This document shows, piece by piece, positions 1 to 64,000 of a stretch of DNA of 64,000 nucleotides (positions are counted from its first letter, which is position 1; the number at the start of each line of letters is the position of its first letter). The stretch covers positions 1-64,000 of the forward strand of contig JBNGIO010005627.1 in NCBI GenBank assembly GCA_049999805.1, read 5' to 3'. Both the position numbers and the translations under genes were made by a program. Origin of the DNA: Folioceros fuciformis. Its lineage: Eukaryota. The notes under the pieces were generated by a model, which was not told the DNA's origin, did not search any database, and saw only the letters and a program-made list of their open reading frames with translations.

Positions 1-440
1 GTTTAATATAGCAATTGGTCTACACCAATCCAATCCAATATTTGTCAGGTAGTACCACAGGGCTTGGGTGGAGTGGCTGCTCGCCGGGCGCTCCATCCAA
101 GTGGTCTTGTTCGCGGAGGGGGATGGCCTTGTACTCAAGGTTTGCAACTTCGAAGACTAACTTCCTTGCCCCTTGCCTCCTGGTGTTAGTGCCTTCCTAG
201 GGTTTTTTCCAGTGTGTTCACACTTGCTGGGTTCTAGCCTTTTTTTAGCTACTTGAATCTATCTATTATTCGTAATAACCATGTTCCCAAATTAATGAAA
301 TAAAAGGGCATAATAGCTATTATCCATATTATGCTAAGGGACAAACTGAAAGCTATGAATGCGAACTTGCCTTACCTTCTTTCTTGTGCTCGAGCATAGT
401 AGTGGAAGTAGTCTCATGAGTCTCGGCAATCTTAATTGCA

Positions 441-501
441 GAATGAATATGTCACCTATCCCAACCTCCCTGAATGAACATGTCACCTGTCCCGACCTCC
501 C
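441..501. repeat. 31-bp tandem duplication
   Basis: gaatgaatatgtcacctatcccaacctccct is followed directly by gaatgaacatgtcacctgtcccgacctccc. Confidence 0.8.
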
Positions 502-636
502 TAGCTGCTTCCTGTCAGTTTAGAAGGGACATATAGGACATGGCTTTAAAGGAGGCCTGCGGAAGGCCTTGTGCCACGGGTTGTGTTGAGGCCAACTCGT
601 TCTCTACGCGCATGTGGGGCTATCCAATGTTTGAGG

Positions 637-910
637 CTGAGGCTCTTTGGTTTGGTAGCATTCTTGGCTGTGAGTGAGGCTGAGGCTTAGTTTAGCAACA
701 TCCCTCATGTGTGGGTGGGCCTTGAGGATTAGTTTGCTAGCATCCCCTGGATATGGGTGGGGTTGAGGCTTAGTTTGGCAGCATCCCTTGCTTTGGGTGA
801 GCTTAGGGCTTGGTTTGCTAGCATCCCTTGCTTTGGGTGAGCTTAAGGCTTGGTTTGCTAGCATCCCTTAGCTATGGGTGGGGCTGAGGCTTGGTTTGGC
901 TGCATCCTTG
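637..910. repeat. ~40-bp minisatellite, about 7 degenerate copies
   Basis: Unit is roughly ggcttggtttgctagcatcccttgctttgggtgagcttaa; the gcatccctt core recurs at 781, 821 and 861, with more degenerate copies on either side. Confidence 0.85.
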
Positions 911-929
911 TGATAGCTATGGCCCCCAT

Positions 930-1230
930 GACCATGGTCAAATGGCCACTTTGGGGCCTTCCAAAAAGGTAGTCAGTGCTCCATAACGGTCACTAATCAC
1001 TAACCGTAGTTAGGAGTGGCCTCATTGACCGCCATGGTCAAGTTGCCACTTTGGGGCCTTCCCAAAACCAGTTAGTGCTCCAAAGCGGCCACTAACTACA
1101 GCTAGGAGTGTTACCGCTCCATAGCAGCCACGGACCACAAGCACTTAGTGCTCCATAGTGGCCACTAATCATAGCTAGGAGTGTCACCGCTCCATAGCAG
1201 CCATTGACCACGGCTAGGAGTGTTACCACA
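930..1230. repeat. Nested degenerate tandem repeats (~100-bp duplication plus ~40-bp subunits), probably TE-derived
   Basis: ccatggtcaa..gccactttggggccttcc occurs at ~932 and ~1032; (a/g)gctaggagtg(t/c)taccgctccatagcagcca-like units occur at ~1100, ~1172 and, partially, ~1212. Confidence 0.7.
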
Positions 1231-1897
1231 TTCCTCGCCCTCGACGTGGATTTGTATACCTCAAGATATATGTACCATGTTGTGCACTTGAGTGGCTTGG
1301 AAGTTTTCGGAACGCCAAAAATGGGCGAAACACATTCCCATGTTCGTTCTCCAATTATCAATACAATTTTTTTTAACCGATCACCAGGCCAACTTCCACT
1401 ACCAGTTAGAAGGACAGGGGAAATGGCTGGTGGTCTCCCAGTATCCCTGCCGGTAGACAGAGGTAGTTCAATCTACAAGTTCCCGCAGCGAACGCTCTCT
1501 AATGTACAGTTCATAGATACTACCGAATTATAGATAATGAAGCCAAAATTGTAGAGGCCACGCAGACTGCATTGATAAATATTCAGCAATCCAACTTCGC
1601 GTCACACCGTCCAGCATGGACCGCCGTTATCGAGAAGGTGTCATCTATAATAAGAGGAACCACAATTGAGTTCTGCAACTTGCGAGCTAAATCCAAGCCA
1701 GGACGATACCAGGTTATCGGGCAACTTACAAGTAGGACGGTCGTAGGTCTTCGTATGGAGCTGTGACCGGTTTCACGTCGCCAAATAGTTGCTCGTTGTT
1801 ACTTCGCGCATTCAGGATCATGTCCGGCAATGACCACCCCCTCAGCTTTCGCCGATCTTGTGCACTTCGCTAGGGAACGCAGTGAGCATTGGGCACC

Positions 1898-4800
1898 CTA
1901 GCAAGAGAAACAAGCAGCGGTTAAGGATGACCTGCTGAAGCACAGGACGAGGGGGAACGCATGAACAGTGCGAAACGAAAAAATACCGGCATAGTTCTGA
2001 TAATTCAGGTTGAGAGAGAAGGAGATCAGACAGAGGTTTTGCACTGTCAAGCCTATCACCCAAAGCAGATCTGCAACATACGAATAGGAAAAACCAACCA
2101 CGAAGTAAGAACCACAGAAGCAGGATTGCTGAACCACTCGACACCGGGTGAAATTACCCAACGCATCCAAGACCACCGTGGTAAAACTTACCCAAGATTT
2201 TCATCCAGTGATAAGAGCTTGTGGTTCAATCTCATGTCTGCACCGACGTAGCTGACTACAAGAGCACCGGCATCAGGATGAGGCCATATCCTTGAGTTGG
2301 CGAACCGCAGTAAGAAGACACCAGGCTTGGGGACGCCGTGAGAGGTTTTCAATAACGATTCTCCTTCTTCCCTGGAGATCATCCCCTCTATCCACCTTGG
2401 ATCCTGCATCTCCCACAGAGCTCGCAGCTGCGGCGAGCTAAGGGCAAAAGAAACGGGGAAAATCCAGTGCCATAGTCGATCAAATTCATCGGGGCTCACA
2501 AACTCACCACACCCAGCTATTCTTCTCACGAATTCTTTATCCTGCAATACAGATATTTTAGGTTACCCGTCAACCTCAACCCGACAATGTATCCGGACAG
2601 CTTTCAACATCATCTCTGGACAAGGATAAGACCTTTTCTGTGAACCTCCTGGTGTTGCAGCCAGAGATTTTCAAGAAGCTTTCTTCAACGTGGGTGATAA
2701 GATTGACCCACAAGACAGGATGGAAATCTCTTGAAGCCTTTTTCCAAATTTCCCCACCTTCATGTAGTAACTGTCTTGCGATGCGGATCTGGTACCTGAT
2801 ATACATGTAGCACAACCAGGCAATACACTTAATCAGTTTCAGTATGATGCAACAAAGACATGCACATATATCACAGTTTTCAAATACATCGAAGAGATGC
2901 CCGAATTCCTAATTACCCGTTGTGGCGACAACCCGTGTACTCTGACACACGACTGGCAAAGTCGTTAATTTGATGCTCAGTCTTGCTCATCAATGTTTTC
3001 CGTAGAAACTGTACCCGACCATACATACTCAGCAGACAGTAGTGAAACACTAGATAGTCCGAAAATGCTCCATCTGACGCTCCTGTAGCAAGTCCAAATG
3101 TCTTCTGCATCCGTGGAATCTCTAACCCTGCACCATTAAGACCATGGACCCCATCTGTGATAACACCATCCTGCTTTAGACTGTGGCCAAAGCTGTCTAT
3201 GGCTTCCTTTGGCCTAGGGTCAGGAGACATTCCCCCTAACCAGTTGTACCCAGCATTGATCTGGGCTGCCATAGAATGTCCCCCACGAATGACAGGTAAC
3301 TGCATCTCAATTGTTACAGGACTGGGCAATCCTCCACCTACAGGCTCGCATGGTCTCTCCATTGACGACAAACCATTTGGAGTTGGAGGAGCCCCTTTGT
3401 CAGCTGCAGTACAGAGTCGTTTTAATGGTGGGAGAACACTATTACCATTCATAGTAGGACCTGCCACTGCGCCGTTTGAGTGGAAATCATTCTTCAGCTT
3501 CGAAAAATCAGACAGCTGAGGTTCTTCTGTACTTGGAGAGAGGACACTTTCTGCAGGGGCAATGGCAGGGCTCTGTCTTTTCCAAGTAACTGTCGGGTGG
3601 CGATGGTTCCGATTCCTTGAAACACATCTGATTGGCCGCGAGAATGTGCGCAGGAAGGGGTATTTGGGTGTGTTCAGAGAGTCAAAACAAACCCGGAATA
3701 GCCGATTGTCGCACTTTGATGAAAGCTGTCACCACAGGATTCAACAAATTTATCAGGAAGTTACCGTAATACAAGCCATGTGTTTCTACGAATTCAATGT
3801 GTCTCAGCAACTCTAGTTCACGAGAGCATCTGAAAGGTCTGATAAGTTTTTCAACATGGAACATGCGATGAGATTGCTAACCTGAGATATTTTCAGCTTG
3901 AAAGATGCACGCCCATGAACAAGCTTTATGGGGCGTTCAGTGGATGGGAATTCAACGCCATCAAAAGTAGTCAGCAGGGGTGCTTCAGAGTCATCTTTTG
4001 GTTTTTCTACTGGCGACCCTGAGTCTGCATATACAAGAAGTGCAACAAGCTGCCACCGTACAATAGGCCATAAGTTGGCAGTACATCAGGTGTAAGCTCA
4101 AGAAGAATTCCAAATCTGGGTACTCGAATCTATAAATTACGTTCATGACAAGGAAAGCTACCTCCATGTCCTTGTGGATTGAGCGACCCACAGCATCAAG
4201 CAGTGCTACATCAAGAGCAAAATTACGGCGACAGGAGGCCTGCAGGTCTTGTGAAGCGTGTTTTCAGAAGACTAGGATAACGAAATTAATCGGATTTGAA
4301 AATTCCACAAGAAAAACCAAAGGTAATATTGGCAACTGGCGACTAACCTTTCCTCCTACCACACTCCATACTCCATCTCCTCCTTCCTCCACCTCATTAT
4401 CATCAGAAGCGCCACTTGAGCCATCGAGCATGAGTTCCAGTGGCGGATTCTGTTGATGGCAACCATGCTCATGAGCACCACGGCTGGATCAAGTTTCACT
4501 GTCTGAACGTTTCCAGACATCACGTCAATAATAGCCGCAACCATTACCTTGACATAATGATTTGTCACTGTTGGTTGGGGAAGGAGACGCACGTAGTGTG
4601 CATAAGCCTGCACACTATTCGCATAAGCAGGGCCATCCCCACCATACAGGTGCAAACGCAACACCTCGTTTTCGTCTTGAAGAGGAGATGTAAGTGCCTT
4701 CTCACCAACTACCACTCCATCCATGTGAAGACGGGCAACATCCGTGGCCACCTGGTCAGAAACAGACGGAGCGCTTTTGGTAAATCCCGTCCCGATTCAC

Positions 4801-5360
4801 ACTGCAGTTTACACGTATACCAAAACAACCACATCGCAGACCTCCTTCAAGGAGTCATTGGAAGCACGAAAGAGACTCAGGGCTGCAGTGAAGGGATAGA
4901 AGGCAGGCACACCTCGCATCCAAAGTGAACCCACTTTTCCAGAGGAAATGGTTTGTCTGATGTCACAATGTCCGTGATTCCAGCTTCAGGAAGCTGTGCA
5001 CATGCTGATGGAGGCAAGGGACACAGATTCACCTTCCTGTCAGTGTCGAATGTGAGAAATGGAACGGACAATTCTGAACCCTCCCGACTCTGTCACAGTG
5101 CCACCCTCCGTTAGGACAGATCAGAAATTGACATGAAATGGGCTTTCATCGGTTTCAATGAGAGTGCAGCGCGAGGAACAAACCTGTCTGATCAAAATGC
5201 CCGGTTTACTGCTCTTCAGTACGTAAATCCAAAAGCAAAGAGTAAAGCTGACTTTCTCCTCCTTAGCCCCCTTGACATCCACAGATAACTTCTCCAAGGG
5301 CAAGTAGTCATCATCACCAAAAATGGCTCCACTTTTACCTCCGGCCTTGATGGACCCCAT
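1898..5360 (-). CDS. Plant SH2-domain (STAT-like, SHA/SHB family) protein, multi-exon
   Basis: N-terminal LamG/ConA-like motifs (SFTLCFWIYV, PLEKWVHFGCEV); central SSKCDNRLFRVCF..YPFL..FSRPIRCVSRNR block; C-terminal SH2 (WIEGMISREEGESLL...PGVFLLRFANSRIWPHPDAGALVVSYVG, 2192-2545). Exons are bounded by GT-AG. The last exon and stop are inferred. Confidence 0.9.
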
Positions 5361-6723
5361 CGCCCTAGCTACAAGCTTAGATCATAGATATAGAATGCCC
5401 TAGACAACATCTTACAAAGACGATCAATAACGTCTGCCGTGTCCTAAAACCCTCTACACGGATCATAGGGAACAGCGTGTTCTAGGTTATCCTTGCACGA
5501 GAAAATGAGCGAAACAGCCTTTGATTCCATGGCCGCCTCCTGCACCCAAAGTTAAGAAAACACAGGGACCGGGTCAGCAAGGTACTTCGTCCCACCCTGA
5601 CCAGCTTAGTACATGCACCGTATCCACTACCACGCACCAATTCACAAAGAAGGCGGGCTTGAACCCTGTCCGAAACGCATGAAGAGCAGCTGCAGGCCCA
5701 GCTAGCCAACTATCCAACCAAGGAACAGGCAATACAGTGCCAAGCCGAGCCCGGATCACACAGTCACTTCTTGTCCCCTGACAGACACAAGAAACGCGAC
5801 AGCGCAGCCCGGCGATCGAGCCTCAGTTCAAGAACCAACTCTCGTCACTCCATTCTTGCCTGCCACTCACGGGCTTGCACTCATTTCAACAGAGCCAGAA
5901 GCGCCGATCTTGCAAAATCCGCAATCTTTCCATCCATCATCCAGCACAAAGCACGAACACTCCGGTCCAAGAGACACAGGCAGTCCTCTCCGGGGAGTTC
6001 CCAATCTAGCAATCTTGCTCCCACACCGCAGGAGGGACACGTACATTCCGAAATTGCGCAGGCCCCGAGCGGCGCCAGGCCCCAAGCGGCGGCCCGGGGG
6101 CCTCCACAGGAAGGCTGACACACCGGCGGACAAGCCGGCTGGAATTCCAGTCTCGCTTCACAGTCACGGCAAGCCAGCCACACCCGGAGAGTGGAGAGGT
6201 CAGCCGGCTCAGGAATTGCCCAACACCGCAGCAGCAGCTGCTCCACCGCCAGAATTCCCCGGGTGCGCCACAAGAAGCAGCCAGAATCCATGCGTACCTG
6301 GAAAGAAGCAGGAGCAGCAGCGCAGCGGAGACTCCGCAGGCCGGCACCGCAGCCCGGCTCGATGCCAAGGCCGATGCAGTCGCAGATGCCGTCGCAGCAG
6401 CAGCAACAGCCCCTTCCTCAACCCGCTCCCGGTCCGCACAGACAGGCAGGCTGTTGGCGTCAGGGAAGCTGGAGAAGCCAGGCAAGGGAAGCAAGGGAAG
6501 AGGGGGACTAGACAGGCCTGTCACGGCCGTGTGGCTTTGAGCTACATGCCCCATGCCATTCCATTTTCGCACCAATATAGCAAAGATACAACCATAACAA
6601 ATTACAAATATTTTCCATCTCTCCTGCACTTCCCCTTCCCTCCTCTTCACATTACTGGGGCACACAAACAATTTTGTTGGTTTCCTTGTGGGTCACGTAC
6701 CACCTCCCCTTTGTCCCACGTCA

Positions 6724-7082
6724 CAACTTCATTCCTAGTCAAAGTTATCTTCTAACATTGTCATATAAGAGAGATAGCTTAGAAAGTGGGTAATGGTGGT
6801 GTTCCACATCATTCCTAGTCCAAGTTCCTCAAAAGCTATGTTGTCTATCCAGGATAGCATAGGAGGTGGAAGATAGAGCAACCTACATCTGGAAGTGGAA
6901 AAGTTACCTTCACTTCATTCCTAGCCCATGTTCCTTCAAAGAATGCATTATCTTAGAAGGAATAGCATGTTGAAGACTCTTCAACTTCATTCCTAGTCCA
7001 AGTTTCTTATAACATGTTCTAAGTTGAAGAATAGTCACAAAAGATGGACAATGTTTGTTCCACCTCATTCCTAGTCCAAGTT
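6724..7082. repeat. Five spaced ~20-bp direct repeats (cttcattcctagtccaagtt) with divergent spacers
   Basis: The cattcctag core starts at 6730, 6810, 6916, 6988 and 7066 (periods 80, 106, 72, 78). Confidence 0.85.
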
Positions 7083-7312
7083 TGTGAGAATCACGTTACA
7101 TTCATGATCAATATGGAATGGATTAGCTTGGAGTCCAATTCATTTGATTGAGGGTCATGCTCAAGGTTGGGTATGAGATAGATTTTCATACACTTTTGTA
7201 CTTGTAGGTGTTGAGTTGGGTTGAAGAAAGGATTGAGCTTAGTTGAAGCCAACAAGATTCCAAAGCCCGTGAGAAGGTAGGAAGAGAGAATATGTGAAGC
7301 CTGGGTGTTGGA

Positions 7313-7362
7313 CCTAGTCCAAGTCCAAGTCCAAGTCCAAGTCCAAGACCAAGGCCAAGTCC
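7313..7362. repeat. (AAGTCC)n hexanucleotide microsatellite
   Basis: cctagtccaagtccaagtccaagtccaagtccaagaccaaggccaagtcc. Confidence 0.85.
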
Positions 7363-7903
7363 ATGTGCTGGGTGCTGGGTGCTGGGTCCGTCCAAGTGTG
7401 TAAGAAAAATGTGAGAGTGAGGTAGACGAGCCGGGTAAACCGTTGGGGCCAACTGCTGCGCTGCGCCTGTCCGGCAAACGTGAACCGGCGCCGGCGGCGG
7501 TATGGATGTTTCGCCGAAGTGGGGAGGCGGAATGACGTGGGATTAGCTTAAGGGCTTTGGCATGATAATGATGCCATTTGCCTGCTTCTTGCACGTATGG
7601 ACATGGGCCCATCATTGCCGATCCTAACCGCCTTGCCACCTCGGGCCAAACGGAACAAGTATAGCATGTTAGAGATTTGGTTCTCTGGAGTTAGGCCCTG
7701 GCATGTCCAAGTCTGCGGCTTGTGGCGGCACCGGCCGTTATCCGCAGACGGCAGTTAGGTCGGGATGGAGCGGGATACAATGCATCCCAAAGTGTGAAAG
7801 GGGATATTAACGAGCGTGGATTTCTTGTTCTGAGCCGGGCAGCTGCGGCCCGGGGAGGAGATGGCGCACAGGTAGGCGAGCGTGGAGAGGCTGGAGGGAC
7901 GGC

Positions 7904-9579
7904 ATGGGGAGCGCGCAGGAGGAGAAGTTGCCGTGCAGGGAGAAGGCGGTGCTGAAGGGGCATGAAGGGGCCGTGCTTGCTGTCCGGTTCAACAGGGATG
8001 GGAATTACTGTCTCAGCTGCGGGAAGGATCGGCTGCTGCGGTTGTGGAATCCTAGCAAGAGCCTGCTCATAAAGAAGTATTCGGGCCATGCCAGGGAGGT
8101 TCGCGATGTGGCTACTTCCAGGTGTGGACTCTGTTCTTGCTGCGCATTTGGGAGATGTCAGGGTTTAGGGTTTACGGCGTGCTCACACCTGTGGGAATCG
8201 GGATTTGCAGCGATAATGCCAAGTTAACTTCCTGCGGAGGGGATCGCCAGATCTTCTTCTGGGACGTTGCCACTGGGAGGATTATACGAAAGTTTCGAGG
8301 CCATGATAGCGAGGTTTGCATGCTTTCTTCGTAAGGTTGAGAATTTGTGCGCGGACGCGCGGGGAGGTTTTGGTTTCAGCTAATTCTGTGGGTGTGTGCT
8401 TCAGGTGAATTCCGTGAAGTTCAACGAGCAAGATGCAGCAATTGTGTCTGGCGGGTACGATCGGACAGTGCGGGCGTGGGACTGTCGATCGAATAGTATG
8501 GAGCCCATTCAGGTCTTGACTGGATCTGCTACTATTAGGTGGAGGAGTCCTGTTTTATGTTCGTGTCAAGGGGTCAATTGGAGGGCACTACTGGGGTTTT
8601 AACTGAAGGACGCCTTGAAGACGTGGCCTTTGCGAACCTTTTTTGACTTGGGAATTTTTTGTGGCAGACTATTGATGCGTTTGGCGACAGTGTTACATCT
8701 GTCGTGCTTACTGCGACGGAGATAATAGCTGGATCGGTGGATGGGAGCGTCCGAACTTTTGACATTCGACTAGGCAGGTAGGTAATGACTCATGCTTATG
8801 ATGCAGTCAAAGCTTGGTCAGTCTCAACCATGAAGTCCCTCATCGAATGTTCTGGTTGGCGTTCAGGGAGATTGTAGATCAGCTAGGACAGTCCGTGACG
8901 AGTGTGGCCCTCTCGCACGACAATAACTGTATACTTGCAGGTTGCCTTGATTCCACTCTCAGACTCTTGGACAGGTTAGTGTTCACGTTTCCTCCATCCA
9001 GTACAGGGTACGCCTGGCTTTCTTCACCTGTCGCTCGAAAGTATCAGTAGGGAAAGGTCGAAAGCCACATTCCGAATTGGAAATCATAAAAAAGGCTGAC
9101 GGAAGTGTGCAATGTGTCGTCTGGCAGGAGTTCTGGCGAACAGCTGCAGCAGTACAAGGGGCACATGAACAAAGTAAGAAAACCACCATGGGTGCCTGTT
9201 CTCGCACCATAACTGCTTGCTTAGACTGCTTGCCTAACAGTTGGACTGTGATATGTCACCTGTGTGCAGTCGTTCAAGATGGATAGCTGCCTGACCCACA
9301 CTGATGCTTATGTCGTGAGCGGGTCCGAAGATGGCTCTGTCTACTTCTGGGATTTGGTGGACCCCAAGAACCTAACCACCTTCAAGGCTCATTCTGCTGT
9401 GGTGAGCATTTCACTGTCTCGGGACAAAGGCTGTTTCACTTTTCCAGTTTCCAAGCAACACACGTTCTGTGACCGCGTGCTCGTCTCCCTCGCAGGTGAC
9501 AAGTGTCAGCTACCACCCGAAAGAGAGCTGCATGTTGACAGCGTCGGTGGATGGAACCATCCGGATGTGGAAGCCGTGA
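7904..9579 (+). CDS. WDR83: WD40-repeat protein WDR83/MORG1 homolog, multi-exon
   Basis: LKGHEGAVLAVRFNRDGNYCLSCGKDRLLRLWNP, SCGGDRQIFFWDVATGRIIRKFRGHDSEVNSVKFN, VSGSEDGSVYFWDLV; ends IRMWKP* at 9579. Confidence 0.92.
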
Positions 9580-9742
9580 GACCAGCCAGCAGGGGTTGCA
9601 ATAGCAGGAAATAGTGACAACAGCTCGATAGCTTCCTGCAGAAGCGTGCGGCCCAAGCATAGATAGGGCAACGAATACAGCACAACAAACATGTGGATTC
9701 ATGACGTACAGATGGGCAAGTACCCAGCATTGTCTTGAAAGT

Positions 9743-11020
9743 TTAAGGCCATCCGGAAGTGGCAACCTCCCGGATTCTGTACACCGGCCGTGGCTGGGAT
9801 TCGAAGTAGGTCTTCATACAAATGTCAGCCACTAGGCCCAGGAAGATGCATTGCAGGCCAATGACGAAGAGCTCAAGAGCTAATACGAGAGTCGGAACCA
9901 CAGTCTGGAATGCAGCCCGCCATCCACTCGAGAGAGATGCTGAGTACATAGACACTCCCGCTACAGACGCCGTCCCCATGGATGCAAGCAAGCAGAAGCC
10001 TCCAACAAGGCCAATCAAATGCATCGGCCGGTCTCTGAACTTGGCCCAGAAGCACACAGTGATGAGGTCCAGAAGAACCCGAGGTATCCTTCCCAGGCCG
10101 TATTTGGAGGAACCAAACGAACGTCCAGTGTGATTTACTTCCAGCTCGGCAATGGCGGCTCCCTCGATGGCAGCCAGAGCCGGAATGTACCTGTGCATTT
10201 CACCGTAAAGCTTGATGTTGGCCACGGCAGTGGCTCTGTACGCCTTGAGGCTGCATCCGTAGTCATGGAGCTTCAAACCTGTGGCAGCACCGATGATCCA
10301 GTTGGCTATGGCCGAGGGGAGGTTTCTGCTGAAGAGGTTGTCCTTGCGGCTGCGCCTCCATCCGCACACTAGGTCGTATCCTCCATCCTCCCTGGCTGCA
10401 GTGCTCACCCGGCTATTCTTGCTGGTGGAGGCCTTTTCCTGGGCGCCGTAGAGAAGGTGATCCAGCAGCCGTGGGATGTCCTCGGCGTCGTTCTGCAGGT
10501 CGCCATCCAGCGTCACCACCAGCTGGCCAGCAGCCAAGTCGAAGCCCGCCGCCATCGCCGCAGTCTGGCCGAAGTTGCGCCCCAGGATGACAGCCCGCAG
10601 GTCCAGTCTTTCAGCAGCCATAGCCTTGAGCAGGGCGCCGGAGCCATCTGTGGAGCCGTCGTCCACGCACAGTATCTCATATGGTACGTCCCGCTTGCGC
10701 ATCACCTGCCCCACCTTCTCCAACAGCATTGGCAGGTTGGGCTTCTCGTTGTATACAGGGATGATCACGGAGACCGGCCATTTCTCCGGGACATCAACTG
10801 GCTGTGGGGCCGGCGCGACTCCTCCTGGTAACTCTAGGTTGGGCCTTCTCTGGACTGGTTGCCTCCGGCTCCATTCTGGCGAAGTTGCAGGGACTTGCGT
10901 GTGCCTCGCTACACATCGCACAAGCCTCTGTTTCTTGGGGAGTGCAGACCCGCTGAAATCCTGTCTGCCTAGGGGAAAGAATTTGTGGGGCTGCCAGACG
11001 AGAGCAGCCGTAGTTCCCAT
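9743..11020 (-). CDS. Intronless GT2 polyprenyl-phosphate glycosyltransferase (GtrB/ArnC-like, cyanobacterial-type) with N-terminal extension
   Basis: 425-aa ORF: SVIIPVYNE, VDDGSTDG, RNFGQTAAMAAG, TLDGDLQND, HDYGCSLKAYR, LYGEMHRYIPALA, FGSSKYG; two C-terminal hydrophobic helices; ~75-aa basic N-terminus rich in Pro, Arg and Ser. Confidence 0.9.
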   Translation of the reverse strand: MGTTAALVWQPHKFFPLGRQDFSGSALPKKQRLVRCVARHTQVPATSPEWSRRQPVQRRPNLELPGGVAPAPQPVDVPEKWPVSVIIPVYNEKPNLPMLLEKVGQVMRKRDVPYEILCVDDGSTDGSGALLKAMAAERLDLRAVILGRNFGQTAAMAAGFDLAAGQLVVTLDGDLQNDAEDIPRLLDHLLYGAQEKASTSKNSRVSTAAREDGGYDLVCGWRRSRKDNLFSRNLPSAIANWIIGAATGLKLHDYGCSLKAYRATAVANIKLYGEMHRYIPALAAIEGAAIAELEVNHTGRSFGSSKYGLGRIPRVLLDLITVCFWAKFRDRPMHLIGLVGGFCLLASMGTASVAGVSMYSASLSSGWRAAFQTVVPTLVLALELFVIGLQCIFLGLVADICMKTYFESQPRPVYRIREVATSGWP

Positions 11021-11103
11021 GTCTGAACTGAGCTTGAATTTGGGCTACCTAAAGCCCTAGGCAAGAGTTGTTTATATGCTGCTGGAGGTTTCTACCGGCT
11101 GTG

Positions 11104-12933
<1,830 letters not shown>

Positions 12934-24999: not shown

Positions 25000-26404
25000 C
25001 TAATACCTGCCTGCAAAAGTCCCGTTTTCCCTCTGCTCGTTCCACTTCTGGACCTGCATGCACGTGGATGGTTTGTTCGCTCGTTAGATAGAAGAAGATT
25101 AAACGGCTGGCTCGCTGGAGCACTTGCCAATCATAAAACATGGACGTACCCATTCATTGGGGCACAATGACCGGTAGTACTTGGCATACTTCTTGCAGTC
25201 ACCAGAATCTTCGCCCTTTTCTGCGATGCATCTGTCCATGCAGAGGAAACCAACATCAGTGGAGTGGACTGGACTGAAACGTGGTTCTTGCATCTGTAGA
25301 ACTGACACATTATTTGCTTTGCTTGCTCCAGTCCCTTCTGCCTTACGCGAGAGAGATGGAGAGAAGAACATACTTGTGATACTCGTTGTATCGTGTGAAG
25401 CAATGCTTGGCCTGGTTTGTGGTCGGGAAGCGAAAATCCATGGGCGCAGTGTTGACGTCGTCCACCTGCAAACGCCAAAGCAGCACGTAGTAGTTGAGTG
25501 TGAGGACCGGCCTTGGTCAGACCACAATTCTCATCCACACAAGCACAGGGCAAGCCTGGTTCACGCAGTGCACCGTTATGCCACTCTTTTTCCCTTTACT
25601 TTTTTCTCCCTTCTCCCCGTCCTTCCCTCCCTCCTTCTCTTTAGGCTTCGCTTCCTTACCCATAGCTGATAAAGCTCCCTTCCCTTCCAATCCAGACCCC
25701 AAACTCCCACTACCGTTCTGTCAACCACAACCCCACCCGCACTGAAGCACACCTTCGTTCATTCATTCATTTTGCACAGCTCTGGAAATGCCTTTGCAAC
25801 TCTTCATAGCCTCGGGGGAATACCCTTTCAAATCAACCAGCCAAGCCCGTAGCTTCCCAAACCTCTGCCCATCCCCCTAAACCTAACTGGACACAATCCC
25901 AACCCAGGCACGAAACCAGGTGTTTTGGACAACCATTTGCCACGACATACCCCACTGACTGTCCCACACACCTCGCAACCACACCAGCCCGACATTTGCC
26001 ATCACTACCAGCTCAATCCCGCAATCCCCACAATTCCCGCACAACCATGCCGAATTCCGGCTCGATCCAGCCACCAGCGCCAGCTAAAAACCGAATCAGC
26101 CATCACGGACCGAGACTTTCAGCGCCTTCTGATCATCCTCATCTGACCCTCCTGCATCGTCGTCCCCTGCAGGCTCCGAAGACTCCTCCGGCTCCTCCTC
26201 AGCCACCTTAACCTCCTGCCACATGGACGCCATCCCACAATCAGCACTTTCTTCGTCACCGCCATCAGTCCAGCTCCCGCCTTCCAACGCCCTAGGGTGC
26301 GACGGTCACCATACCTGCTCCGTTTGCTGGTTCTCCCCGCCCTCTGAGACCTGCTCCTGCTCCTGCTCTTCCTCATGCTGCGCTACCGACACATTGTCTC
26401 CCAT
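25000..26404 (-). CDS. COX6B: Cytochrome c oxidase subunit 6b with acidic N-terminal extension, multi-exon
   Basis: TAPMDFRFPTTNQAKHCFTRYNEYHK|CIAEKGEDSGDCKKYAKYYRSLCPNEW|VQKWNEQRENGTFAGRY*; upstream Glu-rich exons at ~26090-26404. Confidence 0.92.
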
Positions 26405-26663
26405 CGCAGAATCGCTCTCGGTACCAAAACAGCGATCGCACCACAGGCAACTCACAGAAACAACAGCGTTGCCGACAATGCTGCCCGGCACAAACAACAC
26501 ACGCAAAGCGAACCAATTACACACGAAGCAAGCGAAATAGAGGACACCACCCCGGTCGCCGAAGCAGTTAACCATGAGTCGACTCAGGCTTAATATATAC
26601 TGCGCGTCCACCGTGTGCGTCTTCTGCATAGTGTCCTGCGTCTCGGTGGCCTACTGATCAGCC

Positions 26664-28426
26664 ATGGCGGCCACAGCAGGGAGAGGAGGCTGCTGCTGGC
26701 GTGTTCTCATCAGATCGTTGCAAAGTTCTGCGCGATGCGTGGACCGGCCGTCACCTCTACCTGCAGCTGCTAGGGGTTTCCTTGATTCCGCTGTATCCAG
26801 CTCACGGGAGCCCAGGCCTGCCTTTGCACAGGGTCTGCAGGGTCGCGCCTGCATGTATGTCGGTCAGTTGTCTCTTTTGAGCTGGCGTTTCTGCGTCTTT
26901 GTTTGTGGATCCGGACCGTCTGGACGTTGGCTGCTTAGGTTAACGTGATTGAGCTAGTGTCTTTCAGGGAAGCAGTGGCAAGTAGCAGGGAATGGAGTCC
27001 GATGGATGGGAACCGGCCAACTGCCAGGAGGGCAAAGGCCAGTTGGTCGGGAGGAGGAGGAGGAGAATGTCGAAGAGAATGCGGCGGAGAGTGGCACGAG
27101 TACGGCCCTGACTTTGGATGAGGCTTCTTTGCAGTCACAAATCCTGAGTGCACCTCGAAGGAAACGTAGGTTTCTGTTCGAGCAAGCTTTAAAGATCAGG
27201 CCTCCTTCGACGCCAGGATGGAGTCCCAACAGGATGGTGAATGCTACAGCCTGCGTATGGGTGTTTGCTTGAAGCCTGGCTGGGATGCTGTAGTGATTAA
27301 GCAGGAGGGATTGGCGTTGGGACAGTCTGAAGTAACCTTGTTTGGTGTTCCAGGAAATGAAAGTGATTGACGTAAATCGGACCTGCAAGGTTACAAAGGT
27401 GAGTTCGGTTTCTGAACGCGTAAGGGAGCCAGTAGTCTACATGTCTGTGTTGTGAAGCTCAGCTGTCGTGATACAAAACTCAGTTGTTTTGTGTTGTAGA
27501 TGTTGACCTAACTTGAACTGGCGAAACTTGTTGTAGGGTGGTGGGATCATGAACTTCACTGCGTTTGTCATTTGCGGGAACAACAAAGGAGTTGTAGGGT
27601 TTGGCAAAGGCAAGTCTACAGAGGTAGCTTCGGCAGTAGACAAGGTGGGATCTAGAAAGATCTTGATTTGCATCTTGTTTGTGGTTATCGTGCTCCATTT
27701 TGGTGGTGACTCCGTCTCCATGGTTCGTCTAGGCTTATTTGAGAGCTTCCAACAACCTGCACTACTTCGAGAGGTATCATGGCCACACGATACACAGGAA
27801 ACATGATACTAAGTATGGCAAGACCAAGGTATACATACCACTTGGTAGTCTCGAAGAGTAAGAAGTTGGCGGATTGTCTTTGAGAATTCCGAACTAGAAG
27901 CTGAGTGCGAGTGTGTTCGTCTGATGGGACTCGTCTGCTCACGTTTGTGCTCCTTACGCAGATTTACCTGTGGCCAGCCAAACCTGGGACAGGAATGAGG
28001 GCTAGTCACACAGTTGGTGGCATTCTACGGCTGGCAGGGTTCAAGGATGTGAAAACTAAAGTAAGCTAGCTGCACAAACAGTTTTGAAAGCCTGCCACAT
28101 TATTGGATGCGTAATGGCTTCGTAAGGATGTCGACACAATTTTTAAATGACTGGGCTTGTTTTCTACTCAGGTTGTTGGGTCGCGGCATCCTCACAACAC
28201 AGTGAAGGCTGTTTTCAAGGCTCTGAGTGAGGTAAAGAATCAAGTTGAGTGCTGTCGTTTTGGGTCATGCATTTTTTTGCAACTGTCCTAGCACAGACGG
28301 GTGACTAAACGGATTCGCGTGCAGATTGAGGTCCCTGAAGGCGATGGGGGGTTGGAATTGCTGAAAACAGTTAGTGAAGGTCTCCCGCCCCGTAGGTCGT
28401 TTCAGTTCGCAGAACGGCAAGCCTGA
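26664..28426 (+). CDS. RPS5: Mitochondrial ribosomal protein uS5m (S5 family), multi-exon
   Basis: Arg/Ser-rich presequence; MKVIDVNRTCKVTK|GGGIMNFTAFVICGNNKGVVGFGKGK, IYLWPAKPGTGMRA, VVGSRHPHNTVKAVFKAL. Confidence 0.88.
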
Positions 28427-28841
28427 ATGCGTTTCCTGTTTTACTTCTGTTCGACTGTTCATGCCCCTTCGTTTCGCTCCCTGAATCTCAATTTGAGGGG
28501 ACGGCCCGCGTGCTCCAGCAGTGAGACGGGCAGGATTGAGCGTGCAGTGCGGCGCAGGGCGGCGTGTTAATTGTGCTCTCCGTACACAACGTACGCATGC
28601 CTCCTACATCCGAGAGGACCCCATGAAACATCTGTCCAAAACTTTGATATGAGCAACGAGAGAGACACGAAGGTCAAGCAAGAAGCGGGACTTACATCCC
28701 TTGGCTGATCTCTTTCAGTAGGGTTGCGCACCAATGAGGAAGTCCGTCATGTAAGCGATGTAAGTCCTCCTGAAAACAATTATTTACATTGTGTAGCGTT
28801 GAGGTGTTAGATGGCGGTGAAGACATCTAGTTGTGTGCATG

Positions 28842-29241
28842 NNNNNNNNNNNNNNNNNNNNNNNNNNNNNNNNNNNNNNNNNNNNNNNNNNNNNNNNNNN
28901 NNNNNNNNNNNNNNNNNNNNNNNNNNNNNNNNNNNNNNNNNNNNNNNNNNNNNNNNNNNNNNNNNNNNNNNNNNNNNNNNNNNNNNNNNNNNNNNNNNNN
29001 NNNNNNNNNNNNNNNNNNNNNNNNNNNNNNNNNNNNNNNNNNNNNNNNNNNNNNNNNNNNNNNNNNNNNNNNNNNNNNNNNNNNNNNNNNNNNNNNNNNN
29101 NNNNNNNNNNNNNNNNNNNNNNNNNNNNNNNNNNNNNNNNNNNNNNNNNNNNNNNNNNNNNNNNNNNNNNNNNNNNNNNNNNNNNNNNNNNNNNNNNNNN
29201 NNNNNNNNNNNNNNNNNNNNNNNNNNNNNNNNNNNNNNNNN
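28842..29241. other. Assembly gap (400 N)
   Basis: Run of N. Confidence 1.
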
Positions 29242-29829
29242 CCTGGAACAGTGTGCTCGGGGTAATCACACGAGGAGGGGTGGTGGGGATGGTGGGGTCC
29301 TTGCGCCCGCCACCTCCTGAACTTATCTCAACGCAGGTAGGCAGGACTGGGATTTTTGAATTCCCTTAGAGTCTGGAAGAGTTGTCGCTGTTGGCTTGGT
29401 AGACTGTCCCCTCCGGCAGGTAGAGAGAGGCCCTGGCGCAGGTGTGATCCCTTCCCTTATTGAGATCAGGTTTGTTCTCGCCCGGTCATCCTTTGCAATC
29501 TCCTCTGGATCGCGGGAAAAAAAATTATCAGCTACGGTTTTGATGAGAGGCTTGTTTCTTTTTGTTGCAACACACTTCAAGATAGTATTATCTTAGTAAG
29601 GGTTATGGCCTACTTGAGCATATTTGGAATCAATAGAGAATGCAGTCCAAGTGTTAAACGACCATGGGTATTGAAGATTGAAAATTGAAGGAAAAATAAA
29701 ATATTTATATGCACAATATGATGGAATAAATTAGATAATATATGACAATTGGTTTGCATTAGCTTAATTAACCCTCAACCATGGCCGATTCACGATGGAA
29801 TGTGGGTTATCCTCGTGACTCATGAGACA

Positions 29830-29992
29830 CGATCAAATCTTGTAATTAGGGTTATCTCGATCCGATCAAATCTTGTTATCAGGGTTATCTCAACGCGATC
29901 AAATCTTGTTATTAGGGTTATTTTGACGTGATCAAATCTTGTTATTAGGGTTATCTCGAGGCGATCAAATCTTGTTATTAGGGTTATCCTCT
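29830..29992. repeat. 33-bp minisatellite, 5 copies, with a TTAGGGTT-like core
   Basis: Unit cgatcaaatcttgttattagggttatctcgacg; appears as an 11-aa RSNLVIRVIS(T/I) repeat in the spurious ORF 29749-29931. Confidence 0.92.
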
Positions 29993-30629
29993 TGACTTGA
30001 CGCGGTCACTTAGGCTTCTATTAACCCTAAACCCTAAAAAAAAACCTACAAGGGATGCAGGAAGGTATCTTTTCAGACTCGACATGTTGTACTACATCGT
30101 GGGATCCAGAAGGCAACTTCTTATCACCAACAAGAGTCTATCATCGTACTTCTTATCAACAATAAGATTCTATCATGAATTAGATGGAGGTTTGTTCGTT
30201 TCCTTTTGTTCCAAAATTTGGCACGAAAGATGAGTTCCCACCTATGTTTGTTGTTTTGTGACCACTTTTATGACATGAGCTATATATAATTCAGAATGTT
30301 AAAATACTTATAACTAAAATTAATAACCTCTTGAGATGTGAGAATATTTGAGTAGCAGTTTTTCGTACTAGAGGAATATGAATATGGCGTGATCACTTTT
30401 AGTAAAGACAAAGTATACTTAGTTCCCAGCATGAGTGAACTTCGAGGTAGATTGCGTAAGATAAACGAAAACTCGTCGCCGCATGGCATCAGTAATAATA
30501 AAAAAAATTAGAAAGGAACAAAATATATGTAGCGTGAAAAAGCAAACACGAGTTTAGACAATGTTTGTTGAAACTCGACGCAGTGTTGGGAGGAACGCAA
30601 GGGAATCCAGTGATGCTGGGAGGCGGGCA

Positions 30630-32553
30630 GCAGCATAGCATAACATAGCATAGGAAGGGAAGACTTTGCCCTTTTCCTTTTCCTTTTCCTTTTTTTCTTT
30701 TGCCTTTGGCCTTTGCCTTTGCCTTTGGCTTGGGCTTTGGCTGTGGCTTTGTGTGTGTGGCTGTGGACGCGGGGGCGTGCTTTTCCCGGTTCTGCCAGCA
30801 CCACACATGGGAATATTTGCGCACAAAGAAACAGAGAGGGGAGGGGCAGGTACCGGCAGTCACGGGGTTGCACTGGTGCTTGCGAAAACCCGACGGTGCA
30901 AGATCGAGATGCTGCTGCTGCATTAATATGGCGTATGCAGGAATCCGGAGGGCAGCAGCTACAGTGGCCTAGGTAGGTGAACTAGACTAGACTAGACTAG
31001 GCTGGACTGGACTGGACTGGACTAGACTGGAATGGAATGGTGCGTGGTTGATGCATCCGGCAGGGGCAGGGGCAGGGCCAGGGGCAGGGGGCAGGAGCAG
31101 GAGGAACAGGAGCGGGAACAGGAGTATAGGAGCAGGAGCAAGAGTAGGAGCCAGGAACAGGAGCATCGCGAAAGGGAAGCGGGCGGGGAGGACGGGGAGT
31201 CTCGGTCCCGGAACCCTGGGAGCTGGAAGCCGCGCAGAAGCGGGGACTGGTGGAACTGGGAAGAAGTGGTGGTGGCTCGGATAAGGGCGAGCGAGGTGGG
31301 GACGGACAAAATGGGACAAAGCGAGCAACAGCTGGGACGCGGGGAAGAGACGCGGGGATCAGAGCCAGGGCCAGGGCCAGGGCCGGGCGACCAGGGTTGC
31401 AGGAACATGCTTCCTCCCTTCTAGGCCCCTTGACCTCACTGGGCGGGCGTCAGGAGGAGGAAAGGTCTAGATGCTTCTGGCCCCTCGTCGCCATGTTCGT
31501 TCCCCGCGTCCAGTCCGCCGAGGTGCTGAAAAGGCTTCCCTTCCCTGCATTTGTCCTTGCAAGCCCCCTTGCAAGCCCTGCCCTTGCCTCTGATGCCTAC
31601 TGGAGGCCGTGGCCGTGGCTTCCTCCCCCTGCCTGCGACAAACAAAGCAAAGAAAGAGGCCCAGCGTGAAAGGCGCGGGTGCCCTAGACTCTCTCCCTGC
31701 CCTGCACCCTGGGGCTGGGCTGGGCCCGGACCCAGGCCAGGCCAGGCCAGGCCCGGCCCGGCCCGGCCCGGCCCGGCCCGGCCCGGCTAGGCTAGGCTTG
31801 GGCCCGAGTTCCAACCCTATCGGGGGCGGCGCCCCCGCGCGCCATGATGCTGGCTGGATCCACGGCAGATTTAGGCCCAGCGCTGAGACGGAGGGCTGGC
31901 CTCCTTTAAAGATTCCAGAAGCGCATCATGACGCCGGCGAAACGGCGGTGCCAGGCGAGCCCGCCCAGGCCCACCGCGCATTAAATTGAGGCGCCACGGC
32001 GATACGCGGGCGATATACTCTTACTCCCCCCAATAATAACGCACCTCAATTAAGAGGGCGGGCAGACGGGCAGCAGGGCGGCCCACTCGTCATGGGCCCT
32101 CGGGCCCAACGCACAGCACAGAGCTACCTTCTGGTGGGCCCCGCCGCTTTCCGACCCTGTTGTTGGCGGAGGCGTCTCGCGACAGCCGGCCGGCCCGGCC
32201 CGGCCCAGCCCGGCTGTCACACACGGAGCTGCTATGGTTCCATCGTTGTGGCTCTTGGTGCCGCGAGGGGACCATGTCCCCGTCCCCGTCCCCGTCACCC
32301 TGTTCGTCCCAACCCTCCGTTCTGCCGACCGGAGGTCGCCGACCGACAGTCGCCCCATGCCTGGTCGCCGACCGACCCTGCAGGTATGCCGGTTCCGGCT
32401 CGGGGTCGGGGTCGGGGTCGGGTTCGGGGTCGGGCTCGGGCTCGGGCTCGGGCNNNNNNNNNNNNNNNNNNNNNNNNNNNNNNNNNNNNNNNNNNNNNNN
32501 NNNNNNNNNNNNNNNNNNNNNNNNNNNNNNNNNNNNNNNNNNNNNNNNNNNNN

Positions 32554-32601
<48 letters not shown>

Positions 32602-32700
32602 AGATGAGCTCATCACCGGTGGGCTCATGAGCGAGCTGAGATGAGCTGAGGTTGAGGTTGAGCTGAGCTGTGAGCTAAAGCTAAGCTGAGCTGAGCTGAC
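30630..32700. repeat. Dense penta-/hexanucleotide microsatellite field upstream of the LBD gene, including a 100-N gap at 32454-32553 inside (GGGCTC)n
   Basis: (CCTTTT)n/(CCTTTG)n ~30670, (CTAGA)/(CTGGA)n ~30981, (GGCCC)n ~31735-31790, (GGGGTC)/(GGGCTC)n ~32400-32600, (GAGCT)n ~32630-32700. Confidence 0.8.
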
Positions 32701-33129
32701 ACACACAGGTTGAGTCGCGTCCCGTCGCGTCGCACACAAACATACACTGGATCCTCCCACATACTTGGAACCACCGGGTTTTCACGTCCCTTCCGCAAGC
32801 AGCAGCTGTCCTAGAACGCGCGCACCATCGACTCCCTTTCCGCTCCTGTTTCTCGACTCCCCACACGCCGACGAGTCGCGCCATCCTGCCGCTGTCCGTG
32901 TGCGACCGGGACGCGCGCGCGAGGCCGGGCTCTTCAGCCTGGCGCTGCCGCTGTTGCGGAAGCAGGCGCTTCTGGGGAGGAGGAGGAGGTGGAGGAGGTG
33001 GAGGAGGAGGAGGAGGAGGAAGAACAACAGCAACAGCAAGTGCTAGAGCACGAGCACCACAACATCAACGCCAACAGCGGCGAGAGGAAGAAGAGGAGAA
33101 GAAGAAGAAGAAGGAGAGAAGAGAAGAGA

Positions 33130-34819
33130 ATGAGCTGCAACGGCTGCCGAGTGCTGCGCAAGGGTTGTAATGACAACTGCGTGCTGCGGCCGTGCTTGCA
33201 GTGGATCCAGTCCGCGGACGCCCAGGGCAATGCAACCGTGTTTGTGGCCAAGTTCTTCGGGCGCGCGGGCCTCATGGGATTCATCGGCGCCGTGCCTGAG
33301 GATCAGCGGGCTGGTGAGTGCACCTCCCGCATTTCGAATTGGCTGCCGCCTCACCGATGCAATTTTGCATGCTAGTGGTGAGGGAGAGCAGGGGAATTGG
33401 AAAGGGTGTTGGACGGCGTGACAATTTTGCGTGTCTTTGCCTGCAGCTTTGTTCCAGTCCCTCTTGTACGAGGCGTGCGGGAGGACGGTGAATCCGGTGC
33501 ACGGCGCGCTGGGCCTGCTGTGGTCCGGGAAGTGGAGCGCCTGCGAGGCGGCTGTGGAGACGGTACTCAAGGGAGGATCGCTCAAGGCGGCGGCGGTGGC
33601 GGTGGCGGTGACCACTGCTGCGGGAGGAGGCGGCGGCGGCATCGGGGTGGAAGGGAGTGGGAGTTTGGCTCCTGGAGGTGGTGGAGCCGGTGGCTCGTTT
33701 CCGTTCACGTTACCGCGGTACCTGCCTCCGCAGGCTCCGCCGCTGGAGAGAGCCGGAGGCGGCAACGTGAACCCCGGCCTGCGCCTCGGCCTGGGCGTGA
33801 TGCCTGCCATGGCTGCCAGTAGGCCGAGCAGCTGCAGGGCCCGCTCTTCCTTCACCGCACATAACCAGCATTCCGCGCAGTCCCTGTCCCAGTCACAGGA
33901 GGAGGTGCGGCAGCAGGGGCTGGCGCCTGTGCCAGTGCCAGTGCGAACCCCTGCTCACGATATGGACAACGCGTCGGAGATCAGCAGTGCCGGCACTGGC
34001 ACTGGGAGGCTGGTGGTAGAGGAGCGGACCGGAGTCGGAGAGGAGATGAAGCTGCGGGAGATGCTGCTGCGGGGGCAGGGTCAGGGCCATGAGTGGAGCG
34101 CCGGGAGGCCGCGTGCTGTGAACTTGCCGGTAGTAGATGGGGATGGAGAGGGAGACGCCAAGGAGGATGGGGATGCTGGCCGGCGGACTTGGCAGCAATC
34201 GGTGAAGCCCGCATCGGGCCTGGATTCTTCATCCATTCTCTACTCGCTGTGGTGTGGGGTGAATGGCGAGCATTCTGGAAGCCGTGGCCGTGTGATGGAT
34301 ACGAGGGTGAAGCGGGAGCTGGAGGACGATGATGTGAGGATGGGGAATCAGGCCATGTCCGCTCTCGCCAGGAGAGTGCAGCCCAGGCTGGAGTTTTACT
34401 CTAATTCTGCCTCGGCGCATCCAGACCTCCAGAGGCAGCAACGTCCGGCAGCACCAGCGTGGGATCGGTGTGAGATGGATGCGAGGGAGATGGAAGCTAA
34501 GCCGTTGCCTGCTGCTGCAACCGCTGCCTGTGCGGTGGAGCTGAACTTAGCGTTGAACACGTACTCTTTAGGCAAGTCCAAAGAGCAACAACAACAACAG
34601 CAGCAACAGCGAAAGACAAGTCCTGGCCAAGCTGCAGGAGGAGGAGGCGCAGGGAATGCAAGCGGGAGGGTTTCCAGTCCGTCGTGCGGGTCAGTGAATT
34701 CGGAGGGCTCGGTCACAAGCCTGGACAGCTCCAAATCGGCCGTATCTGCGTCTCCATGGACGCTGCAGCTGGCGAGCGCGTTGCAGTCCAACAGGCAGCT
34801 GCTTCCCCTTCTGCGCTAG
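33130..34819 (+). CDS. Class II LOB-domain (LBD) transcription factor, 2 exons (intron 33314-33446)
   Basis: [88 protein letters not shown]-like LNLAL; C-terminal LLPLLR. Confidence 0.95.
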
Positions 34820-37051
34820 GCGAGGTAGCAAAACCGTTTTCACCCATGGATGGCATCACCCCCGTCCCCCAACTCAAGCCAGGCACAAGTTCGGCGAAGA
34901 AACCTTGCTTCGCCAACTTGTTATGATCTCGGACCGAGAGGAGAGCGAGAGAGACACGGGATTGTTACTCTGCACGTTTAGCTTAGGCTCAAGCTGATGG
35001 TATGTCCGGTGGATCTCGTCCGTGACTTGCCACATGCGTTATCCGAGCCCGAGCCCGAGCCCGCTAGTGACAGCTCAAAGAAGCGTCGCATGTGTGACGA
35101 GGAAGTCTTGTCTATCCTCCTAGCTGCCGAGAGGAGCAGTGCACGGTGTGTAGCGACGGGTTCTGCTCCTCCCGACTCCCACTGCTTGCTTGTCCTGCCT
35201 TTCCTATGGCAGAAGCAGGCGCTCAATTTTGCTCGGGTAGTGGAATTTCATTTCCAGTTTCAATGTTATGACAAGTCTCGTCTCCCGATCTGATCGTGAA
35301 GTGTGCCTGTGGCTGTCAGAGGCCTGCTTGAGTGTGCCGGGCCGGGCCCGGGCCTCGCGAGTGCCGTTGGCCATGCCTTGGGGAAGTGATTTTCGAGGTC
35401 CTGCCTGGCGACTCTTACCTGCTGCCGGGGCAGGCTGGTCTTGGCTAGGCTAGGCTGGGCTGAGCTTGGCTAGGCGAGGCTGGGCTGGGCTTGGCTAAGC
35501 TAGTCTAGTCTAGTCTGGTCTCGTTGGAGAAGCAGCCAGCTGCAGGCTCACTGCGCAGCGGCAGTTCAGAGGTTGCAACGGCCCGCGCGTGAGCAGAAGG
35601 GTTCTTCTGTCCTAGGAACCCGCTCACCAGATTTCCGCTCCCGAGGTCGAGGCTGGGCGCCGAGGTCCTGGTCCTGGTCCTGAGAGGGCCGTACGGCACA
35701 GTGACGCTCGTCAGCGTTCTACTACGTTGCTTTTGCAGAGGCAGTGGCAGAGGCAGAGGCAGAGACGGAGGGCAAAAGGTTTGGATGTCGAGACGACGGA
35801 GTCAGTGCAGTGTAGTCCAGTCCAGTCCTGTTCCTGGTCATTCATGAATAAATGTTAAAGGTGTCAGGAGGCGAGCAGGAGAGAGCGGGAGCTGGCACTG
35901 GGCTTCTGGGCTGCCGGCTGTGCGTGATTAACCAAGCCCTGCTCTAATTGCCCTGCGCGCCCCACGCCTTTTTTTCTATTCTTGTTTTCCCTCTCCTTCT
36001 CCTCCGGACCTCCGAGGCTCGAGCCCGCCCCCGAGCCCTAGGGGGGCCCCGGCTGTACGGTCCAGCAACAGCGGCTGCGTGCAGAAGCTGAGCGCACACC
36101 TTCTTATGGCGCCTGTCTCCCAGCCCTGAGGCAGCGGCACGTAGGCCTCGACCTCCTTCCACGCCCGGGACCTCGCTCCTTCCCCTCCAACAACCACCTC
36201 GCCCCCCCTACCCTGCTCCTTCTCCTTCTCCTTCTCTTCTTCTCCTCCTGCTTCTCATTCTTCAAGTTTCCCGCTGCAGTTGCTGTTGCAAAACTGTTGC
36301 CGTTCGTGTACAGAGCTGTAATGTACGAGTACGTGTATCTGCAATGCTGTGCTGCCGCTGCTGCTGCTGCTGCCATGAAATCCATGGGTAGCTGCCCTGC
36401 CCTGTTGCCCGCTTCGCCTTTCCAGGCCACCCCGCCTCGCGGCGGAATCTCGAGCTTCTCCGTCCTGTCCAAAGGTACTACTGTACAGCATACAGCTCTC
36501 TCACACACACGGTCCCCCTTTGTACGCCCGCCTGGACGGGTACCGGTACTGGTACCGTGGGGGCGGATCCGGAACCCACACCCCGGGTGCGGGTGCGGGT
36601 GCGGATGCGGATGCATCGCCATCGCATTATTCTGTACCAGTCTGCATTTTTCTGTTGGGTTTTGGCCCACGGGCCTCCGCCAGCCCTTTACGACTGTGGG
36701 CTGCCAGTGCGCATCACTGTGCAACGCCTGGGCTGCAAACTTCGTTACGTGGATTCAGGAATCCCGCAGATCTGCTGTCCCGAGCCTAAACGAATCTGCT
36801 TGGGATTCCCCTTCAATAGTGGCCGCTAGGAAGCCGCTGTTTCAAACCGGCCCGGCCCATGCCCGCCGGCCTCAGCCCGACCGACATTATAGCTTTTCGT
36901 ACTTGTTCCGTCTCTAAGATTTGGAGTTGAGCTGCAGGATTTTCTCCTCTACACTTGCCGCCCGCTGTCCTTGCTAAGCCTGCCGTGTGTGTCCTTCAAC
37001 TACGCATGTATGTCTGTATGTATGAAAGTACACCCCATGCCCAACTTGCGC

Positions 37052-37108
37052 ACGGAAGGGAACGGAAGGGAACGGAAGGGAACGGAAGGGAACGGAAGGG
37101 AAAAGGGA
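37052..37108. repeat. 10-bp tandem repeat (ACGGAAGGGA)n, about 5 copies
   Basis: cacggaaggg aacggaaggg aacggaaggg aacggaaggg aacggaaggg. Confidence 0.9.
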
Positions 37109-37284
37109 ACAACACAGAAGAGAGGGAAGGAGAAGCTGCATCATCACACACCACACCGACCCAACCTTTAGTACACGCATCGTGCGGTGCACACACACTC
37201 ATTTGCTTCCTCCCCGCTTTGCTTCTTGTATCTATGTACATACATGGCTGCACTGCGCACTTTACAGCAGATTCCATGGATGAA

Positions 37285-39085
37285 TCACGAGTCTGATTTG
37301 AAACCATGTCCTTGTCCTTGGGTATCACACAGCCACGTCCAGTACTTTTTCAGCATGTGATCGTTGGGCCTCACATCCATCCACCGTCCCTCACAGAAAA
37401 TTGCATACGCGTCGGCAGCATACCTTCACACACGCACACAACCGTGATCCAGGTTTGGTCACAACTGACGCCTGGACGAAGAGGAGGGAAACGGAAACGG
37501 AGGGCAGGCAGCAGCAGCCACAGCTAGCTGCATCCTACCTGCCGATGCCGTGTAGCTGAGTCACGTCACTCCACCCATCCTCCAGGTACTCGGCAGAGAA
37601 TCGCTGGATCGTTTTTGCACGCTTGTTTTGGAGGCCCAAGGACCGGATCACTTGCCCGATCTTGGCAGTTTCCACAGTGACTGCGCTTTCGGCTGTTGGG
37701 CACAGCTCGAACAGCTTCCAAATCACTTGATGCATCTGCGAGGCAAAATCCCACAGCACCCGTCACTTCCTCCCCTAGCCGACGAAGTTCGTGTTCAATA
37801 GTCATCGATTACTGCTGCTTTTGGAACTACAAGGCCGTATCAAAAAAGGGAACGTAACGCAGCGCACCTGGCGACCGGATGTTTGGTTCAGCAGCATGCA
37901 TGCCACAAGAGTCTTCCACGGATCCGTGTACAGGCTCTCCTGAATGAGGCCGTAGGGTGATGCTGGAGGAACCCACGCAGCCCTCGGCTCCTTCCTCGGA
38001 ACAGGACATGTCATTGTAGTATCAACATCCCCTGCCCTAGCCCTTGTTCCACATTTCTGGGCCTTGCCTGAACGGTCCTCTTCTGCAGATCTTGATGTTC
38101 CACGCTTCTTCACACCTTTCCGCCCCCTTACGGACTTCACACTTCTACTAGGACCTTCGTCCCCTGAAGAGAAGCAACGGTCTTCCACGTGCCTTTGAAG
38201 TCCTTCACCCTCTTCCCCTTCTTCATCCTCCCTGAACAACACGGAGGTTGGCACCACAGGCTTGATGCTCCGCTTACACCGCCGTAACCCACGACTTGCC
38301 TGCTGGCTAGCCTTCACTGCCTCCAGCTTAGCCCTGGCCCTGCTCACTGATGCACGTTGTTGCAACTCCTCATCGCCAGGCCTGCAGGTATCTCCCACAC
38401 TCATACCCTCCAACACCTTGCTATCCTCGGCCTCCAAGTCAGCAGTAGCACGCTGGCTTGCTTGCACTGCTTCCAAATTTCTCCTACTACCATGCGAACG
38501 GACGAGTGGCCTAATCCTACCACAAATCCCCCCAGCACCGTCGTCATGAACTTCCCCCTCAAACCCAGCTTCCAAAATCACCGGATCAGCAACCACACGA
38601 GGACAACCACCATCCACATCATCCTCAACCGACACGGCACTCTCCGCACCAACTCTGTTCCTCCTCGATCTACGCTTCGGATTCTTGGCTACGTACCGTC
38701 TCCCTCGTTTTTTGGCCTCTGCACCTTTCACAGCCTCAAGTTTAGCCAAGGCCTTTGCCAGCATGCCTGCTGGCCCTGACTTTCGTTGTTCCAAGCACTC
38801 TCCCAACCCTGGCTTACAACATGCTTCATTTTTTTCGCACTGCTCATCCTCCGGCTTAGACTCAAACCTAGGCAGCAAGCTCCTGCACACTCTCCTCTTC
38901 CAATGAGGAGAAACGACTAAACTTCCAGAACAAGGATGACCTTCAACAGCCTGCCAACCTGCTAGATCTTCATCACCACCTCCACAACTTATCCGACACC
39001 TCTTGGAACCTCCAATAAGTTTCGCTCCTCCTGTCCACCTGAACTCATCCACCAAGGCCCCTAAGTCTGCCTTGGTGGCTCCCAT
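37285..39085 (-). CDS. MBD4L: MBD4-like HhH-GPD DNA glycosylase, 3 coding exons
   Basis: [36 protein letters not shown]|..[40 protein letters not shown]...[13 protein letters not shown]. Start MGATKADL at 39085 is inferred; the upstream exons splice out of frame and are probably 5' UTR. Confidence 0.9.
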
Positions 39086-40241
39086 ATCCTCACTGCAACC
39101 AAACAACACGACACGCAAAACCAAATTAAACAAACTTCCAAGCACCACAACACACCAGACCACACATTCTCAACAAAAATCTCACCTTCAATCAGCAGCT
39201 CCCTTCCTCTGAAGGCGATCTGCACCACTCTGTGATAAACACAAATTCGCAGCTCCATCTACCACCTTCCGCACAAAACCACCAGACACATGCTCACAGG
39301 AGGGATCCTTGGGCTGCACAAAAACGGGACGGGATCTTCATGGCCAGCTCATCCATCGCGTTGTGGCCACGTTCCAGAGCCCCTCGTCGTTTACTCGTTC
39401 ACCTACCCGACCTGAGGTAAGTGGGAAAAAAATCATTTAATTCTTTAATTCCTGACTTTCTTGCCGCAACCCAGCCCCGCGCGGAAGCCGCGGGGAAAGG
39501 CAAACAGCATCCCAACCACAGCAGCACCAAAATTGCCGGCAACACCAGCAGCTTGCGAAAGTGGCTGATAAGGAGCTTCGTCGTCTCTCCCTCCTCGTGC
39601 GGTAGCGGTTGTTGGAGCTTGCTGATCAGTTGCAATTGGTTTCGGATTTGAATGCCTGCCACCTTGGATCCATCAAATCAGACATCTGTCAGAGCACGAT
39701 AGCGATGGATGTGGCTGGATGTGCTGCGCGCGATATGTGTTTTGATCAACATAATCACGGAGCCTTGGTGCCACTTCTGATTCTTTAGGTATCGTTTGTC
39801 TCCGCTTTTTGTTTGTGCTGGAAGGTATGGCGGCAACGTTTCGCGTCCAAGGATTATGGGCGTCTTCGAAGATAGCATTAAAATTTCGCAACTAAGATTT
39901 GATAGCTTGTTTCTTACAGCGTTTTGAAATTTCAACTCCGGATGAGCACTTATGGAGTTCTTTTCTTCAATTATTGGAAGGAAGATCTATGTCTAGCTGA
40001 AATTTGGTGGAGGATTTCTGTAAGCACTTCTGGTATGCAGCTTTACCTGGGATGTTCTGGCAGCCAAGGAAAAGAAAATGCATGGGTGTACATGGAGTGA
40101 TTTTCTTTCAAACATAACACTAGTCTGAGGTAATTTTCAGCTTAGGCCTTCTTCTTTTCTCTTGTGTTGTTGAGTGGTGCATCTAACAAGATGGAGAATC
40201 CTGAATGTAGTTCTAAATTTTAGCAGGCCACAAATTGTATT

Positions 40242-42053
40242 ATGGCTGGTTTGGAGTTTAGGAATCCAAGAAGGGATTCTCCTTACACAAGTTGTACCAA
40301 ACATATCAACCATAAGGTTGGAAAGCCTCTTGTATGGCAAGATGATATGGCAGAAATAAGAGAGACGTATCGTCGTGTTGCTAAAATCAAAGACACTGCG
40401 TACACAGGATTTTCTTGCTTAGATCCAGCACGAACAGCGGAGGTCTTGAGCAAGAATAGGAAGGCAAGGAAAGAAGTGTTACACTCATTTGAGCAAATTC
40501 ATTATCTAAATTCCTCAAGTCCATTTGAGGCTTTTCAGCATGTTCGAAATGTACGCAATATGTGTAGAAGAATTCAATCTATTAGTTCTCTTACTGAAAG
40601 GAAAAAGAATCCTTGGGATGTTGAATTGTTTCCAGCATTATTGAGGAGACCAACAACAGCATGTCCAGTGAGACATCCAAGATGTCACAGAGGCTGTGGC
40701 CCAACAAGGCCTGTCTCAGTGCCTGTCTATACTGATAGAACACCCAAGTGTTATGCTCCAGCTTCATTTTCCCAGCTCTTGGATATATCCAACAAGCCAG
40801 AAAGCACTTGTCATGCTTGTCATTACAAAGCTCCCTATGATCGTCCATCTCAACAAGACAAGTCACCTCGTTCAAGGGCTGCATATTATCATAACTATAT
40901 GTTAACATCTGGACCATCATCCCCAAGCCAAGAATCCACTAGATTCTTATATGATGGTTTGCATAAGTTGGCAATTCAACATACAGAAACACCTGCTTCA
41001 ACAAATGTTTACATGCATTCCTATGATGACGAGGACACCATACAATTGAGGTCTCCTCCTATATCAGAGAGATTTTATACCAATAATCGCCATTATGAAA
41101 CAAACCTTAGTAAACAAGCAACTTCAAGAGTACTAATTGAAAAACCTTTGGATACAGTTGAGAAAAAATTCAATGACAATCAAGAGAACATGGTGGAAAA
41201 GTCATGGGTGCCTGAACAGGGGAAAACTGCAAGGAAACTAGTAGAACGACGTTACCCAATTGACAATGTGAAGAGGGGTCAAAGTAAATCATACTACACT
41301 CTAGGATCATCTAGTTTAGAGCATCCTAGTCTAGATAATGCTAATTTGACTGATAGAGTTTTAACAGATTCAGACTCTAGTTCTGAGACAGAAAAAGTTC
41401 CACCAAGACGATCCAAGTCACATGGCTCTAGAAGTAAGGTTTCTCTTTCCCAGAACATGCCAAGAAGTACAATTGAGCCTCGGAAACGATCTGTGATAAG
41501 TAAATCCCTTTTCAAACGAGCAACTATTGAAAAGCCATTAGCTCAACCACTGATAGATAAATCTTCTACGGATACCCCAAGTATAGAATGCTGTTCTCCA
41601 AGAGATAGCTTAACATTAGGCCTTCATCAACCATCCCCATCCACAGAATGTAAAGAAGATGTTATGGCCACTCTGGTTAGAATAGACGGTATCAATGATA
41701 CAAGAAATAAGATGAATCTTCCAGAGTGTTCAGCTAGTGATAGCCCTGCAACAACAATGTCCAACATCAACACCATTGATAAGAATCAACTAGTAGAGGA
41801 CTTGGAACAAAAGAAAGGGTTCTATGAAACAGGAGAGAGTGGAGTAATAATAAAACACTCAACTGATCCCTATGTTGATTTTAAGAACTCTATGATGGAG
41901 ATGATTGCTGAGGAAAAACTTGAGAATAGGCCTGACGCCATTGAAGACCTCTTTCAATATTACTTGGATCTAAATCCGGGAGCACATCACCAAGTTATTG
42001 AAAGGGTCATAATAGATATTAGAAAAGAGCTTAAAGCAAAAAGATCATTGTAA
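40242..42053 (+). CDS. OVATE family protein (OFP), intronless, 603 aa
   Basis: C-terminal OVATE domain IIKHSTDPYVDFKNSMMEMIAE...IEDLFQYYLDLNPGAHHQVIERVIIDI after a long Ser-rich, low-complexity region. Confidence 0.9.
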   Translation: MAGLEFRNPRRDSPYTSCTKHINHKVGKPLVWQDDMAEIRETYRRVAKIKDTAYTGFSCLDPARTAEVLSKNRKARKEVLHSFEQIHYLNSSSPFEAFQHVRNVRNMCRRIQSISSLTERKKNPWDVELFPALLRRPTTACPVRHPRCHRGCGPTRPVSVPVYTDRTPKCYAPASFSQLLDISNKPESTCHACHYKAPYDRPSQQDKSPRSRAAYYHNYMLTSGPSSPSQESTRFLYDGLHKLAIQHTETPASTNVYMHSYDDEDTIQLRSPPISERFYTNNRHYETNLSKQATSRVLIEKPLDTVEKKFNDNQENMVEKSWVPEQGKTARKLVERRYPIDNVKRGQSKSYYTLGSSSLEHPSLDNANLTDRVLTDSDSSSETEKVPPRRSKSHGSRSKVSLSQNMPRSTIEPRKRSVISKSLFKRATIEKPLAQPLIDKSSTDTPSIECCSPRDSLTLGLHQPSPSTECKEDVMATLVRIDGINDTRNKMNLPECSASDSPATTMSNINTIDKNQLVEDLEQKKGFYETGESGVIIKHSTDPYVDFKNSMMEMIAEEKLENRPDAIEDLFQYYLDLNPGAHHQVIERVIIDIRKELKAKRSL

Positions 42054-44065
42054 TGAGTTTCTTATGCTGTATCATTCTTTTTCATTATTTATATATTAAT
42101 ATATATATATATTTTTATTGGGGCAAAAGTTCAAGAAGTGGGCTTCCCAACACAAATGGAGCACTCACACCAATGGTATCCAATCAATTGTTTTTTAAAA
42201 TAAATTATTCTATGTCACTTCTTAATTCAAGCTTGCTTTCTTTGAAATCTATTAGCTACATTTGTATAGCACATGGTATGCAGGATCTGTAATTGGTATG
42301 CATTGCGTTATGTTATTTATTTTTATTAAAAATAAATAATTATTTTTTTTCAACTTGTCTTGCAGGAGAAAGTTAGGAAGAATTCAAAAGCCATATAGTA
42401 TTGTAAGATTAAATGAGAAAACAGATTTGTAATATATTGTAAAATATTTTATAGATATTTTTGATCTTTATAAAAAAATATAAGCCAATTTATTAAGGGT
42501 ATACAATGAAAAAATCTTTGAAAAATATTTAAGCTAAAATAGAAGAAAGGTGCATGCTATAAAAAAATTTAAAAAGATATTATAAAAAATTAAATAATTT
42601 ATATTAAAAAAAAAGAGTACTATGTTATTTCTAAAATCTTCATGAAGATTGTTGCATATATTTAAAATAAAAAATATATGTTTAAATAATCAATTTACAT
42701 AAATTTTGTGTACATATGTATCTTAATTAATTGGTAGGTATTATACCTACATAACTGTGCAGAACTTTAAAGAATCTCCTAACTAACCAAGTGCAAAGGG
42801 AGCTAAGAAATTAAATAAAATTAATAAAACTTATTAATATATATATTTAAATTGGTAAGCGCTCATAAACATATGGGCATGTGAGGTTATATGACTGGTG
42901 ATGTTAAATCTAAAGTTACTAGAGACATGAGACTAAGTTACTATGACTAGCTGGAAAGGCCCTTGAATTTAGCGCTGTGAACAATGAAGAATTAGGCTCT
43001 AGAGGTTGTGATGATTATTTTCCGTGTGATTTTGTAGGTTTTGGGGATGCGTCCACTGTTTTGGTTGCGAGCCTAAGTCTGAAGCAAAATGGTGCTGGTT
43101 TAGCATGGCAACTTCTGAGTATGTGGATGTGTTTCTGCGGAACACGCTTGCTGTTCTTGAGCTCCCAGCTCAATGGGAAGGCGTTGCTTGTTTCATCAGA
43201 GTGGTTGGTTTTCAGCCAAGGTATTCGTGGTGGGCACACAACTTGAAGGCAGTGTAGGTTCCAGTCAAGATGGATGTTGGGGCCCTGGAACCACAGCAGG
43301 TACTCGTTCATGGAAGCTCTTCCCAGGAATTGTTATCTCGGTTGTTTTTCTTGCTCGAGGTCGAGGAGGAAACAGAGCGTGTGGTGACATGCTGGGTTGG
43401 GTAGCCAGCCACAGGTTGAAGATTCAACATCTGAACTTCTCATGGCTGCTGACAGGGTAGGAGCTGACACCCCCAAGCCTGCCGAAGATCCTACCCCACA
43501 TTGAACATCGAGGCAGTTAACGGTTCTGTGGGAATCTTACGCCACACATTTCTGTGTCTGTCTCCCAACGAGGTCCCCAGACGTAGTAGAAGGGATGACA
43601 CGATGAAGTGTCAACTATAAGACGAGGAGAGAACGTGAGAGCTCCTTTCTCTTTAGCTCATCTGATGGGCACAGTGTGCTGCAAGACTCCTTCCAGTGCC
43701 CTGGTTCAAGGGTGTCAAGATCGAATTCGTGCAAGAACAGCCAGCCAGCCTTATCGGTGATGGCGAGAAACCAGACGCAGACTCTTCCTGACAGAAACTT
43801 GACACAATCTAGCGCTTCACGATTGGAGCCACATGTTGGGAGTGCGTCGGGTGGTTGAGAGCTGAGCGCTGACACCGGCCGAAGCGCTCGGCGTTTCATG
43901 CGTGCACATTGATTTCCTCCTGGCCACCAGACGTTACTGCGCCGAGTGCTTGGATACGAATCAGAAGCTCGCATTTCCCGGCCCCGGGAACCCTATATGT
44001 AGAGCGGCTTGATGCCCCCGAGAGACTGTCTTCGTGCAGCTGGGTCGTGATCACCTCTCGGAAAC

Positions 44066-46248
44066 ATGCCCGTCACTTCCGGCCTACGAGAAAAGCTGCT
44101 CGGGGCTGCAGCAGGCGCGGCAGCTGGATCCGACGACAATGCCTCTCCGCGCAGGAAGAAGGCAGCCAAGAAGCCGAGAGAGCAGCACGAGCACCGGCAG
44201 CCGGCTCGGCCAAAGATGACAGAGGAGGAGATCGGTGAGACTCTCAGTCTTCTGGAGTCTGCAATCTGTGTGTTTGGTTGGGCTGACGCAGGATCGAATT
44301 TCGTTGAGCTGGACTGATTTTGTTTCCTTGTTTGCTCTTTGTTGCACGGTCTCTACGCTGCTGGCAGCCCGGCTGTGGATTTCTGAATATAATAAGCTTG
44401 AGTGATTTGTTTCCATGTCTTCCGTTGCTCCGATGGTCTTGTGCTTTGCTGCCAGTCCGGCTGTGGCAGAGCAAGCCTCCAGAGTCCCATTTCAACGAGC
44501 ACCTGCGCAGGAAGTTTCTGATTCGGCTGGCAACGTCCCTGCATAGCTACGGCAGCTCTGCCTCCAGAACCGAGTATTTGACTGAGAAGGCGGCCGCCCG
44601 GCTGGAAGTGGACGCCGAAATTGCTGTCTTTCCTTCCCTCATCTGCCTCTCGTTCGACAACGACAGCCATCAAAGGTGCGCACTGTCTGAATCGGAGGTC
44701 CATCGTCCCGACACTGGAAGCAGCTGATTGTAAGTGGCTTGTGGAACAGGGCGGGGGAAGTGCACCTCCTCAAGGTCGAGTCTGGGTACGACGCGGATAA
44801 ATTGGGCCGTGCAGACCAGCTTGCCAACAATGCCGGCCTCCCGGACAGCCCTCTGGTTCTGGCCTACTGGCGGCTCAAGGCCATTGCGAATGCAACTCCT
44901 GAGTTTGGAAGATTGCATTGGAGACTGCTTGGCTTCTCTGTTTCGGCTGCCTGTGCTGCGCTTCTCCTGTTTGAAGGTAAGGGCGATAGCTTCCGCCACT
45001 GCACCTTGTCATCTAATCGAGGCTGAGCTGAGCCCCTGTGGTTGAATTTGTAGGCAGCCTTTGGGATGCCTGCTTGGCTCTCGTGCTGGGCCTCGTGGTG
45101 GGGCTTCTCGACAGCCTTCAACCGCAGTCTTCTCTCTTTGCTAACGTCTTCAAGTTCGTCTCTTCCTTGGTGGTCTCCTTCCTGGCAAGGCTACTGTCTG
45201 TGTACATCACCTCGCGCCGCATTTGCTACTACGCACTGGCGCTTGGCTCCTTGTGCCGTGTGCTTCCAGGTATGGATGGCAGTGGAACATTGCGATGACT
45301 TGTTGTGGCACTCACACCCGGGCACTGATATCTGGCTGCCTTGCACTTGGTCCGTGTGTCAGGGCTGACGCTCACCTTAGGAGTTAGCGACCTGGTGGCA
45401 AGTGCTCAAGTGACTGGCTCGTCACGGATCATTTCTGCACTATTTTCCTCACTGCAGATCGGTTTCGGGCTTGCAATAGGGGACGACNNNNNNNNNNNNN
45501 NNNNNNNNNNNNNNNNNNNNNNNNNNNNNNNNNNNNNNNNNNNNNNNNNNNNNNNNNNNNNNNNNNNNNNNNNNNNNNNNNNNNNNNGCGCCTGGTCTGG
45601 TAGGAATGCGAACATTCCCTTTTCAAATGGCCGAACCTTCCAACGTTGTCCGATGTCTGCTTTTTTATCTCAATCTGAACAGGTTCCTGGGCTACGCCCT
45701 GTCGTTGAACATTTTGCTCCATTCTCGAGTAAACCAATGGCCTGGAATGACCCTGGCTGCATTCGTGGGGTGGGTGGCAAAGACTCTGGCAAGTACACAC
45801 CTCGGGAACAGTGCGTCCACCATCATCGCAGCCTTCGCAATTGGAGTGACAGGTCTGTCCCTCCCCTACTGGAAAGCAATCCCCTTCCGGGATGCACATT
45901 CAGGAAAGGATTGAAGGTCAAGTTGGCATGTATTTTGCAGGCACTTCCTACTCCTACTTCACGGGTGACTTGCCCTTGGTGATGCTGTTCTCAGGAATCC
46001 TGCTCTTGGTTCCTGGTGGGATTGGAATCAGGGCGGTTACGGCTCTGCTAGAAGATGATGTTATGGCCGGAATGGGGTTCGTCTTCGATATGACGGTGGT
46101 GGCTTTGGCTATCACCCTCGGCCTATTAATGGCCAAACTCGTCTTGCCATCTGGATTCCTTGCACCTTTGAAGCTGCCCACCACCAACCTCAACACAATA
46201 GCTCAACAATTTGACGACGATGAAAGCGAAGAGGACATGGCCTTATGA
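44066..46248 (+). CDS. ThrE (DUF1212/DUF3815; fungal PRM10-like) putative threonine/serine exporter, multi-exon, with a 100-N gap at 45488-45587
   Basis: FLIRLATSLHSYGSSASRTEY..AARLEVDAEIAVFPS (ThrE N-terminus); many hydrophobic helices; LPGLTLTLGVSDL..VTGSSRI; GILLLVPGGIG..VALAITLGL. Confidence 0.82.
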
Positions 46249-46344
46249 TGAAGCATTGAGGAATTTGTAGTGTACATAATGTGACAGTTTCTAGCGCAGA
46301 GGCTGAGTTGTCTACGGACAAAGGCTTAGCATCAATTTATGTCG

Positions 46345-49300
46345 TCACTGCCTCAAATTGACGTCGTCGTTGCCGTCATAGTTTTGCGAAAATGCCGACA
46401 TGGGCTCAGTGTGTGCTTCTGGGATTGGTTCTGCGGTAACATGCTCCTCGGAGTCAGCAGATTTGTCACAATTATCACTACTCTCAGAAGTAGATCCCAG
46501 GATTTCATCTTCATCGAGCGGTAGCAAGTCCCCGCCCAGAGCCACTGCCCAGAATTGGTCCAGTGCCTGAAACAAACACGCTTCAGCAGACCATGTCACA
46601 CAACGATGTAAGCGAGGCAGAAGAGCAGGTTGCTGCCACTCACAGTGTGTGAAAGCTTCACGCCAGAATCTTCACCAGTAAATTCGCCGTACACAAACTT
46701 CAAAGGTTCTTCACTCTGCACCAGCGTTAATATCCACGGCGGACTATATCCCTACGGAAGTTGAAAGAGGAAGTAAGAATCCACCGCCGGTATCTGTGCA
46801 ATGCATCTGTTCGCACAGGCTACCTGAGTGTCCACTGGTGCGCACAGGGCACTGGAATCAATCCCTAGCCATTTCTCGAGTCGACGAGTGATGTACACTT
46901 CTAGATAACCACAGAACCGGTTATGTCGGCGACACAGGAATAACAGCACCAACATGACCACACAGGAGCCAACTGATCCCACACTGATGCCTACGATGAA
47001 CCCGGTGCGACCTGCGATCCAGAAGCAAGTCAGGACTTGATTTTTCGTTTGATAGGATGATCCATGCCACAAACATAAATGTTCTGCGAAACTGTCTGCG
47101 TATCTCCACGTGCGGCAAGGCAATGAGATGTTATCCAAGACCTTGAATGGGTGGTTGCTGGCCTGGGAGCAGCTTAATCAAGGCAGTGGCGTGAAGAGGG
47201 ACAGGACGGTTGCTGGAGCAGTCACCGATGCATCCGAAGTTGCCCAGGTCGTTGACTGTCACAGTCAGCTTTGCTATCAATTTCGGACCAGCCTACAGCA
47301 AGAGAAGCAACTCAGGGACATTTAACCAGGTTGAAAACATCGAGACCCATGAACCAGAATAGGAAGAGTGACATTTTCTCCGGATGTGCAAAAGTTTTAA
47401 GTTTCGTATAGATCACGGTGAATGCAGTGGTCTTCAAGGGTTGCAAGTGTCACCTGCTGGTACCATGTAAGGGATGATCCCAAGGCTGTGTTGCACTCTT
47501 CAACTGAAGCTGTGAAGCAGATGCCCTGACCATCGACCATGATACGACTGCCAACTGTAGCCATGGGTACGGTAGTCCACTTATTACCTTGGTAGGTTGA
47601 GGCGTTTAGTTCTTTGCTGCTTATAAGCTTCAAAGAGATTTGGCCGCTGCTGACAGTCAAACAGACTTGAAGGAGAAGAACTTTGATATCAGCTGTGAAG
47701 CAGATGAAGACAGAAACAGGTTTCTATCATTCCCCGTCAGATTGAAGAAAAAGCTGCTTGCTGTAGACTCCAGGACGAAATGTATGCCAGGACAAAATGT
47801 ATAACACCTACTTCGAACATCAAACTGGTCTGGATCGCCTACTGAGATCCCGTACACGTTTCCCGTAAGCCAGGTAGCCACGATGGTGGGATTCGCTATA
47901 ATGTAAGGTGGGTCATTCACTGGCAGTATCTGCAACACTGTCGTCAGCTCATCACCACTCAACGAGAGGTCAGCTCCACCCGGGTCGAACAAGTGCAAGG
48001 AAATCGTATCATTTCCATTGTAGTGCTTAGTCCTGCGAAAAAACGACCAGATTCGCCAATAATTTAGCGTTACACGTTAAGCCAATGCCTGAACAGTGTT
48101 TCTCAGAGACATTGCAAAATGTTTGTACCCTGTGTATGCTATTGCCTGAAGGGCTGCACCTATGTCCGGGATAGATCCTGAGAACCGCAGCGCCCTGTTT
48201 GCTTGATCATCATGTGCTTCCTGTGTATTTGCGATAAGTATTGAAGCTTGAGATTGTGCAATCACTTGCATCCACATATTTGCCATTGTCGGTACGAAGT
48301 ATAGGAGTCCGTGCAAAGCGGACAGTGTAACACTCAAACGCACATTCGCATCCTTGTAGCCCACCTCCATGCATGGTAAACCCCTGTTTCAGTTGAATAG
48401 CGAACATATTTAGCACACTAATTGCCATGCCATGCTAAGTGAACCGTACACTAACAGCTAGGAAAATACCCTTGGAGAGGAACTGGATGGTCTTCTACAG
48501 ATTTCAGTGACGAAGGCATTGACAATATGTATGGCAGCAACAGGACAGTGCTTGCACTCAGACTTTTGTAAAAGCACTGAACAGCCCCAGCTGAGACATC
48601 CTGCAGATAGTCTGCAGCAGCCAGAACATCCATGAGACGTGTCATCTTGGAATCAAGACTAACCAAACCCCCAAGGCACTGGCTTACTTGATGTCACATT
48701 GATTACGAATGGGCTCGATCTGATGTGCAAGTCGTTAGACGACTTGATTGAGAGCTGATATTGACCAACCTCGAAAACCACGTACATCGCATAATATAAC
48801 CCGCTAGTAAGCCGTTTGAAATCGTTTGGCTGCTGGCCATTGTCTCCGATAAGGAAAAAAAAGGCAACTGAGTTTCCTTCTTCATCGATGCTGTCAGATA
48901 GATCATTGCCAAATACGTCTTTAAGCTGCACCCAGATACGTTGTGGTCTCTGTGCTATTGCTGTTCTTAAACCTGAACCCAAGCCGATGCAGAAAGGGAC
49001 AAAGACTGGACCTGCAAGGATAAGGGTCCACTGCACTTAATCCACTCCACTGCACTTAATCCGAACTTCTAATGAGCCTTGAGGAAGGACTAAGAAACTC
49101 GGAAAGCCTACCAGGGGAAATGGTGATTGAGAAGGGGCTATCCTTCACTTGCTGTTTGCCCAGGTGAACATACACAAGATACACGCCCGTATGATTCCAG
49201 TCAATGCTCCCAGAATATGTTCCATTTCCGGTGGGCATCAGCTTGGAAGAGTGATTAACCACAGCATCCCCCACCACATCGACTGAGAAGCTGTCAGGAA

Positions 49301-52300
49301 ACGTTCCATCCGTTGTCATCGTGATGAGATTTCCGTACTGATCACTTAGTTGCACTGCCAGTGCATATCCAACTGCAGCAGTCTGATTTTGAAGGCCCGA
49401 GCCAGTCGCCTCGCTCATCTCCACTGCCCAGCTTGCTGGTGTGTAGGACAGCAACAAATAAAACGTCATGAATGACAAAGTTGTGTGTTTCATGCATTGT
49501 AAAGAAAGCAACCTGCACTGTAGGATTAGCAATAAGCTGAGATGGATGAGTGACCACCTGGAGAAACCAGCAGTCCATATGGTCCCCCTCCAATCCTTGT
49601 CCCGAAGAGGGTAACAAACAAAGTATAATCACCAGCGTCTGTCACATTCAGTAAAGCGAGGAAGCTCCCTGCAGCTGCCTTCTGGAGATGCGCTTGGAAG
49701 TATGCAGAACCAATATTGGGCTGTGGAATGACCTCCACAGCAAAGTCAAAATCGACTGCTGAGGGCGAATTGCCCCTGGCGTCATACGCATGTATAGTCA
49801 CGGAGGTTGTTTCCCCTGCCTGCACATGGGCACTTGCTGGTGAAACAAATGCCCTGCAGTAAGATGCTCGCACTCCCCCTGCAGTTTCTCTGACATTCAA
49901 TGCCTGACCAGCAGTAGGTCGAATCTGTAAACGAACATGAGATGAACAAGGTGGAGAAAGTACCAGACTGTACGACATAAATTGAAAAAGGACTACCAAT
50001 CAAATCTGCACCAAGATATTTCACGGTGATTTTGTATGTGCCAGTACTACTTGTGGTGTAACTTGCGCTGTATAATCCGCTTCTCAGGTCAGTAAAACTA
50101 GTAAGCACGGCATTCCCTGGGCCAGAGACAGCAAGGCTCAGTAACTGCTCCTTCTCAGTAACATCATTGCCAAAGAGATCCAGTAAGTGCACCACAATTT
50201 CGTTCGTCAGGCTCACTGTTGCCAAGCGAGAAAGACCCTCTCCAGTTGCATAGGACACACTCAAGTCCACAATTCCTGCAAATCCAGTGGAGCACAAAAC
50301 GTGTCTTACTTATTGTTCTGGCCCACGTGTACCAGTTTACACGGAAGAATTAGTCCAACACAATTGAGGGCAACTAGTTCAAGTCGTACCAGTCGTCACA
50401 TTGAACTTAAATGGAGATCCTTGAATTTGCGTTGTTCTGTCTCCCACATACAGGAGGTAGTCTCCCCTGTTCTCAAGTATGAAGCTGATGACAATATCGT
50501 CAGACTGCTTCTGAACGTTCAAACGAACAAGGTCTAGAAATTTCTTTGGGCTTTCACGTTTGGCCACCGTAACTACCCACATATTGGTTGCCACATTGCC
50601 AAGAACATTGTTCCAAGCATCCCTTGGTGAAACAATAAACACCCCTTCGTCACCCGCGATGATCTCTAATGTATCATTTAGCCAATGCCCTATGCAAAAG
50701 GGAAGATACAGCGATCCTGAATATGAACGGAACTTGGTGAGCACTAGCCATCAGAGTCCAGCACTACATGATGAAATCCAGTGAGTGTGACCCCTGAATC
50801 ACTTCAGACAAACCTGCTGAGTAGGAGAACACAAATGGAGAGCCTAGAATAGGAGTGAAAGGCTGGTCAGGACTCCCAACTTGAATAATGTACTGATTAG
50901 GGACAGTCAGGGTGAAGGTGATCAGCTGTGAACCTTGCTCTAATATGCCGTATGGGGTCATCTTAACTGTAGATGAGGTATTCACAAGTCCGTTCGAGGT
51001 AGCAATCCATACTAGAAAGTTGTAGTAGCCAGAGCTGCCAGGTACAACATTCCCATATCTATCCCTTTGAAACACTAGCAGGCGACCGAGCATACCCGCT
51101 GCAAAATTGTTCTGCTGGTTCAACCACAACCCTGTGCAGCTCTGCACCGAAATAGGTCCTACAGAATCAACGGTTTTTTTCCCAAGTTTAGGGTTTAGAC
51201 CAATGTAAATATGCAACTCGCTCACGACATAAACAAGCAAGAAAAACCTGGTATCAAATGAATAGTGAACGGACTCCTTGGGATACCAGTCGTGTTTATT
51301 CCAACAGCACTAACAACAAACATGACCATGGTTGAGCCTGTGATGGGAATCCTCTGGAATGAGTACTGAATGGTTGCGTAACCGGAGTAGTAACTCACAT
51401 TTACCGGTACAGTGACAGGGTTAAAATATACATCCAAAGTTCCCGATGGATAGGGATTCTTGTACATGTCATACAGACTGACACTAAATTGCTGCAGCAT
51501 TCCTACGACCCCACCTGGAGAAGAACATGAACACAGATGAGGTATTTTGGCAATAAAATATTTGAAGCAGATTCAAGGAACGATCTGACTAGACAACCTT
51601 ACCTTGTAACCCATCCCCTGATGCAAAGCAGTATGGGACATAAATTGGGCCTGCATGGAGATGAGCCAGGATTAGAGAAAACTTGAAGGATGGCATCCTT
51701 CATGCGTGTTTACAAAGCTTTATACAGCAGATACTTTGCCCTGCCTGCAACGGTGACATTTCAACCCATGTCTGACATACCTGCCAACACAGTTCTGTTA
51801 TATGTCCTGGCAATCTCTCCTTGTACGCCAATCAACAAGGGTATTTGTCTACTGTCTGAGGCAGTAACTTGTAGTGAGTAAATGCCTACCGTGTACAAGA
51901 CATATGAAACATGGAACAACCCAAGCGATGCAGGGACGGCTGAGACATTCACTCCTTTCACTTCTGTTTGCTTGTTGGCTTTCACTGTGAATGTTCTCAC
52001 AACCAGATGTATAGAAGCTGAGTCACCAGCTGGGTTGTCATATGAGTCCACAAACTGTACGTCAAAGGTTGTCACTGCTCCTGCGACTATATCATAAATG
52101 CCCGGTTGCAAAATGGTCCTGGTTGCATTAATTGGCCCTACACATTAAATTGCACAGTATGTCTATTTCTCATTCCATGATCCCTATTGGAGATACGAGT
52201 TGGAATTCAAACGCTCTTGGACTCGTGTGCCCTAACGAAGTACCTGAGGTGCAAGTGAAAGAGAAGGGAGACCCGCGTACGGTTAAGAAGTCTTTATCCA

Positions 52301-55300
52301 AGATCACAAGTTGCAAGGTCCCAGCTTCAGTGATCGTAAAAGAAATGGTAAAGTTATTGCTTGCTGTTGATGAAGGAGCTGACGGTTTGATCTCCATGTC
52401 ATCAGTCGGCACAGCACTTTCGAAGCCGCCCACGACCTTGTACACAGAAGGAGAAAGTTTGCGGTAGTATTGGCTGTCGATCGATAGAGGAACAGGATTT
52501 CCAAGTGCATCGTTTTGGAAGAGGATGAAATAGACCACTGATCCGGCTACATATGTGACTTCCTTTTGAGAAAAAACTCCTGTGCAACTGGTTGTTGAGA
52601 CAGCACCTGCCCAATTCGAACTGAGTTCAGTCATCACCATTTTAAAACTCCTTCAGGATCTTCACCCTCAGGCTTAAACTATACGACTGCATTGAAAGCA
52701 TTGTCACCGTATTTTGCACTGAACCTCACAGGTTACCTTTTACATTGAAGAGAAATGGCGACCCCATAATATAGTTCTTGCCACTTCCGACTTGCAAATG
52801 AAAGTTGTTGCCCGGGTACACTGGGTAGAAGGAGGCAGTGTGATATCCAGACCCATCCTGTGGTGGGTATACAGTTACTGGAACAGCTGTTGGCATGGTC
52901 TCTAAGATCAGAGCTGAAAAGTTAACACTAGGCTTCTGCACGCCAGTGGCAACGCTGACAACATTCCCAAAGGTGTCCACAGCTTGAATTTTCAAGATAG
53001 CTTCATCACCAGGGTTGAAGGTGCTCTTGTTGTCGAACCAAAATCCAGTACTTGCCGTAACCGATACGTCACCTGCAATATGACCAGAATAAACTTCACC
53101 ACGTGCTAGCAGCGTAAGCAATGCTCTCCCGTCCCTCTCTTTGCTGACAATGTATGAATTTTGGTCGCGTTCCCTAACTGACCTGCAAACACGGTGAACG
53201 CAAAGGGAGCTCCTCTAATACTCCTGTTCGACTCTTGAACCTGCAACAGAAATTGGCCTGCTACTTGAGGGATAAACTCAACAACAGCACGGCCATAGTA
53301 CTCTAGCTTGAATGTTTGTCCACTATAGCCATGCACATACAGACTTGGCACTGGCAGCAACGGCCACATTGTTGGATAGAGGGTGATATTTATCATCCTT
53401 TCAACTTGGTGCAACCTGTCAGACGTGAGCTGCAGTCTGTTGCCAAACTTATCAGCTAGAATGACGTAGAAGTATGCTGTTGCACCAGCAGTGATTTTGT
53501 TGCTTTCCCATTGTCCAGTGCAGCTGGGAACGTAAACTGAAGGACCTGTATCCACCGAGTCACTATTGAGCCCAGAAGTTGCGCACAAGGGTGGGCTTTA
53601 GAAGGTCCTTACTGTCAGTTGTGAACAGATCCAAGGGGGAATGCTGGAACTCGGCATCAGAGTTTCCCACGTGAAGCTTGTACAGGCTATTGGATACGTT
53701 GGGTGCAAGCAAAGAGAGTCTCTGAAATCCTGGAACAACTGCATAATCAGTCCAGGTCAAGGAGCTGAAAAGCATTTCACAATGACCCAAAGTAGACAGC
53801 ATACAGATGCCTACCGTCAGAACTGTTATTCAACACATTGAGGATGGGTGTGGACACAATCCTCCCATCAATTCGCTTGATTACAGCTTTCCATGGGAAA
53901 TTCAGCATTTTCAAAGACGAACTAACAGTTACTACATTACCCGTGGCATCAACTAGCCTGACTTTGACATATATCAAAGCCCCAGGGAAGAAAGGGCCTT
54001 GCTGATCAAAGCTAACAGCACTTTGGGCCATCCAAACTTTACCTGCCAAGTAAAACATTCAAAGATGTATGTTCAGTCCTCCACTATGCCTCAAGCTCCA
54101 CCAATCCTTCTAGGGCAAGCATCTCATTACAGATTTGAACAACGTGCAACCTCCTTGTCCAGAGCACGACCTCAATGCTTGCCTAAATACTTGCAACTGA
54201 GTAGGGACTAGGACCCCCTGCTTGCACACCTGGAAGGACTGTAATTTGGAATGGACAGCCAGCGAGGGGATGGCCGTCCAAGGTAGTAGCATACAGTTGA
54301 TACAGACCCACCAATGGTGGAATAGAAATTGAAACCATCTGATCGATATGTGTTGCGTCCACTGATCTAAAAGTGTAAAGAGGATAAATTCGGAGACCAT
54401 CTTTAACAAGGTAGCAAGTCCAAGCTGCAGTGGCTCCAACTAAATTGGAGTAAAAATCCATTTGGGTAATGCCCAAGTACATATAGTTATCATCTGCAGT
54501 GACCGTTTTCTTGGTAGTATGGGCAACGGATGTTGGACCATACACTGCATCTGCATGCTTCATCAAAGGAGTTAAATTGTTGGTTTAACAAGACGTGAGC
54601 AAGATCTGTCCCAAGTCAACATATATGCAACTGCATACAACCATCTTACCAGGAATGACAGTGAACGGATATGGAGAATTGGAAATTTGGATGCTAGAAG
54701 TTCCCACACGGATCCGGAAAGTTCTGGCAATGACTGGAATGAAGGATATCAAGAGCGACACATTGTCTTGACCTATTAGAACACTGATTGGCGGGATGCT
54801 TTCATACAAGTAAAAGTCCCAGATCTTTGTGCCTGCTGTGAAATCCTCAAGTATCTGGTTTGTAGCGTTCACAGCGTTGAAGTTTGAGTCCAAAAGGAAC
54901 AGAGTAAAGAGCATCTTATTTCCAGCGATGATCTGAGATGTTTCAGCTTCTATAAGAGAAGTAGATACAGAAAGCGGGCCTGTGAATGCATACAAACCTG
55001 TCAACCTGTCAAACCATGCATAAAAACCCACTGAAGCCCCGTATGCTGCTAATTTCGTAATGATATACAAAAACATCGTCATCTTACCAGCAATAACACT
55101 AAACTTCACAGGTGCACCATCCGGATACTGATCCAGGGCGCCCAAGTTCAGTGTGTAATTGCCAGCACAGCTGGTTCGGAATGTAAGGGTCAATTGTCCG
55201 TCAAGGGTTGGAGGATGAGAAATGAGCCCATTGGCATTCAGGGAGTCTACTCCACGAGAAGACGTGCCACTGAACCCATAGATCCATTGCCAGCTGTTGG

Positions 55301-56581
55301 TGCTGGGTCGCCCAGTGGTGTGATACCCTACCTTATTCCCATATGCATCATAGAAGTCAACAGTAAACACTACATAATCGCCTGCAACCAGCTCAAAACG
55401 GCTCAGCGTCTTCACCTCACTCTTCGACAACACGATATCACCTGTTCCACCAAAATTGGCAAGTTTGTGTACGGCCGTAGCTGTGTATGGGCTAACTACC
55501 AAGAGATACATCAGCAAAATACAACTTCAGGGTTCCAAGCATCGTATAGCCTGAAACTCTTCAGGCAGCGCTGACAATGCCTGTGGAAGGACTGAAAGGC
55601 CCTGTCCACTGATACATACAACGACTCCAACATCCATGCCCCAAATTCGGAATCAAGACCATACAAGCAGAATTCTTAGCACCACATTCGAATGCAACCA
55701 GCAAGACTTTCTAAGATAATTCCTTGACAATGGAAACCATATAGAATTGTAGAATGTTGCCTTGAGCTAGCCCGAAATCAGACACATGCTGCATTTGAGG
55801 AATGAAGCCGCGGGGTATGGTATCCCAACCTGGGTTGATCACCTGCCAGAAACTTGATGTTCAAATATGCACCCAAGTCCACGTAAGGCGGGTCCCCTGC
55901 CGAAGAAGATCCTGCAACAGTCAGGGTCCACCTCCAAGTATCATAAAAGGAGGCAAGTTGGTTTCTTGCTACACAGGTTGCAGTGGCGGCCGTATCCTTG
56001 CCCATGTCAAAAGCAAAACTACAGGCCAAGCCTCCAATGTCATTCTGGTCCGCTCCATGATCCAGAACCGCCAGAGAGCGCCTATTAAAGATGGAAGACA
56101 TGTTGAAATCAAATGAGTTCCCAGTGCTCGAGGTGGACGGCTTCGCACAGACATTGTACTCATGGTTGCAGGTGATTCCTGAGCCAAGGTTCTGGTGGAC
56201 AGTATCGGCTGGGCACGAAGTGTCGTAGTAAACCGGAAAGGTAAAAGTGAATGCTTGGCCAATTCTGACTGGAGCCCAGCCTGGATATTCATGAGGTAGT
56301 TGTTGCTTCATACAAAAATTGGCGCGATTGAAGATATAACTAGCATCACAAACTTCCTCAGCAGACGTAGCAGGCCCAGCACGAATTAGAGGACACGCCG
56401 AGACACAGCCGCCTGCAAAGGCACAATTGAATTGATCAACTTCACAACTACAAGGTACTGAGACTACCCACCAAGTCGCAAATCAAGTAAGGTACTCACA
56501 ATGGCTCCTGCTACGCTTGTGGTTCAGAGCGCTGCACGCTATGAAAATAAGACATATGGCAACCCTCCCAGCGACATGCAT
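46345..56581 (-). CDS. GEX2: GEX2/FUS1-like single-pass membrane protein with about 15 filamin/Ig-like modules, more than 25 exons
   Basis: Signal-like start MHVAGRVAICLIFIAC; repeated DxxGN...G.Y.L.V....I.GSPF...V..G modules; GEX2 C-terminal hallmarks PVNDPP, ISVGDPD and VNDLGNFGCIGDC (~47210-47260); TM helix GFIVGISVGSVGSCVVMLVLLFLC followed by RRHNR; acidic cytoplasmic tail. Confidence 0.85.
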
Positions 56582-57015
56582 CTGAAATTGTTTCAGAGAT
56601 TGTCAAAGTTGTTATGTTGTGGCCGACCACCAGAACTCCATCCCCCATTCTCCCGGAGCTTCATGATCGACAGAAGGATCATGAAGCTCCAGGACGATGA
56701 AGATGGGAGTGCAAAAACCCAAAAGACCAATTTCTGCCAAGCCCGCCGTCGTCGCAAACAGTTAATTTGGACCTCCGCAAGTACCGCAAAGTTCCAAATG
56801 AGCGTCACCTGAGATTCGAAACCTAAGCCAAGGTCCGGATGATGCAATGTCTGGCTCTTGCGCCACACGTGGGAGACATGGGCTTTGGAGTTTTGTGTCG
56901 GAATTTAAGTTTGTAGGATGTCCGGGGGTTACACGTGATGGATGACCTGTGACGTGGTCGCAAACGCTGGCGCTGATTTAGCTCTTCAGACGTGTTCACA
57001 AGGGTTCAATAATAT

Positions 57016-59814
57016 ATGGCGGGAAGGCTAGGTGTGGTTCATGTCTACATATTTCCACTCAGCTGTAGGCTAAGGTTGGAAGGAGTCACGTTTCTGAGAA
57101 TGTCTTTGCTACCAAGTTGTGGATGGGTAGCTGCCAGATACGGCAGCACGGCACGAGAGAGATGCAGTACAAAGGATTCTGTGGTTGATTCCAAGGTGGT
57201 ACTTGATGTAGCGAGCCTATGCCAAGAGGATCGGCTGGACAATGCCCTCCTTGCCCTGGTCCGCATGGACCAACTGGGCATGGTGCCTTCGGTTGACATG
57301 TATAAACAGCTTCTACAGGCTTGTGCCAAGAGAAAGGGAAAGGCTCTCGCCCAGGCCAAGCAGGTACACGCGCATTTGGTTAGAAACGGGTTAGAGTTGG
57401 ACACCGTATTAGGGGACTTTGTGGTTACCACTCTGGTTAATTGTGGAAGTTTTGCAGATGGCTTCCAGCTATTTCAGAGGTTGTCACACCGAACTGTTCA
57501 CTGTTGGACAGCCATCATCTCGGCCTATGTCAACGCTGATGAGTGCCAGCAAGCCTTATCATGCTATCAGAAAATGCAGGAGGAAGGTGTGGAACCCAAC
57601 CAATACACATTTGTGAGCCTTCTGAGAGCGTGCAGCAAATTAGAAGATCTGGAGGAGGGTAGGCGGATTCACAGCCATGCTCTGAAGCTTGGATTTGAGT
57701 CTGACGTGTTTGTGGGTAGCATTTCCGTCAGTATGTATGCAAAGTGTGGGAGCATTATGGATGCTCAACAGGTTTTTGATCGGTTGCCTGTGCGCAATGT
57801 TGTCTCATGGAATGCAATGTTGGCAGCTTATGCTCAGCAAAACCAAGGAGAAAAAGCGTGGCATATCTATGAGCGGATGCTGGAGGAAGGAGTCAGACCC
57901 GATTCTCGAACCTTTGTCAGTGCGTTGCAATCCTGTGGCTTGCTTGCCGAGAATGAAGACAGTGCACTGTCAGATGGCCACTCTGCCAAGGTTGACATAC
58001 TGAGGAAAGGGAAAGCGATCCATGCTGCAGCCACTGCCAGGGGTTTTGACTCAGATGTTTTTCTGGGTAGCACTCTGGTGAGTATGTATGCCAAGTGTGG
58101 AAGCATTATGGACGCTCAACAGGCCTTTGATTGTTTGTCTCAGCACAACGTAGTGTCATGGAATGCACTCCTTTCAGCGTATGCTCAGCAGAACCATGGA
58201 GAAAGAGCCTTGGAGGTTTATTCTCAAATGCAGAATGAGGGCGTGCAGCCAGATGCTTGGACATTTGTGAGTGCCCTTAATGCATGTGGCACACTTGGAG
58301 AACAGGAGGAAAGCGCACTGGATGGGCTGAGTGTGAAGGTGTGCTCACTGAGGAAGGGAAAGGAAATACATGCTGCAGCCACGGCCAGTGGTTTTCGATC
58401 GGACATTTTCCTGTGTAACACTCTTGTGACTATGTATGCAAAGTGTGGGAGCATCATGGATGCGGAGCAGGTTTTCAACACGTTGTCTGAACGTAACGTG
58501 GTCTCATGGAATGCCATGCTTGCAGCTTATGCTCAGCAGGGTCAAGGAGACAAGGCCCTGGAGACTTACCTGCAAATGCAAGAGGAAGGAGTGAGACCAG
58601 ATACGCGAACCTTTGTCAGCGCTCTTCAAGGATGTGCCAGCTTAGCAGAAAATGAGGAAAGTACATTCATAGATGGGCAATTGGTGAAGGCCGAGACTCT
58701 GAAACAGGGCAAACGTGTGCACGCTGCAGCTTCTGTGCTGGGATTTGACCTTGATGTTTTTGTTAACAGCAGTTTGGTCAGTATGTACGCAAAGTGTGGA
58801 AGCCTTCTGGATGCACAAGGGGTGTTCGATAAAATGCCAGTGCGTAATGTAGTCTCGTGGTCGGGTATGATTTCTGCCTTCATTCAGCATGAGCAAGGAG
58901 AAAAAGCATTGCAGATTTACGGGCAGATGCTGGAGTCAGGCGTGCAGTTGGAAGAGGCAACATATATCTCTGTTCTGGAAGCATGCAGCAGTACAGGGGC
59001 CTTAGGTATCTGTGAGCAAACTCACAGAAGAATTGTGGAAAGTGGATTGGAGTGCAGTCTGTCTCTGGCAACCAGTCTGATTCATGCCTATGGCAAGTGT
59101 GGGAGCATGGCTGATGCTCAGCGTGTATTTGACTCGCTATCTGAGCTGGATGTGGTGTCCTGGACGGCACTAATGGCTGGGTACTCCCGTCTAGGCCTTT
59201 GTGAAATGAGTATGAAATGTTATGATGAAATGTGTGGTGCAGGCTTGCAACCCAACAGGGTGACGTTCTTGGCACTCCTATCTGCCTGCAGTCATGCCGG
59301 CATGGTAGAAAAAGGTGTTGCATACTTTGAAAGTATGACCAGCGATTATGGCATTCCTGCAGACCTTGAGCATTATGCTTGTGTGATAGACGTAGTTGGC
59401 CGGGCAGGCCTCCTTGAGAAGGCGGAACATCTTTTGTCACAAATGCCAATGCAGCCGGATCTGCCTGTGTGGTTGTGCTTGTTGAGTGCCTGCCGCAAAC
59501 ATGGTAATCTGGCAGTGGGGCGGCTAGCCTTTGATGGTGCTATCCAACTAGAGCCTAGACAAGCTGCAGCTTACGTGCTCATGTCTAGCATGTATGCTGA
59601 TGCTGGCATGAGCCATAAAGCAAAGGAGATTGATGAGTTGAGACGAAGGGCAGGTGCATGGAAGGAGCCCGGAAGAAGCTGGATTGAGCATGAGAAAGAA
59701 GTGCACTCTTTTCTGGTGGGAGACCGCAGGCACAAGCAAGAAGCAGCGCTGTATGAGCTGCTGGAAGAGTTGAGGACGAAGTTGAAAGTAGGAGCCCACT
59801 GTCTCAGGGCCTGA
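57016..59814 (+). CDS. PLS-class PPR protein, E+ subclass (no complete DYW), intronless; probable organellar RNA-editing specificity factor
   Basis: Repeated P-L-S triplets (LVSMYAKCGS..A..VF, VVSWNAM..AY, PD..TFVSAL.AC); E1/E2 motifs; PG box AWKEPGRSWIE..VHSFLVGD; stop precedes any HSE/CxxC. Alternative ATG at 57100. Confidence 0.95.
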   Translation: MAGRLGVVHVYIFPLSCRLRLEGVTFLRMSLLPSCGWVAARYGSTARERCSTKDSVVDSKVVLDVASLCQEDRLDNALLALVRMDQLGMVPSVDMYKQLLQACAKRKGKALAQAKQVHAHLVRNGLELDTVLGDFVVTTLVNCGSFADGFQLFQRLSHRTVHCWTAIISAYVNADECQQALSCYQKMQEEGVEPNQYTFVSLLRACSKLEDLEEGRRIHSHALKLGFESDVFVGSISVSMYAKCGSIMDAQQVFDRLPVRNVVSWNAMLAAYAQQNQGEKAWHIYERMLEEGVRPDSRTFVSALQSCGLLAENEDSALSDGHSAKVDILRKGKAIHAAATARGFDSDVFLGSTLVSMYAKCGSIMDAQQAFDCLSQHNVVSWNALLSAYAQQNHGERALEVYSQMQNEGVQPDAWTFVSALNACGTLGEQEESALDGLSVKVCSLRKGKEIHAAATASGFRSDIFLCNTLVTMYAKCGSIMDAEQVFNTLSERNVVSWNAMLAAYAQQGQGDKALETYLQMQEEGVRPDTRTFVSALQGCASLAENEESTFIDGQLVKAETLKQGKRVHAAASVLGFDLDVFVNSSLVSMYAKCGSLLDAQGVFDKMPVRNVVSWSGMISAFIQHEQGEKALQIYGQMLESGVQLEEATYISVLEACSSTGALGICEQTHRRIVESGLECSLSLATSLIHAYGKCGSMADAQRVFDSLSELDVVSWTALMAGYSRLGLCEMSMKCYDEMCGAGLQPNRVTFLALLSACSHAGMVEKGVAYFESMTSDYGIPADLEHYACVIDVVGRAGLLEKAEHLLSQMPMQPDLPVWLCLLSACRKHGNLAVGRLAFDGAIQLEPRQAAAYVLMSSMYADAGMSHKAKEIDELRRRAGAWKEPGRSWIEHEKEVHSFLVGDRRHKQEAALYELLEELRTKLKVGAHCLRA

Positions 59815-61084
59815 AGCAAGCCACGGTCTCCAGGTATTTTCTTCGCAGGTGATTGGAATAGGTCACGTGACTTAACCATCTTTGGTTCCATAACAACGCT
59901 TCACGTGGCAGGTTCTGTCTTCATCAAGACGGGTGCAGTGCGTGCCCAAATTGTCTTGACTCACATTGCTGGTTCCGTCACCCTTGAAGCAGCTTGCTCT
60001 TCTCGGAGGTTTCTGATGTAAGTGCCGTACCTTTGCTCTCTGTCCAATTGAAGTTATTATCAACTGTTTTGCACGGTGTCTGCGTTTGACACGCTTTCGA
60101 AAGCTAAGAAGACTCGGTTCAAAGGGTTTGACACAGGATAACCGACTGGGCGGGGCGGACGCATGTAGACCATCGTGGTGCTTACAAAGTCTGGTACTCA
60201 ACACTTGACCCAGCTCTCTTCTGTTCATTCTGCTCCATTCCAGAGTGTGAGAAGGAGATGAGGACAGACAGATGCGCAGTAGCACGGCCTTAAGGTACAG
60301 GAAGTATCTAGGGTATGGCTGACACTGTAGGATGGTCCAGTTCCAATGTTTCATCTCTTGGCCATGCAATCATCTGCTACTTGCTCGTTGCACTCTTGTT
60401 ATGACCCAGGTGGTGCAGTGTTAGGAACTTAATGCGTTTCCATCAACTGGCGTGGAATGAAGAGCATACTGGCCGACCTTACGGCTGTCATCATGGGGAG
60501 TTGCACTTGTCGTTCAGCCGTGCTCCATCATCATCCACGATTTGTATGGCAGGGCGGCATTACCCAACATGCGACAGTGACATTCTCTGGCCTCACAACA
60601 GAAGTTTGTTGAGGTCGTTCGCCTACAGCAGCTCGGGAGATCTACAGCCCATGCGACCCAAATGTGGGGAAGGATTATGTGTCCGCCACCAGTGGTGAGA
60701 ATCCCGTCGCTCGGACCCTTATAATGAAGTAGTAGACACTGAATACGCCATGTTGTCGAAACAACACATTTGCTGAGGATAACGATATCATGCAACCCTA
60801 GATTTGTCTCGCGTGAATCGTGACGACTCGAAGTTCCGTCTTTCATACTCACGTAACTGTCCACTGGTCCTGTCGAACCGACAAATGTGAAGGACGGGAA
60901 GGCTAAACGGTGATACGAAAAACTCCGCATACTTAAGTCCACGTGGCTGTCGTGGAAGGCGCCAGGTGCCAGGTGCCAGGGCGGTCGTCTTGCATGTTGG
61001 AAACCGGCTTGCTCGCGGCTCGCTGATGGCAGGCTATGAAGGCGAGCCGCGAGAATTGCGTCTCACGCAGTCCGCTCCGCCAGA

Positions 61085-63066
61085 ATGGCTGTTGCAGTGA
61101 AGGTGAGTTTCGTACCAAGGGCGGAATTAGGGGGCCAAGCCCGTGTCAGCACTGCCCATGGCAGCAGAAGCAGCAGCAGTAACAGAAAGACGCAGCGTGT
61201 CTTCACCGTCCCACGGTTTGTGGCTCGGAGCTTGAAATGCACAGAGTCAGGGGGGCCAGGGGCGAGGACAGCGCCAGCGAGGGCACCTACCAGGCCCACG
61301 CTCAATCCTAGATCCGAGGTCTCGTCGCAGCGAGAGCGGAATGAGGTGGACCCGGACGTGAGCCCCACAGCCAGGTTACCGGGCGAGGAGGAGGACGGCC
61401 CGAGCGACGTGCAGCGGCCTGCTGCCGCGGCGTCTTACGGGAAACTGTCCGTGCGGGACATTCCGCTGCAGGAGTTGCAGGGGAGGGCTGTATTCGTCCG
61501 GGTGGATTTCAATGTGCCCCTGGACGACAAACGGAGCATCACTGACGATACCCGGGTCCGGGCCTCGCTGCCTACCATCCGCTACCTTGTGGATGCCGGC
61601 GCCAGGGTTGTGTTGGCGTCGCACTTGGGAAGGCCAAAGAACGGACCGCAGGAAAAGTTCAGCTTGAAGCCTGTGGCGAGCAGGGTGTCGGAACTGCTTG
61701 AGAAGGAGGTGCAGCTTGCGAGTGACTGTGTCGGGCCCCAGGTAGCAAAGCAGATCGGGGCGTTGCAAGTAAGCGGAGGCTCTGGCTGCTGTGAGTTTAA
61801 TACTGTTTGGCTCGGGAGGGGGGTTTCATGATGAGTGCATGCATTGCCTGTGCTGAGCAGCCTGGAGAAGTGCTGTTGTTGGAGAATCTTCGGTTCCACA
61901 AGGAGGAGGAGGCCAATGACATAGAGTTCTCTAAGCAGCTGGGAACCGGGATCGATTTCTACGTCAACGACGCGTTCGGCACTGCTCATCGAGCTCATGC
62001 CTCTACGTCGGGGATTACGACTTATGTCAGCGCGAGGGTTGCCGGGTTCCTGTTGGAGAAGGAGCTGAGTTATCTCTCTGGTTCCATGCAGAATCCTCCG
62101 CACCCGTTTGTGGCCATTGTAAGTCTTGCTGTAGAGCGTGAGTTTCCTGTTTGGCATCCATTTCAGATGGTTCCCAGGCTCTTGCTCATCTGACTGATTG
62201 CGTGGGGCTGAATGTTTGGGATGCATGCAGGTTGGGGGCAGCAAGATATCATCGAAAATAACGGTGATTGAGTCTTTGATGAAAAAGTGCGACAAAGTGG
62301 TTCTAGGTGGAGGCATGGTGTTCACCTTCTTCAAGGCTAAGGGCTACGCCGTTGGCTCGTCTTTGGTGGAGGAAGACAAGCTGGGACTGGCTCAACACTT
62401 GTCCGCATTGGCTGAGCAGAAGGGCGTGGAGCTAGTTCTTCCATGCGACATCGTTGCCGCCAACAAGTTCTCTGCGGATGCTCAGACTCAAGTATGCAAG
62501 TCCTACAACATTCCTGACGGTAGGTACGCTGCCCAGGCACGATGATGTGCGTCAGTGATCGATCACTGCAGGCTCCAACAATGGCGACTTGCACTCACGT
62601 GGATGTGTTGTCTGTAACTGCACACAACTTTGCAGGATGGATGGGCTTGGATATTGGACCGGAATCCATCAAACAGTTTCGGGCAGTTCTCCAGACTGCA
62701 AAGGTATATTGGTTAAGGAGTGCCCCAGGAAGTGAAGTGCAATTGTGTTGGGTCTGAGAGACGATCTAATTCTCTTCAACACGCGCGCTTCTGCAGATGG
62801 TGTTGTGGAACGGGCCATTGGGAGTGTTCGAGTTCGACAAGTTCAGCAAGGGAACATACGCAATTGCAAGCACACTTGCAGACTTGTCGGAGAAGGGCGC
62901 TATAACTATCATCGGCGGAGGAGACTCTGTGGCAGCAGTGGAAAAGGTAGGTGTGGCAGCAAAGATGAGCCACATCTCGACAGGTGGTGGCGCCAGCTTG
63001 GAGCTTTTGGAAGGCAAGGTCCTTCCTGGTGTGACCGTTCTGGATGACGTACGCATCCACGCGTAG
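61085..63066 (+). CDS. PGK: Phosphoglycerate kinase, chloroplast-type, multi-exon
   Basis: Ser/Arg/Thr-rich transit peptide; [80 protein letters not shown]. Confidence 0.96.
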
Positions 63067-63458
63067 ATCTTATGTTCCTCTCTCCATTCCGATTCACAAC
63101 ACTCAGCAAGCTGAAGCTCCCTCGAAAAATGTAAAGTACAACACCTTTTCCAATCTTAGCCTCCAAGAACAATTACAGTCAGATCTTCTTTCTCTGTCCA
63201 ACAAGTGAGGACAGCAGTTGTTGAAGATAGGAATATCGTTCCCTGGAATGATGGATCAATCCGTTGAAACAACTCGACAATCTTTCAGTGGAAGCGAAGA
63301 TCATTTCTGGTCTTCGAGGAGGAACGTCATGTAACTTTTGTTTACAAGAGAAATTCGAAGGCGATCGATACATGTGCCCTTCGACGAGTCCTGATGTGAC
63401 ACAGGAGGACAGATCTTGATGTGATACTGTGTCAATACATATGCCCTTAGAGAAATCC

Positions 63459-64000
63459 TTATACGCCAGAGAAGAAACTATGGACCAGTCCGTCCATGTC
63501 TGTCCACCAGCTCTGGCCTGGCAACTTCCATGCCCTGATCGATTTCCTCTTGGCATGCAGCTCATGTGCCTGCTCCCACATCTGAGCACCAGTGTACAAG
63601 TTTGACATCAACACGTATGCTGCGGCATCTCCCTTGTCCAGCTTCACTGCTTCATCGAAAGCATGACGACCGATCTGCACGTTGTTCCACTTTCGACATG
63701 CCGCCAAAAGTGTGTGCCAAACTATAGCGTCAGGGAGTGCAGGCATTGTCCTTAGTAAAGCTAGTGCCTCAGTTAGAAGACCAGCACGACCCAGGAGATC
63801 TACCATGCATGTGTAGTGCTCGGTCGTGGTAGTGACGCCATACTGTCTGCTCATAGCCCAGAAGTACTCCCGTCCTTTGTTTACCAGACCTACATGACTG
63901 CACGCTGTTAGTACACAGATGAATGTCATGCTGGCTGGCTGTTTGCCATCCTCCTGCATTCTGTGGAACAAGTGGAATACGGCTTCACTGTCTCCTTGCC
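63459..64000 (-). CDS. 3' part of a PLS-class PPR protein (E/E+, WW-type PG box); 5' end lies outside the window
   Basis: TFICVLTACSHVGLV..G..YF, HYTCMVDLLGRAG, VWHTLLAACR, AYVLMSNLY, AWKLPGQSWWTDMDGLVHSFFSGV*. Confidence 0.93.
   Translation of the reverse strand, partial: QGDSEAVFHLFHRMQEDGKQPASMTFICVLTACSHVGLVNKGREYFWAMSRQYGVTTTTEHYTCMVDLLGRAGLLTEALALLRTMPALPDAIVWHTLLAACRKWNNVQIGRHAFDEAVKLDKGDAAAYVLMSNLYTGAQMWEQAHELHAKRKSIRAWKLPGQSWWTDMDGLVHSFFSGV

Follow-up and report, generated by a model that had tools for sequence, protein, structure and literature searches.

Results

The GT2 locus

The window, that is, the whole 64,000-nucleotide stretch of Folioceros fuciformis DNA analysed here, carries on its minus strand a single open frame of 425 codons plus stop (9743-11020), and none of 300 shuffles produced a frame as long. 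This gene, hereafter GT2, is single-copy, with one match in its own 87-Mb assembly. It lies tail-to-tail with a WD40 gene that has seven GT-AG introns and head-to-head with an MT-A70 gene; we take the former to be WDR83-like and the latter to be METTL4-like. The features of the locus are as follows.

9743-11020, minus strand: GT2 gene, intronless, predicted to encode a 425-aa ArnC-fold polyprenyl-phosphate glycosyltransferase (ORF; Pfam, PDB and Foldseek matches)
10775-11020, minus strand: N-terminal extension of 82 aa, transit-peptide-like by composition, of low model confidence and divergent between related species
10493-10507, minus strand: D172-G-D174-L-Q176, aligned with ArnC D100/D102/Q104; proposed base and metal site
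10385-10450, minus strand: polar insertion of about 22 aa, present in all streptophyte orthologues measured, variable in length
10313-10357, minus strand: R222, R225, R232 and S236, aligned with ArnC R128, R131, R137 and S141; putative acceptor lipid-phosphate site
10121-10123, minus strand: R300, aligned with ArnC R205; putative nucleotide-sugar phosphate contact
9962-10018, minus strand: TM helix 1, residues 335-353 (hydropathy and structure model)
9830-9886, minus strand: TM helix 2, residues 379-397 (hydropathy and structure model)
7904-9579, plus strand: WD40 gene with seven introns, convergent flank (spliced contigs; context only)
11104-13100, plus strand: MT-A70 gene with at least six introns, divergent flank, end approximate (spliced contigs; context only)

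A first-pass annotation of this DNA had described an intronless 425-aa ORF between two intron-rich genes, and both the single frame and the spliced flanks bear this out. All six motifs that it quoted occur in the GT2 translation, and hydropathy places its two C-terminal TM helices at residues 335-353 and 379-397. The transit-peptide-like N-terminus, put at about 75 aa, corresponds to 82 aa preceding the first GT-A strand, and the polar insertion, put at about 20 aa, measures 22 aa by spacing comparison.

A contig of the same species from another study spans 9495-11418 with zero differences and is unspliced over the GT2 ORF. In a second species, one contig runs from spliced WD40 exons through an unspliced GT2 ORF into the MT-A70 gene, with divergence in the leader. 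In a third species, the WD40 gene and the 3' part of the ORF are continuous on one DNA contig. A fourth run, possibly the source itself, is not counted as independent evidence. Since the contigs of the first two species carry GT-AG joints in both flanking genes, they behave as RNA, a nature judged from the spliced joints, as the contigs carry no strand or level. The GT2 ORF is therefore real, and RNA-like contigs of two species connect it with its flanking genes; the first-pass annotation had made its reading depend on this connection, which the DNA contig of the third species also contains on the WD40 side. Between the divergent GT2 and MT-A70 start codons lie 83 bases (11021-11103), spanned by RNA-like contigs in two species, which suggests overlapping 5' UTRs or a common promoter.

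GT2 is an ArnC-type protein

The GT2 protein matches Glycos_transf_2 in Pfam. Among NCBIfam models ArnC scores highest, but its 191.6 bits are below the equivalog cut-off of 529. Sequence matches in the PDB rank ArnC (165 bits) above GtrB (85) and archaeal DPMS (47), and Foldseek gives the same order, with an E value of 1.6e-23 for ArnC; the structure model used has a mean pLDDT of 73.9, with residues 1-73 below 50. The protein has the layout of polyprenyl-phosphate glycosyltransferases, namely a GT-A domain with DXD followed by juxtamembrane and TM helices. Moreover, in an alignment to named ArnC every compared catalytic residue is kept (D172, D174, Q176, R222, R225, R232, S236 and R300). Excerpts of the ArnC report (bioRxiv 10.1101/2025.01.29.634835) assign base, metal, acceptor and donor contacts to the equivalents D100, D102, Q104, R128, R131, R137, S141 and R205; GtrB is treated in excerpts of PMC12698845. 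GT2 thus very probably has polyprenyl-phosphate glycosyltransferase activity; it probably acts as ArnC does, yet is not ArnC.

The first-pass annotation had placed the protein in the ArnC/GtrB class rather than with DPM1 or ALG5, and PDB matches, Foldseek and the residue alignment agree on this. Its narrower label, GtrB/ArnC-like, holds for the ArnC half, whereas GtrB itself is distant. Eukaryotic DPM1 and ALG5 are absent from every match list for GT2, the lists being the basis of this statement because the trees contain no DPM1 or ALG5 rows.

A leader and an insertion distinguish the green proteins

The first 50 aa of the query leader contain 4% D+E, 14% R+K and 14% S+T, and are only moderately Ser/Thr-rich. 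All 14 green GT2 proteins measured have extensions of 68-168 aa, the first 50 positions of which are 0-8% acidic, and the algal leaders are long and Ser/Thr-rich, reaching 34% S+T over the same length. The composition of the query and of these 14 proteins fits the transit-peptide-like leader claimed by the first-pass annotation, and from leader composition we consider a plastid location likely.

The insertion was measured as a spacing of 43 in the query versus 21 in three cyanobacterial proteins, a difference of 22 aa. All 15 streptophyte or plant-like proteins that were measured have it, as does one MMETSP alga; Pyramimonas lacks it, and the 109 bacterial-type matches measured all have the short spacing. 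In Mesostigma, the streptophyte insertion has grown to about 250 low-complexity residues.

GT2 is spread through the green lineage and joins cyanobacteria

Relatives were sought by scoring 8000 candidates and listing the best 120. The nine best matches (389-567 bits) are green-lineage proteins or proteins with the same insertion. The next 111 listed score at most 368 bits, and the named ones are cyanobacterial, bar a truncated Sphagnum model and a protein labelled 'Obscuribacterales', which nests among cyanobacteria in a 97-row tree. Named orthologues come from Physcomitrium, Sphagnum, Spirogloea, Klebsormidium and Closterium; further ones come from Chara, Ceratodon, Mesostigma and Pyramimonas and from the JGI models Mesen1 and Chlat1, presumably Mesotaenium and Chlorokybus. 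The moss and algal members XP_024362297 (Physcomitrium), GAQ82612 and GBG78209 belong to the same family and are already catalogued, without an assigned function. Among the matches listed (120, 60 and 120 rows), none of the named ones comes from a liverwort, a lycophyte, a fern, a seed plant or a red alga, which suggests absence from these groups. The Spirogloea model covers 2333 bases for 318 aa and thus has introns, so intron loss is lineage-specific.

In an LG+C20 tree of 62 rows (quick search), 17 green GT2 proteins form one clade (support 98) that is sister to 19 cyanobacteria (100). These 62 rows are a 97-row set minus 35, namely GtrB, 18 long or odd-composition rows and 16 cyanobacterial rows; the trees contain neither red algae nor glaucophytes. 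The 97-row LG+G4 tree keeps 16 of the 17 green rows together (98) and leaves their join to cyanobacteria unresolved, and a tree of 36 rows recovers that join at 99. The cyanobacterial affinity and endosymbiotic origin proposed by the first-pass annotation are upheld by this sister position, which fits an ancient gene from the plastid's cyanobacterial ancestor, vertically inherited in the green lineage.

The same annotation had also offered transfer from a Nostoc symbiont, and such a recent transfer, or contamination, would agree with an intronless gene whose nearest bacterial matches are cyanobacterial. However, forcing the query together with three Nostocales was rejected by an AU test on the 36 rows (p-AU 4.7e-23), and GC3 is 0.67 in GT2 versus 0.38-0.43 in three Nostocales genes. 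The gene is moreover green-lineage-wide, its insertion is common to streptophytes, its Spirogloea orthologue has introns, and the ORF is joined to spliced flanks in several species. Recent transfer and contamination are ruled out on these grounds, and we attach a negligible probability to them.

Two unusual gene models were met among the relatives. The Chara model GBG78209 joins a DUF92 domain to GT2, probably by merging neighbours; DUF92 is, we assume, the VTE6 phytyl-phosphate kinase family, and both parts would act on prenyl phosphates. A 900-aa cyanobacterial-type protein fuses a part that we read as GT-C-like, at its N-terminus, to GT2, and is either a real fusion or an assembly error.

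Neighbours and co-loss of GT2 in cyanobacteria

We surveyed the neighbourhoods of 80 GT2 loci, nearly all cyanobacterial. An SH3-NlpC/P60 peptidase gene neighbours GT2 in 45 of them and lies directly upstream in 33, often within 15 bp. Other recurrent neighbours are beta-lactamase-like (36 of 80), MFS transporter (25) and moaC (21) genes. A PF03706 flippase-like gene is found in 14 loci, directly upstream in 11, and PMT_2 GT-C genes in three; no lpx gene is among the recurrent neighbours of the 80 loci. A protein-cluster atlas returned bacterial clusters only, in which the neighbours of the GT-C are labelled ArnT family, and no acceptor gene recurs beside the GT83. In six Prochlorococcus loci, psaA/psaB-like genes are immediately upstream of GT2, and psaL-like and peptidase genes are also nearby. 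Cyanobacterial-type loci were met on contigs labelled Sphingobacterium and Acetobacteraceae, which are probably mis-binned.

Co-loss was followed in one set of 81 Cyanobacteriia genomes, with thresholds of our own choosing. GT2 is present in 58. LpxC, the completeness control, is present in all 81, including the 23 without GT2, so the gaps in GT2 are mostly real. The PF03706 flippase-like gene also occurs in 58 genomes, with both genes in 56 and neither in 21 (phi 0.88). An ArnT-like GT83 of the DETEP type occurs in 56, together with GT2 in 51 and with both missing in 18 (phi 0.65); a DWDEG-type GT-C reaches a phi almost as high (0.61), and the HDEG type, used as a negative control, gives -0.17. 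At least one of the DETEP and DWDEG types is found in 57 of the 58 genomes bearing GT2. As the 81 genomes are related and not phylogenetically independent, p-values overstate the evidence. Each cyanobacterium has 2-11 PMT_2 matches. A phylum-wide GT-C search (33 of 101) was not used as a tally, since its sample apparently mixes classes.

The peptidase behaves differently. It is found in 77 of the 81 genomes and is kept in 20 of the 23 without GT2 (phi 0.24, p=0.07), and it is therefore a neighbour, not a co-lost partner. LpxK was found in none of the 81, so that test does not discriminate GT2 presence. Judged by gene content, the cyanobacterial pattern is that of a putative three-component system, with a donor synthase, a flippase and one or two GT-C transferases.

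Candidate partner genes in the F. fuciformis genome

A Prochlorococcus DETEP query found three collinear exons on contig C1223, from which a complete GT83 gene was modelled. Two candidate partner genes were delimited.

C1223:11060-14344, minus strand: ArnT-like GT83 gene, 12 exons and 11 GT-AG introns, 748 aa open, leader of about 150 aa
C3893:6804-9293: cyanobacterial-type LpxB gene, 11 exons, 485 aa, leader of about 88 aa, one GC-AG intron

The plant GT83 scores 335 bits against its best cyanobacterial DETEP match (37% identity) and falls within the cyanobacterial DETEP clade at 99 in a tree of 28 rows, one of them a named non-cyanobacterial row. This 12-exon gene supplies the GT-C transferase expected of a three-component system, and we regard it as a rather likely partner of GT2. 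The LpxB of C3893 scores 231-309 bits against 11 cyanobacterial LpxB proteins versus 98-120 against four others. In the tree it sits with cyanobacteria (99), and the other LpxB of the genome, on contig C1859, with proteobacteria (98). LpxC, on contig C5794, has summed tblastn bits of 250-325 against four cyanobacterial versus 129-168 against two alphaproteobacterial proteins and is cyanobacteria-leaning. GT83, the cyanobacterial-type LpxB and LpxC all have transit-peptide-like leaders. The plant sequences of GT83 and cyanobacterial-type LpxB compared here are those of F. fuciformis, and a metagenome scan gave no relatives of the plant GT83.

The flippase component is seen in cyanobacteria. In the plant genome, a family search that is insensitive to split genes returned no PF03706 or GtrA (PF04138) flippase and no NlpC/P60 (PF00877) match. 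The same search was blank for PF13231 although GT83 exists, a false negative, so the blanks for PF03706, PF00877 and PF04138 do not show absence. The GtrA-like flippases whose co-occurrence the first-pass annotation had suggested checking found no match in this search. One query for a DWDEG-type GT-C likewise gave no match.

The genome does carry a gene for a PBP transglycosylase. The search for PF00953 yielded an intronless 427-aa gene on contig C6320, GPT/ALG7-like by our own reading and a second intronless lipid-sugar gene, and an intron-split locus on contig C2750; with these as its matches, the search did not show MraY.

Discussion

Relation to known glycosylation systems

GT2 is already catalogued in moss, uncharacterised, and what we describe is a known type of bacterial system in an unexpected place. 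One of its closest known counterparts is ArnC (PmrF), which works with ArnT in enterobacterial lipid A aminoarabinosylation. ArnC is the best PDB match by sequence and fold, and the two proteins have in common a GT-A domain with two C-terminal TM helices, the active-site equivalents and an ArnT-like partner. They differ in that identity is about 36% and the NCBIfam score is below the cut-off, no arnA, arnB or arnD gene is among the recurrent neighbours in the 80 mostly cyanobacterial loci, and the plant protein is nuclear-encoded with a leader and an insertion.

The second comparison is with RgtE and RgtA-D/F of Rhizobium and Mesorhizobium, a bactoprenyl-phosphate-galacturonic acid (GalA) synthase and its GalA transferases. 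It was made through a Sinorhizobium GT2 located between flippase-like and GT39 genes, which scores 201 bits versus 153 for ArnC and has HDYGCSLK and GEMHR in common with the plant GT2. This protein may be RgtE-like, as read from its gene context; it is 39% identical to the plant GT2 and has no supported grouping with it in the trees, and the true RgtE is RL1470. One cyanobacterial orthologue of GT2 has been automatically named dodecaprenyl-phosphate galacturonate synthase. The systems are also alike in combining one donor synthase with several ArnT-like partners, and cyanobacterial lipid A can carry GalA. According to excerpts of PMC7663294, rgtD accounts for 4'-GalA, rgtF for 1-GalA and rgtE for bactoprenyl-phosphate-GalA transfer.

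The three-component glucosylation systems of GtrB (Synechocystis Sll0501, phage GtrB) resemble GT2 in fold and in three-part logic, but GtrB reaches 85 bits and 26% identity, and the co-inherited flippase candidate is of the PF03706 type, not GtrA. DPM1 and ALG5 are likewise GT2 lipid-phosphate glycosyltransferases, and the Klebsormidium orthologue is labelled dolichol-phosphate mannosyltransferase; however, archaeal DPMS matches at 47 bits and the GT2 clade is sister to cyanobacteria.

A possible plastid route to a glycosylated lipid A

The Lpx proteins of Arabidopsis are mitochondrial, the lipid A genes of plants are generally assigned to mitochondria, and the common view is that the outer envelope of plastids has lost its lipopolysaccharide. 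We propose that GT2 is part of a plastid-envelope pathway comparable to rhizobial RgtE/RgtD, in which a lipid A-type lipid is glycosylated, perhaps with galacturonic acid, and we give this proposal an even chance. The data establish the gene, its fold, residues and ancestry, the co-loss in cyanobacteria and the candidate partner genes in the plant genome; from these we infer the location, the sugar, the acceptor and the existence of the lipid. The gene would have come from the plastid's cyanobacterial ancestor by vertical descent and lost its introns in its own lineage. After import, its product would sit on the stromal face of the plastid inner envelope and would transfer a sugar from a nucleotide-sugar to polyprenyl phosphate, as ArnC does. 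A flippase would then move the polyprenyl-phospho-sugar across the envelope, where the GT83 of C1223 would attach its sugar to a disaccharide of the lipid A type, itself built by Lpx enzymes of cyanobacterial type (LpxB of C3893, LpxC of C5794). The whole would be a plastid counterpart of RgtE plus RgtD, placing GalA at the free 4' position, where other bacteria carry a 4'-phosphate. Lipid A is the acceptor towards which we lean slightly, and GalA is a tentative choice of sugar.

The literature offers several points of contact. We take GT19 to be the LpxB family. In excerpts of PMC3797821, Cyanidioschyzon and Galdieria are the only entries for GT19, algal GT2s whose activity is unknown are mentioned, and GT83 is reported from red algae and, among green plants, P. 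patens only, with horizontal transfer called the likeliest cause; the excerpts do not tie this GT83 to GT2 or to plastid lipid A. Excerpts of PMC3342304 give four GT19/LpxB copies in P. patens versus one in Selaginella, and GT51 in both. Cyanobacterial lipid A has no phosphate; in marine Synechococcus its C4 bears galacturonic acid, and the organism has no 4'-kinase (excerpts of PMC4515613). Term matches in PMC12398305, PMC8227023 and PMC6853609 gave nothing further, and a mention of 'rgtE' in a Selaginella paper, seen in excerpt, proved to be a reference title only and was set aside. An undescribed lipid-linked-sugar route had been suggested by the first-pass annotation, and our literature search, with most subscription journals and bioRxiv supplements outside its coverage, found no description of the plant GT2 or of a plastid GT2-GT83-lipid A route.

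Several results weigh against this proposal. The DWDEG-type GT-C has an almost equal co-occurrence with GT2 (phi 0.61), 23 LpxC-bearing genomes lack GT2, no lpx gene is a recurrent neighbour, and a peptidoglycan peptidase sits beside cyanobacterial GT2 in 45 of 80 loci; the RgtE-like Sinorhizobium protein, too, does not fall with the GT2 clade in the trees. The same donor synthase and GT83 could instead serve peptidoglycan or a wall-linked polysaccharide. The NlpC/P60-SH3 gene directly upstream in 33 of 80 loci, the beta-lactamase-like gene in 36 and the PBP transglycosylase gene in the plant genome are consistent with this, but the peptidase, in 77 of 81 genomes, is not co-lost, and the own-genome family search, insensitive to split genes, gave no NlpC/P60 match. 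In addition, Selaginella has GT51 (excerpts of PMC3342304) yet no named GT2 orthologue among the matches listed, and red algae have GT83 while plastid peptidoglycan is not identified for them in the excerpts of PMC3797821. We therefore judge such an acceptor decidedly unlikely. The link to the peptidoglycan-containing plastid that the first-pass annotation had raised is weak, given the peptidase kept in 20 of 23 cyanobacteria without GT2, and is replaced by the GT83/lipid A route to which the co-inherited partners point. An envelope protein or another glycolipid as acceptor is also unlikely. The PMT_2 fold covers protein glycosyltransferases too, each cyanobacterium has 2-11 PMT_2 matches, and no acceptor gene recurs beside GT83; against these stand the ArnT-family label of the atlas neighbours of the GT-C and the retention of a second, cyanobacterial-type LpxB in the plant genome.

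Two further readings change the place or the fate of the product. A mitochondrial or dual-targeted GT2 could modify mitochondrial lipid A precursors, since leaders were judged by composition and a proteobacterial-type LpxB is present; however, GT2, GT83 and one LpxB are all cyanobacterial and the algal leaders are long and Ser/Thr-rich, which makes this improbable. We consider it quite improbable that GT2 is an active donor synthase in a route that lacks flipping, or that it survives as a relic with its product consumed on the stromal side. The blank family search for flippases would agree with this, but that search has false negatives and the 748-aa GT83 gene is intact.

In its fullest form, the lipid A proposal holds that chloroplasts of mosses, F. 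fuciformis, streptophyte algae and perhaps red algae make a GalA-decorated, cyanobacterial-type lipid A through a polyprenyl-phosphate carrier in the envelope, which we consider unlikely as a whole. If true, this lipid would join peptidoglycan as a second remnant of the endosymbiont envelope, one that most land plants lost separately, and the co-retained GT2, GT83 and LpxB would reveal a plastid lipid A branch with bacterial three-component glycosylation. The GT83 genes of mosses and red algae, for which horizontal transfer was put forward as the probable cause, would become endosymbiont heritage. GT2 and its partners are likewise candidates for adding the sugar on cyanobacterial lipid A, and the missing enzymes of its galacturonosylation would then be named. 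Physcomitrium has GT2 (XP_024362297) and is easily knocked out, so chloroplast lipid A is directly testable there.

Other genes in the window

Elsewhere in the window, a long multi-exon gene with filamin and GEX2 Ig-like repeats occupies about 48000-56300 on the minus strand. An AT-rich, intronless OVATE-family gene (40242-42053; GC3 0.30) lies in a GC dip, as does a small protein with a weak match to a stress-antifungal domain (19859-20359).
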